Source: Verrucomicrobiota bacterium (lineage in GTDB: Bacteria > Verrucomicrobiota > Verrucomicrobiia > Opitutales > Seribacteraceae). Taken from it: a DNA stretch of 64,000 nt. The position numbers were made by a program, and so were the translations under genes. Positions 1 to 64,000 of this stretch are shown here, in pieces. The notes under the pieces were generated by a model. That model ran no database searches. It saw only the letters and a program-made list of their open reading frames with translations, and had not been told where the DNA came from. Numbering within the stretch: position 1 is the first letter of the stretch; the number at the start of each line of letters is the position of its first letter. The stretch covers positions 32,001 through 96,000 of the forward strand of contig JAQBYT010000001.1 of assembly GCA_027622665.1 (NCBI GenBank), given 5' to 3'.

Positions 1-1
1 C

Positions 2-181
2 CTTTACCATCGCCACCCCGAAGGTTACCCTACCCTGCGCATCGAAAACGGCCGACTCGACCTCACCACTCTCAACACCGCACCCTTCGGTCCCGCCCCA
101 AACCTCGACCTTTCCGATCTCGCCGAAGTGGACTTGAGCGACACCGACAACTTCGTCGCCACAGGTTTGCCAAACACTTGA
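2..181 (+). CDS. 3' end of a gene entering from the left edge (hypothetical; possibly enolase-superfamily-like C-terminus)
   Basis: Open frame from base 2 reads LYHRHPEGYPTLRIENGRLDLTTLNTAPFGPAPNLD...GLPNT and stops at TGA 179-181; C-ending codon bias. Confidence 0.55.
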   Translation, partial: LYHRHPEGYPTLRIENGRLDLTTLNTAPFGPAPNLDLSDLAEVDLSDTDNFVATGLPNT

Positions 182-351
182 CAGTCAATTAAAATTGATT
201 GCTTCTAGGTGTGCGGACCGTCAAGAAAACTGTTCCAACTCTCTTTGACAATGATCAGTGAAGGGGCTCAATCAAATCAGCACTCCTTTGTTATTCCCGT
301 CAGGACTTGTCATATTCCATGTAAAGAATTGTTCGACAAAAGATTTACGCG

Positions 352-709
352 ATGAAACGAACACCTGTTCGTTCTCACCATCACAGTAGTCACATTTTTG
401 TCTGCCTGCGGGACACTCGAAAAGAAGACCATCCTCATCAATCCAGGCGACACTAAGGAGAAAGTGCTGTCTATCATGGGACCGCCAGGTGATCGACAGT
501 TCCGAGGCAAAGACGAAGCATGGCAGTATGGTCAGACTGGAGCCGGTTTCGGATACCACGACTTCAGGATTATTTGGTTCTACGATGGCAAAGTTACAGG
601 TATCACATCCTACAAGGACAAAACTCCGGCATCGTCAGCAGCAGCTCATTTCAAGCCGATACGATGGGATGATGTGCCTGATCGAACAGTAGAATTTCGA
701 ATTCGGTGA
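352..709 (+). CDS. BamE/SmpA-like small lipoprotein; start appears frameshifted by 1 nt
   Basis: Hydrophobic stretch and lipobox HLFVLTITVVTFLSA-C are in frame with ORF 398..709; INPGDTKEKVLSIMGPP...EAWQY is SmpA/OmlA-like; ATG at 352 is one base out of frame. Confidence 0.6.
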
Positions 710-751
710 CACTCCAGAACGAAAAGCACAACAATCGCATCTATCTATCCC

Positions 752-2125
752 CTACCTCATCAACCGAAAGGTCGGGTTGATGGTTCGGGAGCTGGTCATT
801 AGACGGGACATTTCCTTGATTAGGTCGGGGTGTTTTTCGGCGAGGTTCTTGGTTTCGCCGATGTCGCTGGAAAGGTCGTAAAGTTCTATGGGTCCGTCGG
901 GCTTCTTACGAACGTTAAGGCGGACGGCTTTCCACTTCCCTTTGCGGATGGCTTGTTTGCCGCCCTGTTCGTGGAACTCCCAGTAAATGTATTCTCGCTT
1001 GGTCTGCTTGCTTTTCTCGCCTCTGAGAGTGGGTGCGAAGGAGACACCGTCGATGCCGTCGGGAGCAGATATTCCGGCGAGTTCGCAAAATGTAGGCAGA
1101 ACATCCCAACCCGCACCGATGTGGGAACTGGTCGAACCGGACTTGATTACGCCGGGCCACCATGCGGTGGTAGCTACGCGGATACCCCCTTCGTAGAGGT
1201 CTCGCTTGTAGCCACGCAGGGGACCGTTGCTGTCAAAGAAATCGGGTTTGTGACCTCCTTCCTTGTGAGGACCGTTGTCGGAGGTGAAGATGACAAGAGT
1301 GTCTTTGGCTATGCCTAGTTCGTTCAATAGGTCGAGGATACGCCCGACATCGTGGTCAAGAATGGTCATCATGCCGGCAAAGGCAGCGACGGGGTTGTTT
1401 ATAACGGCTCCCCCATATTTTCCCTTCACATCTTCAAACTCTTGAAATTTCTTGCGCCATGGAACCACGTGCTCCTCGGGTGCCTGCATGGCGGCATGGG
1501 GAATGGTGAAAGGGGCGTAGCAAAAGAAAGGCTTGTCCTTGTTCTTGCGGATGAACTTAAGACACTCCTCTGCAATCAGACTATGGGAGTAGGACTTGCG
1601 ATTCAGCTCAACCTTCGAGCGGTCACTCCAGAGATGGGTCGGATAGAAATTGTGAGCCTGACGCTGGCAGTTGTATCCGTAAAAGCGATCGAAGCCTTGA
1701 TTCATTGGATCGCCTTCGGAACCGGGAGCTCCGAGACCCCATTTGCCGAACATTCCCGAGACATACCCCGCCTTGCCGAGGACTTCGGGCATAGTGAGGG
1801 CGGAGTCGGCGAGGGGAGCCTGTCCCTCAGGCTGAACCTCGCGATTACCCCGAACCAATGCATGCCCAGTGTGCACACCCGTCATAAGGCTACAACGGGA
1901 CGGTGCGCAGACAGTGCTGGCCGCGTAAAAATCGGTGAACTTCATGCCCTCGGTTGCCATACGATCGACACTTGGCGTCTTAAAGTGCTTTTGCCCGAAG
2001 CAGGAGAAATCTCCGTAACCGGCGTCATCAACCATGATGTAGACGAAATTGGGCTTGCGGGCAGCAGCGTGGAAAAAAGTGAAAGCGGTGGCGCAAAGGA
2101 TGGCCAAGGCGTGAATGTGCTTCAT
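752..2125 (-). CDS. Arylsulfatase (S1 family, Cys-type), secreted
   Basis: Signal peptide from MKHIH (ATG 2125); KPNFVYIMVDDAGYGD, CAPSRCSLMTG, GKWGLG, SDNG, YEGGIRV. Confidence 0.93.
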   Translation of the reverse strand: MKHIHALAILCATAFTFFHAAARKPNFVYIMVDDAGYGDFSCFGQKHFKTPSVDRMATEGMKFTDFYAASTVCAPSRCSLMTGVHTGHALVRGNREVQPEGQAPLADSALTMPEVLGKAGYVSGMFGKWGLGAPGSEGDPMNQGFDRFYGYNCQRQAHNFYPTHLWSDRSKVELNRKSYSHSLIAEECLKFIRKNKDKPFFCYAPFTIPHAAMQAPEEHVVPWRKKFQEFEDVKGKYGGAVINNPVAAFAGMMTILDHDVGRILDLLNELGIAKDTLVIFTSDNGPHKEGGHKPDFFDSNGPLRGYKRDLYEGGIRVATTAWWPGVIKSGSTSSHIGAGWDVLPTFCELAGISAPDGIDGVSFAPTLRGEKSKQTKREYIYWEFHEQGGKQAIRKGKWKAVRLNVRKKPDGPIELYDLSSDIGETKNLAEKHPDLIKEMSRLMTSSRTINPTFRLMR

Positions 2126-2199
2126 GGTTCGGGCTTGTTTTGGATAAAGGTCAAAAGAAACAGGGATAATCTTCAAGACCGTGAGGTCACGCAGAAAGT

Positions 2200-2706
2200 T
2201 CATTTGCCGGGCAAGGGCTCTATGTAGATGAATTGACGGAACTTCCAGTCGCCATCGATCTTTCGCAAATTAATTTTGGCATGAAAGGATTCAACGCGGT
2301 TGGAAGCTCGAATATTGTCAGTTCCCTCAGCATGTACGTCGGCAGTGGTGGTGGCATCCGTCTCGCTCAAGGAAAGAATTTCGATATTTTCGAAACGGAG
2401 GCTGAGTCGCTTAGACTGAAGGCGGATTCGACCGTAGAGCTGCATAAGTTCTCGGTCGGTATATTGGCCCGCAAGTCTGGCTCGCCCACCAGTCTTTAGA
2501 TAAACTTGGGGGGCAAAGATATCACGGAAGTCTTCGAGAACGAGTGCATCGGCTATGGCAGAAGCTATGTCAGACTTTGATGCAATATCGGAAAGTTCCT
2601 CAAACCGAGCTAGAATCTGCTCCTCTTCAGTTGGATAAAACAACCAAAAGAGCAGGAGTGCGACCGTAAGGGATATTAGTGAAAATATGCCGATTCGGTT
2701 TCTCAT
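2200..2706 (-). CDS. Membrane-anchored hypothetical protein, NTF2/SnoaL-like fold
   Basis: N-terminal TM helix from MRNRIG (ATG 2706); C-terminal beta pattern ending ...LRKIDGDWKF typical of NTF2-like domains. Confidence 0.55.
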   Translation of the reverse strand: MRNRIGIFSLISLTVALLLFWLFYPTEEEQILARFEELSDIASKSDIASAIADALVLEDFRDIFAPQVYLKTGGRARLAGQYTDRELMQLYGRIRLQSKRLSLRFENIEILSLSETDATTTADVHAEGTDNIRASNRVESFHAKINLRKIDGDWKFRQFIYIEPLPGK

Positions 2707-2774
2707 TGAGGTCTTGAGGATTCTGACAAGGAAAGGCGCAGGGAAAAAGTCCCCTTCTTGCTTCACTTCATGAA

Positions 2775-2954
2775 ATGATAAAAGACGGAGGTGATGAAGC
2801 TCCCATTCTGCATAACCTAAGTTACGAGCCAAGCGAACGGTTTGACGTTTCAGCCGAGCACCCAAAAACACTCGCCGCAATCGCTATGGGCAAAGCCGCC
2901 GTCAAGCGGGTGGAGAAACCGCTGACCAAGGGTTGGCTAACGTACGAAGACTAG
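2775..2954 (+). pseudogene. Relic of a sulfatase C-terminus
   Basis: Reads PILHNLSYEPSERFDVSAEHPKTLAAI, resembling the sulfatase C-terminal LYNLxxDPxExxNxAxxHP motif; no catalytic domain upstream. Confidence 0.4.
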
Positions 2955-3152
2955 GCCCGTCTGGCCTTTTTCACCGTAGAAAACGAATTTCAGGTTGTAG
3001 CCGCCGTTGAGCAAATCCGCAGAACGAATTCTATAATCGCGAGATTGTTCGGGATAAATGATCTGTAAATCGTGACGGGTGGCTTGTCCCGAGAAAATGA
3101 CTGCAGATAGAATAAGAATAATACCGACTAGACCGTAGTGGAGTTTTTTCAT
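2937..3152 (-). CDS. Small secreted or membrane hypothetical protein
   Basis: 71-aa ORF, MKK plus hydrophobic signal, same strand as apbE. Confidence 0.6.
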   Translation of the reverse strand: MKKLHYGLVGIILILSAVIFSGQATRHDLQIIYPEQSRDYRIRSADLLNGGYNLKFVFYGEKGQTGLVFVR

Positions 3153-3212
3153 AGGTTTGTTTTTTATTACTTTTAGGTGATAAGATTTTCTGTGAGGAAA
3201 AGCTAAGGCTCG

Positions 3213-4193
3213 TTACTTTCCTCTCGCTACGCAAAGGGTTCGTTGATCGCCAACGCCTTCCACAAAATAGGCTCTGACTCCAGATAGTTTTTGCACAAAC
3301 TTGGTGCCTTTTTTAGTCCCCAGCACACTGAGAACCGAGGCAAGAGAGTCTGCATGGATTCCTGTCGACGTCACCACCGTGACCTGAATTCGCGTAGTGA
3401 GACCGATGCCGGTACTTGGATCTATAAGGTGGGAGTAACGTTTGCCGGTGATTTCAACGAATTGCTCCACGTCGCCAGAAGTAGCTACGGCGCAACGGGC
3501 CAATTCCAAAACAGGGAGGTCGGGATGCTTGAGACCCCCAATCTCGATTCGCCAACCTTTCCGGCCTGGAGGGGGATCACCTAGCACCAAATCGCCCCCG
3601 GCGTCCACCAGGACCGATCCAATGCCTCGCTTTCCCAAAATCATAAGGGCTTTTTCGGCGACGTATCCCTTTGCGATGCCTCCAAGATCGAGCACCATGT
3701 TTGGAACCTCTAAAAAAGCAGTTTGTTTTGTATGTGAAATGTTCAGATGCCGAAAGCCGACCGCCTTGCGAGCTTCCGCAAGCTTTTCGGGAAGAGGGAA
3801 AGTCTTTCGAAAACGGGCAATGCGCCAAAGACGCACACAGGGTCCAATCGTGATGTCGAAGGCACCTGCCGTTTGACGAGAAAGTTTTTGGGAGGCATCA
3901 AGCACAGCGAAGAGATCATCGCTGAGTAGAAAGTGTCGTTCCGAGCCGGAAGTATCAGAAAGACGACTGAGTTCACTTTCGGGGTCATAGTCACTGAGAA
4001 TGGAATTGAGGCGTTCGACCTCAGCAAAAGCGGCAGTGGCGGCTTCATTAGCAACCTTTTCGCTCTCTGCATAGAGAACAATGCGGAAATCCGCACCCAT
4101 TTGCTTTTCGACGAAAGCAAAGCGGGTCTGCTCGGCCAGAGAGACCTCAAGCATAACCCGAAAAAGCATTAAAGCTATTGCAAGGAATCGCAT
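3213..4193 (-). CDS. apbE: FAD:protein FMN transferase (ApbE family)
   Basis: MGADFRI, LSDYDPESELSRL, GAFDITIGP, LDLGGIAKGY, DAGGD, VATSGD, YSHLIDP, ADSLAS; N-terminal signal. Confidence 0.93.
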   Translation of the reverse strand: MRFLAIALMLFRVMLEVSLAEQTRFAFVEKQMGADFRIVLYAESEKVANEAATAAFAEVERLNSILSDYDPESELSRLSDTSGSERHFLLSDDLFAVLDASQKLSRQTAGAFDITIGPCVRLWRIARFRKTFPLPEKLAEARKAVGFRHLNISHTKQTAFLEVPNMVLDLGGIAKGYVAEKALMILGKRGIGSVLVDAGGDLVLGDPPPGRKGWRIEIGGLKHPDLPVLELARCAVATSGDVEQFVEITGKRYSHLIDPSTGIGLTTRIQVTVVTSTGIHADSLASVLSVLGTKKGTKFVQKLSGVRAYFVEGVGDQRTLCVARGK

Positions 4194-4313
4194 ATTATAT
4201 AATTTCGCATAACCTGAGCCTTCCTACAACAGAGCTTTTTTCTTCACACTTCGAAAGGTTTTTGGGATAAAGGTCGGTTTACCCTATATTTGATAGTTAG
4301 AATAAACAATATA

Positions 4314-6047
4314 ATGAAACGGTATCATTTACATTTCCTTACGCACCTAAGTGCAAGTCTAGGCCTGTTTGGCTCATTGGCAGCTGAAGTCGACTTTGTT
4401 CGCGACGTAAAGCCTGTGCTGGAGTTCAACTGCGTGAGCTGTCATCGAGCCGACAACGCTAAAGGCAAACTTCGCCTCGATGAAAAAGCATTCGCGTTTA
4501 AGTCAAAGGAAGTAATTTCTCCCGGCGACCCCGACGAAAGCTCCCTCTATTGGATGACGACACTCCCCCCGGATGACGATGAGATCATGCCCCCGATTAA
4601 GCATGAGGACAAGGATTACCCTCTTCGTAAACCTGAGCAAGCAATCCTTAAGGAATGGATCAAGGAAGGAGCCAAGTGGCCCGACGGGGTAAAACTGACG
4701 CCACAAAAGCGTCTGCCCCAAAAGATCTCCTTTGTGAATGACGTACAGCCCATTCTCGAGATCAATTGCCTAAAATGTCACCGCAAGGACAAGGCCGAGG
4801 GCAAACTGCGACTGGACACCTTTGAGCACGCCTTCGCCAAGGAAGAGGTAATCGTGCCCGGCGACCCCGTGGCCAGCGATCTATGGTTCCTCTGCACTTT
4901 ACCGATGGATGACGAGGACAGGATGCCTCCCGAAGAAAACGACCTCCTCGACCCCGCCGATCTATTCATGCTTCGCAGATGGATTGAGGAAGGGGCTGAA
5001 TGGCCTGAGGACATTACCCTTAAAGCCAAAAAGAAATCTTTCACTCTTTTGGGAATGTTGCCAAAGGAACTGTACCAAAAATTAGGATTTAAGCCTGGAG
5101 CGGTCAATGGAGACTTCAAAGGTTACACGCAAGAGATTCCGACCTCAGACGCATCGTTCGACTTGCTCCCGATTAAGGGAGGAACCTTTACGATGGGCAG
5201 CCCAAAGAATGACCCCAACCGGGGAAAAGAAGAACAGCTCGCTCACAAAGTAAAGGTGAATGATTTCTGGATGGCCAAGCACGAATTGACTTGGGACGAA
5301 TACGAGCTCTGGATGCTCAATCTCGACAAGGACAACCGAAAGTACAAGAAGCTTGATCCTACTTTTGCCGATGGGCTCTCGGATGGAGTAACCAAGCCGA
5401 CGGCACCTTACACCGACATGACGTTCGGAATGGGCAAGAACGGTTACCCCGCCATTTGCATGACACAACTCGCCGCCAAGATGTACAGTATGTGGCTAAG
5501 CGCAAGAACCGGTAGGTTTTATCGTTTGCCGACCGAGGCTGAGTGGGAATACGCCTGCAAGGCAGGCACCGAAACCGCATATAGCTTTGGCAACGATAAA
5601 GGGGAACTATCGAAACACTCTTGGCATCTTGGAAATAGTCGATTCAAGTATCAGAAAGTTGGCCAAAAACCGGCCAACCCTTGGGGTCTGCACGATATGC
5701 ACGGTAATGTTTGGGAATGGGTGCTCGATCAATACGCGCCTCCTGCAGAATCAGTGTTCAAGGGTCTAACGGAAAATCCTTTGGTGGCTCCCAACACCCT
5801 CTATCCAAGGGTAGTCAAGGGAGGATCTTGGGACGATGGATCGACTAAGCATCGAAGTGCTGCCCGCATGGGTTCCAACGAGGCATGGAAACAGCAAGAT
5901 CCTCAAATCCCTAAAAGCGTCTGGTATCATACCGATGCCATCTTCGTAGGCTTTCGCTTAGTCCGCCCCAGAGAGATACCCACTATTTCGGACATAGAAA
6001 AATTTTGGCCTTCCGAAGAAGATATTAAAGCTATCCCAAGTCGCTGA
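4314..6047 (+). CDS. Secreted fusion of two planctomycete-type cytochrome c domains and an FGE/SUMF1-fold domain
   Basis: Signal peptide; two repeats with CVSCH and CLKCH, KLRLD, PGDP, MPP and WIxEGA; then GGTFTMGS, RLPTEAEWEYAC, NPWGLHDMHGNVWEW, RVVKGGSW, GFRLV. Confidence 0.9.
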   Translation: MKRYHLHFLTHLSASLGLFGSLAAEVDFVRDVKPVLEFNCVSCHRADNAKGKLRLDEKAFAFKSKEVISPGDPDESSLYWMTTLPPDDDEIMPPIKHEDKDYPLRKPEQAILKEWIKEGAKWPDGVKLTPQKRLPQKISFVNDVQPILEINCLKCHRKDKAEGKLRLDTFEHAFAKEEVIVPGDPVASDLWFLCTLPMDDEDRMPPEENDLLDPADLFMLRRWIEEGAEWPEDITLKAKKKSFTLLGMLPKELYQKLGFKPGAVNGDFKGYTQEIPTSDASFDLLPIKGGTFTMGSPKNDPNRGKEEQLAHKVKVNDFWMAKHELTWDEYELWMLNLDKDNRKYKKLDPTFADGLSDGVTKPTAPYTDMTFGMGKNGYPAICMTQLAAKMYSMWLSARTGRFYRLPTEAEWEYACKAGTETAYSFGNDKGELSKHSWHLGNSRFKYQKVGQKPANPWGLHDMHGNVWEWVLDQYAPPAESVFKGLTENPLVAPNTLYPRVVKGGSWDDGSTKHRSAARMGSNEAWKQQDPQIPKSVWYHTDAIFVGFRLVRPREIPTISDIEKFWPSEEDIKAIPSR

Positions 6048-6168
6048 ACCGTGCACTTCATTGGGTTCGGGTTCCCGAAAAAACATGAGATTCAACCCTA
6101 GCTTTTCCGTTGCCTTTAATAATCCCATCTCTCAGATTTAGACCTCAACCTCCCTAGGAAAAAATATC

Positions 6169-7224
6169 ATGTTAATTCGCTTCGTTATCTCTCCTTGCTT
6201 GGCCCTACTTGCCGCCGCGACCCTCGCAATCGCAGCCCCGAAAAACTTCGGTGGAACTTTCACCGACATTGAAGACCCGAACCTCCCGGTTGATTTTAAT
6301 TACCAAGGAGAATATGAGGGAGAAGGCCTTGGCGCCCAAGTTATCGCCCTCGACAAAGGGGCGTTCCAGACCGTTCTTTATCCGGGTGGTCTGCCGGGAG
6401 CCGGTTGGGATGGCAAAAACAAGATTCTGCTTGAGGGAAAACTCGAAGGGAAAGCCGTTGTTCTGCATGCCGCCAAGGGGAAAAAGCGTTACCTCGGAAA
6501 TTCCCCCAACGAGTTCAGCGCAACCAAACAATTCCCTCCAAATGGTCACAAGGAATATTCCGGTGTGATCTCGGGAGGGAAACTCGAAGGGAAGACCGAG
6601 AAAGGCAAAGCTTTTTCCCTAACCAAGGCAAACCGCGTAAGCCCTACCATGGGCAAAAAGTCACCCAAAGGCGGCATCGTACTCTTCGATGGTTCAAGCA
6701 AAGAAGAATGGCAAGGTGGCCGCGTTGACGAGAAAACAAAACTTCTCAACACCGACGGCAGCGACATTAGTACTAAGCGTAAGTTCAACGACTATCTTAT
6801 GCATATCGAATTTCTCCTTCCCTACCGTCCCGCCGCACGAGGACAAGGTCGCGGTAACAGCGGTTTCTACCATGTGGACCACTACGAGATGCAAATTCTC
6901 GACTCCTTCGGGCTCGAGGGGCTCAACAACGAATGCGGTGGCATCTATTCGAAGAAAGCCTCCGACGTAAACGGATGCTTTCCACCGCTTAGCTGGCAAA
7001 CCTACGACGTAGATTTCAAGAACGCTCGCTCCAAGAACGGTAAAAAAACGGCAAATGCCATTCTTACCGCTCGTTTAAACAGTATCCTTATCCACAACGG
7101 ATATGAAATCCCAGGTAAGACCGGAGGGTCACGTGCTGATCCCGAAGGAACTCCCGGACCGATTAAATTACAAGGGCACGGGAATCCACTCCAGTTTCGC
7201 AACATCTGGATCTTGGAAAAGTAA
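6169..7224 (+). CDS. DUF1080 (3-keto-disaccharide hydrolase family) protein, secreted
   Basis: Signal peptide; VLFDG, HIEF, GNSGFY, YEMQILDSFG, WQTYDVDF, GPIKLQGHGNPLQFRNIW. Confidence 0.9.
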   Translation: MLIRFVISPCLALLAAATLAIAAPKNFGGTFTDIEDPNLPVDFNYQGEYEGEGLGAQVIALDKGAFQTVLYPGGLPGAGWDGKNKILLEGKLEGKAVVLHAAKGKKRYLGNSPNEFSATKQFPPNGHKEYSGVISGGKLEGKTEKGKAFSLTKANRVSPTMGKKSPKGGIVLFDGSSKEEWQGGRVDEKTKLLNTDGSDISTKRKFNDYLMHIEFLLPYRPAARGQGRGNSGFYHVDHYEMQILDSFGLEGLNNECGGIYSKKASDVNGCFPPLSWQTYDVDFKNARSKNGKKTANAILTARLNSILIHNGYEIPGKTGGSRADPEGTPGPIKLQGHGNPLQFRNIWILEK

Positions 7225-7448
7225 AGTTTCGCATCCCCCAGTCCAAGCGAAGTAATTCCATTTTGGATGGTCGCCTTTGACGGTGCCGGAAAAAGGTGCA
7301 TTGAAACAAGTTCTTTGGGGGCACTAGCTACATCACCCACACTTGAAGCCTAGCCTTAACCCTCGGCAAACGATTTCTTTGGATCACCGCATCACCTCGA
7401 AAAACCTGTCTTGAACGATGACCCGAAAGGGATTTCAGTAACTTTTTC

Positions 7449-7817
7449 ATGCTGAATCCCTTGCTGAACAACTCCCTCGTACGCGAACAGGATCGCCGCC
7501 GCTATGCAGATGGGGACATGGCGCTCACCGTTTGGTTCGACGCACATGGCGGAATCTTTGCCTTCGAATTGATATTTGATCTCTTGCTTGAGGAATACGC
7601 AGTTCGTCATACTAGAGGCAAACTGGGCAAATACTTAAAAATTTCAGAAGGAGAGCTCAAGCCGGGTAGACACCAAAAACAAGTTTTAGGCTCACAAAAC
7701 TATTCACTACCGTCATCACGCTTGGAAAATTTTGAAGCTCGAGCCAACAACCTTCCAATGAAGATTCGCGAACATATAAGCGAATCTCTCTCGAGGATGA
7801 TTGCCGAAGGGGAGTAG
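7449..7817 (+). CDS. Hypothetical protein
   Basis: 122-aa ORF filling the gap, co-oriented with neighbours. Confidence 0.6.
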   Translation: MLNPLLNNSLVREQDRRRYADGDMALTVWFDAHGGIFAFELIFDLLLEEYAVRHTRGKLGKYLKISEGELKPGRHQKQVLGSQNYSLPSSRLENFEARANNLPMKIREHISESLSRMIAEGE

Positions 7818-7898
7818 ACGAAGATTGACGATTAAGGCACCAATCATGAGAACAAAATAGCTTTCGATCAAATCCTCAATGCCAAGCAACAAGAAATT

Positions 7899-8840
7899 AT
7901 GTATAAAATACTCATCAGTTCAATTCTCAGCATCAGCTCGGTTGGCTTTCTCTTTCCAGAAAAAGGCACTGCCTCAGTTGTGCTTAAAAAGGACGACGTC
8001 GCAGTTGTTGTTACGGTGGACGGCAAACTCTTCACCAAATACGTCTACAATGACGAGAAGCGAGCGAAGCCAATCTTGTACCCGGTGATAGGGCCGAACG
8101 ACATTCCCATGACTAGACGATACCCAATTGAAGAAGCCGGAGAGGGAGAAGCCAAGGATCACCCTCACCATGCCTCGCTTTGGTATACTCACGGGGAAGT
8201 AAACGGTATCAGCTTTTGGCACATCGGGAAGGATACCGGAAAAATTATCCACGAAAAATTCCTAAAACTGGAAGGTAACGTCATCGCCACTCGAAACAAG
8301 TGGGTTGATTCAAAGGGGCAGGTCGTGTGCCGTGACGAGAGCATGCTCGCTTTTCACGGTGAAGGCGACGACAGGGCAATCGACGTAACGGTAAAGATTC
8401 TCGCCGATTCCGGCGACGTCACTTTCGGCGACACGAAGGAAGGGTCAATGGGGATAAGGTCCAACCCGATTCTTCGCCTAAAAGGATCGGTCGCCAAAGG
8501 CAAAGCACTCAACAGCGCCGGCGACACTGGCCAGGCGCTGTGGGGGAAACGGGCCTCTTGGGTCTCCTACTGGGCCCCACTGGACAAAAAAGTGGTTGGC
8601 TTCTCCATCTTCGATCATCCCACCAATCCCAGACACCCGACTTGGTGGCACGCCCGCGACTACGGCTTAGTAGCCGCCAATCCTTTCGGAATCCACAACT
8701 TCGAAAGAAAACCAAAGGGTACGGGGGACATGAAAGTAAAGAATGGTGAGTCCGTAACCTTCCGCTATCGTTTTCTCTTTCATGCAAATGACGCCAAAAC
8801 CGCAGGCATTGCAAAAAGGTACGAGGATTGGGCGAAATAG
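7899..8840 (+). CDS. PmoA-family/DUF6807-like secreted protein (not a true methane monooxygenase)
   Basis: KPILYPV, DHPHHASLW, FGDTKEG, DHPTNPRHPTWWHARDYGL, NPFG. Confidence 0.85.
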   Translation: MYKILISSILSISSVGFLFPEKGTASVVLKKDDVAVVVTVDGKLFTKYVYNDEKRAKPILYPVIGPNDIPMTRRYPIEEAGEGEAKDHPHHASLWYTHGEVNGISFWHIGKDTGKIIHEKFLKLEGNVIATRNKWVDSKGQVVCRDESMLAFHGEGDDRAIDVTVKILADSGDVTFGDTKEGSMGIRSNPILRLKGSVAKGKALNSAGDTGQALWGKRASWVSYWAPLDKKVVGFSIFDHPTNPRHPTWWHARDYGLVAANPFGIHNFERKPKGTGDMKVKNGESVTFRYRFLFHANDAKTAGIAKRYEDWAK

Positions 8841-8875
8841 AACGGGAGGCTATGCCCGTGGGGCAAAAATCTGCT

Positions 8876-9664
8876 TTAACGGGAAATACGGATATTGACC
8901 CCGCTCCTACGCGAAAACCCGGAGGAGGTTCCAATGAACCCGCCGTTGATGCCGTTTAATGAAACACCTCCCGCAAAAGGATTTACGTAAACCGGGGAAG
9001 GGCCTCTAGGCAAAATAACAACGGAGGTATTCGCCGGAATACCATTAGTAAACACAATTTGGCTGGGTTGTTGATAAAGGATGGGGCCGGATACACTCGG
9101 AAGTCCCATAAAATTACCTCCCATTACCATCGGACCACCCACGCCGACGGAGATCGCAGAGCGTGACCGAAAGCCAATGCGAGCCTGCCAGTTGTTCTTT
9201 ACCAAATCAAAGGTCACACCCGTGGTACTAAATCGATTATACCTGCTCGCCAATCGATCATAGCCATTCACCCAAGCTAAAAACGGGGTCGGGCCATTTC
9301 CAATGACGACGGGGCGATAGCCGGGACCATACAATATAGCCTGCCCATACCCAATCCCTCCGGCATTCAACATTTTCATAAGCAACTGCAGATGCCCGGG
9401 ATATTCCTTGCCATAAATAAAATAGCTTTCCTTGGAACCGGTTTGCCAACGCAACACGTAGGTTTGGTCAGCCCCGCTAAAAAGTGAGATTGCACTTTCA
9501 AATGTACGACCATCCTTGCGACGAATCTGTACGATTTCGGATTCCTCGTCATAAGAAATGACGGAAGCATCGATCTTTCGCACTCCATCCGCGCTTGTAA
9601 AAACTCTCCCAAGCAAAGGGATGGTGAACGTGGCCAAAAGGAAAACTGAGAGGAGATGCCTCAT
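8876..9664 (-). CDS. Secreted SHD1-like domain protein with Gly/Pro-rich tail
   Basis: Signal peptide; RVFTSADG...VQIRRKDGRTFESAISLFSGADQTYV matches the SHD1 pattern. Confidence 0.7.
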   Translation of the reverse strand: MRHLLSVFLLATFTIPLLGRVFTSADGVRKIDASVISYDEESEIVQIRRKDGRTFESAISLFSGADQTYVLRWQTGSKESYFIYGKEYPGHLQLLMKMLNAGGIGYGQAILYGPGYRPVVIGNGPTPFLAWVNGYDRLASRYNRFSTTGVTFDLVKNNWQARIGFRSRSAISVGVGGPMVMGGNFMGLPSVSGPILYQQPSQIVFTNGIPANTSVVILPRGPSPVYVNPFAGGVSLNGINGGFIGTSSGFSRRSGVNIRISR

Positions 9665-9815
9665 GTAGATAGTACATAAGCGTACTATCTCCCCTTCCGC
9701 AGGTCAAATGATTATAAAGGTTTTTCTTTTATTGTACCTGAGGGCACTATGAGGTTTTATGTTGGTAATACCTATTTCAAATACCCTATAAATCCCACTG
9801 AAAGGAAATCCTACC

Positions 9816-11312
9816 GTGTCCCGTAATTTCATGAATTCTGTGCTCATCGTCGTTGCCTCGACCTTCGGCTTGGCTTCTATTCAAGCCGCGGAGCCCGCTT
9901 TCGGCATAAAACCCAACGTGATCCTCGTCATCACCGACGATCAAGGTTACGGACCGGTTGGTAAACATGGGCATCCTTGGATCAAGACTCCAAGCCTTGA
10001 TGCCCTGCACGGTCAAAGCACCCGCTTTGAACGTTTCTTGGTTAGTCCAACCTGTTCTCCAACTCGGGCAGCACTCATGTCGGGTCGTCATCCGATGAAA
10101 AACGGGATCACTCATACCATTCTGGAGCGCGAGCGGATGGCCCTGAGCACGGTTACTCTTCCTCAGGTTCTGTCCAAGGCTGGTTATACCTCGGGGATTT
10201 TCGGGAAGTGGCATCTTGGAGACGAGGAAGCCTATCAGCCTCACAAGCGCGGTTTCGACGAGGCTTTCATTCACGGGGCGGGAGGAATTGGCCAAGCTTA
10301 CAAATGTTCTTGTGCCGATGCACCCGGAAACAAGTACTTCAACCCGACCATTCGTCACAACGGATCATTCGTAAAAACCGAGGGCTACTGCACCGACCTG
10401 TTCTTCACCGCAGCACTCGGTTGGATCAAGAAGATGAAGGAAGGAGACAAACCCTTCTTTGCCTATGTCACTACCAATGCTCCGCACGGTCCCTTCATCG
10501 CACCGCCCTCCAATACAAAGCGTTTTACGGATTTAGGTTTTTCAGGAAAGACTGCCGGATTCTACGGGATGATCGAGAACATCGACGAGAACATGGGCCG
10601 CTTGATGAAGAAGTTGGATGAATGGAAGCTTAACGAAAACACCATTCTCATATTCATGTCCGACAACGGCATGACGGGAGGGGGCTCGGGACGTGGAAAA
10701 GTCGGAATTTCCAAGGACGGCAAACCCATGGAAGCGTACAACGCCAACATGAAAGGACAGAAGGGTTCTCCTGACGAAGGTGGAGTTCGCGTTCCTTTCT
10801 TCGTGCGCTGGTCTGGCAAGCTCAAGGCTGGCAGAGAAGTAGACCACCTTGCCGCCCACATCGACCTTTTGCCCACGTTAGCGGACATTGCCGGGATAGA
10901 CGAGTTGCCAAAAGGGCAAGTGGAGGGCCGAAGCTTGGTCCCTCTTCTGAAGAACCCGAAAGCCAACTGGAAGGATCGTCATCTCTTTACGCAGGTTGCC
11001 CGCTGGAGGACCGGTTCAGAACCGACCGACCATATGTGGAAAGGTTTCGCCGTGCGCAACGCCTGCTACCGTCTGGTTGGGAACAGCCTCTACGACATGA
11101 GGAAGGATCCGTTCCAGAAGACCGACGTTGCATCCAAGCATCCCGAGGAGATCAAGTCCATGCGGGCCGCCTACGAAAAGTTCTGGAAAGAAGCCCGCCC
11201 CTTGATGGTAAATGAAAAGGCTCCCATGTCCCCTACCCGTCCCTATCACGTTCTACACGCCAAGCAACTAAAGGAAGGCGGCATCCCCAACTGGCAACCA
11301 CCCAAGTTGTAA
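9816..11312 (+). CDS. Arylsulfatase (S1 family, Cys-type), secreted
   Basis: KPNVILVITDDQGYG, CSPTRAALMSG, GKWHLG, SDNG, EGGVRVP; alternative start ATG 9831. Confidence 0.93.
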   Translation: MSRNFMNSVLIVVASTFGLASIQAAEPAFGIKPNVILVITDDQGYGPVGKHGHPWIKTPSLDALHGQSTRFERFLVSPTCSPTRAALMSGRHPMKNGITHTILERERMALSTVTLPQVLSKAGYTSGIFGKWHLGDEEAYQPHKRGFDEAFIHGAGGIGQAYKCSCADAPGNKYFNPTIRHNGSFVKTEGYCTDLFFTAALGWIKKMKEGDKPFFAYVTTNAPHGPFIAPPSNTKRFTDLGFSGKTAGFYGMIENIDENMGRLMKKLDEWKLNENTILIFMSDNGMTGGGSGRGKVGISKDGKPMEAYNANMKGQKGSPDEGGVRVPFFVRWSGKLKAGREVDHLAAHIDLLPTLADIAGIDELPKGQVEGRSLVPLLKNPKANWKDRHLFTQVARWRTGSEPTDHMWKGFAVRNACYRLVGNSLYDMRKDPFQKTDVASKHPEEIKSMRAAYEKFWKEARPLMVNEKAPMSPTRPYHVLHAKQLKEGGIPNWQPPKL

Positions 11313-11330
11313 GGCTCGCTGCAAAATACC

Positions 11331-12383
11331 ATGAGTGACTCACCAAAACTTACCGCCCCTTGGGGCAACACAAAAGGTTCCTCGGGAAATGTATCGAGAC
11401 GTTCGGCCTTCAAGTGGGTAGCCGCCGCCGCAGGAACGGTCGCCACCGCGACGGCAACCACTTCGGCTACCGCCGCTCCCCGCAAGGCCGACGAGCGACG
11501 CAGTTCGCCCAAACGCTACAAGATGAAGAAGTCCATCAACCAGTGGGCCTTTCCCTATCCGGAAAGAATGAACCTGCGAGAATGCCTGCAACTGGCCAAG
11601 GACGCGGGATTCGACGGCATCGAGCTGAACTACGACCTGGAAAACGATCTCTCTCCGAAGAGCGGCACCAAGGAGTATCATGCCATTCGCAAGATGGCGG
11701 ATGATATCGGAATCGCGATAAGCGGTCTTTGCTCCTTCCTCTTCTGGCCCTACCCGTTGACCAGCAACGATCCCAAGGAAAGAAAACGGGGCATGGAATT
11801 GGCGGGGCTCATGACCCAGGCTGCCCACGATCTCGGTGTGGAAAACCTACTCGTCGTGCCGGGAGCCGTCCACATGCCTTGGCGCGAAGACCACGATCCC
11901 ACTCCCAATGATGTCTGCGACAAGCGAGCACGCGAGGCCATCAAGAAGCTTCTCCCCACTGCCGAGAAGCTAAAGGTTAAGCTCAACATGGAGAACATCT
12001 TCTTCAACGGCTTTCTGCTCTCGCCTGAGGAAATGATCAATTTCGTCGATCCCTTCGATAGCGAGTACGTGAACGTTCATTTCGATACCGGCAACATCAT
12101 GCTGTTCCAATTTCCCGAGCACTGGATACCCCAGCTCGGCAAACGAATCCAAAACGTCCACCTCAAGGAATTCTCCAAGAAAGGCACCGACCATTCACTG
12201 GAGTCGTTTCGCCCTCTCCTCGACGGTACCACAAACTGGCCCGCGGTGATCGAGGCCTTCGACGAGACCGGGTACAACGGCTACCTGACTTTCGAGTACT
12301 TCCACCCCTATCCCCACTATCCGGAAGCTCTCATCCATCAAACCGCAGATTCCCTCGACCGTATGCTCGGCATCCATTCGTAA
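11331..12383 (+). CDS. Sugar phosphate isomerase/epimerase (xylose-isomerase-like TIM barrel) with Tat-like leader
   Basis: SRRSAFK leader; AKDAGFDGIEL, MENI, HFDTGN, VHLKE, LTFE. Confidence 0.88.
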   Translation: MSDSPKLTAPWGNTKGSSGNVSRRSAFKWVAAAAGTVATATATTSATAAPRKADERRSSPKRYKMKKSINQWAFPYPERMNLRECLQLAKDAGFDGIELNYDLENDLSPKSGTKEYHAIRKMADDIGIAISGLCSFLFWPYPLTSNDPKERKRGMELAGLMTQAAHDLGVENLLVVPGAVHMPWREDHDPTPNDVCDKRAREAIKKLLPTAEKLKVKLNMENIFFNGFLLSPEEMINFVDPFDSEYVNVHFDTGNIMLFQFPEHWIPQLGKRIQNVHLKEFSKKGTDHSLESFRPLLDGTTNWPAVIEAFDETGYNGYLTFEYFHPYPHYPEALIHQTADSLDRMLGIHS

Positions 12384-12391
12384 GTTAAGCC

Positions 12392-13393
12392 ATGACCCGA
12401 TTCTCCATCCTTCTCTGGTGTTCCCTGTTCGCCACTTTCATCTCCCAGGCGAAACTCAAAGTGTTCGTGCTCGCCGGACAGTCCAATATGCAAGGAGCAG
12501 GGCAAGTGGAAATGAAGGAAAACAGCCGCAACGGAGGACGGGGCACCTTGGCCTATCTGGTCAAAAACGAGAAAACGGCCAAGAAGTACGCCCACTTGAT
12601 GAACAAAAAAGGCGAGTGGATCACCCGCCAGGACGTCTGGATCCGCTACGATGACCGACAAGATGGGTTGCGCCCCGGGTTCGGTTACCGTAACACAAGC
12701 ATAGGTCCCGAATTAGGGTTCGGCTCGGTGGTGGGAGATGCCATCGACGAACCGGTGTTGCTCATCAAGACCTGCTGGGGCGGCAAGAACGTGATGGTTG
12801 ATTTTCGCTCACCTTCCGGAGGCATGCCTCCGAAAGCATTGATGGAACGCATACTGGCTGGTAAAAAGAAGCGGGAACCGGATGCCACCATGAAAGACGT
12901 CGAGGCCCAAGTCGGATTTTATTATCGCGAGATGGTTCGTCTCGTGAACGAAACCCTCAAGGACATCAAAAAGAGCTACCCCGCCTATGACGACAAAGGG
13001 TACGAGTTGGTTGGTTTCGGATGGCACCAAGGTTGGAACGACGGAGGCAGCATGGACAACGTCAACGCTTACGAGGAAAACCTCAGCAACATCATAAAGG
13101 ACCTCCGCAAGGAATGGAAAGTGCCCAATTTGCCAGTGGTCATTGGGGTCAGCGGATTTGGTGGGCGCAAGCAATCGGTCGACCGACGCCTCGGCATCAT
13201 AGCGGCCCAGCATGCCGTGGCCAAACGCAAGGAATTCAAGGGCACGGTCGCCAGCGTGGAAACTCGCGACTTCTTCCGTCCCGCCGAGGAATCACCTTCT
13301 CGTCAAGGCTACCACTGGAACGGCAATGCCGAGACCTACTACTTGATCGGCGAGGGGATGGGACAGGCCATGGTGAAACTATTCAAGAAATGA
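12392..13393 (+). CDS. Sialate O-acetylesterase-like (SASA/SGNH) carbohydrate esterase
   Basis: VFVLAGQSNMQG, GPELGFG, IKTCWGG, WHQGWND, YHWNGNAE. Confidence 0.88.
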   Translation: MTRFSILLWCSLFATFISQAKLKVFVLAGQSNMQGAGQVEMKENSRNGGRGTLAYLVKNEKTAKKYAHLMNKKGEWITRQDVWIRYDDRQDGLRPGFGYRNTSIGPELGFGSVVGDAIDEPVLLIKTCWGGKNVMVDFRSPSGGMPPKALMERILAGKKKREPDATMKDVEAQVGFYYREMVRLVNETLKDIKKSYPAYDDKGYELVGFGWHQGWNDGGSMDNVNAYEENLSNIIKDLRKEWKVPNLPVVIGVSGFGGRKQSVDRRLGIIAAQHAVAKRKEFKGTVASVETRDFFRPAEESPSRQGYHWNGNAETYYLIGEGMGQAMVKLFKK

Positions 13394-16053
13394 ATCTGCT
13401 TCGAGGCATCTTCGTCTCTGCCTCGGCAATCGCTTTCGTCCAAGGCGGGTTGCCGGCCGAAGAGGACGCCTGGTGGTCACGTAAGTCGCTGGTCGCACCC
13501 AAGCTTCCTCCGCAAAGCACATGGGCCCGCAACGAGGTAGATCGGTTCATTCTGGCCAAGCTCAAAGCAAGTGGCCTCCGACCATCACAAGAAGCCTCTC
13601 CGCTCGCCCTCGTCCGTCGGGTGACCCATGACCTGACCGGTCTGCCGCCGACCCCAAAGGAAACCGAAGAGTTTCTGGAAGCATTCAAGGCTGATTCGGA
13701 CAAAGCCTACGAAGCCTTGGTGGACCGTCTCCTCGAATCCCCCCGCTATGGCGAACGTTTCGCACGACACTGGCTCGACGTGGCCAAGTACGCAGACACC
13801 TGCGGGTACGACAAAGACAAGTTGCGTCCCAATGCCTGGCCTTACCGAGACTACGTCATACGCTCTTTCAATGAGGACAAGCCCTATGCCCGGTTCGTGC
13901 AGGAACAGGTGGCGGGAGACGCCCTCTTTGTTGATGAACCGGACGGCATTCTCGGACTTGGCTTTCTTGCTGCGGGTCCTTGGGACTTCATCGGCCACTC
14001 GGAGGTTCCGGAAAGCAAGATCGACGGCATGGTCGCCCGCAACTTGGACCGGGACGACATGCTTACCAATGTCCTCAACACCTTCTGCGCCGTCACCATA
14101 CAGTGCGCCCGCTGCCACGAGCACAAGGGTGATCCCATCACACAGGAGCATTACTACAGCCTGCAGTCCGTTTTCGCCGCCGTCGACAAGGCGGACCGTA
14201 AATACGGAACCGATGCCGCAACCGAAAAACATCGTTCCGCGTTAGAGGGCGAGCGCGTTCAATACAGGGCCGAAAACACCAAAATCGAGAAGGATATAAA
14301 ACAGCAAGGCGGCCAGGCGCTGGCCAAGCTCGAATCGCAAATCAAGGCTTTGCAAGCCAAGGCCAAGCCATCAGCCAAACGACCGGAATTCGGTTATCAC
14401 AGCAAGGTCGGGAAGTCTCCCGATCAAGCCAAATGGGTCCAAGTCGACCTCGGCGAACGAGTCGACATCAAGAAAATCGTCCTGCATGCATGCCATGACG
14501 ACTACAACAACATTGGGGCAGGTTTCGGGTTTCCCGTGCGGTTCAGGGTCATTGCCTCCAACCGAGCCGATTTCTCGCGCTCTCAAGTGTTGGTGGACGA
14601 AACAGGACGAGACTTTGCAAATCCCGGATTGGTTCCCATCGAGCACGGGGTTCAGTCTTCCGCCCGCTATATTCGAGTAAAGGCAACGAAATTGGCTCCA
14701 AGATCCAACGACTACATCTTCGCCTTGGCGGAACTGGAGGTCTTGGACGGCAATGGTAAAAACCGTGCCCTAAGGGCCAAGGTTTCCTCGCTCGACTCCA
14801 TCGAGGCCCCGGTTCGTTGGCGGCAAAACAACCTGACCGACGGCATCTGGGCAAAAGGGTCAGACAAGGCAGCCGCCCAAGAAACAGCCAGGTTGAACAA
14901 GGAAAAAACCGCTCTTTTGGCCACGCTCCAGACTCCGGAACGAATGACTCGTCTCGCAGAACTGGAAAAAGCGATCATGCAAACCACCGCCAAGGTCGCC
15001 AAACTCCCCAAGGGCAGCATGGTTTACGCCGCAGCTACTCAATTCAAGGCCCAAGGAAACTTCAAACCGACCAACGGCAAACCCCGCGACATCCGTTTTC
15101 TGCATCGGGGCGAAGTCACCCAACCGCGAGAAGAAGTCAGGCCCGGAACCCTGCCCCTCTTCAAGGATGAAGCGTGGCAGTTCAATCTGCCCAAGAATCA
15201 CGACGAATCCGCTCGCCGAGCCGCCCTCGCCAAATGGCTCGTCCGCAAGGATCACCCGCTCACCTGGCGAACAATCGCCAACCGCGTCTGGCAATGGCAT
15301 TTCGGGCAGGGTCTTGTCCCCTCCCCCAACGACTTCGGCGAACTCGGCCAAACTCCCAGCCATTCCGAACTACTCGACTGGCTTGCCCTTTACTTCCGAG
15401 ACCAGGGTGGTTCCTTCAAGAAAATGCATAAGCTACTCGTGATGAGCGCCACCTACCGGCAGACTTCGAATGGTAACGAAAGCTTTGCCAAGGCGGATTC
15501 AGGTAACCAGTTGCTTTGGCGCATGAACCGCAGGAAACTCTCCGCGGAGGAAATTCGGGACGCTATCCTCTCCGTCAGCGGAAAGCTCAATCTGGAGATG
15601 GGCGGGCCCGGTTACTATCTCTTCGCCTTGGAAAAAACGGCCCACTCGCCCCATTACGAATATCACAAGTTCAATCCGGAGGACGCCAAGAGCCACCGCC
15701 GTTCCATCTACCGGTTCATCGTCCGTTCGCAACCGAACCCCTTCATGACTACCTTGGATTGCGCCGACTCCTCCCAGAGCACCCCAAAGCGCAACGAGAC
15801 CCTCACCTCCTTGCAGGCCCTCAGCCTCCTGAATAATAAATTCAGCATAGCCATGGCCCGACACTTTGCTTCCCGACTTGAAAAAGAAGCCGATGACTTG
15901 CTCGTGCAAGTGAAGCGCGGACACCTTTTGGTCACAAGCAGGGATCCCGCAAAAGAGGAAACTGGTTTGCTGGTGAAATATGCCCAAAGCCACGGCTTGG
16001 AAAATCTCTGCCGAGCCTTGTTCAATCTCTCCGAATTCACTTATTTGGACTGA
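13390..16053 (+). CDS. DUF1549/DUF1553 protein with F5/8 (discoidin) insertion
   Basis: ATG 13390 overlaps the upstream stop (ATGA); NEVDRFI, DLTGLPPT, YGERFARHWLDVAKYAD, CARCHEHK, WVQVDLG...LAELEV discoidin, NRVWQWHFGQGLV, RRSIY, NLSEFTYLD. Confidence 0.92.
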   Translation: MNLLRGIFVSASAIAFVQGGLPAEEDAWWSRKSLVAPKLPPQSTWARNEVDRFILAKLKASGLRPSQEASPLALVRRVTHDLTGLPPTPKETEEFLEAFKADSDKAYEALVDRLLESPRYGERFARHWLDVAKYADTCGYDKDKLRPNAWPYRDYVIRSFNEDKPYARFVQEQVAGDALFVDEPDGILGLGFLAAGPWDFIGHSEVPESKIDGMVARNLDRDDMLTNVLNTFCAVTIQCARCHEHKGDPITQEHYYSLQSVFAAVDKADRKYGTDAATEKHRSALEGERVQYRAENTKIEKDIKQQGGQALAKLESQIKALQAKAKPSAKRPEFGYHSKVGKSPDQAKWVQVDLGERVDIKKIVLHACHDDYNNIGAGFGFPVRFRVIASNRADFSRSQVLVDETGRDFANPGLVPIEHGVQSSARYIRVKATKLAPRSNDYIFALAELEVLDGNGKNRALRAKVSSLDSIEAPVRWRQNNLTDGIWAKGSDKAAAQETARLNKEKTALLATLQTPERMTRLAELEKAIMQTTAKVAKLPKGSMVYAAATQFKAQGNFKPTNGKPRDIRFLHRGEVTQPREEVRPGTLPLFKDEAWQFNLPKNHDESARRAALAKWLVRKDHPLTWRTIANRVWQWHFGQGLVPSPNDFGELGQTPSHSELLDWLALYFRDQGGSFKKMHKLLVMSATYRQTSNGNESFAKADSGNQLLWRMNRRKLSAEEIRDAILSVSGKLNLEMGGPGYYLFALEKTAHSPHYEYHKFNPEDAKSHRRSIYRFIVRSQPNPFMTTLDCADSSQSTPKRNETLTSLQALSLLNNKFSIAMARHFASRLEKEADDLLVQVKRGHLLVTSRDPAKEETGLLVKYAQSHGLENLCRALFNLSEFTYLD

Positions 16054-17507
16054 TGATGAATCCGATGGGCACGCGGAGAGGCTTTCTCAAGCAATCCAGC
16101 TTCGGCGGAATGGCTTTGGCCTCGATGCTAGCTGGGGATCCTCTCTCAGCCACCCCTTCCGTCATGCCCCAAGGGCTCCATCACCCGCCTCGGGCCAAAC
16201 GAGTCATCCAACTGTTCATGGCGGGAGCGGCTAGCCATCTCGACATGTTCGACTTCAAGCCCGAGTTAGTGAAACGACATGGCGAAAAATCGGACTTCGG
16301 CGAACATGTGGAAGCTTTTCAGAACGGACTCGGTCCATGGATGAAATCCCCTTTCGAATTCAAGCGATACGGACGATGCGGCAAGCTCATGAGCGATATC
16401 GTGGCTCCTCTCGGTGAAGTGGTCGACGACATGGCCTTCATTCACAACATGGTGGGGAAAACGGGGGTCCATAGTCAGGCCACCTACCTGCAAGCCACCG
16501 GGTTTCAATTGCCGGGTTTCCCCGGCGCCGGCTCCTGGGTGAGCTATGGCCTTGGTTCAGCAAATGAAGACCTGCCCACCTTCGTGGTCCTGCCCGATCA
16601 CCGCGGGTTCGCCTCCAACGGCCCGAAGAACTGGGGGTCTGCCTTTCTGCCTACTCACACGCAAGGCACCACCATCTTTCCTCAACGCAAGAACCCCATA
16701 GAGGATCTTCATCCCCATGCCGACTACGTCACAGAGGCCAGTCACCGAGAAGGCATCGAATTGGTCAATCAATTGAACCAGCGCCATAGTAGGAGTCGCC
16801 CCGGAGACCCTCGCCTCGATGCCCGCATACGCAGCTATGAGCTGGCCGCCCAGCTTCAATTGTCCGCCACGAGAGCATTGGACATATCCAAAGAACCCAA
16901 GCATGTCTTGAAGATGTACGGTCTAGACAATCCCAAGACGAAGTACCCAAAGGATATCAATCCCGAGGAAGAAACCGAGTACTTCGGTCGCAAGTGCTTG
17001 ATCGCACGTCGACTGATCGAACGCGGCGTACGATTCGTCCAAATCTGGAGTGGCAACGACAATAGTTTTCCTCGCCGCAATTGGGACAGTCACGAGGACA
17101 TGAACCGCGATCACCCGTCCCTTTCACTCGGCATGGCGCGAGGCGTTGCAGGCCTCATTCAAGACCTAAAGCAACGCGGTCTGCTGGAAGACACCATCAT
17201 CCACTGGACGACCGAGTTCGGCCGCATGCCCAGTTCGCAGGCAGGCAAAGGACGTGACCACAACCCTTTCGTCTTTACCAACTGGTTGGCTGGCGGAGGC
17301 ATCAAGGGGGGCACGACCCACGGCGAGAGCGATCAATGGGGATACAAACCCCTCGACCGGAAGCACCCCACCCAAGTCTACGACGTATACGCCACCATGC
17401 TTCATCTCCTAGGCATCGACCACGAACGCCTCACGGTACGCCACAACAGCATCGACCGGCGCCTGACCGATGTTCACGGACATGTGATTGGTGAGTTGCT
17501 TTCTTAA
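16053..17507 (+). CDS. DUF1501 family protein, Tat signal
   Basis: TRRGFLK; AKRVIQLFMAGAASHLDMFD; ARRLIERGVRFVQ; TEFGRMP; GRDH. Confidence 0.92.
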   Translation: MMNPMGTRRGFLKQSSFGGMALASMLAGDPLSATPSVMPQGLHHPPRAKRVIQLFMAGAASHLDMFDFKPELVKRHGEKSDFGEHVEAFQNGLGPWMKSPFEFKRYGRCGKLMSDIVAPLGEVVDDMAFIHNMVGKTGVHSQATYLQATGFQLPGFPGAGSWVSYGLGSANEDLPTFVVLPDHRGFASNGPKNWGSAFLPTHTQGTTIFPQRKNPIEDLHPHADYVTEASHREGIELVNQLNQRHSRSRPGDPRLDARIRSYELAAQLQLSATRALDISKEPKHVLKMYGLDNPKTKYPKDINPEEETEYFGRKCLIARRLIERGVRFVQIWSGNDNSFPRRNWDSHEDMNRDHPSLSLGMARGVAGLIQDLKQRGLLEDTIIHWTTEFGRMPSSQAGKGRDHNPFVFTNWLAGGGIKGGTTHGESDQWGYKPLDRKHPTQVYDVYATMLHLLGIDHERLTVRHNSIDRRLTDVHGHVIGELLS

Positions 17508-17556
17508 TTTCATTGGGTTTGACGTACAAATCCAACGACATAATTGTTAAAGGATA

Positions 17557-18495
17557 ATGGTCACCGACTTAGGACTGGACAAATCGCCGCTGACGGAGCT
17601 GTTTCCCCAACCGCGAAACGCCGAGGAATGGTTGCAATATGCCTTGAGCGAGGAACAGGTCAGGCACTTCAAGGAGCATGGCTACCTGCACAAGGTAAAG
17701 TTGCTGAACGAGGAGCAACTGGACGCCTTGAGAAAACAGTTGGCCGAAATGGTCGATCCCGAGCACGATGGACGTGAGTTCTTTTACGAGTACCACAGCA
17801 ACGAGTCGGAAAGCACCGACAATGTGCTGTTTCATGCCTTGGGAGCTTGGCGAGTGCGACCCGCCTTTCACGACGCCCTATGGAATCCCGCCTTCCTGAT
17901 GGCGGCCTACCAGTTGCTGGGCTCGGGCTTCAGGCTCTTTCACGACCAACTCTTCAGTAAACCGGCCAAGCACGGCAGCGTGGTGGCGTGGCATCAGGAC
18001 TACTCCTACTGGACTTGGACGACACCCATGGCCCACCTCACCTGCTGGATGGGTCTGGACGACGCGGATATCGAGAACGGGTGCATGTACTACGTCCCCG
18101 ACAGTCACCACTGGGGCCTGCTTGAGAAGACAGGCTTGGCCGGCGACATGGATGCCGTGAGAGATGTCCTGACACCCGATCAGTTAGCCGACTTCGACAA
18201 CAAGATACCCGTCGAAGTGAAAGCGGGAGAAGCCGCCTTCCACCATCCTCTCATGATGCACGGTTCCTACGAGAACCGCTCCGCCCGGAAGCGCCGAGCC
18301 ACCTTGATAAACGTCTTCGCCGACGGCGTGATCAGCAACCGGGAAGACGATGGAACCAACGCCCCCGGGGCGGACAACTACCCAAGGGTTCCCAGGGGGG
18401 AACGAATGGGCGGCACTTATTATCCCTTGTTGCTCGATGCCGAGGAAGCATACTCCGGATTCACCGAATCGATCCCGACGATCAACGATGTTTGA
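17557..18495 (+). CDS. Phytanoyl-CoA dioxygenase (PhyH) family Fe/2OG enzyme
   Basis: WHQDYSYW (HxD), NGCMYYVPDSH, HGSYENRS..RR. Confidence 0.9.
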   Translation: MVTDLGLDKSPLTELFPQPRNAEEWLQYALSEEQVRHFKEHGYLHKVKLLNEEQLDALRKQLAEMVDPEHDGREFFYEYHSNESESTDNVLFHALGAWRVRPAFHDALWNPAFLMAAYQLLGSGFRLFHDQLFSKPAKHGSVVAWHQDYSYWTWTTPMAHLTCWMGLDDADIENGCMYYVPDSHHWGLLEKTGLAGDMDAVRDVLTPDQLADFDNKIPVEVKAGEAAFHHPLMMHGSYENRSARKRRATLINVFADGVISNREDDGTNAPGADNYPRVPRGERMGGTYYPLLLDAEEAYSGFTESIPTINDV

Positions 18496-18591
18496 TTACA
18501 GGAAATCTCGCGGACGGCTGAAAGAAGAAGCGGTTGCAACAGCCCGTTCTCGCTTACAAACATTCGACTGTATTGCCTAGCTAATCGTTCG

Positions 18592-21492
18592 ATGAACCCC
18601 CTTGCCACAGCTATGGTGAGCTTGACCCTTATCTGCATCCTCGAGAGTGCGGAACGGGAGCATGTCTTCAGCAAGGAAGACAAGTCTTGGTGGGCGATTC
18701 AGCCAGTAATTGAGCCAGTGGTTCCAACTCATGGAAAGAAATGGGCACGTAACGAAATCGACCGCTTCGTGGCTCGCAAACTCGATCAGGCCAAACTCTC
18801 CCATGCCCAGACGGCCGGGGCTCGCGAACTCGTACGCAGAGTCTATTTCGACCTGCACGGATTGCCTCCGACCCCCAAGCAGGTTGAAGCTTTCCTCTCC
18901 GCCCATGAACAGGATCCCGACGAAGCCTACGAGACGCTCGTGGAAAGCTTGCTCGCCTCATCCCGGTATGGCGAGCGCTGGGCCACCCACTGGCTAGACG
19001 TGGCGCGCTACGCGGACTCCGATGGCTACCGAGCGGACGATTTTCGTCCCGGAGCCTTCCTGTATAGAGATTATGTGATCGATTCACTCAATCATGACAA
19101 ACCGTACGACCAATTCGTTCGCGAGCAACTGGCTGCCGACGAGTTTGCTGCCAACGATCCTAAAATCCTCATTGCCACCGCCTTCCTTCGTCACGGGGTC
19201 TACGAATGGAACCAGCGCGAAGCTCGCATGCAATGGGAAATCATCATGAACGAGATGACAAAGGTGACGGGCGAAGCGTTTCTAGGGCTCGGCATTGGTT
19301 GCGCCCAGTGCCACGACCACAAGTTCGATCCCATTTTGCAAAAGGACTATTACGCTCTGCAAAGCTTTTTTTCCGGTGTCTGGTGGCCCGAAAACCGCAA
19401 GCTGGGATCTTCCGAAGACTTAATGAAATTAAAGATTTGGAAAAGCCAAACCCAAGAGATTCGAGCCAAGCTAGCAAAAATAGAAGGCGATGCTCTCGCA
19501 GGAAAGAAAGCCTTCGCGGTGGGCCAGTTTCCGGAGGACATCAAGGCGATGTACAACAAGCCCGCCGCGGAGAGGACGCCCTACGAGGAGCAACTTGCCC
19601 AAATGGTTGAGCGTCAGGTATTCGCTCAGGGCCGGAAGCAGAACATCGAAAAACTATTGGAAAAGAAGCCTGAGGAGCTGACCCAGTACTTGAAGTTTAA
19701 AAAGCAACTCGATGCTTTCGGCAGCAAAAAGCCTCAATTGCCAGATGCTTTCATCACCACGGACGTCGGACCAAAGGCCGCTCGAACCTTCATGCCATCG
19801 AGCTTGGGCAAAACCGAGGTGAAGCCTGCGTTTCTTTCCCTATTGGAACAACCCGTCCCGAACATCAAGCCCTTGTCAAAAACCTCGGGGCGTCGCAGCG
19901 CCTTGGCCAAATGGATCGCTAACAAGGACAATCCGCTCTCCACCCGGGTCATAGTGAACCGCATATGGCAGCATCACTTCGGACAGGGCATCGTGCCTAC
20001 GCCCAATGATTTCGGCACATTGGGTGAACCGCCTAGCCACCCTGAACTGCTGGATTGGTTAACGATGCGTTTTGTGGAAAAAGGTTGGCGAATGAAGGCC
20101 TTGCACAAGCTCATCATGACCAGCGCAACCTACCGCCAGACCACCCGTCACGAACCCGGGGAAAGAGAGAAACTCACTGATCCCGGCAATCGCCTCCTGT
20201 GGCGTTTTTCGCCACGGCGGCTCTCCGCGGAACAGACGCGCGACGGCATGCTGGTCGTTTCAGGCGAACTGCGGGAGAAAAAAGGTGGTTCGCCCGAGAA
20301 TGCCGACAAGCTCGTTCGCAGCGTATACCTAAAGAAAATGCGGAACTCGCCCGACAAAGTACTGCAAAGTTTCGACGCTCCCTCCGGTTTCGACTCAGCT
20401 CCCACTCGCCTCCAAACGACCACCCCTACACAATCGCTTTTGCTGGCAAACGCAGATTGGCCGCGGAATAGAGCTAAATCTTTTGCCGCCAAGTTGCTTG
20501 GCAACAACAAAACGGTCAGTCAAAAGCTCGTTGAGCGAGGCTATCTTGGTGCATACGCTCGACCGCCAACCGAGGGTGAACGGCGCACGGCGCTCGATTT
20601 CCTCAAAGCCCAGAAAGTGGCTGCCAAAATATCCACTCCACAAAAAGTCGACAAGTTTCCCGATGAAAACGGGCTACGTCCCATTGCCCGGGCGTTTGGG
20701 AACGTGAAAGGATTCGACTTGGGCGAACGCGCCCTGTGGTTGCAACCTGGCAGTCGCTTCGAACAGCTTGAAGTGGAGGATCCCGAACTGGACCTCGACG
20801 CCTTTACCATAGAGGTCGTAGCCAGCTTGGATAATCTACACCCTGACGCCAGTGTGAACACCTTGGTCTCCAACTGGAACGGCAACCAGCAAACTCCCGG
20901 CTGGACCTTCGGCGTGACCAGCGTCAAGTCCGCCTACCAACCCCGCAACTTCATTCTCCAGTTGGTCGGCGAAAACGTGGGGGGCGACGTCGTCTATGAA
21001 GTGGTTGCCTCCAACCTGCGCATTCCCACCGGCAAGCCCGTTTATCTAGCCGCAACCGTCGCCGCCAATGGGAAGGGGGAAGGCAAGGCAACCTTCCATT
21101 TCAAAGACCTTTCCGATCCCTATGCAAAACTGCAGTCCGCAGAAGTCGATCACGGCATAGCAAGACGCATCCAGACTCCTGATGTTCGTCTGCTTATCGG
21201 TGGTCGGGATCAGAGCGGACACCTCTGGGACGGCCAACTCGCTCGTCTTGTAATATCGTCCGGAGTCTTGGTGCGTGACCAGTTGTTAATCTCCGCTCCC
21301 AAAAGTCCGCCGAGCAGGCTTATAGACTGGAGTTTCAAAGGACAAGACGGCGAACGCCCCGTTCCGAACACGGCTTGGATTCGTCGCGAGAAACCTAAGT
21401 CATCCAGTGCCCCCCCCTTCAGCACCCTTGCCGCCGTGACGGACTTCTGCCACGCGTTGCTGACCTCCAACGAGTTTCTTTATCTTCATTGA
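18592..21492 (+). CDS. DUF1549/DUF1553 protein with C-terminal LamG/ConA-like insertion
   Basis: WWAIQP, NEIDRFV, DLHGLPPT, YGERWATHWLDVARYADSDG, CAQCHDHKFDP, NRIWQHHFGQG; FTIEVVA...LLIGG...WDGQLARL LamG-like; SNEFLYLH. Confidence 0.92.
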   Translation: MNPLATAMVSLTLICILESAEREHVFSKEDKSWWAIQPVIEPVVPTHGKKWARNEIDRFVARKLDQAKLSHAQTAGARELVRRVYFDLHGLPPTPKQVEAFLSAHEQDPDEAYETLVESLLASSRYGERWATHWLDVARYADSDGYRADDFRPGAFLYRDYVIDSLNHDKPYDQFVREQLAADEFAANDPKILIATAFLRHGVYEWNQREARMQWEIIMNEMTKVTGEAFLGLGIGCAQCHDHKFDPILQKDYYALQSFFSGVWWPENRKLGSSEDLMKLKIWKSQTQEIRAKLAKIEGDALAGKKAFAVGQFPEDIKAMYNKPAAERTPYEEQLAQMVERQVFAQGRKQNIEKLLEKKPEELTQYLKFKKQLDAFGSKKPQLPDAFITTDVGPKAARTFMPSSLGKTEVKPAFLSLLEQPVPNIKPLSKTSGRRSALAKWIANKDNPLSTRVIVNRIWQHHFGQGIVPTPNDFGTLGEPPSHPELLDWLTMRFVEKGWRMKALHKLIMTSATYRQTTRHEPGEREKLTDPGNRLLWRFSPRRLSAEQTRDGMLVVSGELREKKGGSPENADKLVRSVYLKKMRNSPDKVLQSFDAPSGFDSAPTRLQTTTPTQSLLLANADWPRNRAKSFAAKLLGNNKTVSQKLVERGYLGAYARPPTEGERRTALDFLKAQKVAAKISTPQKVDKFPDENGLRPIARAFGNVKGFDLGERALWLQPGSRFEQLEVEDPELDLDAFTIEVVASLDNLHPDASVNTLVSNWNGNQQTPGWTFGVTSVKSAYQPRNFILQLVGENVGGDVVYEVVASNLRIPTGKPVYLAATVAANGKGEGKATFHFKDLSDPYAKLQSAEVDHGIARRIQTPDVRLLIGGRDQSGHLWDGQLARLVISSGVLVRDQLLISAPKSPPSRLIDWSFKGQDGERPVPNTAWIRREKPKSSSAPPFSTLAAVTDFCHALLTSNEFLYLH

Positions 21493-21495
21493 GCC

Positions 21496-22917
21496 ATGGC
21501 TTGCAACCGCATAACACTACCTGCCTCGCGTCGCGATTTCCTTCTTTCGGCAGGATCCGGCTTCGGTGCCGTGGCTCTCTCCGCCTTGACTGGCGAACGC
21601 GCCTTGGCCGCGACCTCGGACAATCCGGCTGCCGCCAAGATACCGCATGCCCTTGGACGAGCCAAGAACGTCATCTTTCTCTTCATGGAAGGCGGTCCGA
21701 GTCACCTCGATCTCTTCGACCCCAAGCCCTTGCTCCAGAAACTGGCGGGACAAAGCCTCCCGGACAGCTTCGAACGCCCCGTAACCGCCATGGGCGAAGT
21801 GAATTCGCCCCTGCTCGCGTCCAAGCGCAAATGGAAGCAACATGGTGCAAGCGGCCTTTGGATTTCCGACTGGCTCCCGAACCACGCCCGCATCGCCGAC
21901 GAACTTTGTGTAATTCGATCCTGCGTTTCGGACGGAATCAACCATGCCGGCGGCGTCTGCCAAATGAACACGGGCTTGGTCTTTGGCGGCAGACCCTCGC
22001 TGGGAGCTTGGGTATCCTACGGCTTGGGCACGGAAAACGAAAGTTTGCCGGGCTTCGTGGTGATCAAGGATACCAAGGCGATGGTCGTCAACGGTGCCCG
22101 ATGCTGGGGTTCGGGCTTCATTCCCGCCAGTTTTCAAGGCACCTTGCTGGAACCGGGCGACGAACCGATCTCTTACCTGAACGCCCCAAAGGACATGTCT
22201 CTGGACAGGCAGCGAAACAAACTTGCTTTTCTGCAAGGCCTCAATCGACGCCACCAAAAGAATCGTGCATCCAACACTGATCTCGAGGCCCGCATACGCA
22301 GCTACGAACTAGCGGCTCGCATGCAAGCGGAAGCCCCCGAGGCAGTCGATCTGTCCAAGGAAAGTCAAGCGATCCAAAACCTTTACGGACTAGACCAAGA
22401 TGAAACCAAAACCTTTGGTCGCCAGTGCCTGATGGCCAGGCGCCTAGTCGAACGAGGAGTGCGTTTCGTCCAGCTTTACCATGGAGCCGGCAGCAAATGG
22501 GACAGCCACTCGGGCATGGAAAAAAATCACTCCAAATTATGCACTTCGATCGATCAGCCGATCGTCGGCTTGATCACCGACCTGAAGGCGAGAGGGCTAC
22601 TCGACGAGACGCTTGTCATCTGGGGCGGAGAGTTCGGGCGCACACCGATGAGCGAGAAAGGCGATGGCCGCGACCACAACCCTACTGGTTTTACCATGTG
22701 GATGGCGGGCGGCGGAGTGAAAAAAGGCCAGGCGGTTGGAGCAACAGACGAACTCGGGCTCTTTGCAGTGAAGGACAAATTGCACGTTCGCGATCTGCAC
22801 GCCACCATTCTCGGATTGCTTGGCCTTGATCACACAAAGGTGGTCTACATGCACAAGGGACGTCCCGAGCGAGTGGACCTCAACGAAGGACATGTATCGC
22901 CAAAAATCATTGGCTAG
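21496..22917 (+). CDS. DUF1501 family protein, Tat signal
   Basis: SRRDFLL; AKNVIFLFMEGGPSHLDLFDPKP; GEFGRTP; GRDH. Confidence 0.92.
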   Translation: MACNRITLPASRRDFLLSAGSGFGAVALSALTGERALAATSDNPAAAKIPHALGRAKNVIFLFMEGGPSHLDLFDPKPLLQKLAGQSLPDSFERPVTAMGEVNSPLLASKRKWKQHGASGLWISDWLPNHARIADELCVIRSCVSDGINHAGGVCQMNTGLVFGGRPSLGAWVSYGLGTENESLPGFVVIKDTKAMVVNGARCWGSGFIPASFQGTLLEPGDEPISYLNAPKDMSLDRQRNKLAFLQGLNRRHQKNRASNTDLEARIRSYELAARMQAEAPEAVDLSKESQAIQNLYGLDQDETKTFGRQCLMARRLVERGVRFVQLYHGAGSKWDSHSGMEKNHSKLCTSIDQPIVGLITDLKARGLLDETLVIWGGEFGRTPMSEKGDGRDHNPTGFTMWMAGGGVKKGQAVGATDELGLFAVKDKLHVRDLHATILGLLGLDHTKVVYMHKGRPERVDLNEGHVSPKIIG

Positions 22918-22936
22918 CCAATAACTCCATTACCCT

Positions 22937-23206
22937 TTGCAGGTCATGAAGAATTACACCGGTTCGGTTTTTGCTTTGCTGGTTGCTCTTGTCCTCATAA
23001 TAGATGACCGCGAATTGGAAATGCTGGGACGATATGAGGAAAATGCCTACCTATGGCGGATGATGAAAGTGGCCAAGCACAAGTCAACCGAACTGTATGA
23101 GCTTCAGGGATTCGACCACGGCGGCATGGCAGCGCCCGCTCACGGAATTTTGCTCAAGCACATCAACAGCAAGGCTAAATTGAAAAGAAATTCTACGGAG
23201 AAGTGA
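22937..23206 (+). pseudogene. C-terminal relic of an alpha/beta-hydrolase (esterase/lipase)
   Basis: DRELEMLGRYEENAYLWRMMK...LYELQGFDHGGM resembles an esterase C-terminus with catalytic His; no GxSxG-bearing N-terminus. Confidence 0.55.
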
Positions 23207-23270
23207 AGAAAAGAGGATTTTCCTGCCGCCAAGAATACGATGTTATGTTCTTTGGCCTCTTAGAACAAAA

Positions 23271-24098
23271 CTAGAGATTGTAAGCTTTCATGGCGGTTCC
23301 GCCCCAAACCGCAGATTGTTCGTCATCTGAAAGTTGAGATAGGAATTCGGCGACAATTGAAACCCATCGTTGGTAATCAATCGCAAGTTTGGCTACAGGC
23401 CAATCGGAACCAAACATCATACGATTCGGACCAAAGGCTTCGAGAGCAACCTCCGCAAAACGAAACAGTTGCTCTTCCGTCCAGTTTGCCCAAGCGGCCT
23501 CCGTAGCCATACCGGAAAGTTTGCAGTAGACATTGGGTCGTTCAGCCATTTCCCGCATAAGTTCGGCCCATGGTTCCATGGAGTCGTCGCGAATCCGAGG
23601 CTTGGCAACATGGTCTAGCACAAAGACAAGGTCGGGATGCCTATCCACGAACTCAATGGAAGCGGCAAGCTGACGTTCATAGATTAGGATGTCGTAGACG
23701 AGATTAAAATCCTTGAGGAGAGCAACACCTCCGCCAAAAGCTTCCCCGAGTATAAAACGATCATCGGGTTCGTCTTGGACGATATGGCGAATGCCCTTAA
23801 GATAAGGGTTTGCGGCATAGCCGCAGAGTATATCGGAAATATTCTCATCTGCTAGCGGAAACCAGCCCACGACGCCCTTGATGAAATCGTGTTCGGCAGC
23901 GTACCCTAGCAACGCATCCGTCTCCGCCAACGTTTGCCTTGCTTGAACCGATACAACGGCATCGATGCCAGCTTGTTCAATTTCTTGCTTTATGTCTGTA
24001 GGCAAATGATCTTCCTTTAAAACGCCCATTTCCTCGTTCATCCAAGGATACTCGACAGGATCATATTTCCAAAAGTGATGGTGTGAATCGATTTTCAT
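23271..24098 (-). CDS. Amidohydrolase-2 family, sugar lactonase (L-fuconolactonase-like)
   Basis: MKIDSHHHFW, VQARQ, KGIRH, VLDHVAKP, CKLSG, MFGSDWPV. Confidence 0.88.
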   Translation of the reverse strand: MKIDSHHHFWKYDPVEYPWMNEEMGVLKEDHLPTDIKQEIEQAGIDAVVSVQARQTLAETDALLGYAAEHDFIKGVVGWFPLADENISDILCGYAANPYLKGIRHIVQDEPDDRFILGEAFGGGVALLKDFNLVYDILIYERQLAASIEFVDRHPDLVFVLDHVAKPRIRDDSMEPWAELMREMAERPNVYCKLSGMATEAAWANWTEEQLFRFAEVALEAFGPNRMMFGSDWPVAKLAIDYQRWVSIVAEFLSQLSDDEQSAVWGGTAMKAYNL

Positions 24099-24123
24099 GA
24101 CGGTCCTTTCAATCGCGTAGCGT

Positions 24124-25167
24124 TTACTTTCCTTTTCCTCTTGATCGCATCTCGGCGAGCAAGCGTGGCCACCCAAGTCGTGAAAGCTTTTCCGCCATTT
24201 TTCGATAGCCTTCACCATAGGTCGGACTGCTGCTTTTTTGCATGTTGTCCAAGAGGATCGAAGATAATTTATTCGTTTCTATTTTGAGCAAATTGGATGC
24301 CCCCAGATTACAAAAGCCCTCGACGACGTCGGGGGGAGCCTCAACAAAAAGTTCATTAAGCCAAACATGCATGTGCTCATGGGCAAGGACAGCCTCACAT
24401 TCGGTGTGAGGGAGACCATACAGAACCAGAATGCGATGTTCGAAAGTAGTATTGGACACATTGCCTTTTGTTACGGTACGGAACTTTGTGAGAGTGAGAC
24501 CCTTTAGTTTACCACTAGCACGGATGCGTTTCGCTTCTTCATCCAAAGTGGGCTTATCTACGAGAACTAGCGTGATCTTTCCCTCGGGTTTTACAATTCC
24601 GATTTGGCTCAATGCTTTCTTTACCCGTTCGTTTACCAAACCGAGGGCTTTCTCCTCGAGCACGGCATTGGTTAAACAGGTCAAGCAAGCAAAGCGGTTT
24701 GAATCAAGAATTTGCTCCCTTTTAGCTTCCCGTTTTGCAAACATGCGTCCGCATGAACCACAGCTAGCGACAAAAGAGAAATGATCGACATGCGCGAGCA
24801 TGCCCCATTGGTCGCGGCGAAACTCATCACCTCCCTTGAAAACCTTCTTGCATACAAGACACCGGAAACAGGCGGTATGGTAGGTTTTGCCTCCAGCTTC
24901 CATCGTACGAGTCCCGAGAGTTTTTGAACACAATTCGCAACGAGGCTGGCTTTGCCATTCCCGAGCATAGGCCTGATCCCCATCAATAAATCGGGAAAGA
25001 GAAAATCGATACTCACGGTTGGAAATGCGAAGACCGATTTGATCGCCTTCTATTTCAAAAATTTCGCCCTGCGCTTTTCGACCGTCAGTCGTGGTCCAAG
25101 TTCTCAATTCGGCCGATGCAACATAGGGCAAGGCTCCAATAATAAATCCAAGTAGGAGTCGAAGCAT
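24124..25167 (-). CDS. Secreted SHD1 + LIM zinc finger + DA1-type (DUF3633) metallopeptidase
   Basis: Signal peptide; SHD1 RTWTTTDGR...FIDGDQAY; Cx2Cx16Hx2Cx2Cx2Cx19Hx2H; CxxC...CxxC; ILVLYGLP, AHEHMHVW, VVEGFCN, SPTYGEGYR; alternative TTG start 25182. Confidence 0.82.
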   Translation of the reverse strand: MLRLLLGFIIGALPYVASAELRTWTTTDGRKAQGEIFEIEGDQIGLRISNREYRFSLSRFIDGDQAYAREWQSQPRCELCSKTLGTRTMEAGGKTYHTACFRCLVCKKVFKGGDEFRRDQWGMLAHVDHFSFVASCGSCGRMFAKREAKREQILDSNRFACLTCLTNAVLEEKALGLVNERVKKALSQIGIVKPEGKITLVLVDKPTLDEEAKRIRASGKLKGLTLTKFRTVTKGNVSNTTFEHRILVLYGLPHTECEAVLAHEHMHVWLNELFVEAPPDVVEGFCNLGASNLLKIETNKLSSILLDNMQKSSSPTYGEGYRKMAEKLSRLGWPRLLAEMRSRGKGK

Positions 25168-25188
25168 CGAGTCGGAAGCCAAGCAACT

Positions 25189-26598
25189 TCAGTCCAAAAG
25201 GTTTTCCCAGTGGGCAATTCGAGTGGCAATTTGCGTTGGTCCAGGCATCCCCGGTTTTTCCCGACGTGCAAAAGCTCGGTCGAGATCAAAGACTTCTCGC
25301 CAGTCGTCGTCGAGAGCAGCGCATGCAGGATGAGCTCCCTTGGCTTGTTCGTCGGTAAGGTCGGGCAAGGCTACGCCCACCCTCTCCGCTTCGGCAACTA
25401 CGCCACCGACGGCATGATGAGCATCACGAAAGGGTACACCTCGCTCAACGAGATAATCAGCCAAATCGGTAGCCAAAAGCATGGGATCTGAAGCGACTTC
25501 TCGACAACGGTCGGCATTAATTTCCATTCCATCGATGGTGGCCGCGAGGACGGCTAGACCAATGCCGAGCTGGTCGAATGAATCGAACACGGGGGGCTTG
25601 TCTTCCTGAAGGTCTCGATTGTAAGTAAGCGGCAGACCCTTGATCGTAACGTAGAGATTTTGCAAGTTGCCGACAAGACGCCCCGTCTTTCCTCGCAGTA
25701 ATTCGAGAGAATCCGGATTTTTCTTCTGTGGCATGAGAGATGATCCCGTGGTAAAACTATCGGGCAAAACCACGAACCCGAACTCGCTGGAATTCCACAG
25801 AATGAAATCCTCCGCCAATCGAGATATATGTAGTCCGCAGGTAGCGCATGCACTGGCAAACTCTACGAAGATGTCGCGATCGGCTACCGCATCCATTCCA
25901 TTCGCCGTCAAGCGAGGCTCGCCTTGGTCGTCCACGAAACCAAGTTCGGTGGCAACGAAGTAACGGTCGATCGGCAAAGTGGAACCCGCTATAGCTCCTG
26001 ACCCGAGCGGGCAGACATTGGCATGATCGGCCACTTCGAAGAACCGCATGCGATCTCTGGCAAAAGCCTCTACATGGGCAAGTAGATGATGCCCAACGGT
26101 AACGGGTTGGGCACGCTGAAGGTGGGTATATCCGGCGATCGGAACAGACGCATTTTGTCGAGCCTGACCAAGAAGGGATTTCATGACAGTCTCGAGAGCT
26201 TCACCCAACTTGCCGCAGGCGTCTTTAAAGAAAAGGCGCATGTCTGTGGCGATTTGGTCGTTTCGACTCCGACCCGCATGTAACTTGGCGGCGGCAGGAG
26301 TTTTTGCCAGCAAGGCTTGTTCAAGGTTCATGTGAACGTCCTCGTGCTCGGCATCCCATTCAAAAGTCCCTGCCTCAATCTCGGAGAGAATTTCGTCCAA
26401 ACCTTTGTGAATATCCTCGCACTCGTCGGCTGAAAGCAGACCCACCTTCTCCAGCATGGAGGAATGGGCCTTGCTACCGTTCACGTCAAAGGGGGCAAGC
26501 CTCTTGTCAAATGAAACGGACTCTCCAAACCACTTCATTAGTTCAGATGGGCCGTCAGAAAATCTTCCGCCCCATGTTGCTTGTTTGCCGTCGGTCAT
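25189..26598 (-). CDS. argH: Argininosuccinate lyase
   Basis: [47 protein letters not shown]. Confidence 0.97.
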
Positions 26599-26758
26599 AT
26601 GAACCCAATTTTTCAAACCTCCCGAATTGCCGCAACGTTATTTCGATGTAAAAAATGGGGAAAGTTCCGACTGTGTTTCAAGAGCAACTAGCAACGAGCA
26701 CTCTTACCGAAGGAAATCCCCAATCAAGAAGGCGAAAGATCTCCCACAGGACAAGGAC

Positions 26759-27511
26759 TCAGGACAATATCTTTTTTACCGATGCCACCGAATAGTCACG
26801 ATTCAGCTTCGCAATAAAATCCAAGGATATGTCTTTCGGACAAGCAGCTGAACATTCACCATAATTTCGGCAATTGCCAAAACCGGCTTCGTCCATGGTG
26901 GCGACCATGTTGAGCACGCGTTGGTCCTTTTCGGCCTGACCTTGCGGCAGCAGGTTAAGGTGACCGGCCTTGGCGGCAGTAAACAGCATAGCCGAGGCAT
27001 TCTTGCATGCGGCGACACAAGCACCGCAACCGATACAGGCAGCGGCGTCCATCGCCCGATCCGCGTCTTGCTTTGCTATGGGGATTGCATTGCCGTCCGG
27101 GGCGCTACCAGTGCGGACGGAAACATATCCACCGGCTTGAATGATCTTGTCGAAGGCGGAACGATCCACGACAAGATCGCGAATGACCGGAAAGGCCTTA
27201 GCCCGAAAAGGCTCGATGGTGATTGTTTCGCCATCGTTAAACTTCCTCATATGGAGTTGGCAGGTGGTAGTAGAATCTTCAGGCCCATGAGGCAATCCGT
27301 TGATCGTCAGAGAACAAGTGCCGCAAATCCCTTCCCGACAGTCGTGATCAAAAGAAACGGGTTCTTTTCCGTTTTCCAGAAGCTGTTCGTTAAGGAGATC
27401 GAGCATCTCGAGGAAAGAGCAATCCTCGGACACCCCATCCAGATCGTGCATTTCAAATTGTCCGGAATCCTCGGGTCCGGCCTGTCGCCAAATCTTCAGC
27501 TTCAATTTCAT
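26759..27511 (-). CDS. sdhB: Succinate dehydrogenase/fumarate reductase Fe-S subunit
   Basis: [35 protein letters not shown]. Confidence 0.96.
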
Positions 27512-27522
27512 CCGTACAATCC

Positions 27523-29439
27523 TTACTTGTAACTGCGCACGGCAAGTTTCACATTTTCAAAATGAAGATCCTCTTTGTGCCTGGTGGGCTCGCTGCCCTG
27601 ACCGTTGTGCTCCCAAACGGCAGCATGTGAAAAGTTCTCATCATCGCGTACTGCTTCGCCCTCTGCGGTTTGATGCTCCTCACGGAAGTGCCCCCCACAT
27701 GACTCGTCTCTTTCAAGAGCGTCTCGGCACAGCAGTTCACCGAAATCGAGAAAATCCTCCGTTCTGGAAGCCCTCTCAAGTTCAGCATTCAAGTGTTCCC
27801 CTTTACCGGGAACGATAAGGTTTTGAGAAAAATCTTCTTTAAGGTCTTGAATCAGTCCAATGGCTTTTTGTAGACCTGACGCATTACGAGCCATGCCCGC
27901 AAATTCCCACATGATATGCCCTAGTTCCTTGTGGTAGGAACGAGAAGAGCGTTTGCCCCCAGAAGAAAGGTAACCCGAGACACGCTCACGAACCTGATCA
28001 ATGGCTTCCTTGAATATCGGTCCATCGGGATCGGGGGCGCCGGCACCTTCTTCGGCAAGATAATTAGCCACCGTGTAGGGGATGACGAAATAACCGTCGC
28101 TCAGTCCTTGCATCAATGCGCTGGCTCCAAGACGGTTCGCTCCATGATCAGAAAAGTTTGCTTCTCCTAGTACAAAACACCCTGGGAGCGTACTCATGAG
28201 GTTGTAGTCCACCCAAAGACCTCCCATCGTGTAGTGGATGGCAGGATAAATGCGCATCGGACGCGAGTAGGCGTTCTCACCCGTGATGCGTTCGTACATC
28301 TGAAACAGGTTTCCATATCGCTCCCGAATCATGCTTTCTCCGAAACGATCGATCGCATCGGAGAAATCCAAGTAGACGCCTCGGGCACCGGGTCCCACTC
28401 CGAGACCATTGTCGCAAGCTTCCTTGGCCGATCGACTGGAAATGTCTCTGGGCGCTAAATTACCAAAACTGGGATATTTGCGTTCGAGATAGTAATCCCG
28501 AGCCTCTTCGGGTATCTGATCGGGCGACTTGTTGCAATCCGCCGGATCTTTCGGAACCCACACCCTTCCATCGTTTCGAAGAGATTCCGACATTAGAGTC
28601 AGCTTGGATTGGTGATCGCCCGAAACAGGTATGCAAGTGGGATGAATCTGAGTATAGCAAGGGTTTGCAAAACCGGCGCCGCGTTTGTAGGCTCGAAAGG
28701 CAGCCGTTACGTTACAGCCCGTGGCATTAGTGGAAAGAAAGTAGGCATTACCATACCCGCCGGTAGCAAGAATGACGGCATCGGCAGACCAAGATTCGAT
28801 GGCTCCGGTAATGAGGTTCCGAGTGATAATTCCCTTGGCATGGCCATTCACCACCACCACGTCGAGCATCTCGTGGCGGTTATGCATTTTCACCTGACCC
28901 GAAGCAATTTGCCGGCTCAGCGAACTGTAGGCGCCAAGCAAGAGTTGTTGCCCAGTCTGACCACGGGCATAGAAGGTTCGACTTACTTGAGCTCCTCCAA
29001 AAGAGCGATTAGCCAAAAGCCCCCCGTACTCGCGGGCAAAGGGAACTCCTTGCGCCACGCATTGGTCGATAATGTTGCCACTTACTTGAGCAAGCCGATA
29101 GACATTGGCTTCCCTTGAACGAAAGTCGCCCCCCTTGACGGTATCGTAAAAAAGTCTGTGTATGCTGTCGCCATCGTTCTGATAGTTCTTGGCGCCATTG
29201 ATTCCACCTTGGGCAGCAATGGAATGAGCCCGCCGCGGACTGTCTTGATAGCAGAAGCAGTTCACATTGTAACCAAGTTCACCCAAGGTGGCGGCAGCGG
29301 ATCCGCCAGCCAATCCCGAACCGACAACGATTATGCGGTACTTTCGCTTGTTTGCGGGATTCACCAGCTTCATCGAAAAGCGATGGTTGTCCCATTTTTC
29401 GGATAAGGTTCCGGCTGGAATTTTGGCATCAAGAATCAT
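27523..29439 (-). CDS. sdhA: Succinate dehydrogenase/fumarate reductase flavoprotein
   Basis: [48 protein letters not shown]. Confidence 0.96.
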
Positions 29440-30218
29440 TGGGTGGGTGCCTCCGAGTTCGAACTGCTGACGGCGGCAGGAACGGCTTGGTCGAAGGCCA
29501 CCTTATCAAAAACTTCCACCGCCCCATGCTTTTGCAGGATAACCGCCAATGGAATTGAAATGAATCCAAAGAAAATCACCCAGCCATAGAGAATGGCCAA
29601 ACTATCAAGCTTGCCACGCCAAGATTCTCGGCGGAGACCGAGAGATTGAAACATACTAGACACGCCATGAGTTAAGTGGCGACAAAGCAAAAACATGCAT
29701 AAAGCATAGACGGCGGACAACCACTCGGACCCAAAACCGGTAAGCACCATAAGATAAACGTCTTGCACCTCCGCTCCGTCAGACGCCGGAACATAAGTGG
29801 TAAGCTCCTTGTATTCAGGAAATACGGTTTGAGTGGTGAAATGAAGAATGTGGAATACGATAAAGGCAAACAGTATGGAACCCGTCAGCCCCATGTTGAG
29901 CGATGACCATCCGGACTTTTTAGTGACCTCCACATCATTTGACTTGGGACGCGAGGCACGGTTCTCCGCACATATTTTAGCAGCAGTCCAAGCATGGACG
30001 ACTACGACGGCAAGCAGAAACAATCTCGAACCCCACAACACAAACCAAGGAAGGGCTTTCAGTTGGTAAGCATAAGTATTAATAGCTTCAGCACCTGCAA
30101 ACATCTGCAGGTTGCCCGCCATGTGAACGAAGACAAAACCGACCAAGACAAAGCCCGAAAGAGCCATCAGGTATTTTTTTCCCAATGAACTGGAACAGAT
30201 AGAACAAATACTAGTCAC
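29436..30218 (-). CDS. sdhC: Succinate dehydrogenase cytochrome b558 subunit
   Basis: Five TM helices with haem His (HMAGN, VVHA, VFHILH, RHLTHG); first gene of the sdh operon. Confidence 0.93.
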
Positions 30219-30485
30219 AAAATAAAAGATTCAAAAGAAGTTGATATTTCCCTTTGAGCAAAAGGCAAGAAGAGACAAAAACCGAAATGAAGAACAGTTT
30301 CCGCCCAAAAACCGTTCAAGGCGCAACCCCTATTCATGCATCGAGGAATCGAGAGCAGGGTGCAGGCGATGGTGAGAACGCCAGAGATATAGTGTGTATG
30401 TCATGGAAAAAAAGATGATTACCGTTAACTTCACTTTGGGACGATCAAAAACAATCCAAAGTTACTGGACGACATACTGCAAAGG

Positions 30486-31574
30486 TCAACTTACTTTACG
30501 GAGCTTGGCGACGCGTCCCGTGGAAACCCACTCAACTACGAAAATGTTTCCGTCCTTATCAAAACAGGCGTCGTGAGGGTGTACGAATCGGCCCGCCTTC
30601 CATTGATCGCGCTTCCTGCGGAAACCTTTGCGGAGGGCCACCTTGCACCATTCCGGGTCGTCGCCAAGGTGAGTGATTGCCTTGTCTTCTTTGTCGAGCA
30701 AAGTGATGCGGGCGCCCAAGTCGGGCACGAGCATCAATTCGCCTTTCACATCGATGTCGGCGGGAAAGAGAAAATTGTCCAATGTCTTTAAAGTGCTTCA
30801 CCGGCCGCGGCGAACCATTGGAGACGCTTGTTGGCTCGATCGCATACGGCGAGTTTGGGTATGCCGTCACGAATGTCCAACTCATTGCCCGTGCGGTGTG
30901 CGAAACTATCCAGGGTCATTACCTCCACCGCCGATGGTACGCACATATTTATCGTTCTTGTCGAATTGGTGAAGGAAATTGCTCCCGTAACCATCGCCAA
31001 GACAGTAACCATCGTAACGCGAAAAACTAGTGTTGGTAGGACGATAACGCGACTTCGCTGCATATTTCCGGAAAGCTCGTCGAGAAGCTTCTTCCCTTTT
31101 CGCCAAACGACCTCTCCTCCCATCGTCATTTTCGTAAAACTCAGGTTGGAGTTGCCGGGAGACAGGTAGAGGCATTCCGTTCCGTCTTCATCTCGGATAT
31201 CGATTCCGTGCTCATTCGCCGCATGGATATCGCCCATCGATTTGACGAATTTCGCGCTTGGTTCGAACACAAAAACACTACCAAGCGTTTCATAGTGCGT
31301 AAAGTAGAACAACCCAGCTTTATCAACCGTCACTCGGTGAGATTGCGTTGCCATATAAGTGACCCTCGGACAAATCCCCCCAGTCATGATCAACCTGGTA
31401 AAGGAATTCCCCCTCACTCACCGGCAACACCTTATCCTTTTCCCGAGAGGTCGACACATTAGGTACGGCAAGCATGGTCGCCCCGGCAAAGGAAGCGTCA
31501 CGAACAAAACGACGACGACTCGCGAATTCTTTCTTCTCATTCCATATGGGAGCAGAGAAGATCATTATTTGCAC
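30486..31574 (-). pseudogene. Frameshifted Tat-exported NHL/PAL-like six-bladed beta-propeller gene
   Basis: Pieces in several frames: SRRRFVRDAS leader, YQVDHDWG, HGIDIRDEDG, RPTN..GDGYGS, CDRANKRLQWF, VPDLGARITLLD, FVHPHDACFDKDGNIFVVEW; multiple frameshifts and an internal stop. Confidence 0.8.
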
Positions 31575-31779
31575 TCAATCGTCAAGAGCGTGCCAAAGGT
31601 TTTTCAAGCCTCGGTTAATATGGTTCCGCCAAAGCAAACAAATCAGTCAGAGCAACCGACCTGTCCACGGATCGCCTAAATATTTACTGATGCTACGATA
31701 ACGATTCGCTGGAAGGAGATTTTTTTCGATCGTAAAAAATAAACCAGTGACCCCAATCCGTCGGGAAGAAGAGAAGTAA

Positions 31780-33468
<1,689 letters not shown>

Positions 33469-33555
33469 GCCTTTTCTGTGAGCCTCCAACCACAGGGCTC
33501 TTTCTTAAGTAGAACGACACGAGAATTCACAAAGCCATTCCTTCATCCTTGGTAA

Positions 33556-34440
33556 ATGGTTATCGACTGCCACGCTCATCGCTACCCACCGGCAGTATTT
33601 GCAAATCCCGCCGCTTTCGCGAACTCAAGAGGCGAAAAGCATTGGCAAAACTTGGTGGTGCCCGAAAAAGGGCCTACCATTCAAGGATGGGCCGACCGAG
33701 AAACCATGCTTGCCGATATGGATTCCGGAGGGGTGGACAAAGCCGTACTTCTAGGCTGGTACTGGGAAACGCCGGAAACTTGTGCCTTGCACAACAGGTG
33801 GCACGGCGAATGGATTCGGAAAGACCCCGAACGTTTCATTGCCTTTGCCTCCATTCATCCGCTTGCGGAGAAGGCGATCGACGAGCTTAAAGCTGCCCGG
33901 GACGAAGGCTTTCGCGGGATCGGTGAAATCCTGCCCGCAGTTCAAGGGTTTTCAATGCGTGACCCGAATTGGCTCAAGATTGTCGAGTTCGCAGTCGAAA
34001 CCGGTTGGCCTATCAATTTCCATGTCAGCGAACCAGTCGGGCATCCTCATCCTGGCAGGATGCCCTCCCCTTTCGAGGGTTTTCAATGGTTGGCTGAGAC
34101 CTATCCCGAGCTAAAAATAATCCTCGCCCACTGGGGAGGGTTGCTGCCTTTCTACGAGCTCAACGAGCATGTCCGAAAAAGCTTCGCCAACGTTTGGTAC
34201 GATGTTGCAGCCAGTCCCTTGCTCTACGATTCCAAGGTTTTTCGTTCCGTGGTAGATGTTGTCGGCTCGGAAAAGGTGCTGTACGGGTCAGACTATCCTT
34301 TACGCCTCTACCCCGGCAAGCAGGAGAAACCTGACTTCTCTACCTTTCTTGCCGAAATTCAAGATGCTGGACTTACCGAATCGGAACGAAAAAATATTCT
34401 CGGCGACAACGCCTCCCGTCTGTTTGGATTGGAAAAGTGA
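33556..34440 (+). CDS. Amidohydrolase-2 family metal-dependent hydrolase
   Basis: IDCHAH, GIGE, FHVSEPVGH, ILAHWGG, YGSDYP. Confidence 0.88.
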   Translation: MVIDCHAHRYPPAVFANPAAFANSRGEKHWQNLVVPEKGPTIQGWADRETMLADMDSGGVDKAVLLGWYWETPETCALHNRWHGEWIRKDPERFIAFASIHPLAEKAIDELKAARDEGFRGIGEILPAVQGFSMRDPNWLKIVEFAVETGWPINFHVSEPVGHPHPGRMPSPFEGFQWLAETYPELKIILAHWGGLLPFYELNEHVRKSFANVWYDVAASPLLYDSKVFRSVVDVVGSEKVLYGSDYPLRLYPGKQEKPDFSTFLAEIQDAGLTESERKNILGDNASRLFGLEK

Positions 34441-34450
34441 TCGTCCACGA

Positions 34451-35086
34451 ATGAAAATCGAACTGCAGCAAGTACTTCCCGAGCCCATTCCGGAAAAAGC
34501 GCTGAATGCGTCCAGGGTGTGGGGATCGGCACTAGTCCTTGACTCGGGCAAGCGTCATCTTGTCTCCGGTGTCTCGGGTCGAGGAAAGAGTACACTCCTT
34601 CATGTCATCTATGGAATTCGCAAGGATTTCAAGGGACGACTGCTGATCGACGACAAGGACTCCTCCGCCTTTACGGAAGAGGATTGGACCCACCTTCGCT
34701 CACGCCAAGTGGCCCTTCTTTTCCAAGACCTTCGCCTCTTTCCAAACCTAACCGCTCGCGAAAACATGGAGCTTCTTCCCGTCCGCGACGAAGCCGCTCT
34801 GTCCACCGAAACCATGGCCGAACGTCTCGGTGTAGCCGAATATCTGGAGAAACCCTGCGGCATCCTTTCGCAGGGGCAACGTCAGCGGATGTCACTCATC
34901 CGGACTCTTTCCCGTTCCTTTGAAATCCTCCTCTTGGACGAACCATTCAGCCACCTCGACGACGAAAACACTCGAAAAGCATGGAACCTCATCGAGGAAG
35001 AGCTCAAGCGGAGACATGCAGGCCTTGTTCTTTCTTCCCTCGACGAAGTCTCGGACTTCGCCATCGACCACAAGTGGAAACTGTGA
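34451..35086 (+). CDS. ABC transporter ATP-binding protein
   Basis: GVSGRGKST Walker A, FQDLRLF Q-loop, LSQGQRQR signature, LLLDEPFSHLD. Confidence 0.92.
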   Translation: MKIELQQVLPEPIPEKALNASRVWGSALVLDSGKRHLVSGVSGRGKSTLLHVIYGIRKDFKGRLLIDDKDSSAFTEEDWTHLRSRQVALLFQDLRLFPNLTARENMELLPVRDEAALSTETMAERLGVAEYLEKPCGILSQGQRQRMSLIRTLSRSFEILLLDEPFSHLDDENTRKAWNLIEEELKRRHAGLVLSSLDEVSDFAIDHKWKL

Positions 35087-36471
35087 GCGTCCGAATCGAA
35101 CAACTTATGGCGAAGGCCCTTGGGGTTCGCGGTCCCCGCCGGGAACTGGCCATTGCCGTCACAGGATGTTTCATGGGCACTGTTACATTGCTCGCCGCCG
35201 TTCAGTTTTTCCACGATACGAGCGCGGTCATTGCAGAACGCGAACCGCCACGGAACTTCTTTACGGTCAATAAACGAGTGGAAGGCGGAGCCCTCGCCAA
35301 TCTCGGAAAAAACGACGAAGGGTTCTCGCCCGAGGAAATCACCGCCATCGGCACCCGTCCCGAAGTGCAGGGAGTGGGCGTCTTCAAGAGAAATCGCTTT
35401 CCCGTCGAAATCCACATTTGGCCTGCGGGAAAGGTGGGATTGGGCGAGGCTGCCAAGGCAGATGTATTCTTTGAGACTGTGCCGGACGAATTCATCGACG
35501 CCAAGCCAGACGGATGGGACTGGAACGAAAGCTCCACCCATGTGCCGCTCATCATTCCGAAGTTTTATCTCGACCTGTGGAACTTCGGTTTTGCCCCAAC
35601 GCGCGTCGAGTACCCTGCCCTTTCGTCCAAGGCCGCCCTCGGCATACCCATCGAAATCTTTCTAGGCAAGAGACGAGACGCCTCGCAAAACGGACGATTC
35701 GTCGCCTTCAGCCGTCGCATCAACAGCATACTTGTTCCCGCGAGCTTTCTCGAATGGGCAAACGCAAACTATGCCCAGCCGGACGTCACGGGATACTGGT
35801 TCCTGTGGTTGGAGGGAGCAGTGGACGGCCCTCCACGCACCAGGGAACAGTTGCTGACCATACTGGAGGCAAACGCTTCCGCCACCGCCGAATTCTCCCC
35901 CCTGAACGACCCCGCGGCCCGCCGTCCACTCACAGCACTTCTCCAAGAAGAGGAAAAGGCGCCTTCGCCTTCGCGTCTAATTGTCCGAGTGGACGAGGCG
36001 CCCACCGAGGCACTCCTTTCCTTTCTTAGTGAACAGGGATACGAGATAAATCGAGAACTCCCCGAACACGACTTGCTGAACGACGCGTCAAAGTGGGCTT
36101 TCTCCATAGTCGGAGCCATCGGATTATTGCTTTCACTCCTCTCAGTAGCCACCTTTTCGGCCAGTTACCGATTAGTCGTTACGCGCGCAGCAACGCCAGT
36201 AAGAGATCTTCTGCACCTTGGCTTTTCTCATCGTACCGTAACAACCGCTTTCATTCACCGCTTCCTCAAGCTGTTCGGGGTGGTATTCGCCGCTAGCCTC
36301 CTCTTCACCTGGTTGCTCAAAATCGCTCTTCAGGGACAAGCCCAATCCTATGAACTGACAGTTCCCTCGGGTCTATCACTTGTCACCCTTGTCGCAGCGG
36401 TCCTCTACGCCGGGTCTTTCGTCGCGGTAAACGTGGCCGTAATACGCGATGCCGTGCGCAAGCTCGGATGA
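35083..36471 (+). CDS. FtsX/MacB-like ABC permease
   Basis: GTG 35083 overlaps the ATPase stop; one N-terminal TM, a large soluble domain and three C-terminal TMs with the LLHLGFS loop. Confidence 0.75.
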   Translation: MSVRIEQLMAKALGVRGPRRELAIAVTGCFMGTVTLLAAVQFFHDTSAVIAEREPPRNFFTVNKRVEGGALANLGKNDEGFSPEEITAIGTRPEVQGVGVFKRNRFPVEIHIWPAGKVGLGEAAKADVFFETVPDEFIDAKPDGWDWNESSTHVPLIIPKFYLDLWNFGFAPTRVEYPALSSKAALGIPIEIFLGKRRDASQNGRFVAFSRRINSILVPASFLEWANANYAQPDVTGYWFLWLEGAVDGPPRTREQLLTILEANASATAEFSPLNDPAARRPLTALLQEEEKAPSPSRLIVRVDEAPTEALLSFLSEQGYEINRELPEHDLLNDASKWAFSIVGAIGLLLSLLSVATFSASYRLVVTRAATPVRDLLHLGFSHRTVTTAFIHRFLKLFGVVFAASLLFTWLLKIALQGQAQSYELTVPSGLSLVTLVAAVLYAGSFVAVNVAVIRDAVRKLG

Positions 36472-37549
36472 AAGGTCAAGGAGCACGCCCCAAAAGGCTA
36501 AAGCGGGAGATCCCCTTTCCTCCATCCCGGAAAGACAAAAACACCTTTTCATTTATCGATCTCTTCGCCGGTATGGGCGGTTTTCGCCTTGCGATGCAAC
36601 AGCTCGGGGGGGCGTTGCGTCTTTTCCGGCGAGTGGGATCGCCGGGCTCAAAAGACCTATGAGGCCAACTTCGGAGAGGTCCTCTCCGGAGACATCACCA
36701 AGATCAGAGCCGACAAAGTACCCGAACACGACATTCTTTGCGCCGGGTTCCCCTGCCAAGCCTTCAACACTGGCTGGTCAACGCCGAGGTATCGAGGATA
36801 CTCGAGGCACCCTTTTCTTCGATATCGCCCGAACCCTCAAGGCCAAGCGACCCGCTGTCTTTTTCCTTGAGAACCTCAAGGGACTCATGAGTCACCGGGG
36901 CGGACAAACCCTCGCTGCAATTCTCTGCGCACTAAGGGACGAACTCGCATATTTCGTTCCCACTCCACAAGTCATTAAGGCCGAAGATCATGGCGTACCA
37001 CAAAAGCGTGGACATGTTTTCCCAGTCGAATTCCACAGTGACTTAAATATAAATAGATTTAATTATACATCTCCAAGCAAAGTCTGAACACCCTTTTCCA
37101 AGGTAAAGGAGAAGCATCCTGTCTCCGCCCGTTACTATCTTTCCACTAGGTATCTTCAGCCTCTTCGCTCTCATCGTGCTCGACACGAGGGAACAGGAAA
37201 CGGCTTTGGTTTCGAGATTATTCGTAACGATCAGGTTGCCAATACCATTGTTCTCGACGGCATGGGTCGTGGACGCAACCGAGTGATCGATCATCGGCTG
37301 AAAGACTTCACTCCCCTTACAAACATAATGGGTGAAGTTAACCGCGAAGGCATTCGGCACATGACTCCTCGGGAGTGGGTTCGCCTCCAAGGCTACCCCG
37401 ACGAATTTTCAATTCCTGTTTCCGACACTCAAGCCTATAAACAATTTGCCAATTCCGTAGCCGTTCCAGCCGTTAAGGCTACGGCGACCTTAATACTGGA
37501 GACTTTATTAGCTCAAGCCAAGGATTCTCGAATCTCCCCTACGGCATAG
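36468..37549 (+). pseudogene. Frameshifted DNA (cytosine-5)-methyltransferase, M.HpaII-like
   Basis: FIDLFAGMGG (motif I), AGFPCQAF (IV), RGTLFFD, FLENLKGL (VI), GVPQKR (VIII), MTPREWVRLQGYPD, YKQFANSVAVP (X) spread over at least four frame segments. Confidence 0.9.
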
Positions 37550-37639
37550 CTCTAGACGATCAATTTCCGCGAAAAGGATACAGTCTCACATCACTAATAC
37601 TGCTCTTGCCAATCTAGGTTCGAGCAATAGGTGCTTTTC

Positions 37640-39080
37640 AGTTAATGCCCTCGAGAAACGACAAGTAAAAGGGCTTGGCGGGCAATCGGATCCGGTCCGG
37701 GCTCGTCCAAAAGAGGCTGTTACCTCATTTTTCGTGACCGGGAGGGAGCTGCCCACTGCCGCCGAACTGGGTAACGGCATTGGCAAGGCGTTTGAAAGAC
37801 TCGTTCCCCTTGATAGTGATCTGCTGACCCCGTTCGGCCATGTAACAGTTGGTCGATGAAGAGATCAAGAAGTTCAAGCGCCTCGACAATTCCGACCAAG
37901 TGCTCTGCATGATCGTGGACGGCGAACCCAACGCAGCCGTCAAGACCGACCTTGTGCAGGAGGAGTGCTTTCCCGAGGCTGCGAAGTATGAGCTTCGAAA
38001 TTTCGACCCGACCTCAAGCTCCGCGATCTGGCTCGCAAGCAGATGCGACTCGCCATCCTAAGCTCCTTTTCCTTCTCCCTCGTCGCAGTGATGGCCGGAT
38101 TGACCTTCTGGGCCCTCAACCGGCAGCAGGAGCCGATCGCCAACGCCAGCAGACCGTCCAAGCCCAAAAAAATGCTGGTCGGCGTGAAATTGCCGCAGGG
38201 AGCAGAAAATCAACGTGATGTGGCTCTCCCAGCTTAAAAGTTTGCAAAAACTGAAAAGGAAAAGGCGTACACGAAAACACTTCAAGACTATCGCCTTGGC
38301 TCAAACATGGGAATTGCTTTAGTCTCCGCCGCAAAAGAATCGTCACTGGTAGTGGGGCAGCCTAATGCCACTTTGCCAGTCTGCAATGATCTCCCTAGAG
38401 GAACATCAAGGCACAGTCTATTCTTCAACCTTTTACCTTGAACCGCAAGCCCTTGGGTACTGCAAGTCATTACGGGACGGCTAAAATATGGAACGCTGAG
38501 TCCGACAAGAAATTGCTCATCCTGAAGGGGCATAAAGGCTTTGTAGTATCCATAGCATTCTCCTCGGACAGTGGACGCGTGCTAACCAGTGGGCTCTGAC
38601 AGGACTGCGGAAATTCGGGAGGCCGAGACAGGCGTGAATGAGTTGCCGCTAAAGCAATATGACGTAGCAATTTCTTCAGATGATCGGTTCCTCGCTACCT
38701 CGAGCAATGACCATTCTGCCAAGATCCGAAACGCGGAAACGGGGAAGGAATTTCTCGCCCTGTGGGGGCATGAAAAGGTCGTTTCCCGCGCAGCCTTCTT
38801 CCATGACGAGCGGCGAGTGATCACGGGGAGTTATGACGGCACTGCGAAGATCCGGGATGCCGGGACCGGTGAGGAACTGGTGGCGTTGAAGGCGCAGGCA
38901 GGCATCGTTGTATCCGTAGTCTTTTCTATGGATGGTCGAGGAGTGCTTACGGTGGGCCATGACCACACGGTGAATTTCTGGGATGCCGTCGATTGGTCCC
39001 TAATCAAAGAAGAGTACCCCGAACACCAGAGGCAATGCTACGAAGAGTGGCTTAAGGCCAACGTCTCATACCACGAGTGA
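37640..39080 (+). pseudogene. Degraded TIR-domain + TM + WD40-repeat gene
   Basis: Reconstructed P-I-FRDRE-ELPTAAELG, LIVIC*, VDEEIKKFKRL...IVDGEP..EECFP (TIR_2-like); WD40 repeats AKIWNAES..LKGHKGFVVSIAFSSD and LWGHEKVV..ITGSYDGTAKI; many indels and stops. Confidence 0.75.
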
Positions 39081-39107
39081 TTATTTGTAAGGGAAGAAGA
39101 TCCTTTC

Positions 39108-41702
39108 TCAGCTCACCTTCATCACCAACTTGTCGTCCTTGATGGAGAAGGTGACATCTGCTCCTTCTTCAACTTCACCGGCCACGAGAGCACGAGCAAG
39201 CTGAGTCTCCACCTGCTTCTGGAGAAAACGCTTGAGCGGGCGGGCCCCGTAGGTCGGATCATATCCTTTTTCGCCAATCCACTTCTTGGCCGAAGAGGTG
39301 AAGGATACGGAAACCTTGCGGTCCTCGAGGCGCTTGTTGAGCCCAGCGAGCAGGAGATCAACGATCTCCGTGATTTCCTCGAGAGAGAGAGGCTTGAAGA
39401 GAACAACGTCGTCGATCCGATTGAGAAACTCAGGGCGAAAATGATCACGCAGGTCGGCTAAAACGGATTCGCGAACGCTCTCGGAGATTTCGCAGTCGAC
39501 AACGTTGTCCTGTAGGTAGCGACTGCCGACGTTGGATGTCATGATGACGACGACATTCTTGAAGTCGACGGTGCGGCCTTGGGAATCCGTGAGGCGCCCA
39601 TCGTCCATGAGCTGTAACAATACGTTGAAGACATCGGGGTGCGCTTTCTCGATTTCATCGAACAGGATAACCGAATAGGGCTTACGCCGAACGGCCTCGG
39701 TGAGCTGACCGCCCTCCTCGTAGCCGACGTAACCAGGAGGAGCTCCGATCAAGCGGGCCACGGAATGCTTTTCCATATACTCAGACATGTCGATGCGGAT
39801 AATATTGTCTTCGCTGTCGAATAGGCTTTCGGCGAGGGTCTTGGCCAGCTCGGTCTTCCCTACCCCGGTGGGCCCGAGAAAGAGAAAGGAACCGATCGGG
39901 CGATTTGGATCCTTGATCCCTGCTCGGGCTCTAAGGATGGCCTCGACTACCGCATCTACGGCTTCTTCCTGCCCGATCACTCGCTCGTGCAAAATGTTAT
40001 GCAGGCGCAAAAGCTTTTGCTTTTCTCCCTCGATCAGCTTGGTCACGGGCACTCCGGTCCAGCGGGCTACGATATCGGCGATTTCCTCGGCAGTCACCTC
40101 CTCCTTGAGCAGGGTGTCCTTCTTCTCCGCTTTTTCGAGTTTTTCGAGTTCCGCCTCGAGGGTGGGCAGTTTCCCATGTTTAAGCTCGGCGACGAGGTTT
40201 AGGTCGTAAGCCCGCTCGGCCCGCTCCATTTCAGCACGAGTGGATTCTATTTGTTCGCGAAGGACGCGAATGTCGTCGATGTCCTTGCGCTCGCCTTCCC
40301 AGCGTCGCTTGAAAGTTTCCATCTTGTCCCGGGCATTGCCCAGTTCCTTGCGGAGAGTCTCCAGGCGCTCATTGCTGGCCTTGTCCTTCTCCTGCTTGAG
40401 GGCGGTTTCCTCGATCTCGAGTTGGAGCACTCTACGACTGATCTCGTCGAGCTCGGCAGGCATGCTGTCGAGCTCAGTGCGAATCATGGCGCAGGCCTCG
40501 TCCACAAGGTCGATCGCCTTGTCGGGAAGGAAGCGGTCAGAGATATAGCGATTGGAGAGAACGGCGGCATTGACAAGTGCCTCGTCGCGAATGTTCACCC
40601 CGTGGTGAATTTCGAAGCGCTCGCTCAAACCGCGGAGGATGGAGATGGTGTCCTCTACGTTCGGTTGGTCCACTAGAATGGTTTGAAAACGTCGTTCGAG
40701 TGCGGCGTCCTTTTCGACGTGGAGGCGATACTCGTTGAGCGTTGTGGCGCCGATGCAGTGCAGTTCGCCCCGAGCGAGCATGGGCTTGAGCATGTTGCCC
40801 GCGTCAATCGCGCCCTCGGCCTTGCCCGCGCCGACGATGGTGTGCATTTCGTCGATAAAGAGTACGATGCGACCCTCGGCTTTGCTCACCTCGGTCAAAA
40901 CGGACTTAAGACGTTCCTCGAATTCGCCTCGAAACTTTGCCCCTGCGAGCAGAGAGCCCATGTCTAAGGTGAAAATGGTCTTGCCCTTGAGACCCTCAGG
41001 CACGTCTCCCCGCACGATCCGCTGGGCGAGACCTTCCACAATGGCGGTCTTCCCCACTCCTGGTTCGCCGATGAGGACGGGGTTGTTCTTGGTCTTGCGC
41101 GAGAGAATCCTAATGACTCGTCGAATTTCGCTGTCGCGACCGATGACGGGATCGAGCTTACCCAACTTAGCCTGCTCGACCAAGTCGATGCCGAACTTCT
41201 TGAGGGCGCGAAAAGTGTTCTCGGGTGTCTTGCTGGTAACACGTTGACCGCCTCGCATTTCCTCAAGGGCCTTGCGTGCCTTTTTTTCGGAAAGTACGAA
41301 ATTCTTGAAGAACTTTGTAAGGGATGCCGGTTTACCCACGGTGATCAGGCCAAGAAAAAGGTGCTCGGTGCTGACATAATCGTCTTCCATCGCAGCGGAA
41401 ACGGAATGAGACTTTTCGACTGCCTCGGTAAGGGCTTGTGAGGCATAGGAACGAGCCGTGTTCACATTGCCGGCTATTTTCGGAAGCCGACCAAGTTCGC
41501 GCTCCAAAGACAACTGCACGGCCGCGACTCCAATCCCCATCTCCTCCAGTAAGGAGGGAACGATTCCGTGTTCCTGTCGGACGAGGGCAGCCAAGAGGTG
41601 CCAAACATCGACTTCCTGTTGGCCATTACGCTGAGCCACCTCCGCCATCTCGCGAATGGCTCCGATTCCCATTTCCGTGAATTTTTCGGAGTCTATGTTC
41701 AT
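39108..41702 (-). CDS. clpB: ATP-dependent chaperone ClpB
   Basis: [16 protein letters not shown], coiled-coil middle domain, [26 protein letters not shown]. Confidence 0.97.
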
Positions 41703-41714
41703 TACAATGCCTTG

Positions 41715-41730
41715 TGCAGGTTGCGTACCG
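41715..41730 (-). promoter_or_regulatory. Candidate sigma-54 (-24/-12) promoter of clpB
   Basis: Minus strand CGGTACGCAACCTGCA = GG-N10-GC immediately upstream of the ATG at 41702. Confidence 0.55.
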
Positions 41731-41898
41731 ATTAAGGTAGGCATCTGAAATTGAATTCTTTTCTGAATATCAATAACTTACGAGACCGAAAGTTGAGTTT
41801 GTTAGGGTCAATGTTTCGATGCGGGGCATAAAGTGGGTCATTCTGTCTCTTCTTCGAGAAAGCTTGCCTTGGCGGGTTCATGCATCTTTGCAGAAGGT

Positions 41899-42552
41899 AT
41901 GACGAAAAAGGAACGGGCCAATTTTGTAAGCTGTCGACTGGCCGAGCTTTACCCCGATCCGCCGATTCCCCTAGATCACAAGGATGAGTACACTTTGCTC
42001 GTTGCTGTCTTACTTTCGGCTCAATGCACGGATGTCCGAGTCAACAAAACGACCCCCGCTTTATTCGCCTTGGCCGATGAACCCGAGCAAATGGCAAAGC
42101 AATCGGTGGCAGCTATCGACGCTATCGTGCGGCCATGTGGCTTGGCCCCAAGAAAGGCTACCGCTATTCGAGACCTCTCTCGAATCCTCGTCGATGAACA
42201 CGAGAGCCGCGTTCCCGAAAGTTTCGAGGAACTGGAAGCATTGCCCGGAGTGGGTCATAAAACGGCGTCGGTAGTGATGGCTCAGGCCTTCGGTCACCCC
42301 GCGTTTCCCGTTGACACTCACATCCACCGACTCGCTCAACGTTGGGGCTTAACCAACGGCAAAAGCGTGGTCCAAACCGAAACCGACTTGAAGTCTTTGT
42401 TTGCCAAGAAAACTTGGAATCGTCTGCACCTGCAGATCATTTACTACGGTCGCGAACATTGCTCGGCCCGTGGTTGCGATGGTACCGTCTGTGAAATTTG
42501 CCGCACCTCTTATCCGAAAAGGCGTAAACCCGTGGTAACGAAAAAAGCTTAA
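41899..42552 (+). CDS. nth: Endonuclease III
   Basis: LLSAQCTDVRVN, LPGVGHKTA (HhH), PVDTHIHR, C-terminal Cys cluster. Confidence 0.95.
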   Translation: MTKKERANFVSCRLAELYPDPPIPLDHKDEYTLLVAVLLSAQCTDVRVNKTTPALFALADEPEQMAKQSVAAIDAIVRPCGLAPRKATAIRDLSRILVDEHESRVPESFEELEALPGVGHKTASVVMAQAFGHPAFPVDTHIHRLAQRWGLTNGKSVVQTETDLKSLFAKKTWNRLHLQIIYYGREHCSARGCDGTVCEICRTSYPKRRKPVVTKKA

Positions 42553-42560
42553 ACCCTACG

Positions 42561-43946
42561 CTACCCTGCCTGTACGAGCATGTCGGGACGTGCCTCGCGT
42601 AATTTTTGAAGCGCTTCGGCCGACAACCCGGATCGCCAAAGGTACACTTCTTTCAATGAAGTCATGCCCGACAAGGCGTCCACCACGGAATCATCCAAGC
42701 TTGTTCCTACCAAATTGAGGCATTTGAGCTTACTTAGGCCCGAAAGACCGGAGACTCCTCGGGAGGTGATGCCTTTGTTGTCCTCAAGATAAAGGTTCCG
42801 AAGGTTTGGGATTTTGGACAGACGAGAAACTGACAAGTCCGTGAGGTTGCTCTTGCTCAGGTCGAGCCAAACGATTTTTTTGGCGAGTACCTCAATGGCA
42901 GGAAGGTCTTCGTCGTTCAGACCAAGATCAGGTTCGACGGATGCCACGCAGTGCAGCCCTTTGCCGTCAGAAGACTTGAAAAAATCAAGGCCGGTCGAGC
43001 GTAGGCTTTGAATATGGTCGTCGGTAAGGATGATGTCGGCGAAGTTCGCCGCTCCGGGTGTCTCTTGAGCGGAAGCTGCAGGAGCAGGCGTTTTTTTTGC
43101 AACAGGTGGGATCTCCACGGTGATGCCCATTTTTTTTAGTATCGGACCTATTGCTTGCGGTGCGGCAAAATAGACGCCTAACCCAATTATACCGACGATG
43201 AGAGAGATCACGAAAAGGACTATAAGCGTCGTAAAGATCTTAGATCCTATCCCGGCACCTTTTACGACGATAACAGTCTGGCCTTTATTCATGCCCGACA
43301 TCTTTCGACTACTTACTTGCCGACGACCTCCTCGACGCTTGCGAGGACGAGGATCGTCATCAAAATCATCATAGTCATCGGCTTCCTGTGGCCGGTTTCG
43401 TTTACGCCGATGGGGAGCCGGTTCTTCGTCGTGGTCGTCTTCCGCTTCTGAAGGTTGAGCAGGTGGCGGAGCAGAAGCAACATCGCTCGAAGGGGAAGCA
43501 GCAGGTGCGGGTTCCTGTGGCGGAGGCTGTCCGTAAAGGGGCTCTGCGGGAGGAGCGGCGGGAGGTGGGGGCGGTGCGATTGGGGCAACTGGGGGTTGAG
43601 CTTGCCGGACAGGTGGTGCAGCAGGGGCTACCGCCGGGGAAACTTGTACGGGTGGAGACGCGACAGGAGTTTCGATCCTTTCCCCCTCATCCTCAAAGTC
43701 TTCGAATTGGTCTTCCCATTGTTTGAGCTTTTCGTAATCAATATCCGACTCCTCGTACGAACTTTCCTCGGCAGTAGCAGAGGAATCGGGAGTGGAAAGC
43801 ATTTCTCCAAGTTGTTGCCATTCGGTTCCGCCCTCCGACAAACCAAAGTCGGTTACCGCAAATTGGCCTGAATCGAGATAAGACTCTACTTCCTCGAGAC
43901 TGTAAGGCCCATATTGCTGGCCATCTTTAGAGATGTGAATTCCCAC
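42561..43946 (-). CDS. GYF_2 (DUF4339) + Pro-rich linker + TM + leucine-rich-repeat protein
   Basis: IHISKDGQQYGPYSLEEV...WQQL; Pro/Ala-rich tract; one TM; LRRs (WLDLSKSNLTD, LRNLYL, LKCLNLVGT, LKEVYLW); GTG start inferred. Confidence 0.8.
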   Translation of the reverse strand: MGIHISKDGQQYGPYSLEEVESYLDSGQFAVTDFGLSEGGTEWQQLGEMLSTPDSSATAEESSYEESDIDYEKLKQWEDQFEDFEDEGERIETPVASPPVQVSPAVAPAAPPVRQAQPPVAPIAPPPPPAAPPAEPLYGQPPPQEPAPAASPSSDVASAPPPAQPSEAEDDHDEEPAPHRRKRNRPQEADDYDDFDDDPRPRKRRGGRRQVSSRKMSGMNKGQTVIVVKGAGIGSKIFTTLIVLFVISLIVGIIGLGVYFAAPQAIGPILKKMGITVEIPPVAKKTPAPAASAQETPGAANFADIILTDDHIQSLRSTGLDFFKSSDGKGLHCVASVEPDLGLNDEDLPAIEVLAKKIVWLDLSKSNLTDLSVSRLSKIPNLRNLYLEDNKGITSRGVSGLSGLSKLKCLNLVGTSLDDSVVDALSGMTSLKEVYLWRSGLSAEALQKLREARPDMLVQAG

Positions 43947-44034
43947 TTGGTTTCCTGACGATTGTTTAAAAGAAGCAAAGCCAGTTTTAAAAAACGAAAT
44001 TGGCCGAAAGTTCAAGATCAAGCGTCATTGAGAA

Positions 44035-45783
44035 TTACCTAACTGCAGAATCCGCCGATGATTTCGAACGAAGCCAATCAACGAGAATTCCAATTTCCTC
44101 TACAGTCAGTTTTTCATCGCGAACGAAAGAGGGCATGCGATCGTTATCTTTGCCATAGAAACGTTCGTGAGAGGGATCGGAGACAATAGCGGCCAACCAA
44201 TCCCGCGAACCGTAACCGGTAAGATCGGGAGCCGAACCTTCGTCCTCATCTTCGATATCGTGACAATCGATACAGCCTAATTCATCGAAGAAGACATTGA
44301 AACCTTCTTCTCTTTCCTTTTCAGATAGTGGTTCTTGGTAAGGAAGGCCGGCGATATCCGACAGGAGAGCCGCGACCTTAGGGACAAGGGCCTTCTCTTT
44401 CTCGCCAAACTTCTTTAGCACTTTGGTCGCCATCTTTCCGTCCTTGAACGCGGTGCCGCCAAAATATTTCGTGGATACATAATGATCGTAATCAAGCAAT
44501 CCTTCGAGCCATGCACGACTAGCAAACCCGGCAAGGTCGGGGGCGGATTGGTTGGAATCCACGGGAAAGCCTCTGCCGTCATGCCCATTGTAAAGATGGC
44601 AACTGGCGCAATTGGAGGAAAATAAATGTCGGGCGCGATTTTCATGGTCTTCTCGCAACAAGGTGACGGCCCCGCTAGGCGGGATACCTTGCTTGTCGGC
44701 TATTTCCACAACCCGTTTTGCCAGCCAATCAGCTTCCTCAACGGCGGCGAAATGTTTCTTATTCGCACGGTCTTCCGAAAAGGCCAGAAAAGTAAGAGCC
44801 CCCGCCCCGATCAATAAGCACCAGAGAAAACCAATGTTGAAACGGTGACCTTTTTCCGACTTGCCGATAAACGGTTGGGCGAACATCAAGAGCACAACGA
44901 AAGCGGGAATAATGACAGCTCCCCAAAAAGCCGGGACATACTTGAGCAACTGGAAAAGAAAAAGAAAGTACCACTCGGGCCGTGCCGGAAATGCGCTGGC
45001 GGGATCCGCGGGCGGGCCTAGTGGAGCCCCATGAAAGTATAGGGTAAGCACAATGACCGCTAGCGCCACGGCTAAACAGGCCACGGCATCTTTCAGCACT
45101 TGGTCCGGCCAGAAATAGGAATCTCGTTTGGGTCGAGGTTCCTTGGCATGGATACCATGACGACGGAACAGGTAAATGTGGCCGACAACAAGTGCAATTA
45201 GAGCTCCCGGAAGAACCCCGGCGTGAAGGGCAAAAAAGCGCGTAACCGTGTGGTGCCCGTATTCTTCTCCACCAACGACAAGCTTTTGCAAGTAAACTCC
45301 AACGAGAGGTACCTCGGCTATGAGATTGGTCGCCACTGTAGTCGCCCAGTAACCCTTCTGGTCCCAAGGAAGCAGGTAACCTGTGAGTGAAAGACCTAAA
45401 GTAACTCCCATTAGGGCAATGCCGAACCAAAAGTTTAGTTCCCGAGGAGCCTTGTAAGCTCCGTCGATGACTACCTGCATGAGGTGCAAGACCAGCAGGA
45501 CAACCATGGCCTGAGCCATATAATGGTGAATTCCGCGAAGGAACCATCCGCCCCATACGTGGTATTGGAGGAAGTAAACGCTTTCCCAAGCCGTCTGTGC
45601 ACTGGGACTGTAAAACATCCATAAAAGCGTACCTGTTACGACTTGAGCGAAAAACGCGAAGGTTAGGCAACTACCCCACACATATCGCCACCTAGCGCCC
45701 CCGGGCACTTTTTCGTAAAGGGCTTCCTTGATGAGGGTCCGAAAACCGGAACGATCATCAAGCCAGTCTATAATTGCCTTCAT
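44035..45783 (-). CDS. Cytochrome b (Rieske/cyt b complex) fused to di-haem cytochrome c
   Basis: RGIHHY, LHLMQ, TGYLLPWDQKGYWA, RFFALH..GH, RPEWYF, then CASCH and CIDCH with distal MP. Confidence 0.93.
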   Translation of the reverse strand: MKAIIDWLDDRSGFRTLIKEALYEKVPGGARWRYVWGSCLTFAFFAQVVTGTLLWMFYSPSAQTAWESVYFLQYHVWGGWFLRGIHHYMAQAMVVLLVLHLMQVVIDGAYKAPRELNFWFGIALMGVTLGLSLTGYLLPWDQKGYWATTVATNLIAEVPLVGVYLQKLVVGGEEYGHHTVTRFFALHAGVLPGALIALVVGHIYLFRRHGIHAKEPRPKRDSYFWPDQVLKDAVACLAVALAVIVLTLYFHGAPLGPPADPASAFPARPEWYFLFLFQLLKYVPAFWGAVIIPAFVVLLMFAQPFIGKSEKGHRFNIGFLWCLLIGAGALTFLAFSEDRANKKHFAAVEEADWLAKRVVEIADKQGIPPSGAVTLLREDHENRARHLFSSNCASCHLYNGHDGRGFPVDSNQSAPDLAGFASRAWLEGLLDYDHYVSTKYFGGTAFKDGKMATKVLKKFGEKEKALVPKVAALLSDIAGLPYQEPLSEKEREEGFNVFFDELGCIDCHDIEDEDEGSAPDLTGYGSRDWLAAIVSDPSHERFYGKDNDRMPSFVRDEKLTVEEIGILVDWLRSKSSADSAVR

Positions 45784-46337
45784 ATCAGGGGCACTTTTTC
45801 CGCGAGATTCGGGCGGAATTGCTGAAAACGAACATATACGAATCCGTTTTCAATTTTTGTCTCGAGGCCATCCATCCCTCGTGGACTAGGACTGGCGGGG
45901 TTGGAAACGGAACCATCAAACGCAAAAGAACTATTATGGCAGGGGCAAAAGAAATCACCTTGATCGGACCGATGGTCTATTGCGCAACCTAGATGCGGAC
46001 ACTTGAGGTTGAAGGCCTTCACTTGATCGCCCTGTTTAACAATGTAAACCGCCCCTACGGGAACATTCGTTAAGGTGCTCCATGCATCGGTCACTCGTTC
46101 ACGAACAATGCCAAATCTCGTTGGCGTACCATCCTCGGGCAATGCCGAAAAGGATGCCACCTTGGACCAAGGAATCTCGCCAGCATCACCATCACCGTTA
46201 CCGCTTACAGGATCAAGAAAGGCGGGAACGCCTGCGGCAAAAGGAAAAACGGAGCAAGCAACAGACACCCCAACGGTTGCTTTGGTAATGAATGCTCGAC
46301 GATCTCCGTCGTCAGTAGAATCGTTAGGTTCGCTCAA
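45780..46337 (-). CDS. Rieske [2Fe-2S] subunit
   Basis: DRRAFI Tat anchor; CPHLGC and CPCHNS. Confidence 0.95.
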   Translation of the reverse strand: MSEPNDSTDDGDRRAFITKATVGVSVACSVFPFAAGVPAFLDPVSGNGDGDAGEIPWSKVASFSALPEDGTPTRFGIVRERVTDAWSTLTNVPVGAVYIVKQGDQVKAFNLKCPHLGCAIDHRSDQGDFFCPCHNSSFAFDGSVSNPASPSPRGMDGLETKIENGFVYVRFQQFRPNLAEKVPLI

Positions 46338-46545
46338 AATGGTAAAAAAGAATTTTGGTCACAATAGCCATGAGGCATGACATTCCAAGCACAGAGAACC
46401 GCAACTTAGCTTTTTCTCTAAAGTGAAACTAATCCGTTTCTTCAGGATTAGGAGAAATCCCAAGATAGAGTAGTTAATAACTGGATGCAGAAATCTTAAT
46501 CCACTGTTCCTTACCATTAATATCAAGGAACGAAATCTACTTAAC

Positions 46546-47922
46546 CTAGGGAAGTGGAGGCAAGGGAGGAAGTCCGCCGGAATCGGAGGGAGAAGGGGTG
46601 GCACCTGGAAGTGGAGGAAGGACTCCGGCATCTCCGCCTTGTGTATCAAGAGGAGGTGCGGGGGGAGGCAAAACGAAATCAGGCACAGGGGCAGGAGGTG
46701 GCGGAACCGGCAAGGCATCAAAGGATGCCGGATCGGCACCCGAAGAATCGAGCGGGGGGAATCCCGGAAGGTCGCCGGCGGGAACAGGAGGTGCTGCAGG
46801 TGGTTCCACGGGGGCAGGAAAATCCAAAGGTGCTCCGGGAAGGGGATCAACGTTTTCGGGAACGGAACCGCTATCTAGAGGAGGAAAGTCGGGAAGGCTA
46901 TTGTCAAGAGGTGGCGGTAGAGGAGGTGAGGGAGGAAGTCCTGAATCAAGTGGAGGAGGCGTAAGCGGAATTTCACTGAAGGGGATCGGTGGTGGTGGTG
47001 GAAAAATCGGATCAAGAGTAAGTGTGTCGGAAGGAATTGCAGGATCGGTGACGTCAAGCGGGGGGCCGGGAAATGGATCTAGACCTCCGGTAGAAGTTGC
47101 ATTGTCAAGTGAAGGAAAAGTCGGCGTTACGGTAAGCGGAAGGGGATCCAGCGTTGGAACCGGAGACAGTTCCGGAAAACCGGAGGTCACAGGTAAACTG
47201 GTATCTAAACCTGCAGGATTTGCAGGAAGACCCGGCAAGGCATCCGAGGCAGTTCCGGAAGTAACGGGGGTTACCGAAGAGGGTTCGATGGGAGGAAAGG
47301 ATGGAACTGGATCGATCGCGGTTTCGACCTCGGGAAGAGTGGTTTGTCCTCCGGGAATAGATGTATCGGTGGTAATGCCCAGCTCAGTACTCGGCGAACT
47401 TGTACGGACGGGCACAGGAGTTACGGGTATCGAAAGATCGATCTGGGTGCCATCGGATCTCCAAGTGACATCTTGCCCATGTCGCTGCCCGTGAGTATAC
47501 GCCCTAACGTACATCTTTTGTCCATTGGGCCACCATCGAGTTACCAACCCGTGCCATTTCCCTTCGTGATAATGACGTTCGTACATCTTTTGTCCGTCGG
47601 GAAACCAGCGTGCGCTAAGACCGTCTCGCTTCCCAGCTTTATAGGTTTCGTCAGTCGCAACAAAATCACGACCATTTTCATTTTCGATCGTTACGATTCG
47701 ACCGGAGAAGGGTTCGTTGGCAAAGGTCTTGAAGAGTAAACCATACCTACGTTCAAAAAAAGTGTCATACTCATCGGCTTTTATCTGAACGGCATCTTGG
47801 CTAGCCGGAATCGCAACGCTCTGACTAGGGCTCATACGAGATGCGTGCTCGTAAGTGTTGGTGCAACAAGTCAAAGAAAAGCCGGCACAGGCCAGACATA
47901 TATTAAAGATGGGCGAATTCAT
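46546..47922 (-). CDS. Putative lipoprotein with MORN-variant (YwqK-like) repeats and long Pro-rich tail
   Basis: Signal ending SLTCC; EPFSG, GKRDG..WFPDGQK, GKWHG..WWPNGQK, GQRHG..WRSDG; long Pro/Asp/Ser-rich C-terminus. Confidence 0.78.
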   Translation of the reverse strand: MNSPIFNICLACAGFSLTCCTNTYEHASRMSPSQSVAIPASQDAVQIKADEYDTFFERRYGLLFKTFANEPFSGRIVTIENENGRDFVATDETYKAGKRDGLSARWFPDGQKMYERHYHEGKWHGLVTRWWPNGQKMYVRAYTHGQRHGQDVTWRSDGTQIDLSIPVTPVPVRTSSPSTELGITTDTSIPGGQTTLPEVETAIDPVPSFPPIEPSSVTPVTSGTASDALPGLPANPAGLDTSLPVTSGFPELSPVPTLDPLPLTVTPTFPSLDNATSTGGLDPFPGPPLDVTDPAIPSDTLTLDPIFPPPPPIPFSEIPLTPPPLDSGLPPSPPLPPPLDNSLPDFPPLDSGSVPENVDPLPGAPLDFPAPVEPPAAPPVPAGDLPGFPPLDSSGADPASFDALPVPPPPAPVPDFVLPPPAPPLDTQGGDAGVLPPLPGATPSPSDSGGLPPLPPLP

Positions 47923-48135
47923 GACTTTAATCCTAGGAAAAAAGATCTTCTTTGCAAGGCGGAATAAGAGATCTGTTACATTTGGATTGCTCTAAGGATT
48001 TATTTGTGCTTATGGCAGCTATCTTACTAATTAAGTCAAGACAAGTTAGAGCAAAGAACCGAACCACATCTTGTCCTCCTAGTTTTGTCCCTTCTTTTCG
48101 CGGTAAAAAACTTCAGTTTCTTGATTGCCTTTCTG

Positions 48136-48168
48136 TCAAAAACGATCAAAAACGATCAAAAGCGATCA
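48136..48168 (+). repeat. Three tandem 10-bp repeats TCAAAA(A/G)CGA upstream of hppA
   Basis: tcaaaaacga tcaaaaacga tcaaaagcga tca read directly; each junction forms GATC. Confidence 0.85.
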
Positions 48169-48200
48169 TCGGTGTAATCATTGGCAAACTAATACAATAA

Positions 48201-50399
48201 ATGAACTTACAGGAACTAATATATGTGATTCCGGCGACTGGTGTCGTCGCCCTTCTTTTTACATTTTGGAAAACCTCCCAGGTCACTGCGGCAGATGCGG
48301 GAACCGAACGCATGCAGAACATTGCCAAGGCGATTCAAGATGGGGCCATGGCCTTTCTAAAGGCAGAGTATCGCGTTTTGGCCATATTCGTTATATGCGT
48401 GGCTGCACTTTTGGCTTGGAGCGGATACGAAAATGAAAGCTCAGATCCATTGGTGGCCGTTTCCTTTGTCGTCGGAGCTCTATGTTCCGCATTGGCTGGC
48501 TTTCTAGGAATGCGTGTAGCCACAAAGGCCAATGTGAGGACGACGAACGCTGCTCGAGAAAGTCTGGGCAAAGCTCTGGAAATAGCCTTTTCCGGTGGTG
48601 CCGTGATGGGTCTTGGGGTGGTTGGATTGGGGATTCTTGGCCTAGGCGGACTCTTTGCCTACTTCGTAACCCACTTCAATGCCTTTGAGGGAGGGGATGC
48701 CCTTACGAAGACTCTTGCGGTAATCACGGGGTTTTCCTTCGGGGCTTCTTCGATCGCTTTGTTCGCACGCGTGGGCGGGGGAATTTATACTAAAGCGGCT
48801 GATGTCGGTGCCGATTTGGTAGGAAAGGTAGAAGCTGGGATTCCCGAGGATCATCCGCTCAATCCCGCCACCATTGCAGACAATGTGGGTGATAACGTAG
48901 GTGATGTCGCAGGCATGGGAGCTGACTTGTTTGAGTCCTATGTCGGGTCAATCATCGCCACGATGGTACTTGGTGCCGCCTTAGTTTCCGGCTCTCCGGA
49001 CTTTCAGGACTTCCTCGGAGGAATGTCTCCCGTAATGCTACCGCTCGTGCTAGGAGCAATCGGCATAGGAACATCCATTCTTGGCACTTTCTTCGTCAAG
49101 GTACGCGAGGGCGGAGATCCTCAGCGTGCTCTCAATATCGGAGAATTTGGTTCATCTGCCGTAATGGTTCTAGCTTCATACTTCGTAATCAACAAGCTCC
49201 TTCCGGAAACTTGGCATATCGACGGCATCGAGTATACGGCCATTGGCGTGTTTTGGGCTACAATCATAGGCTTGGCGGCTGGGTTGGCCATTGGTCTTAT
49301 AACGGAACACTATACGGGGACCGGGAAGAAACCCGTAAGATCCATTGTGGAGCAGTCCGTCACGGGGGCAGCCACTACTATCATCGCTGGTTTAGGAGTC
49401 GGAATGATCTCCACCACTTTCCCTATCCTCGTAATTGCCGCGTCCATTATGGGGGCATACGAATTTGCGGGTCTTTACGGTATTGCAATCGCCGCCGTAG
49501 GGATGCTTTCAAATACAGGAATTCAGCTTGCTGTCGACGCCTACGGACCAATTTCCGATAATGCAGGTGGTATTGCCCAAATGGCAGAGCTACCTGCCGA
49601 GGTGCGCAAGCGGACGGACAAGTTAGATGCAGTCGGCAATACAACAGCGGCAATAGGCAAGGGCTTCGCAATAGGATCCGCGGCACTTACCGCACTGGCG
49701 CTCTTTGCCGCTTTTACGGCATCTTATAACCAAACTCACGAGGAAAAATTAGCTGCAATTGACATTACCAAACCCGAAGTCATGGCTGGTCTCTTTGTAG
49801 GAGCCATGCTGCCCTTTCTCTTTAGTGCTTTGGCAATGAACGCCGTAGGAAGGGCCGCCATGTCGATGATCCATGAGGTACGCCGCCAGTTCCGAGACAT
49901 TCCCGCCCTAAAGAAAGCTTTAGAAGTCATGAAGCGAAACGAAGGAGTAGATTCCGAAGATTGGAATAAGGAGGACAAGGCCGCATTCGACAAAGCCATA
50001 GATGAAGCAGAATACGGGGAATGCGTATCGATCTCAACTCAGGCCGCTATTCGGGAAATGGTGGCTCCCGGCATGATTGCCGTCATGACACCGGTCGCGG
50101 TGGGTTTTCTTGGCGGAGCGACGATGCTCGGCGGACTCCTTGCCGGGGTAACCGTATCGGGAGTGCTCTTGGCCCTCTTTCAATCGAATGCAGGAGGTGC
50201 TTGGGACAACGCAAAGAAAATGATCGAGGAAGGCTACGAAGTCGGCGGAGAAAAACTGGTAAAGGGCTCCGAAGCCCACAAGGCTTCGGTAGTTGGCGAT
50301 ACAGTTGGAGATCCTCTCAAGGACACCTCGGGACCCTCCCTCAATATTCTGCTCAAGTTAATGACCGTTGTGGCGCTGGTAATTGCACCTATGCTGTAA
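48201..50399 (+). CDS. hppA: Membrane pyrophosphatase, K+-dependent, probably Na+-translocating
   Basis: [67 protein letters not shown]. Confidence 0.96.
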
Positions 50400-50405
50400 A
50401 AGAGT

Positions 50406-51104
50406 CTAGGCGGTCTCGCCCGCCAGTTCGGCGAAATCTTTACGGGTTGCCGCATCGGCCTTGTAGTAGGCTGTTCCAGCCACAAAGACATCCACTCCCG
50501 CCTTGGTGCAAAGTGGCAAGTTTTCAGGAGTTATTCCACCGTCAACTTCGATTAGATAACGATGTCCTTCCTTTTCGCGAAGCTCATGGAAAATCCCGAC
50601 CTTGTCGAGAACTTCCGGCATAAAGGCTTGTCCCCCGAATCCAGGTTGCACGGTCATGCAAAGAACAAGATCCACCTCATCAAGATAGGGAAAGACTTTT
50701 TCGGCCTGTGTATCCGGGTTAATGACGATGCCTGATCGCTTGCCTAAAGCACGTATCCGAGAGAGAGCGTCTGCATGATCGTAGTCGGGTTCGATGTGTA
50801 TGCTAATAAGATCCGCTCCGGCCTCGGCAAAGGCATCCAAAAATTGATGGGGGCATTCCATCATTAAATGGACATCTAGAAAAATATCCGTTCGCCGGCG
50901 CAGATCGGCTACTGTCTGGGGACCGAAGGTGACGTTGGGAACAAAGTGTCCGTCCATCACGTCCAAATGGACCCAGCGGCGGCCGTCACGTTCGATTTCG
51001 GCAAGAGAGCCAGCTAGGTCGGCATGGTCTCCGGCAAGGATTGAAGGAGCGAGAATCCGAGGGCGAGAATCCCCGAAGAAAGCGTCAAAGTCAGTAGTCA
51101 CCAT
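50406..51104 (-). CDS. rpe: Ribulose-phosphate 3-epimerase
   Basis: [38 protein letters not shown]. Confidence 0.97.
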
Positions 51105-51670
51105 TCGGTTAGGTTTACGAAAGCGGCAATTTGTCGGGCAAGGGATCGAGAGGTTGTCATCATAGGTTGACGAGAAACGGGTGTTGAGGTCTGGCTTGAA
51201 GCGATGGTGGACGCATTGGAGTTAAAGAGTGTTTCCTTCAATAGTGATTTTCCGCTTGGTGACGAGTTTAGGTGGGCAAGAGCAAAAAGCCTCAATCGAA
51301 AACTAGCGGCAAGCGCAGTATCGTCGGAGCGGTAAGCTTCGGGAATTTGATCATAGTCAATGAGGCGAACCGTTAAAATAGCATCCGCATCTTCTGGCGA
51401 ATTCACAAGCCGAGTCCGTACGTCACGAAGGATTTCCTCGCGAAGAGCACGTGACAGTAGAGGCCCGGCCTGTGGCGCTAGTGAATCATTGTGAACGACA
51501 CGCACGTATAGACGATCAAACGAAAGTTTTCCTGCAGGACCTAGGGCATACCGGCAACCTCCGAGGACGGAGAAGAAGAGGAGGAAGGTTATGCCGAAAA
51601 AACGAAAATAAAGGGACGTAAAAGATGCCCACCGATAGCTAGACCCGTTTGCTTTACGGGTATGGCTCAT
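51098..51670 (-). CDS. lptE: LptE-like LPS-assembly lipoprotein
   Basis: Lipobox LGG-C then YALG; LSRALREEI, ADAILTVRL; follows bamD; start uncertain. Confidence 0.7.
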   Translation of the reverse strand: MSHTRKANGSSYRWASFTSLYFRFFGITFLLFFSVLGGCRYALGPAGKLSFDRLYVRVVHNDSLAPQAGPLLSRALREEILRDVRTRLVNSPEDADAILTVRLIDYDQIPEAYRSDDTALAASFRLRLFALAHLNSSPSGKSLLKETLFNSNASTIASSQTSTPVSRQPMMTTSRSLARQIAAFVNLTEW

Positions 51671-52794
51671 TCCTTGCCACGCAAGTCAGCAATCCGAGCT
51701 TTGGCTTCACGAGCTGATTCCGATTCGGGAGCAACCGTAATAGCTTCTCTATAAAATTGAAGCGCAGGACGAGCTCCTAGCTCTTTCCAGTGCATAATGA
51801 AAAATTTGCCGTTTTTCTCGACGAATCGACCAACGCGAAGTTTGCTCGCCGAAAGTACTTCCCGCATTCGATGCCGTCCTTCTTCAGCTTTGACCAATCT
51901 CTCCTTGGCGGAGGCTAATCTCGCGGCAAACTCATCGTTGCTTTCGTGACGCGACCTTGGAGAGGGTGCTTCGTGAAGGATTAAATAATCTTCGTAAAAA
52001 TTCACTGCCTTAAGGGTAGCCCCTTGGTCGTAATCGGCACCTGCCACCATGGCCTCATGAATGACAGCGAGGTCATAGTAAGCTTTTTCACAGTAATGGC
52101 TCTCTGGATAAAGATTCACTAGTCGCTCGAGGGCATCGATCGCTTCATCATCTTCATTGTCCTTGCGGGCAATTTCGGCAAGAGCGGTAAGTGCTCGTGG
52201 AGCGTACTTCGGACCTCGTGCAAGACGAGCAATCTCGTTGAGGCGGAGACGGTCCTGCTCTCCGCTACGAAAACGAGGGATAAAGCCCCATTTGCGAGGC
52301 TGCTTTTCCTTGGCTAAGCGTTCGGTGAGCCTCATAAGGGCACCGGCAACCTTGTCGAAGTCATACTCGGTATAAGCTTCAGCAATGAGGCGCAATCGGT
52401 CAAACGCTCTGGACCAATCTCCTCGACCCTCAAGAATTCGACCTGCCCGAAATAAGGCTTCCGGTCCGACTTGCACTTCGACGCCTTCGCGGGTTAAACG
52501 TGCATCGGTTCTGCGTTTTGAGAATTTTTCATAAAACCCAAGGGCATTCCTTTGATCTCCCTTTTTTTCTTCCGCTTCTCCCTGAAGAAACCACCCCTTT
52601 GCTTGTTCGAATTCGATGGGGTCACGATTTTTTCCAAAAATACCAGTGCCTTGGAAGAGGTAATTCTTTTCGTCGGGCTGCCGTCGCTCAGTCCCTGGGG
52701 AACGGCGGCGGGAATCTCGGGGGGAGGCAGCCCAAAGATCAGTTCCTAGTGAAACAAGTAGTAAAAGAATTGGTGTAAGGCGTAAGAGGTTCAT
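51667..52794 (-). CDS. bamD: TPR protein, BamD/YfiO-like
   Basis: Signal peptide; TPR helices, LVNLYPES, YDQGATLKAVNFYEDY; bamD-lptE-rpe context. Confidence 0.7.
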   Translation of the reverse strand: MNLLRLTPILLLLVSLGTDLWAASPRDSRRRSPGTERRQPDEKNYLFQGTGIFGKNRDPIEFEQAKGWFLQGEAEEKKGDQRNALGFYEKFSKRRTDARLTREGVEVQVGPEALFRAGRILEGRGDWSRAFDRLRLIAEAYTEYDFDKVAGALMRLTERLAKEKQPRKWGFIPRFRSGEQDRLRLNEIARLARGPKYAPRALTALAEIARKDNEDDEAIDALERLVNLYPESHYCEKAYYDLAVIHEAMVAGADYDQGATLKAVNFYEDYLILHEAPSPRSRHESNDEFAARLASAKERLVKAEEGRHRMREVLSASKLRVGRFVEKNGKFFIMHWKELGARPALQFYREAITVAPESESAREAKARIADLRGKE

Positions 52795-52814
52795 TTTCGT
52801 TAAGATGAGTGATG

Positions 52815-53807
52815 CTAAAAGCGTAAAATGGCCGAAGCCCAAGTCAAGCCTGCCCCAAAGGCAACCAAAAGACCAATTTCGCCAGACTTAAAAATACCAG
52901 TGCGCCTAGCTTCGTCCATTGCGATAGGGATAGATGCTGCAGAAGTGTTACCGTATTTCTCGAGATTGCAGTAAAACTTGTCCATCGGTATGGAAAGGCG
53001 ATGGGAAAGGCTTTCAACTATTCTTCGGTTTGCCTGATGAGGTATGACGTGATCAACGTCATCGGGTGTCAACCCGTGTCTTTCTAATAGAGTCCTACCA
53101 GCATCTTCCATGACGCGTACAGCGTTCTTGAAAATCTCTCGCCCGTTCATCTTAAGAAAATGTTCCCGGCCTTGGAGACTTTCCACCGAGGCCGGCTTGG
53201 AGGAACCGCCAGCAGGTTGACAAAGTAAAGACGGATTGGCTCCATCCGCTCCACATAGAAAACCTTCGAGTCGAGGTCCGTCGCCATCGATCCCCAATAC
53301 GGCGGCACCGGCTCCATCGCCAAAAAGCACGCAGGTGGAACGATCTTCCCAATCGATAATACTCGATAGTTTTTCCGCTCCCACTACTAGGGCTTTTTTG
53401 TACCGACCTGACCGGAGAAGACCGTCGGCCACGTCGAGAGCATACACAAATCCCGAACAAGCTGCTTCCAAATCGAAGCAACATACGTTTCGGAGGCCAA
53501 GTTTATGCTGCAGAAGACATGCCGTTGAAGGGAAGGCCATATCAGGGGTAATTGTGGCTACGACCACAAGGTCAATTTCCTCAGGCAATACATCGGCATC
53601 TTTTAATGCATTTTGGGCAGCACGCATTGCGAGATCGCTAGTGCTCTCTTCATCTGAAGCGATTCGTCGCTCACGAATGCCCGTACGGGAAAAAATCCAA
53701 TCATCGCTAGTATCGACTTTCTTGCTCAATTCAAGATTGGTAAGGCGATTTTCGGGGGCATAGGAACCAAGACCCAACATTACGATGGCGGAAGAATTGG
53801 AAATCAT
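52815..53807 (-). CDS. fabH: 3-oxoacyl-ACP synthase III
   Basis: DTSDDWIFSRTGIRERR, AACSGF, LFGDGAGA, PHQAN, YGNTSAAS. Confidence 0.97.
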   Translation of the reverse strand: MISNSSAIVMLGLGSYAPENRLTNLELSKKVDTSDDWIFSRTGIRERRIASDEESTSDLAMRAAQNALKDADVLPEEIDLVVVATITPDMAFPSTACLLQHKLGLRNVCCFDLEAACSGFVYALDVADGLLRSGRYKKALVVGAEKLSSIIDWEDRSTCVLFGDGAGAAVLGIDGDGPRLEGFLCGADGANPSLLCQPAGGSSKPASVESLQGREHFLKMNGREIFKNAVRVMEDAGRTLLERHGLTPDDVDHVIPHQANRRIVESLSHRLSIPMDKFYCNLEKYGNTSAASIPIAMDEARRTGIFKSGEIGLLVAFGAGLTWASAILRF

Positions 53808-53829
53808 TAAAGAATCACTCAACTGAATT

Positions 53830-54882
53830 TCAGGATACTTCCGGGCGCAGGATTTCGTTTGCAGAGGTAATGTCAGCAAGAACTTGGCTGATCATGTCGC
53901 ATTGCACCAGATCGAGAGCAATTTTTATGGCACCACATACATGGTGTCTGTTGGATGATCCATGCGCCTTGATTACATGTTTGCGTAGACCTAATAAAGG
54001 GGCCCCTCCAAACTGTTCGGGATTGATTCTTTGCTTGAGGCTGCGGAACGCTCCCTTCGAAAGCAATGCCCCAGTTTTCCGCAAGGCGTTGCGGCGTAAT
54101 TCCTCATCAAGAAAACTACCGATCAACTTACTTAAAGACTCACAGGCTTTCAGCACTATATTTCCCACAAAACCATCACACACAACGACATCCACTATGT
54201 TTTCGAAAATCTGAGAGCCCTCGATGAGGCCCGCGTAGTTTAAAATGCTGCCGTTGATGCTTTTGAGCATCTCGTGCGTCTGATGAATTAGTTCGTTTCC
54301 CTTGCCTTCTTCGGTTCCGATCGTAAGGAGTCCCACTCGGGGTCGCACCAAACCTAAGGCAACCCGAGCATAGTTTGATCCAAGAATGGCATTCTGAGCT
54401 ACGTGTATGGGCTTCGGGTGCGGATTGGCTCCTGCATCAAGCAGTGTAAAGTAGCGCTCTCGACCGGGCCAAATCGTACAGAGTGCCGGCCTCTCAACAC
54501 CATCAAGAGTGCGAAGGCGGATAGCTCCGCCAGCCATAAGGCATCCAGTGTTACCGCAGCTCAACAAAGCATCCGCTTCATTCTCCTTAACCATCTCCAA
54601 GGCTCGAGACATGGAAGAATCCTTTTTCTGCTTAATACCTGCAATGGGTTTTTCGCCCATGGAAATAATTTCCGAGGCATGGCGCATCTCCACATTCGCC
54701 GATTTCAATCGAGGCTTATTTTCAATCATCGGACCCAAGACATCCTCCTGTCCTACCACTACAAATCGGGCGCCACGAGGAGCTGCTTCCACTGCAAGCA
54801 CAAGTCCCTCGAGAATTTCATTAGGTCCTTCGTCGCTGCCCATCGCATCGATGGCCAACGTAACTCTAGCCTCGGACGTCAC
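53830..54882 (-). CDS. plsX: Phosphate acyltransferase PlsX
   Basis: IDAMGSD, SCGNTG, ERPAL, LDAGAN, VVCDGFVGNIVLK, GGAPLLG, KAHGSS. Confidence 0.97.
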   Translation of the reverse strand: MTSEARVTLAIDAMGSDEGPNEILEGLVLAVEAAPRGARFVVVGQEDVLGPMIENKPRLKSANVEMRHASEIISMGEKPIAGIKQKKDSSMSRALEMVKENEADALLSCGNTGCLMAGGAIRLRTLDGVERPALCTIWPGRERYFTLLDAGANPHPKPIHVAQNAILGSNYARVALGLVRPRVGLLTIGTEEGKGNELIHQTHEMLKSINGSILNYAGLIEGSQIFENIVDVVVCDGFVGNIVLKACESLSKLIGSFLDEELRRNALRKTGALLSKGAFRSLKQRINPEQFGGAPLLGLRKHVIKAHGSSNRHHVCGAIKIALDLVQCDMISQVLADITSANEILRPEVS

Positions 54883-54906
54883 TACACCGAAGCAGCCAAA
54901 AACGGC

Positions 54907-55083
54907 TTAGAGTTCGAGATCGAGAACTTGTCGTCCGCGATACTGTCCTGTTTCCGGGTTCACATGGTGAGAACGGATAACGGAACCGTCCGCATCCTTG
55001 GCAAGTTGTGGTGCGATGAAACGATTAGCTCCACGCCTTTTACGGCTACGTTGCTTGGATTGTTTGCGCTTTGGTTGGCCCAT
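54907..55083 (-). CDS. rpmF: 50S ribosomal protein L32 (Cys-free form); missed by the ORF track
   Basis: MGQPKRKQSKQRSRKRRGANRFIAPQLAKDADGSVIRSHHVNPETGQYRGRQVLDLEL* (58 aa), directly upstream of plsX. Confidence 0.95.
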   Translation of the reverse strand: MGQPKRKQSKQRSRKRRGANRFIAPQLAKDADGSVIRSHHVNPETGQYRGRQVLDLEL

Positions 55084-55175
55084 GGTGAATGGAATTGGTA
55101 GGTATTAAAAGTCTGCTTCCTCTTTGAAAACATTCTTATAAAATCACTTCATGGGCCGGCAGTCAAGCTCACGAA

Positions 55176-56129
55176 CTAAACAAGCATATCCATTCCAATC
55201 ATCACAAAAATAACCGCTGCGAGCACAATTCGATACCAAGCAAACAAGGCTAAGCCTCGTCGAGACAGAAAACCGACCAACCATCGAACGGCCAAGGCTG
55301 CGGAAACGCCCGCAACGAGACAACCAAATAAAACAGGGCCAAGCTCAAGGTGCTCAATCATTTCGCCACCTCTGGTAACTGTCTTGTAGCCTGCCGCCGC
55401 CGTCAAAGTAACCAGTCCAAGCAAAAAGCTGAATTCCGCCGCTTGTGCAGGACGCAATCCAACTAGGTACCCGCCAACGATAGTCATCATGGAACGACTT
55501 GTGCCCGGCCACATCGCCACGCATTGCAGGAGGCCAATGACAAAAGCGTCAATTGGTCGCATATTACTAAGCTCCGTCGATGCGCCAGAGGCGTCGACTC
55601 GTTCGCGGTTGGCTCTCATTCGCTCGGCAGCGAACATAAGGGCAGCACCGCCAAGCAAAGCAATCGCCACAGGTAGCGCCCCAAAAAGTTTTTGCTCGAT
55701 GACTTCATCAAGAAAAGGGCCGATTGCGGCTGCAGGAAAAAACGCCAACAATACATTACGTGCCAGAGCTCGCCCACGAGGGTCAAGCCCAAGTAAGCCC
55801 AAGCCCATCGCCCAGACATCCCTCCAATACAATAACGCAACTGCAAGAATGGCTCCGGCCTGTATCACTATCAAATACGCATTTAAGGCTGACTGAACTT
55901 CCTCCTCATTTGCTTTGCCCATCCATTCTTTAGTTAGAATCAAGTGACCGGTAGACGAAACTGGCAAAAATTCCGTAATACCTTCCACCAAACCATAAAT
56001 CAAAGCATCACCGTAATCCAAAGCCGAGTGCTGATCCGGATTCACTAAAGTGGAATTATTCTCAACGCCGGAAGCAGACGTCGGAATTCCAAATACAGAG
56101 AAAAATAAGATTCCAAGAAAACTTCGCAT
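55176..56129 (-). CDS. uppP: Undecaprenyl-diphosphate phosphatase
   Basis: GLVEGITEFLPVSSTGHL, IQAGAILAV, PGTSRS, AAEFSFLL, FAWYRI; ATG 56129. Confidence 0.95.
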   Translation of the reverse strand: MRSFLGILFFSVFGIPTSASGVENNSTLVNPDQHSALDYGDALIYGLVEGITEFLPVSSTGHLILTKEWMGKANEEEVQSALNAYLIVIQAGAILAVALLYWRDVWAMGLGLLGLDPRGRALARNVLLAFFPAAAIGPFLDEVIEQKLFGALPVAIALLGGAALMFAAERMRANRERVDASGASTELSNMRPIDAFVIGLLQCVAMWPGTSRSMMTIVGGYLVGLRPAQAAEFSFLLGLVTLTAAAGYKTVTRGGEMIEHLELGPVLFGCLVAGVSAALAVRWLVGFLSRRGLALFAWYRIVLAAVIFVMIGMDMLV

Positions 56130-56253
56130 CCTGTAAAGCTTCAAGCGACTTTTGACCTGCCTTGGCAAGATTGAAAACCGCGAGTCTTGGCAAAACGGCA
56201 ATCCATCTGTTTTACTTGCGAACATTCGAACTCCAATCAACCTGTCGATTAAA

Positions 56254-57315
56254 ATGACTGAAACGACTCTAAACAATTTCTCCGACAAAGCTGAATCGGG
56301 CAATGACCTGGACGAGACTGAGATTGAGGCTGCCTCGGACCTTCTCGCTTCGCCTGACCCGGATGCCGCGGACAAAGAACGGTTCCTTCTGGCACTGGCA
56401 GATAAAGGCGAGTCCCCCGAGGAGGTTGCCGCATTCGCATCTAGGTTTCGAGAATTGGCGAGAGATCCGGGACTTGATAGTCTAGCAAAGGCAGCCATTG
56501 ATGTCTGCGGCACTGGCGGAGATAAGTCCGGCAGTTTCAATATATCTACTTTCGTTGCCTTTACTCTTTCTGCCGGAGGTGTTCCCGTACTCAAACACGG
56601 AAACCGTTCCATTACGTCGAGATGTGGAAGCGCAGACCTCCTGGAAGGTGTTGGGATTCATCTCACTCCCTCACCTGCCACCCTGATTGCCGCGGCAAAG
56701 GAATTGGACTTCACTTTCTTTTTCGCCCCAAATTTCCATCCGGCATTCAAGGAAATTATGCCTGTCAGGCAAAATCTTGCCAGTAAAGGCCGAAGAACCG
56801 TATTCAACCTCTTGGGCCCTCTAATTAACCCGGCCCAACCCGCCCTTCAGCTATTAGGAGTTTTTTCGCCGGATTTAGTGGTGCCGATGGCGTCTACTCT
56901 GAACGCTCTCGGATTACGACGAGGGCTTGTGGTCCATGGGAAACTCGACGAAGGGCGAGGTATGGATGAAATATCCTGTGCCGGTAAAAACCTTGCTGCT
57001 GGATTCGGAGAACTTGCTGATGTTCACGAGGAGAACTGGGGGCCGGAGTCTTTTGGGTTACCATCTTGCGATGAATCCGAATTGAAAGGCGGTGATCTTT
57101 CCGACAATTTGAAAATTCTAGATGATTTACTTCATGGCCTTGCGCCCGAGGGTCTTTTATCCACCATCGCCGCAAACGCTGGCGCCGCCTTTTACATTTC
57201 GGAGAAAGCTGCAGATGTTCGTGAAGGGGCGATCATAGCGAAAGAGCTGATTTTAGGGGGACGGGTCCGGAGCTGGTTGCAAAAAGCCAAGGAGTTTTAC
57301 GCCGACCATGACTAA
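56254..57315 (+). CDS. trpD: Anthranilate phosphoribosyltransferase
   Basis: DVCGTGGD, FNIST, KHGNRS, GSADLLE, RTVFNLLGPLINP, GMDE. Confidence 0.95.
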   Translation: MTETTLNNFSDKAESGNDLDETEIEAASDLLASPDPDAADKERFLLALADKGESPEEVAAFASRFRELARDPGLDSLAKAAIDVCGTGGDKSGSFNISTFVAFTLSAGGVPVLKHGNRSITSRCGSADLLEGVGIHLTPSPATLIAAAKELDFTFFFAPNFHPAFKEIMPVRQNLASKGRRTVFNLLGPLINPAQPALQLLGVFSPDLVVPMASTLNALGLRRGLVVHGKLDEGRGMDEISCAGKNLAAGFGELADVHEENWGPESFGLPSCDESELKGGDLSDNLKILDDLLHGLAPEGLLSTIAANAGAAFYISEKAADVREGAIIAKELILGGRVRSWLQKAKEFYADHD

Positions 57316-58669
57316 AATCGTTAATCACCGTTTTTTCGGAACGGACGGCATCCGCGGCAAAGTTGGCGGATCTTGTATCAATCAAAACTTCGCTTACAGC
57401 CTTGGGTTGGCCATAGGTAGTTTTTTAGCCCGGAAAGACGAGCATGGCGGTACCGTCCTCATAGGCCGAGACACGCGATCATCGGGCGAAGAACTGGCTT
57501 CGGCTATCGCATCTGGCCTTTTCAATAGCGGTTTTTCTCCGATGTTGGCCGGAGTACTGCCCACGCCAGCTCTTGCCCATGCGTTAGTCGTGAACGAAAT
57601 GCGATTTGGCATTATGGTCACGGCTTCACATAATCCAGCGCCCGACAATGGTTTCAAGCTTTTCGACCATATGGGCCGCAAACTGTCAAAGGATCAAGAA
57701 TGGTTAGTCGAGGAGCACATCCTCGGGGACTCCCAAGTCCAGGTCGCGAACGAAGGATTATCGGTCAAGTCCTTTCCGCATCTAGACACTCTGCCCAGTT
57801 ACCGAGACCACATCTTGGGCATATTGCCGGAAAACGCTCTTAGCGATTTCAGAATCGTGGCCGACCTCTCCAACGGCGCAACTACAGTCACTACGCCCGA
57901 AATCCTAAGAGAATTGGGTGCCGAGGTAATTACCATTGCGGATGGTGAAGGCGCCATCAATCATAAGGTCGGAAGCGAGCATCCGAAAGTACTTGCTGAA
58001 AAAGTAAAGGCAACGCAAGCCAACATAGGTCTAGCCCACGACGGCGACGGCGACCGCGTAATTCTATGCGACGACCAAGGGAAAGTCGTCCATGGCGATA
58101 AACTCCTCGGCCTCCTAGCCTTGCATGCAAAAAGAACAGGCAAGCTTTCGGGCAATGTCCTTGTTGCCACAGTCCAGAGTAATTCTGGTCTGGAACGCAG
58201 TCTGAATAACTTGGATGTCCGTCTTGCTCGTTCAGAGGTTGGCGATCGCAATGTGGCAGAGCTCATGAGAGAGCTTGGTGGCAACTTAGGGGGTGAATCA
58301 TCGGGTCATATTATTGCCAGTGATCATCTTCCATCGGGTGACGGGTTGCTCAGTTTTCTTCTTGCATCACAAGCCATGCTTGAAACGGATTCCCCGCTAT
58401 CAGTTCTTGCGGATGAAATCGATCTAGCTCCATGCATTGAGAATGCTTACCGCGTTCTAGAGAAAACTCCGCTCGAATCATTGCCCGAGCTGATGGAAAT
58501 CGTGACCCGTGAAGAACAAAGTTTAGGAAAAGAAGGGCGTGTCCTTCTTCGTTACTCTGGAACCGAACTTAAAATTCGTCTTCTGGTGGAGGCTCTCGCC
58601 TCAAACCAAGCAGAAGAAGTTTTCCTTACCTTGGAACAAGCGTTACGAAAAGCATTGAGATTTGCGTAA
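57308..58669 (+). CDS. glmM: Phosphoglucosamine mutase
   Basis: FGTDGIRG, TASHNP, DGDGDR, GGESSGH, RYSGTE. Confidence 0.93.
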   Translation: MTKIVNHRFFGTDGIRGKVGGSCINQNFAYSLGLAIGSFLARKDEHGGTVLIGRDTRSSGEELASAIASGLFNSGFSPMLAGVLPTPALAHALVVNEMRFGIMVTASHNPAPDNGFKLFDHMGRKLSKDQEWLVEEHILGDSQVQVANEGLSVKSFPHLDTLPSYRDHILGILPENALSDFRIVADLSNGATTVTTPEILRELGAEVITIADGEGAINHKVGSEHPKVLAEKVKATQANIGLAHDGDGDRVILCDDQGKVVHGDKLLGLLALHAKRTGKLSGNVLVATVQSNSGLERSLNNLDVRLARSEVGDRNVAELMRELGGNLGGESSGHIIASDHLPSGDGLLSFLLASQAMLETDSPLSVLADEIDLAPCIENAYRVLEKTPLESLPELMEIVTREEQSLGKEGRVLLRYSGTELKIRLLVEALASNQAEEVFLTLEQALRKALRFA

Positions 58670-58730
58670 AACATGGTGCTATTGAACTTTTGACTAACTC
58701 ACTTCTAGCCCTGACACCTAATTCTTTATA

Positions 58731-60143
58731 TTGATTGAGGAAACTTCCATCGCGGATTTGGATCCCCGGCAAATCAAACAGCTCCAAGCTGCGGAGACTG
58801 CGGAAAGAACCAACCCGAGCTACGCACTGGAAATCTATGGATCTGTCCTTAGGCAAGTCCAGGGTTGTCTGGAACTTCGGAAAAAACTGCGAGCCCTTCA
58901 GATCAAGGTTACCGGTGGCAATACCAAAGGTTTCTCAAAGTTCTTGGGGAAAGTAACCGCAGCTCCTTTTCGAATGGGAAACAAGGCTGAAAAAGATCCC
59001 GAGGGCTCCTTGGTTAAGGCAGAAGAATTCATTGCTAAGAGCCCTGGAAATGTGATCGCTCACCAGTTGCTGGCAGATGCTTCAGCCAACCTCGAGATGC
59101 ACAAAACCGTGATATTTGCCTATGAAACCATCTACAAACTAGAACCAGGCAACATACTAAACCTCAAAGACTTAGGTCGTTCCTACCTAGTTGTGGGAGA
59201 TACGGAAAACGCTATTAAGACAGGCAATGCCATCTTGAGCAAAAGCCCTGGCGACGGTGACGCAGAGGATCTTATGAAGAAAGCATCCGTTGCCATTGCA
59301 ATGCACAAGGGAAAGTGGGAGGAGTCCGAAGACTATCGAACTCAGCTAAAAGACGAAAAAGAAGCTCAATCTCTTGAACAAGCAAGCAAGTCCGTTAACG
59401 ACGCCAAAGGCCTCGAAGATCTTATTCAGCAAACATACGAAGAACTGCAGGCTCAGCCCGAAAACTTAAACAACTATCGCCAGCTCAGCGATCTCTATCA
59501 TCGTGCAGGAGATATCGAAAACGCCATAGCTTGGATTCAGGAGGCTCGCAAGCACGAGGCTGGTCAATCGGATGTTTCACTCGAGAACAAGGAGCGGGAA
59601 CTAACCCTCGAATATTACGATGATTCCATTGATCAATGGAAAGCAGCGCTCGCCGCCGAACCCGAAGATGCTGACAATCAATCCGGATTAGACCAAACGA
59701 TCGCCACAAAAGCCGAATATCATCGTAAGCAAATCGAATCTCTCGTCGAGCGATACCCGAACGATTACGGTTATCGCTATGAACTCGGTCGCCTGCTTTA
59801 CGATGCAGCGGATTACGATGGTGCGATATCTCAATTTCAGCTCGCTCAACGAAACGCCAACGTACGTCTCGATTCAATCATGTATCTTGGCCGTGCCTAC
59901 AGACGCAAAAAATTCTTTGATATGGCAATTGAACAGTTCTGTGCATTGAAGAGGGAGTTACAAGTCATGGACGACCGAAAAAAGCAAGCAATCTACGAAC
60001 TCGGTTGCTGTCTGGAGGCAATGGAAAAACACGATGCCGCAATCGAGGAATTCAAGTTGGTGTATTCCGCTGATATCTCTTATCGTGACGTCTCACAAAA
60101 AATCGACGCCTTTTATTCATCAAAGCAAAGCAAAGCACTCTAG
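58731..60143 (+). CDS. Tetratricopeptide-repeat protein
   Basis: Multiple TPR-like helical pairs (YRYELGRLLY..YDGAISQFQ; YELGCCLE..AAIEEF), C-terminal YRDV. Confidence 0.85.
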   Translation: MIEETSIADLDPRQIKQLQAAETAERTNPSYALEIYGSVLRQVQGCLELRKKLRALQIKVTGGNTKGFSKFLGKVTAAPFRMGNKAEKDPEGSLVKAEEFIAKSPGNVIAHQLLADASANLEMHKTVIFAYETIYKLEPGNILNLKDLGRSYLVVGDTENAIKTGNAILSKSPGDGDAEDLMKKASVAIAMHKGKWEESEDYRTQLKDEKEAQSLEQASKSVNDAKGLEDLIQQTYEELQAQPENLNNYRQLSDLYHRAGDIENAIAWIQEARKHEAGQSDVSLENKERELTLEYYDDSIDQWKAALAAEPEDADNQSGLDQTIATKAEYHRKQIESLVERYPNDYGYRYELGRLLYDAADYDGAISQFQLAQRNANVRLDSIMYLGRAYRRKKFFDMAIEQFCALKRELQVMDDRKKQAIYELGCCLEAMEKHDAAIEEFKLVYSADISYRDVSQKIDAFYSSKQSKAL

Positions 60144-60201
60144 GTAATTCGTTTTTTTCGGCCAGTAGAGGCTCTGGTTCATCAGAAAGTGTCTTGAACA
60201 A

Positions 60202-61062
60202 TTACAAATCTATCTCCAATACTGCTTCTAGAGCGTGAGAGCCATGGGGATCAAAATCATTGGTGGAAGCTGTAGAAAAGTACTTGTATCCGAACCGACC
60301 TGATAAGCTTTCAGTAAAACGGTGTCCTAGCCCCGTTGACAATTGGTAAGCGAGAAGATTCTTTTTGTAACTCCAATAGCCGGAAGGGCGTTGGATCTTA
60401 ACCAAACTAGGACCCAAACCGACTCCAATGTAAAAGACATTGGATTCCCAGAAACCTACTTCCCACTCACCATTAATCATTAGGGTGTTTAATTCGGCAT
60501 GCCCCTTGCCGGATTCGGAATTATCGTAACTGCGATGAGACAACTCCATGCCCATCCGCCAGTTACCAGAATCGATGCCTGCTCCAGCGCCAACGGAATA
60601 TCCGTTGTCGTAGTCGGCCACTTTGTTTTCAGGCGATATGTGAGCGTTATTTGGCATTACATATCCGCTGAAAATTTGGAAATAATAGGTATTGTTCTTA
60701 CTAATTTCTACATGCCTTGTGGGGATTGGAGTATAAGTTTGCTTATTAGGAAGTCTTTGTTTTGGTGCGATGGGTGGCGGGGCATGAGTTTTACCGGTCG
60801 AGTGGGCAGGTTCTGGCGGGGCAGCGGGTATCTTTAATCGCACGGGCAACTGTTTACCTGCTTGGAGAGCTTTGAGTCTGGCTTGAGCTTGCTCCATTAC
60901 TTCAGAGTGGCGTTGCAAACGCAGTTCATTTTCATGAAGTCGTCGTTGCAACTCAGCTGCCTTTTCGTCTAAGTCTGCAATGCGCTCTTGAAAACTCTGG
61001 GCGTTAGCGGCTATAGAAACTGCGAACAAAAAAACGGAAATCCGTATCGACTGCATTATCAT
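60202..61062 (-). CDS. Outer-membrane beta-barrel protein (OMP_b-brl/opacity-like) with N-terminal coiled coil
   Basis: Signal peptide, heptad region, Pro linker, amphipathic strands (YIGVGLG, LAYQLSTGLG, FGYKYF, LEIDL end). Confidence 0.75.
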   Translation of the reverse strand: MIMQSIRISVFLFAVSIAANAQSFQERIADLDEKAAELQRRLHENELRLQRHSEVMEQAQARLKALQAGKQLPVRLKIPAAPPEPAHSTGKTHAPPPIAPKQRLPNKQTYTPIPTRHVEISKNNTYYFQIFSGYVMPNNAHISPENKVADYDNGYSVGAGAGIDSGNWRMGMELSHRSYDNSESGKGHAELNTLMINGEWEVGFWESNVFYIGVGLGPSLVKIQRPSGYWSYKKNLLAYQLSTGLGHRFTESLSGRFGYKYFSTASTNDFDPHGSHALEAVLEIDL

Positions 61063-61138
61063 GAACTGGCTTTCCTTTGATGTTTGTTGATTGGAATAGA
61101 CTCTTCTTACCAAAACTTTTCATTTAATCAGTTGCAAG

Positions 61139-61447
61139 ATGAAAAATAATGGAGAAACAGAACCCGTAGAAATCCCAATTGACGGAACACTCGATCTCCA
61201 TGGGTTTCGTCCCGCCGATATTGGCGACCTCGTGGAGGCTTACTTATGCGAATGTCGCTTGCGCGGGATGTTACACGGTCGTCTAATCCATGGAAAAGGA
61301 ATCGGAACTTTGCGTGAAACCGTACATGCGACCCTTCGCAGGTTATCGTTCGTAAAGAGTTTCCGCCTCGGAGACGAGTCTTCAGGTTCTTGGGGCGCAA
61401 CCCTTTTCGAGCTTCAACCTAAAGACAAACAGACGGAGACAAATTGA
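61139..61447 (+). CDS. Stand-alone Smr (MutS2-related) domain protein
   Basis: LDLHGF, IHGKGIGTLR, GSWGAT. Confidence 0.92.
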   Translation: MKNNGETEPVEIPIDGTLDLHGFRPADIGDLVEAYLCECRLRGMLHGRLIHGKGIGTLRETVHATLRRLSFVKSFRLGDESSGSWGATLFELQPKDKQTETN

Positions 61448-61564
61448 CTCCAGTGGGTTCGGTCATCCTTCCTTGTAGTCATAAAAGTGGGATTAAGGCA
61501 CATTGTGGCCGCACGAAAATGTGTTAAGTTACTTACTGGCAATATTTTGACAAGTTTCAGATTC

Positions 61565-61580
61565 TGGCTAAAATTTTGCA
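61565..61580 (+). promoter_or_regulatory. Candidate sigma-54 (-24/-12) promoter of hsp20
   Basis: TGGCTAAAATTTTGCA = TGGC-N7-TTGCA, upstream of the AAGGAGG RBS and ATG 61626. Confidence 0.6.
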
Positions 61581-61625
61581 TGATTATTGACTCTAACCCA
61601 TCTAAAATCAAAGGAGGAAATAATT

Positions 61626-62057
61626 ATGCGTATAAATCATCACAACATCACCAGTTCACTTGAGAATGAATTGAATCAATTTCTTAAACTTGGTCGCACG
61701 TTCGTCCCACTTGCTCAGGCCTTTTGGGAATCCTTAACTCATTATGATCAAAGTGAACCTCGAGCACCTATTAAGTGGGTTGACCAAGAAGACCGCGATG
61801 AAACCTTTCTGTCCTTGCCTGGTTTTTCGAAAAAAGAGGTTTCAATCAAGTTGGAGAGGGATCTTCGCTTAATTTCTGGAGAGAAAGTGGACGGGGTGGT
61901 AAACTCGATTGTCAATGAACCAAATGGTTCCCACTCTCTTAACCTGCCTGACGGCGTAGAAATCGATAAGGCGAAGGCTACTCTCTCTAACGGAGTTCTT
62001 GCCATCATGTTCCCGAGGTCCGCAAAAGCGAAGCCAAGAAAAATCAAGAGTTCTTAG
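61626..62057 (+). CDS. Small heat-shock protein (Hsp20/alpha-crystallin)
   Basis: LPGFSKKEV, ISGE, LPDGVE, ATLSNGVLAIMFP, PRKI; strong RBS. Confidence 0.9.
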   Translation: MRINHHNITSSLENELNQFLKLGRTFVPLAQAFWESLTHYDQSEPRAPIKWVDQEDRDETFLSLPGFSKKEVSIKLERDLRLISGEKVDGVVNSIVNEPNGSHSLNLPDGVEIDKAKATLSNGVLAIMFPRSAKAKPRKIKSS

Positions 62058-62154
62058 ATTTAGGCATCGGGTATAGTTTTAACATGGGCACGGGGGGCGA
62101 GTCTCACGAATCACCCCTAGTTGTTTGCTCGCGTTTCTCACTTTTCGAGTTTTG

Positions 62155-64000
62155 ATGGATATCAGTTCCGTCATGCAGAGAGAGCTTCCCATTGTTTCTA
62201 GAGTCGACGATATCGTTTCCGCCGCCCGTGGTGAGCGGCGTCTGGTTGTTACCGCTCCAACGGGTTCGGGGAAGTCGACCCAATTACCCCAAATGTTGCT
62301 CGACTCCGGGTCTTTCCCTGACCAAATTGTAGTTCTTGAGCCACGCCGGCTTGCCGCCCGCATGCTTGCACGGCGCGTGGCGAGTGAACGGAGCAGTTCC
62401 GTTGGGCAAGAGGTTGGTTATCAGGTACGTTTCGACAATCAAACATCTTCCGCAACCAAAATCGCATATGTCACCGAAGGTTTGCTTTTACGACGAATGT
62501 TGGCACGACCTGATCTTGCGGGTATTTCCGCTCTCATATTTGATGAGTTTCACGAGCGCAGCCTGGAGTCTGATCTTACTCTCGCTTTGGCCAAAACCAT
62601 CCAAGAGACTTCGCGACCCGATCTCGCTTTAGTAGTGACTTCAGCGACCATTTCAACAGAGCCGCTTTGTGAATACCTTGGCTCTTGTCCTGTAGTTCAG
62701 GTTGATGGTCGCTCTTTCCCTGTTGAGGTTTCTTTTGCGGGTGCCGGCAGGGATGAACCTCCATGGCAGAGAGCCGCAAAACAAGTGATCCGCCTCTCCT
62801 CGGAATACAATGGGGATTTTCTCGTCTTTATGCCGGGTGCGTTCGAAATCCGAAAAACCATAGAAGAATTGAGCCGTTCCCATCACATGAAAGGATTCGA
62901 TCTTCTACCCCTTTACGGCGACTTGCCACCGGACCGGCAGGATGCGGCCATTCGCAAAAGTGAACGTCGCAAAGTGGTGGTAGCGACCAATGTGGCGGAA
63001 ACCTCCCTAACTATTGATGGCGTGCGAGTGGTTGTCGACTCGGGCTTAGCGAAAAAAGCGAGTTTTGATCCGAGACGTGGTATAAATGCCCTTTTGACGG
63101 AGCCAATCAGTCGTGCATCGGCGGACCAACGAACTGGCCGAGCCGGTAGAACTGCTCCTGGCTTTTGTTTGAGGCTTTGGGGAGAAAAGGAGCACGAACA
63201 CCGACCTGCGGCGGAAACCCCTGAAGTTTGCCGTTTGGATTTTGCTGAAACGATGCTGAGTTTATTGGCCGCCGGGCAAGAACCTTCAACAGTCTGTTGG
63301 TTTGAACAACCCACAGAATTAGCCCTCGAAAAAGCCCAAAGTCTACTGGCTGATCTCGGAGCTCTAGACATGGATGGATCCATAACGAACCGAGGGAGGG
63401 AAATGGCCGCTTTCCCTCTGCACCCACGTCATGCCCGAGCATTGCTCGAAGCTCGAGATCGAGATTGCCTTCCTGCCGTTGCCCTTGCTTTGGCTCTAAG
63501 TCAAGATCGTCCGATTTTGCTACCTTTGCGCGATAAACGCCTCGAGAAAGAGCGGGAAGATCTTTTAGATGCCGATCAAGATGAAATCGCCACTGATTTT
63601 TTTCGTGTGCTGCGTGCTTGGAGTTTAGTAGCCGAACGAAACTTCGATCCTTCGCTCTGTCGAGATATCGGCATCCATGCAGGCCGTTGCCGAGATGCCT
63701 CCCGCCTTTCTCAACGCTATCTGTCTCTTGCCGGCATAAACCACGATGACGATCTGTCATGCTCTCCTGCAGACTTAGCTAAATGCCTGTTGTGCGCTTT
63801 TCCCGATCATATCGGCAAGCGTCGCAACTCAGGGATGCTCGTATATGCTCTTTCAAATGGAAAAAATGGCGAGCTTCGTCGGCAGAGCGCCGCCCGCGAT
63901 GCCGACCTTCTTGTTGCCGCGGAATTAGATGAAATTGAAATGCGCGGAGACGTGGGCCTCGTTTTGAGTCTCGCCACGGAGATTCGCGAGGAGTGGCTCG
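62155..64000 (+). CDS. hrpB: ATP-dependent RNA helicase HrpB (3' truncated by window edge; missed by the ORF track)
   Basis: APTGSGKST, LEPRRLAAR, FDEFHERSLESDL, TSAT, ATNVAETSLTIDGV, QRTGRAGR; starts at ATG 62155 or 62173. Confidence 0.95.
   Translation, partial: MDISSVMQRELPIVSRVDDIVSAARGERRLVVTAPTGSGKSTQLPQMLLDSGSFPDQIVVLEPRRLAARMLARRVASERSSSVGQEVGYQVRFDNQTSSATKIAYVTEGLLLRRMLARPDLAGISALIFDEFHERSLESDLTLALAKTIQETSRPDLALVVTSATISTEPLCEYLGSCPVVQVDGRSFPVEVSFAGAGRDEPPWQRAAKQVIRLSSEYNGDFLVFMPGAFEIRKTIEELSRSHHMKGFDLLPLYGDLPPDRQDAAIRKSERRKVVVATNVAETSLTIDGVRVVVDSGLAKKASFDPRRGINALLTEPISRASADQRTGRAGRTAPGFCLRLWGEKEHEHRPAAETPEVCRLDFAETMLSLLAAGQEPSTVCWFEQPTELALEKAQSLLADLGALDMDGSITNRGREMAAFPLHPRHARALLEARDRDCLPAVALALALSQDRPILLPLRDKRLEKEREDLLDADQDEIATDFFRVLRAWSLVAERNFDPSLCRDIGIHAGRCRDASRLSQRYLSLAGINHDDDLSCSPADLAKCLLCAFPDHIGKRRNSGMLVYALSNGKNGELRRQSAARDADLLVAAELDEIEMRGDVGLVLSLATEIREEWL

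Follow-up and report, generated by a model that had tools for sequence, protein, structure and literature searches.

A DA1-type zinc peptidase with a likely export signal and an SHD1-fold domain, encoded behind argH in one marine Opitutales family

Introduction

According to Dong et al. (2017, 10.1101/090563), plant DA1 is a latent peptidase whose LIM-like residue C274 is required for activation, and the LIM-like domain, which is described as ancient, is needed for its activity. The mode of control that these fingers exert on the enzyme, a target for seed and organ size, is treated there as an open question. In the stretch of 64,000 nucleotides of Verrucomicrobiota DNA analysed here (the window), an open reading frame directly behind argH encodes a protein that combines a hydrophobic leader, a small beta domain, zinc fingers and a peptidase domain recalling that of plant DA1. 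The initial annotation considered this a new bacterial LIM-DA1 protease in which an SHD1 domain stands in place of the plant UIMs. The locus raises the question whether the protein is an exported counterpart of the ubiquitin-activated plant enzyme with a different switch, or a bacterial peptidase with a role of its own.

The bacterial LIM-DA1 core as such is already known. With reference to Burroughs et al. (2011), Dong et al. (2017) point to a high similarity between DA1 and proteins of Roseiflexus, and NCBI gives bacterial members the name 'protein DA1', as do the Atlas clusters. The claim of novelty is therefore withdrawn for this core. Burroughs et al. (2011) and the supplement of Dong et al. 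(2017) with its Roseiflexus alignment may bear on how much of the architecture is already described. A full-text literature search, to which most subscription papers were inaccessible, returned no publication on an SHD1-DA1 fusion or on an experiment with a bacterial DA1. In the sets examined, the fusion of an SHD1-fold domain to a DA1-type peptidase is limited to one marine family.

The gene and its surroundings

The open reading frame at positions 24124..25167 is a real gene. It runs on the minus strand from an ATG at 25167 to a TAA at 24124 and encodes 347 amino acids, comprising a predicted signal peptide, an SHD1-fold domain, three zinc fingers and a DA1-type peptidase. Comparison with four close relatives gave dN/dS values of 0.06-0.10, indicating strong purifying selection; a fifth pairwise comparison was saturated. 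The GC content around the gene is ordinary. The product scores 49.4 bits with the Pfam model DA1-like (E 4.8e-13, cut-off 25) and 35.8 bits with LIM (E 9.5e-9, cut-off 22.9), and it is matched by no NCBIfam family.

The upstream neighbour is argH (25189..26616, minus strand; TIGR00838, 525.6 bits), which ends 21 bases before the start codon on the same strand, in agreement with the distance of a few bases given earlier. At 25 bases beyond the stop codon follows an Amidohydrolase_2 gene (23271..24098, minus strand), which is L-fuconolactonase-like with a score under the NCBIfam cut-off. Scans for promoters (4 found, 6.1 expected) and terminators (11 found, 9.8 expected) remained at chance level. 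Two of four seawater metatranscriptomes contain contigs that cover parts of the gene, with strand and level unreadable, and one contig spans the end of argH and the start of the gene at about 95% identity; these contigs may represent DNA.

Some features of the surroundings were noted in passing. A database protein (P0030) consists of an ArgH C-terminus fused to the product of the DA1-type gene, which has lost its own C-terminus; this looks like frameshift artefacts in the two neighbouring genes. Most family loci have, upstream of argH and in its orientation, the reading frames that stand at 26759-30218 in the window and that we take to be sdhCAB; a divergent pyrG-like gene follows them. The region 13021-22917 of the window holds two tandem pairs, each with an open reading frame of about 1000 residues followed by one of about 480, and a dioxygenase-like reading frame lies between the pairs; presumably they resemble the planctomycete pairs of DUF1549/DUF1553 and DUF1501 proteins.

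Distribution and gene order

A word-index search covering proteins of up to 812 residues gave 35 relatives, 34 of which have at least 45% identity. Of 76 genomes of the host's own family, 68 carry the gene, among them 25 of the 26 high-quality ones; it occurs in all 5 genera, nearly always as one copy, and is retained in genomes of only about 2 Mb. A scan with one genome per species confirmed 103 loci, the best 80 of which comprise 62 from Opitutales/Verrucomicrobia and 18 from other phyla. Among these best 80, argH precedes the gene in 58 of the 62 family loci, and the four exceptions have a contig edge at the start of the gene. No argH lies near any of the 18 outside loci. The amidohydrolase gene follows in 42 of the 62 family loci among the same 80. 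When 400 genomes were drawn from the class, 28 other matches were found, none of them from the taxonomic order of the host family. No transporter, other peptidase, stress, zinc or ubiquitin-system gene occurs among the recurrent neighbours that were identified, and they include no conserved partner gene.

The near-universal presence in the family and the fixed position behind argH indicate a fixed, inherited gene, which is a core gene of this one marine Opitutales family; most simply, it would have been gained by the ancestor of the family. A functional link to argH or to the amidohydrolase was considered and rejected, since argH is absent near the 18 outside loci and the downstream gene varies. 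The adjacency to argH probably reflects inherited gene order and not a link to arginine synthesis.

The peptidase domain

The C-terminal part, residues about 170-343 (24139..24660, minus strand), is a DA1-type zinc peptidase (MEROPS M102, Pfam PF12315) with a gluzincin fold, and the Pfam DA1-like model matches 32 of 32 family members. The C-terminal motifs quoted in the initial annotation were all located: GLTL, ILVLYGLP, HEHMH (263-267), VEGFCN with E283, and YGEGYR with Y317. Its statement that the C-terminus follows plant DA1 motif by motif holds as far as homology extends from the fingers to the C-terminus, but the EE pair of the plant motif HEMMH-x15-EE, as given by Dong et al. (2017), reads VE in this protein, and only the second glutamate, which is E283, is invariant. 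The HEHMH motif (H263, E264 and H267; 24367..24381), E283 at 15 residues after the motif (24319-24321) and Y317 (24217-24219), all on the minus strand, are conserved in 141 of 141 aligned proteins. By analogy with M1 enzymes, H263, H267 and E283 would be the zinc ligands, E264 the catalytic base and Y317 the tyrosine that assists in the transition state.

An AlphaFold2 model based on the 141-sequence alignment has a pLDDT of 94.9 and a pTM of 0.90. Residues 170-347 superpose on catalytic lobes of gluzincins, among them the M1 aminopeptidases, with a best Z of 11.2 (rmsd 2.8 over 149 residues, 13% identity); M1 catalytic domains overall gave Z values of 10-11 over 147-151 residues at 8-16% identity, middling values of a kind that is common. 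Weak Peptidase_M1 matches are also found in distant relatives. Foldseek gave no match to the model at E<=0.001, and PDB searches by sequence and profile returned LIM domains only and no structure of a DA1-type peptidase. A likeness to IrrE, a zinc-dependent regulatory protease, is weak and below significance (Foldseek E 5.5e-3; M78 matches under the cut-off).

Two positions can be compared with mutants of the plant enzyme. We take C139 to be equivalent to Arabidopsis DA1 C274, and K222 to R358, in a numbering inferred from Trifolium C261 and R345 with one offset of 13. The position of K222 (24502-24504) is occupied by lysine in 12 and by arginine in 49 of the 62 family rows among the best 80 of 103 loci. 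The exchange R358K lowers the peptidase activity of Arabidopsis DA1; both plant positions are named by Dong et al. (2017). The active site is intact and of the gluzincin type, and catalytic competence is supported by these computations.

The zinc fingers

All finger motifs quoted earlier were found with the spacing given (C77-x2-C80-x16-H97-x2-C100-x2-C103-x2-C106-x19-H126-x2-H129, then C136xxC139...C161xxC164). The profile alignment to plant proteins reveals a different register from the one that was proposed. Finger 1 (C77, C80, H97 and C100; 24868..24939, minus strand; ligands present in 61-62 of 62 rows) corresponds to finger two of the LIM domain in the plant proteins. The next two (C103, C106, H126 and H129; C136, C139, C161 and C164; 24676..24861, minus strand) correspond to both fingers of the LIM-like domain in plants, and each of their four CxxC/H pairs ahead of the peptidase has its plant equivalent in the alignment. 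The bacterial protein lacks an equivalent of finger one of the plant proteins and of a six-residue linker, and this is how the near-canonical LIM spacing arises. A canonical LIM domain has eight ligands with a cysteine at position 7; this position is His126 in 62 of 62 family rows, so the domain is near-canonical only. The proposal of a LIM domain and a second module is thus retained for the motifs, the Pfam LIM match and a structural match of the model to LIM domains (Z 6.8-7.1), but the LIM spacing is a hybrid, the 'second module' is half of the LIM-like domain, and the number of fingers is three, not four.

All 12 ligands are kept in 60-62 of the 62 family rows from the best 80 of 103 loci. 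In 67 signal-bearing distant relatives the eight LIM-like positions are nearly always C or H, with His126 kept in 61 and His129 in 65 of them, and the conservation of these two histidines argues for metal binding rather than disulfide formation. The nine finger cysteines and C286 are nearly invariant, and C139 is invariant in the 141-sequence alignment.

The SHD1-fold domain

Residues 20-74 (24946..25110, minus strand) form an SH3-like beta domain in the model. For residues 19-74, comparison with SHD1 of yeast Sla1 (2HBP) gives Z 8.4 and rmsd 1.9 over 56 of 66 residues, and Foldseek compares the domain to SHD1 with probability 1.00, E 0.015 and TM 0.65 on the target. Pfam SHD1 matches neither the whole protein nor the isolated domain nor any of 32 family members, which makes SHD1-fold the correct label. 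A profile built from the family finds 10 domains in the host's own genome, 5 of which match Pfam SHD1 at E<=0.01, one of them over the cut-off. The earlier call of an SHD1-like domain therefore stands on fold and on transitive sequence evidence, though not on Pfam.

When the profile was iterated, the genome yielded 14 further proteins with an SHD1-like domain, which immediately follows a hydrophobic leader in 12 and lies at the C-terminal end in 2. The ten proteins scanned for accompanying domains carry, among others, PQQ propeller, thioredoxin, trypsin, CAP and leucine-rich repeat domains, and further LamG together with planctomycete cytochrome domains. In the window itself, a protein with a leader and an SHD1-like domain is encoded at 8879-9703 on the minus strand (open frame of 275 amino acids, no Pfam family). 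It has been published that extracellular proteins of bacteria contain SHD1 as a module without catalytic function (PMC5906684).

The SHD1-like profile matches 60 of the 62 family loci among the best 80 of 103, the remaining two being cut by contig ends. Among the 150 listed database relatives it matches 5, two full-length family members and three fragments, and profile searches of three sets of 18, 19 and 9 outside loci detected no such domain. The proposal that SHD1 occurs in place of the UIMs has to be abandoned: the SHD1 clade lies far from the plant proteins (see below), the same domain occurs on 14 unrelated proteins of the genome, and the majority of the bacterial relatives lack UIM and SHD1 alike. 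In view of those 14 proteins, the domain looks like a lineage add-on, a generic accessory of envelope proteins, and not like a substitute for ubiquitin recognition. Its mean identity of 51% (fingers 47-53%) and its direct contact with finger 1, which it abuts with no linker, would also be compatible with a specific role.

Export and the envelope

Residues 1-19 (25111..25167, minus strand) are a predicted Sec-type signal peptide with an A-S-A cleavage motif and no twin-arginine consensus. The prediction uses a custom hydropathy rule, in which a start is signal-peptide-like if the best 10-residue hydropathy ahead of the first domain is at least 2.0. Among the best 80 of 103 loci, a hydrophobic stretch precedes the first domain in all 59 family loci that have DNA there, which upholds the signal peptide of the initial annotation as a likely export signal. 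The Tat consensus is found in 0 of 62 family proteins and in 0 of 67 other signal-bearing proteins. The 347-residue protein is likely to be exported by the Sec pathway. It could be argued instead that the protein stays in the cytoplasm, its N-terminus being a membrane anchor or untranslated and its fingers working where zinc fingers normally occur. Several database gene calls begin past the leader (forms of 322-333 amino acids), and 34 of the 111 distant relatives lack one. However, the leader is short, in frame in every one of the 59 loci and diverges like a signal peptide, with a mean identity of 18% against about 50% for the domains. Its end with an A-x-A motif in the 347-residue protein and the leader-then-domain layout shared by 12 of the 14 other SHD1-like proteins of the genome also count against a cytoplasmic location, to which we assign hardly any probability.

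Zinc fingers in an exported protein had been called unusual. In the bacterial set examined they are the commonest form: of 111 distant relatives in the alignment, 67 have a signal-peptide-like start by the hydropathy rule, 34 begin at a finger, some of which may be shortened gene calls, and 10 are ambiguous. The host family also appears to be without the standard enzymes for disulfide formation. DsbB or VKOR was detected in 0 of 76 family genomes, while controls were matched in 6 and 3 of 14, and the host genome itself (93.5% complete) has DsbD and no DsbA match. This makes exported zinc fingers plausible. A loss of DsbB and VKOR as a special feature of the family was considered and rejected, because in an order set of 201 genomes either protein was found in only 16 of 190 Opitutales outside the family. 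The absence is a background of the whole order, which permits the gene and does not explain it, although it takes away most of the oddity that the initial annotation saw in exported fingers. It suggests that most of the Opitutales sampled have an envelope without standard disulfide formation. In 36 other genomes with signal-bearing forms, no DsbB was found and VKOR was matched in 3, two of them over the cut-off.

Relation to plant DA1

A profile search of 1.84 billion representative sequences gave 315 proteins at E<=1e-30, 150 of which are listed. The relation to plant DA1 is clear at the profile level, with an hhalign probability of 99.6% over 270 columns against five plant proteins (P0191-P0195, from Trifolium, Typha, Gastrolobium and Macadamia). 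Over the LIM-like domain and peptidase the identity is 24% (E 4e-17). A model of plant DA1 from the five-sequence alignment had a pLDDT of 45.8, too poor for superposition. Pfam finds no UIM in the 347-residue protein and matches UIM_2 in the plant protein P0193.

Trees were calculated for the region matching residues 133-342, after 12 of 208 candidate rows had been dropped for low coverage or overlong matches. They are unrooted and the plants in them are flowering plants only, so donor and direction cannot be read from them. In a FastTree phylogeny of 196 rows, a group of 18 rows (support 99) unites all five plant proteins with 13 from bacteria, and 12 of these 13 are signal-less. With LG+C20 and 46 hand-picked rows, the plants pair with an Anaerolineaceae protein, P0142 (96/82), inside the same group (97/86). 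The SHD1 clade (100/99) belongs to a different group in this LG+C20 tree, with proteins of Desulfobacterota, Pseudomonadota, Fidelibacterota and Sericytochromatia (95/95). A single clade of plants and SHD1 forms was rejected (AU p=0.026; 46 rows, LG+G4). Common descent of the family with the Verrucomicrobiota forms L093, L096 and L099 gave AU p=0.25, which is a non-rejection only.

These tree positions indicate that the gains of SHD1 and of UIMs belong to different branches, and that neither took the place of the other. The 347-residue protein is a true member of the bacterial DA1-like family and not of the ubiquitin-activated plant subfamily. An expected bearing of the gene on the origin of DA1 is not borne out, since other, mostly signal-less bacterial forms are closer to the plants. 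In both trees, plant DA1 has its nearest relatives in P0142 and 12 related, mostly signal-less multi-LIM proteins, in line with the similarity to Roseiflexus mentioned by Dong et al. (2017); these proteins are better candidates for studies of DA1 origin.

Two further groups of the phylum were observed. In other Verrucomicrobiia, seven loci (L107:1051-2286 and L108-L113) encode a leader, LIM-like fingers, a DA1-like peptidase, a proline-rich linker and, at the C-terminus, a domain of some 75 residues. This domain has no Pfam family and falls in unnamed Verrucomicrobiota clusters of the Atlas (0.92-0.93), with a weak lead to PilP (0.85, 38% of members). Loci L084 and L086-L103, from two to three other families, encode signal-bearing DA1-like peptidases with non-LIM fingers of the type CxxC...Y/F-CSxxC and form a clade of their own (support 97).

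Possible functions

In view of the above, several functions can be considered. The best reading, to which we give about an even chance, is that of a Sec-exported, probably periplasmic bacterial DA1 (M102) zinc peptidase whose substrates are one or a few particular proteins of the envelope. The chain would be exported unfolded and would load its catalytic and structural zinc outside the cytoplasm, a step that the lack of any recognisable pathway for disulfide formation in the host would permit. The fingers could serve as a structural platform and a substrate-docking surface beside the catalytic lobe, by analogy with the requirement for the LIM-like domain in plant DA1. The SHD1-fold domain, probably added after the family ancestor had acquired the peptidase, would be a generic accessory following the signal peptide in this lineage, for localisation in the envelope or for peptide binding. 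The near-universal retention of the gene in the family points to a core envelope function. Counted against this reading are the closest folds of the enzyme, which are broad-specificity aminopeptidases (at the 8-16% identity noted above), and the lysine at the position equivalent to R358K.

The same fold matches, together with the weak Peptidase_M1 matches of distant relatives, would fit a general nutritional role, in which an exported amino- or endopeptidase degrades imported marine peptides and the fingers and SHD1-fold domain only stabilise or anchor it. The marine habitat of the host, as judged from relatives, and the occurrence of signal-bearing forms across many phyla would agree with this. 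Such a role is nevertheless rather unlikely: the gene is nearly always single-copy at a fixed housekeeping locus, no peptide transporter was among the identified recurrent neighbours, and the other M1 domains are missing, with about 150 residues aligning. Moreover, the one characterised homologue is a site-specific endopeptidase; DA1 cuts BB between A60 and Y61, as given by Dong et al. (2017).

Regulation could be superimposed on proteolysis. The enzyme might be a latent protease that its N-terminal region keeps inactive until a partner binds the SHD1-fold domain, in the way that ubiquitin activates plant DA1. The latency of the plant enzyme and its need for C274 described by Dong et al. (2017), the invariance of the equivalent C139, the N-terminal position of the SHD1-fold domain with its retention in 60 of 62 family loci (among the best 80 of 103), and a pTM that suggests a defined arrangement of domains in the model would be in agreement with such a switch. 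Yet SHD1 and UIMs sit on distant branches, with the AU test against one clade, the enzyme of the 18, 19 and 9 outside loci works without the domain, and the domain is promiscuous in the genome with no partner gene conserved nearby, so that we find this switch quite doubtful. The fingers themselves could act as the gate, losing zinc or becoming oxidised under stress in a normally reducing periplasm. This would be consistent with the near-invariance of the nine finger cysteines and C286, with the absence of DsbB and VKOR from the family, with the DsbD of the host genome and with the weak fold and profile likeness to IrrE. It is very improbable, since the ligands are equally conserved in signal-less forms and in plants, as expected of structural fingers, while the IrrE match is not significant and no stress or zinc gene is among the identified recurrent neighbours. 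The broader notion that a widespread marine verrucomicrobial family depends on an exported DA1-type protease, latent and switched by some non-ubiquitin signal of the envelope, be it an SHD1 partner or zinc loss or oxidation at the fingers in a periplasm without disulfide-forming enzymes, likewise has only a small chance of being correct. If true, it would provide the first ubiquitin-free model of LIM-like fingers gating a peptidase of the DA1 type, and the protein would be a compact substitute that folds well for the DA1 family. Independent of the reading that is preferred, a homologue of 328 residues with a pLDDT of 95 and without the long low-complexity parts of the plant proteins offers a practical route to a structure and to a test of ancestral latency.

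Comparison with known systems

Sla1 SHD1 (PDB 2HBP, Pfam PF03983), which binds NPFxD cargo motifs, has the same fold as the N-terminal domain over 56 of 66 residues. At 18-22% identity, the bacterial domain is below Pfam detection, and it is homologous to domains of its own genome that pass Pfam SHD1. With the M1 aminopeptidases (tricorn factor F3, aminopeptidase N and LTA4 hydrolase) the peptidase shares the fold of the catalytic lobe and an HExxH motif with a downstream glutamate. It differs from them in the position of this glutamate at 15 residues past the motif, in the alignment of only about 150 residues and in lacking the M1 accessory domains. Prokaryotic LIM and DA1-like metallopeptidases have the same core as the 347-residue protein; its SHD1-fold domain stands where other prokaryotic forms carry further fingers, and the status as a core gene with a fixed place behind argH sets its family apart from them. 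Plant DA1 and DAR proteins (PF12315 and PF00412, M102) have in common with the bacterial protein the HExxH motif, the third-ligand glutamate, GLP and YGxGxR. Unlike plant DA1, the bacterial protein has a signal peptide and an SHD1-fold domain, no UIMs and no serine-rich insert, and it carries three fingers where the plant enzyme has four.
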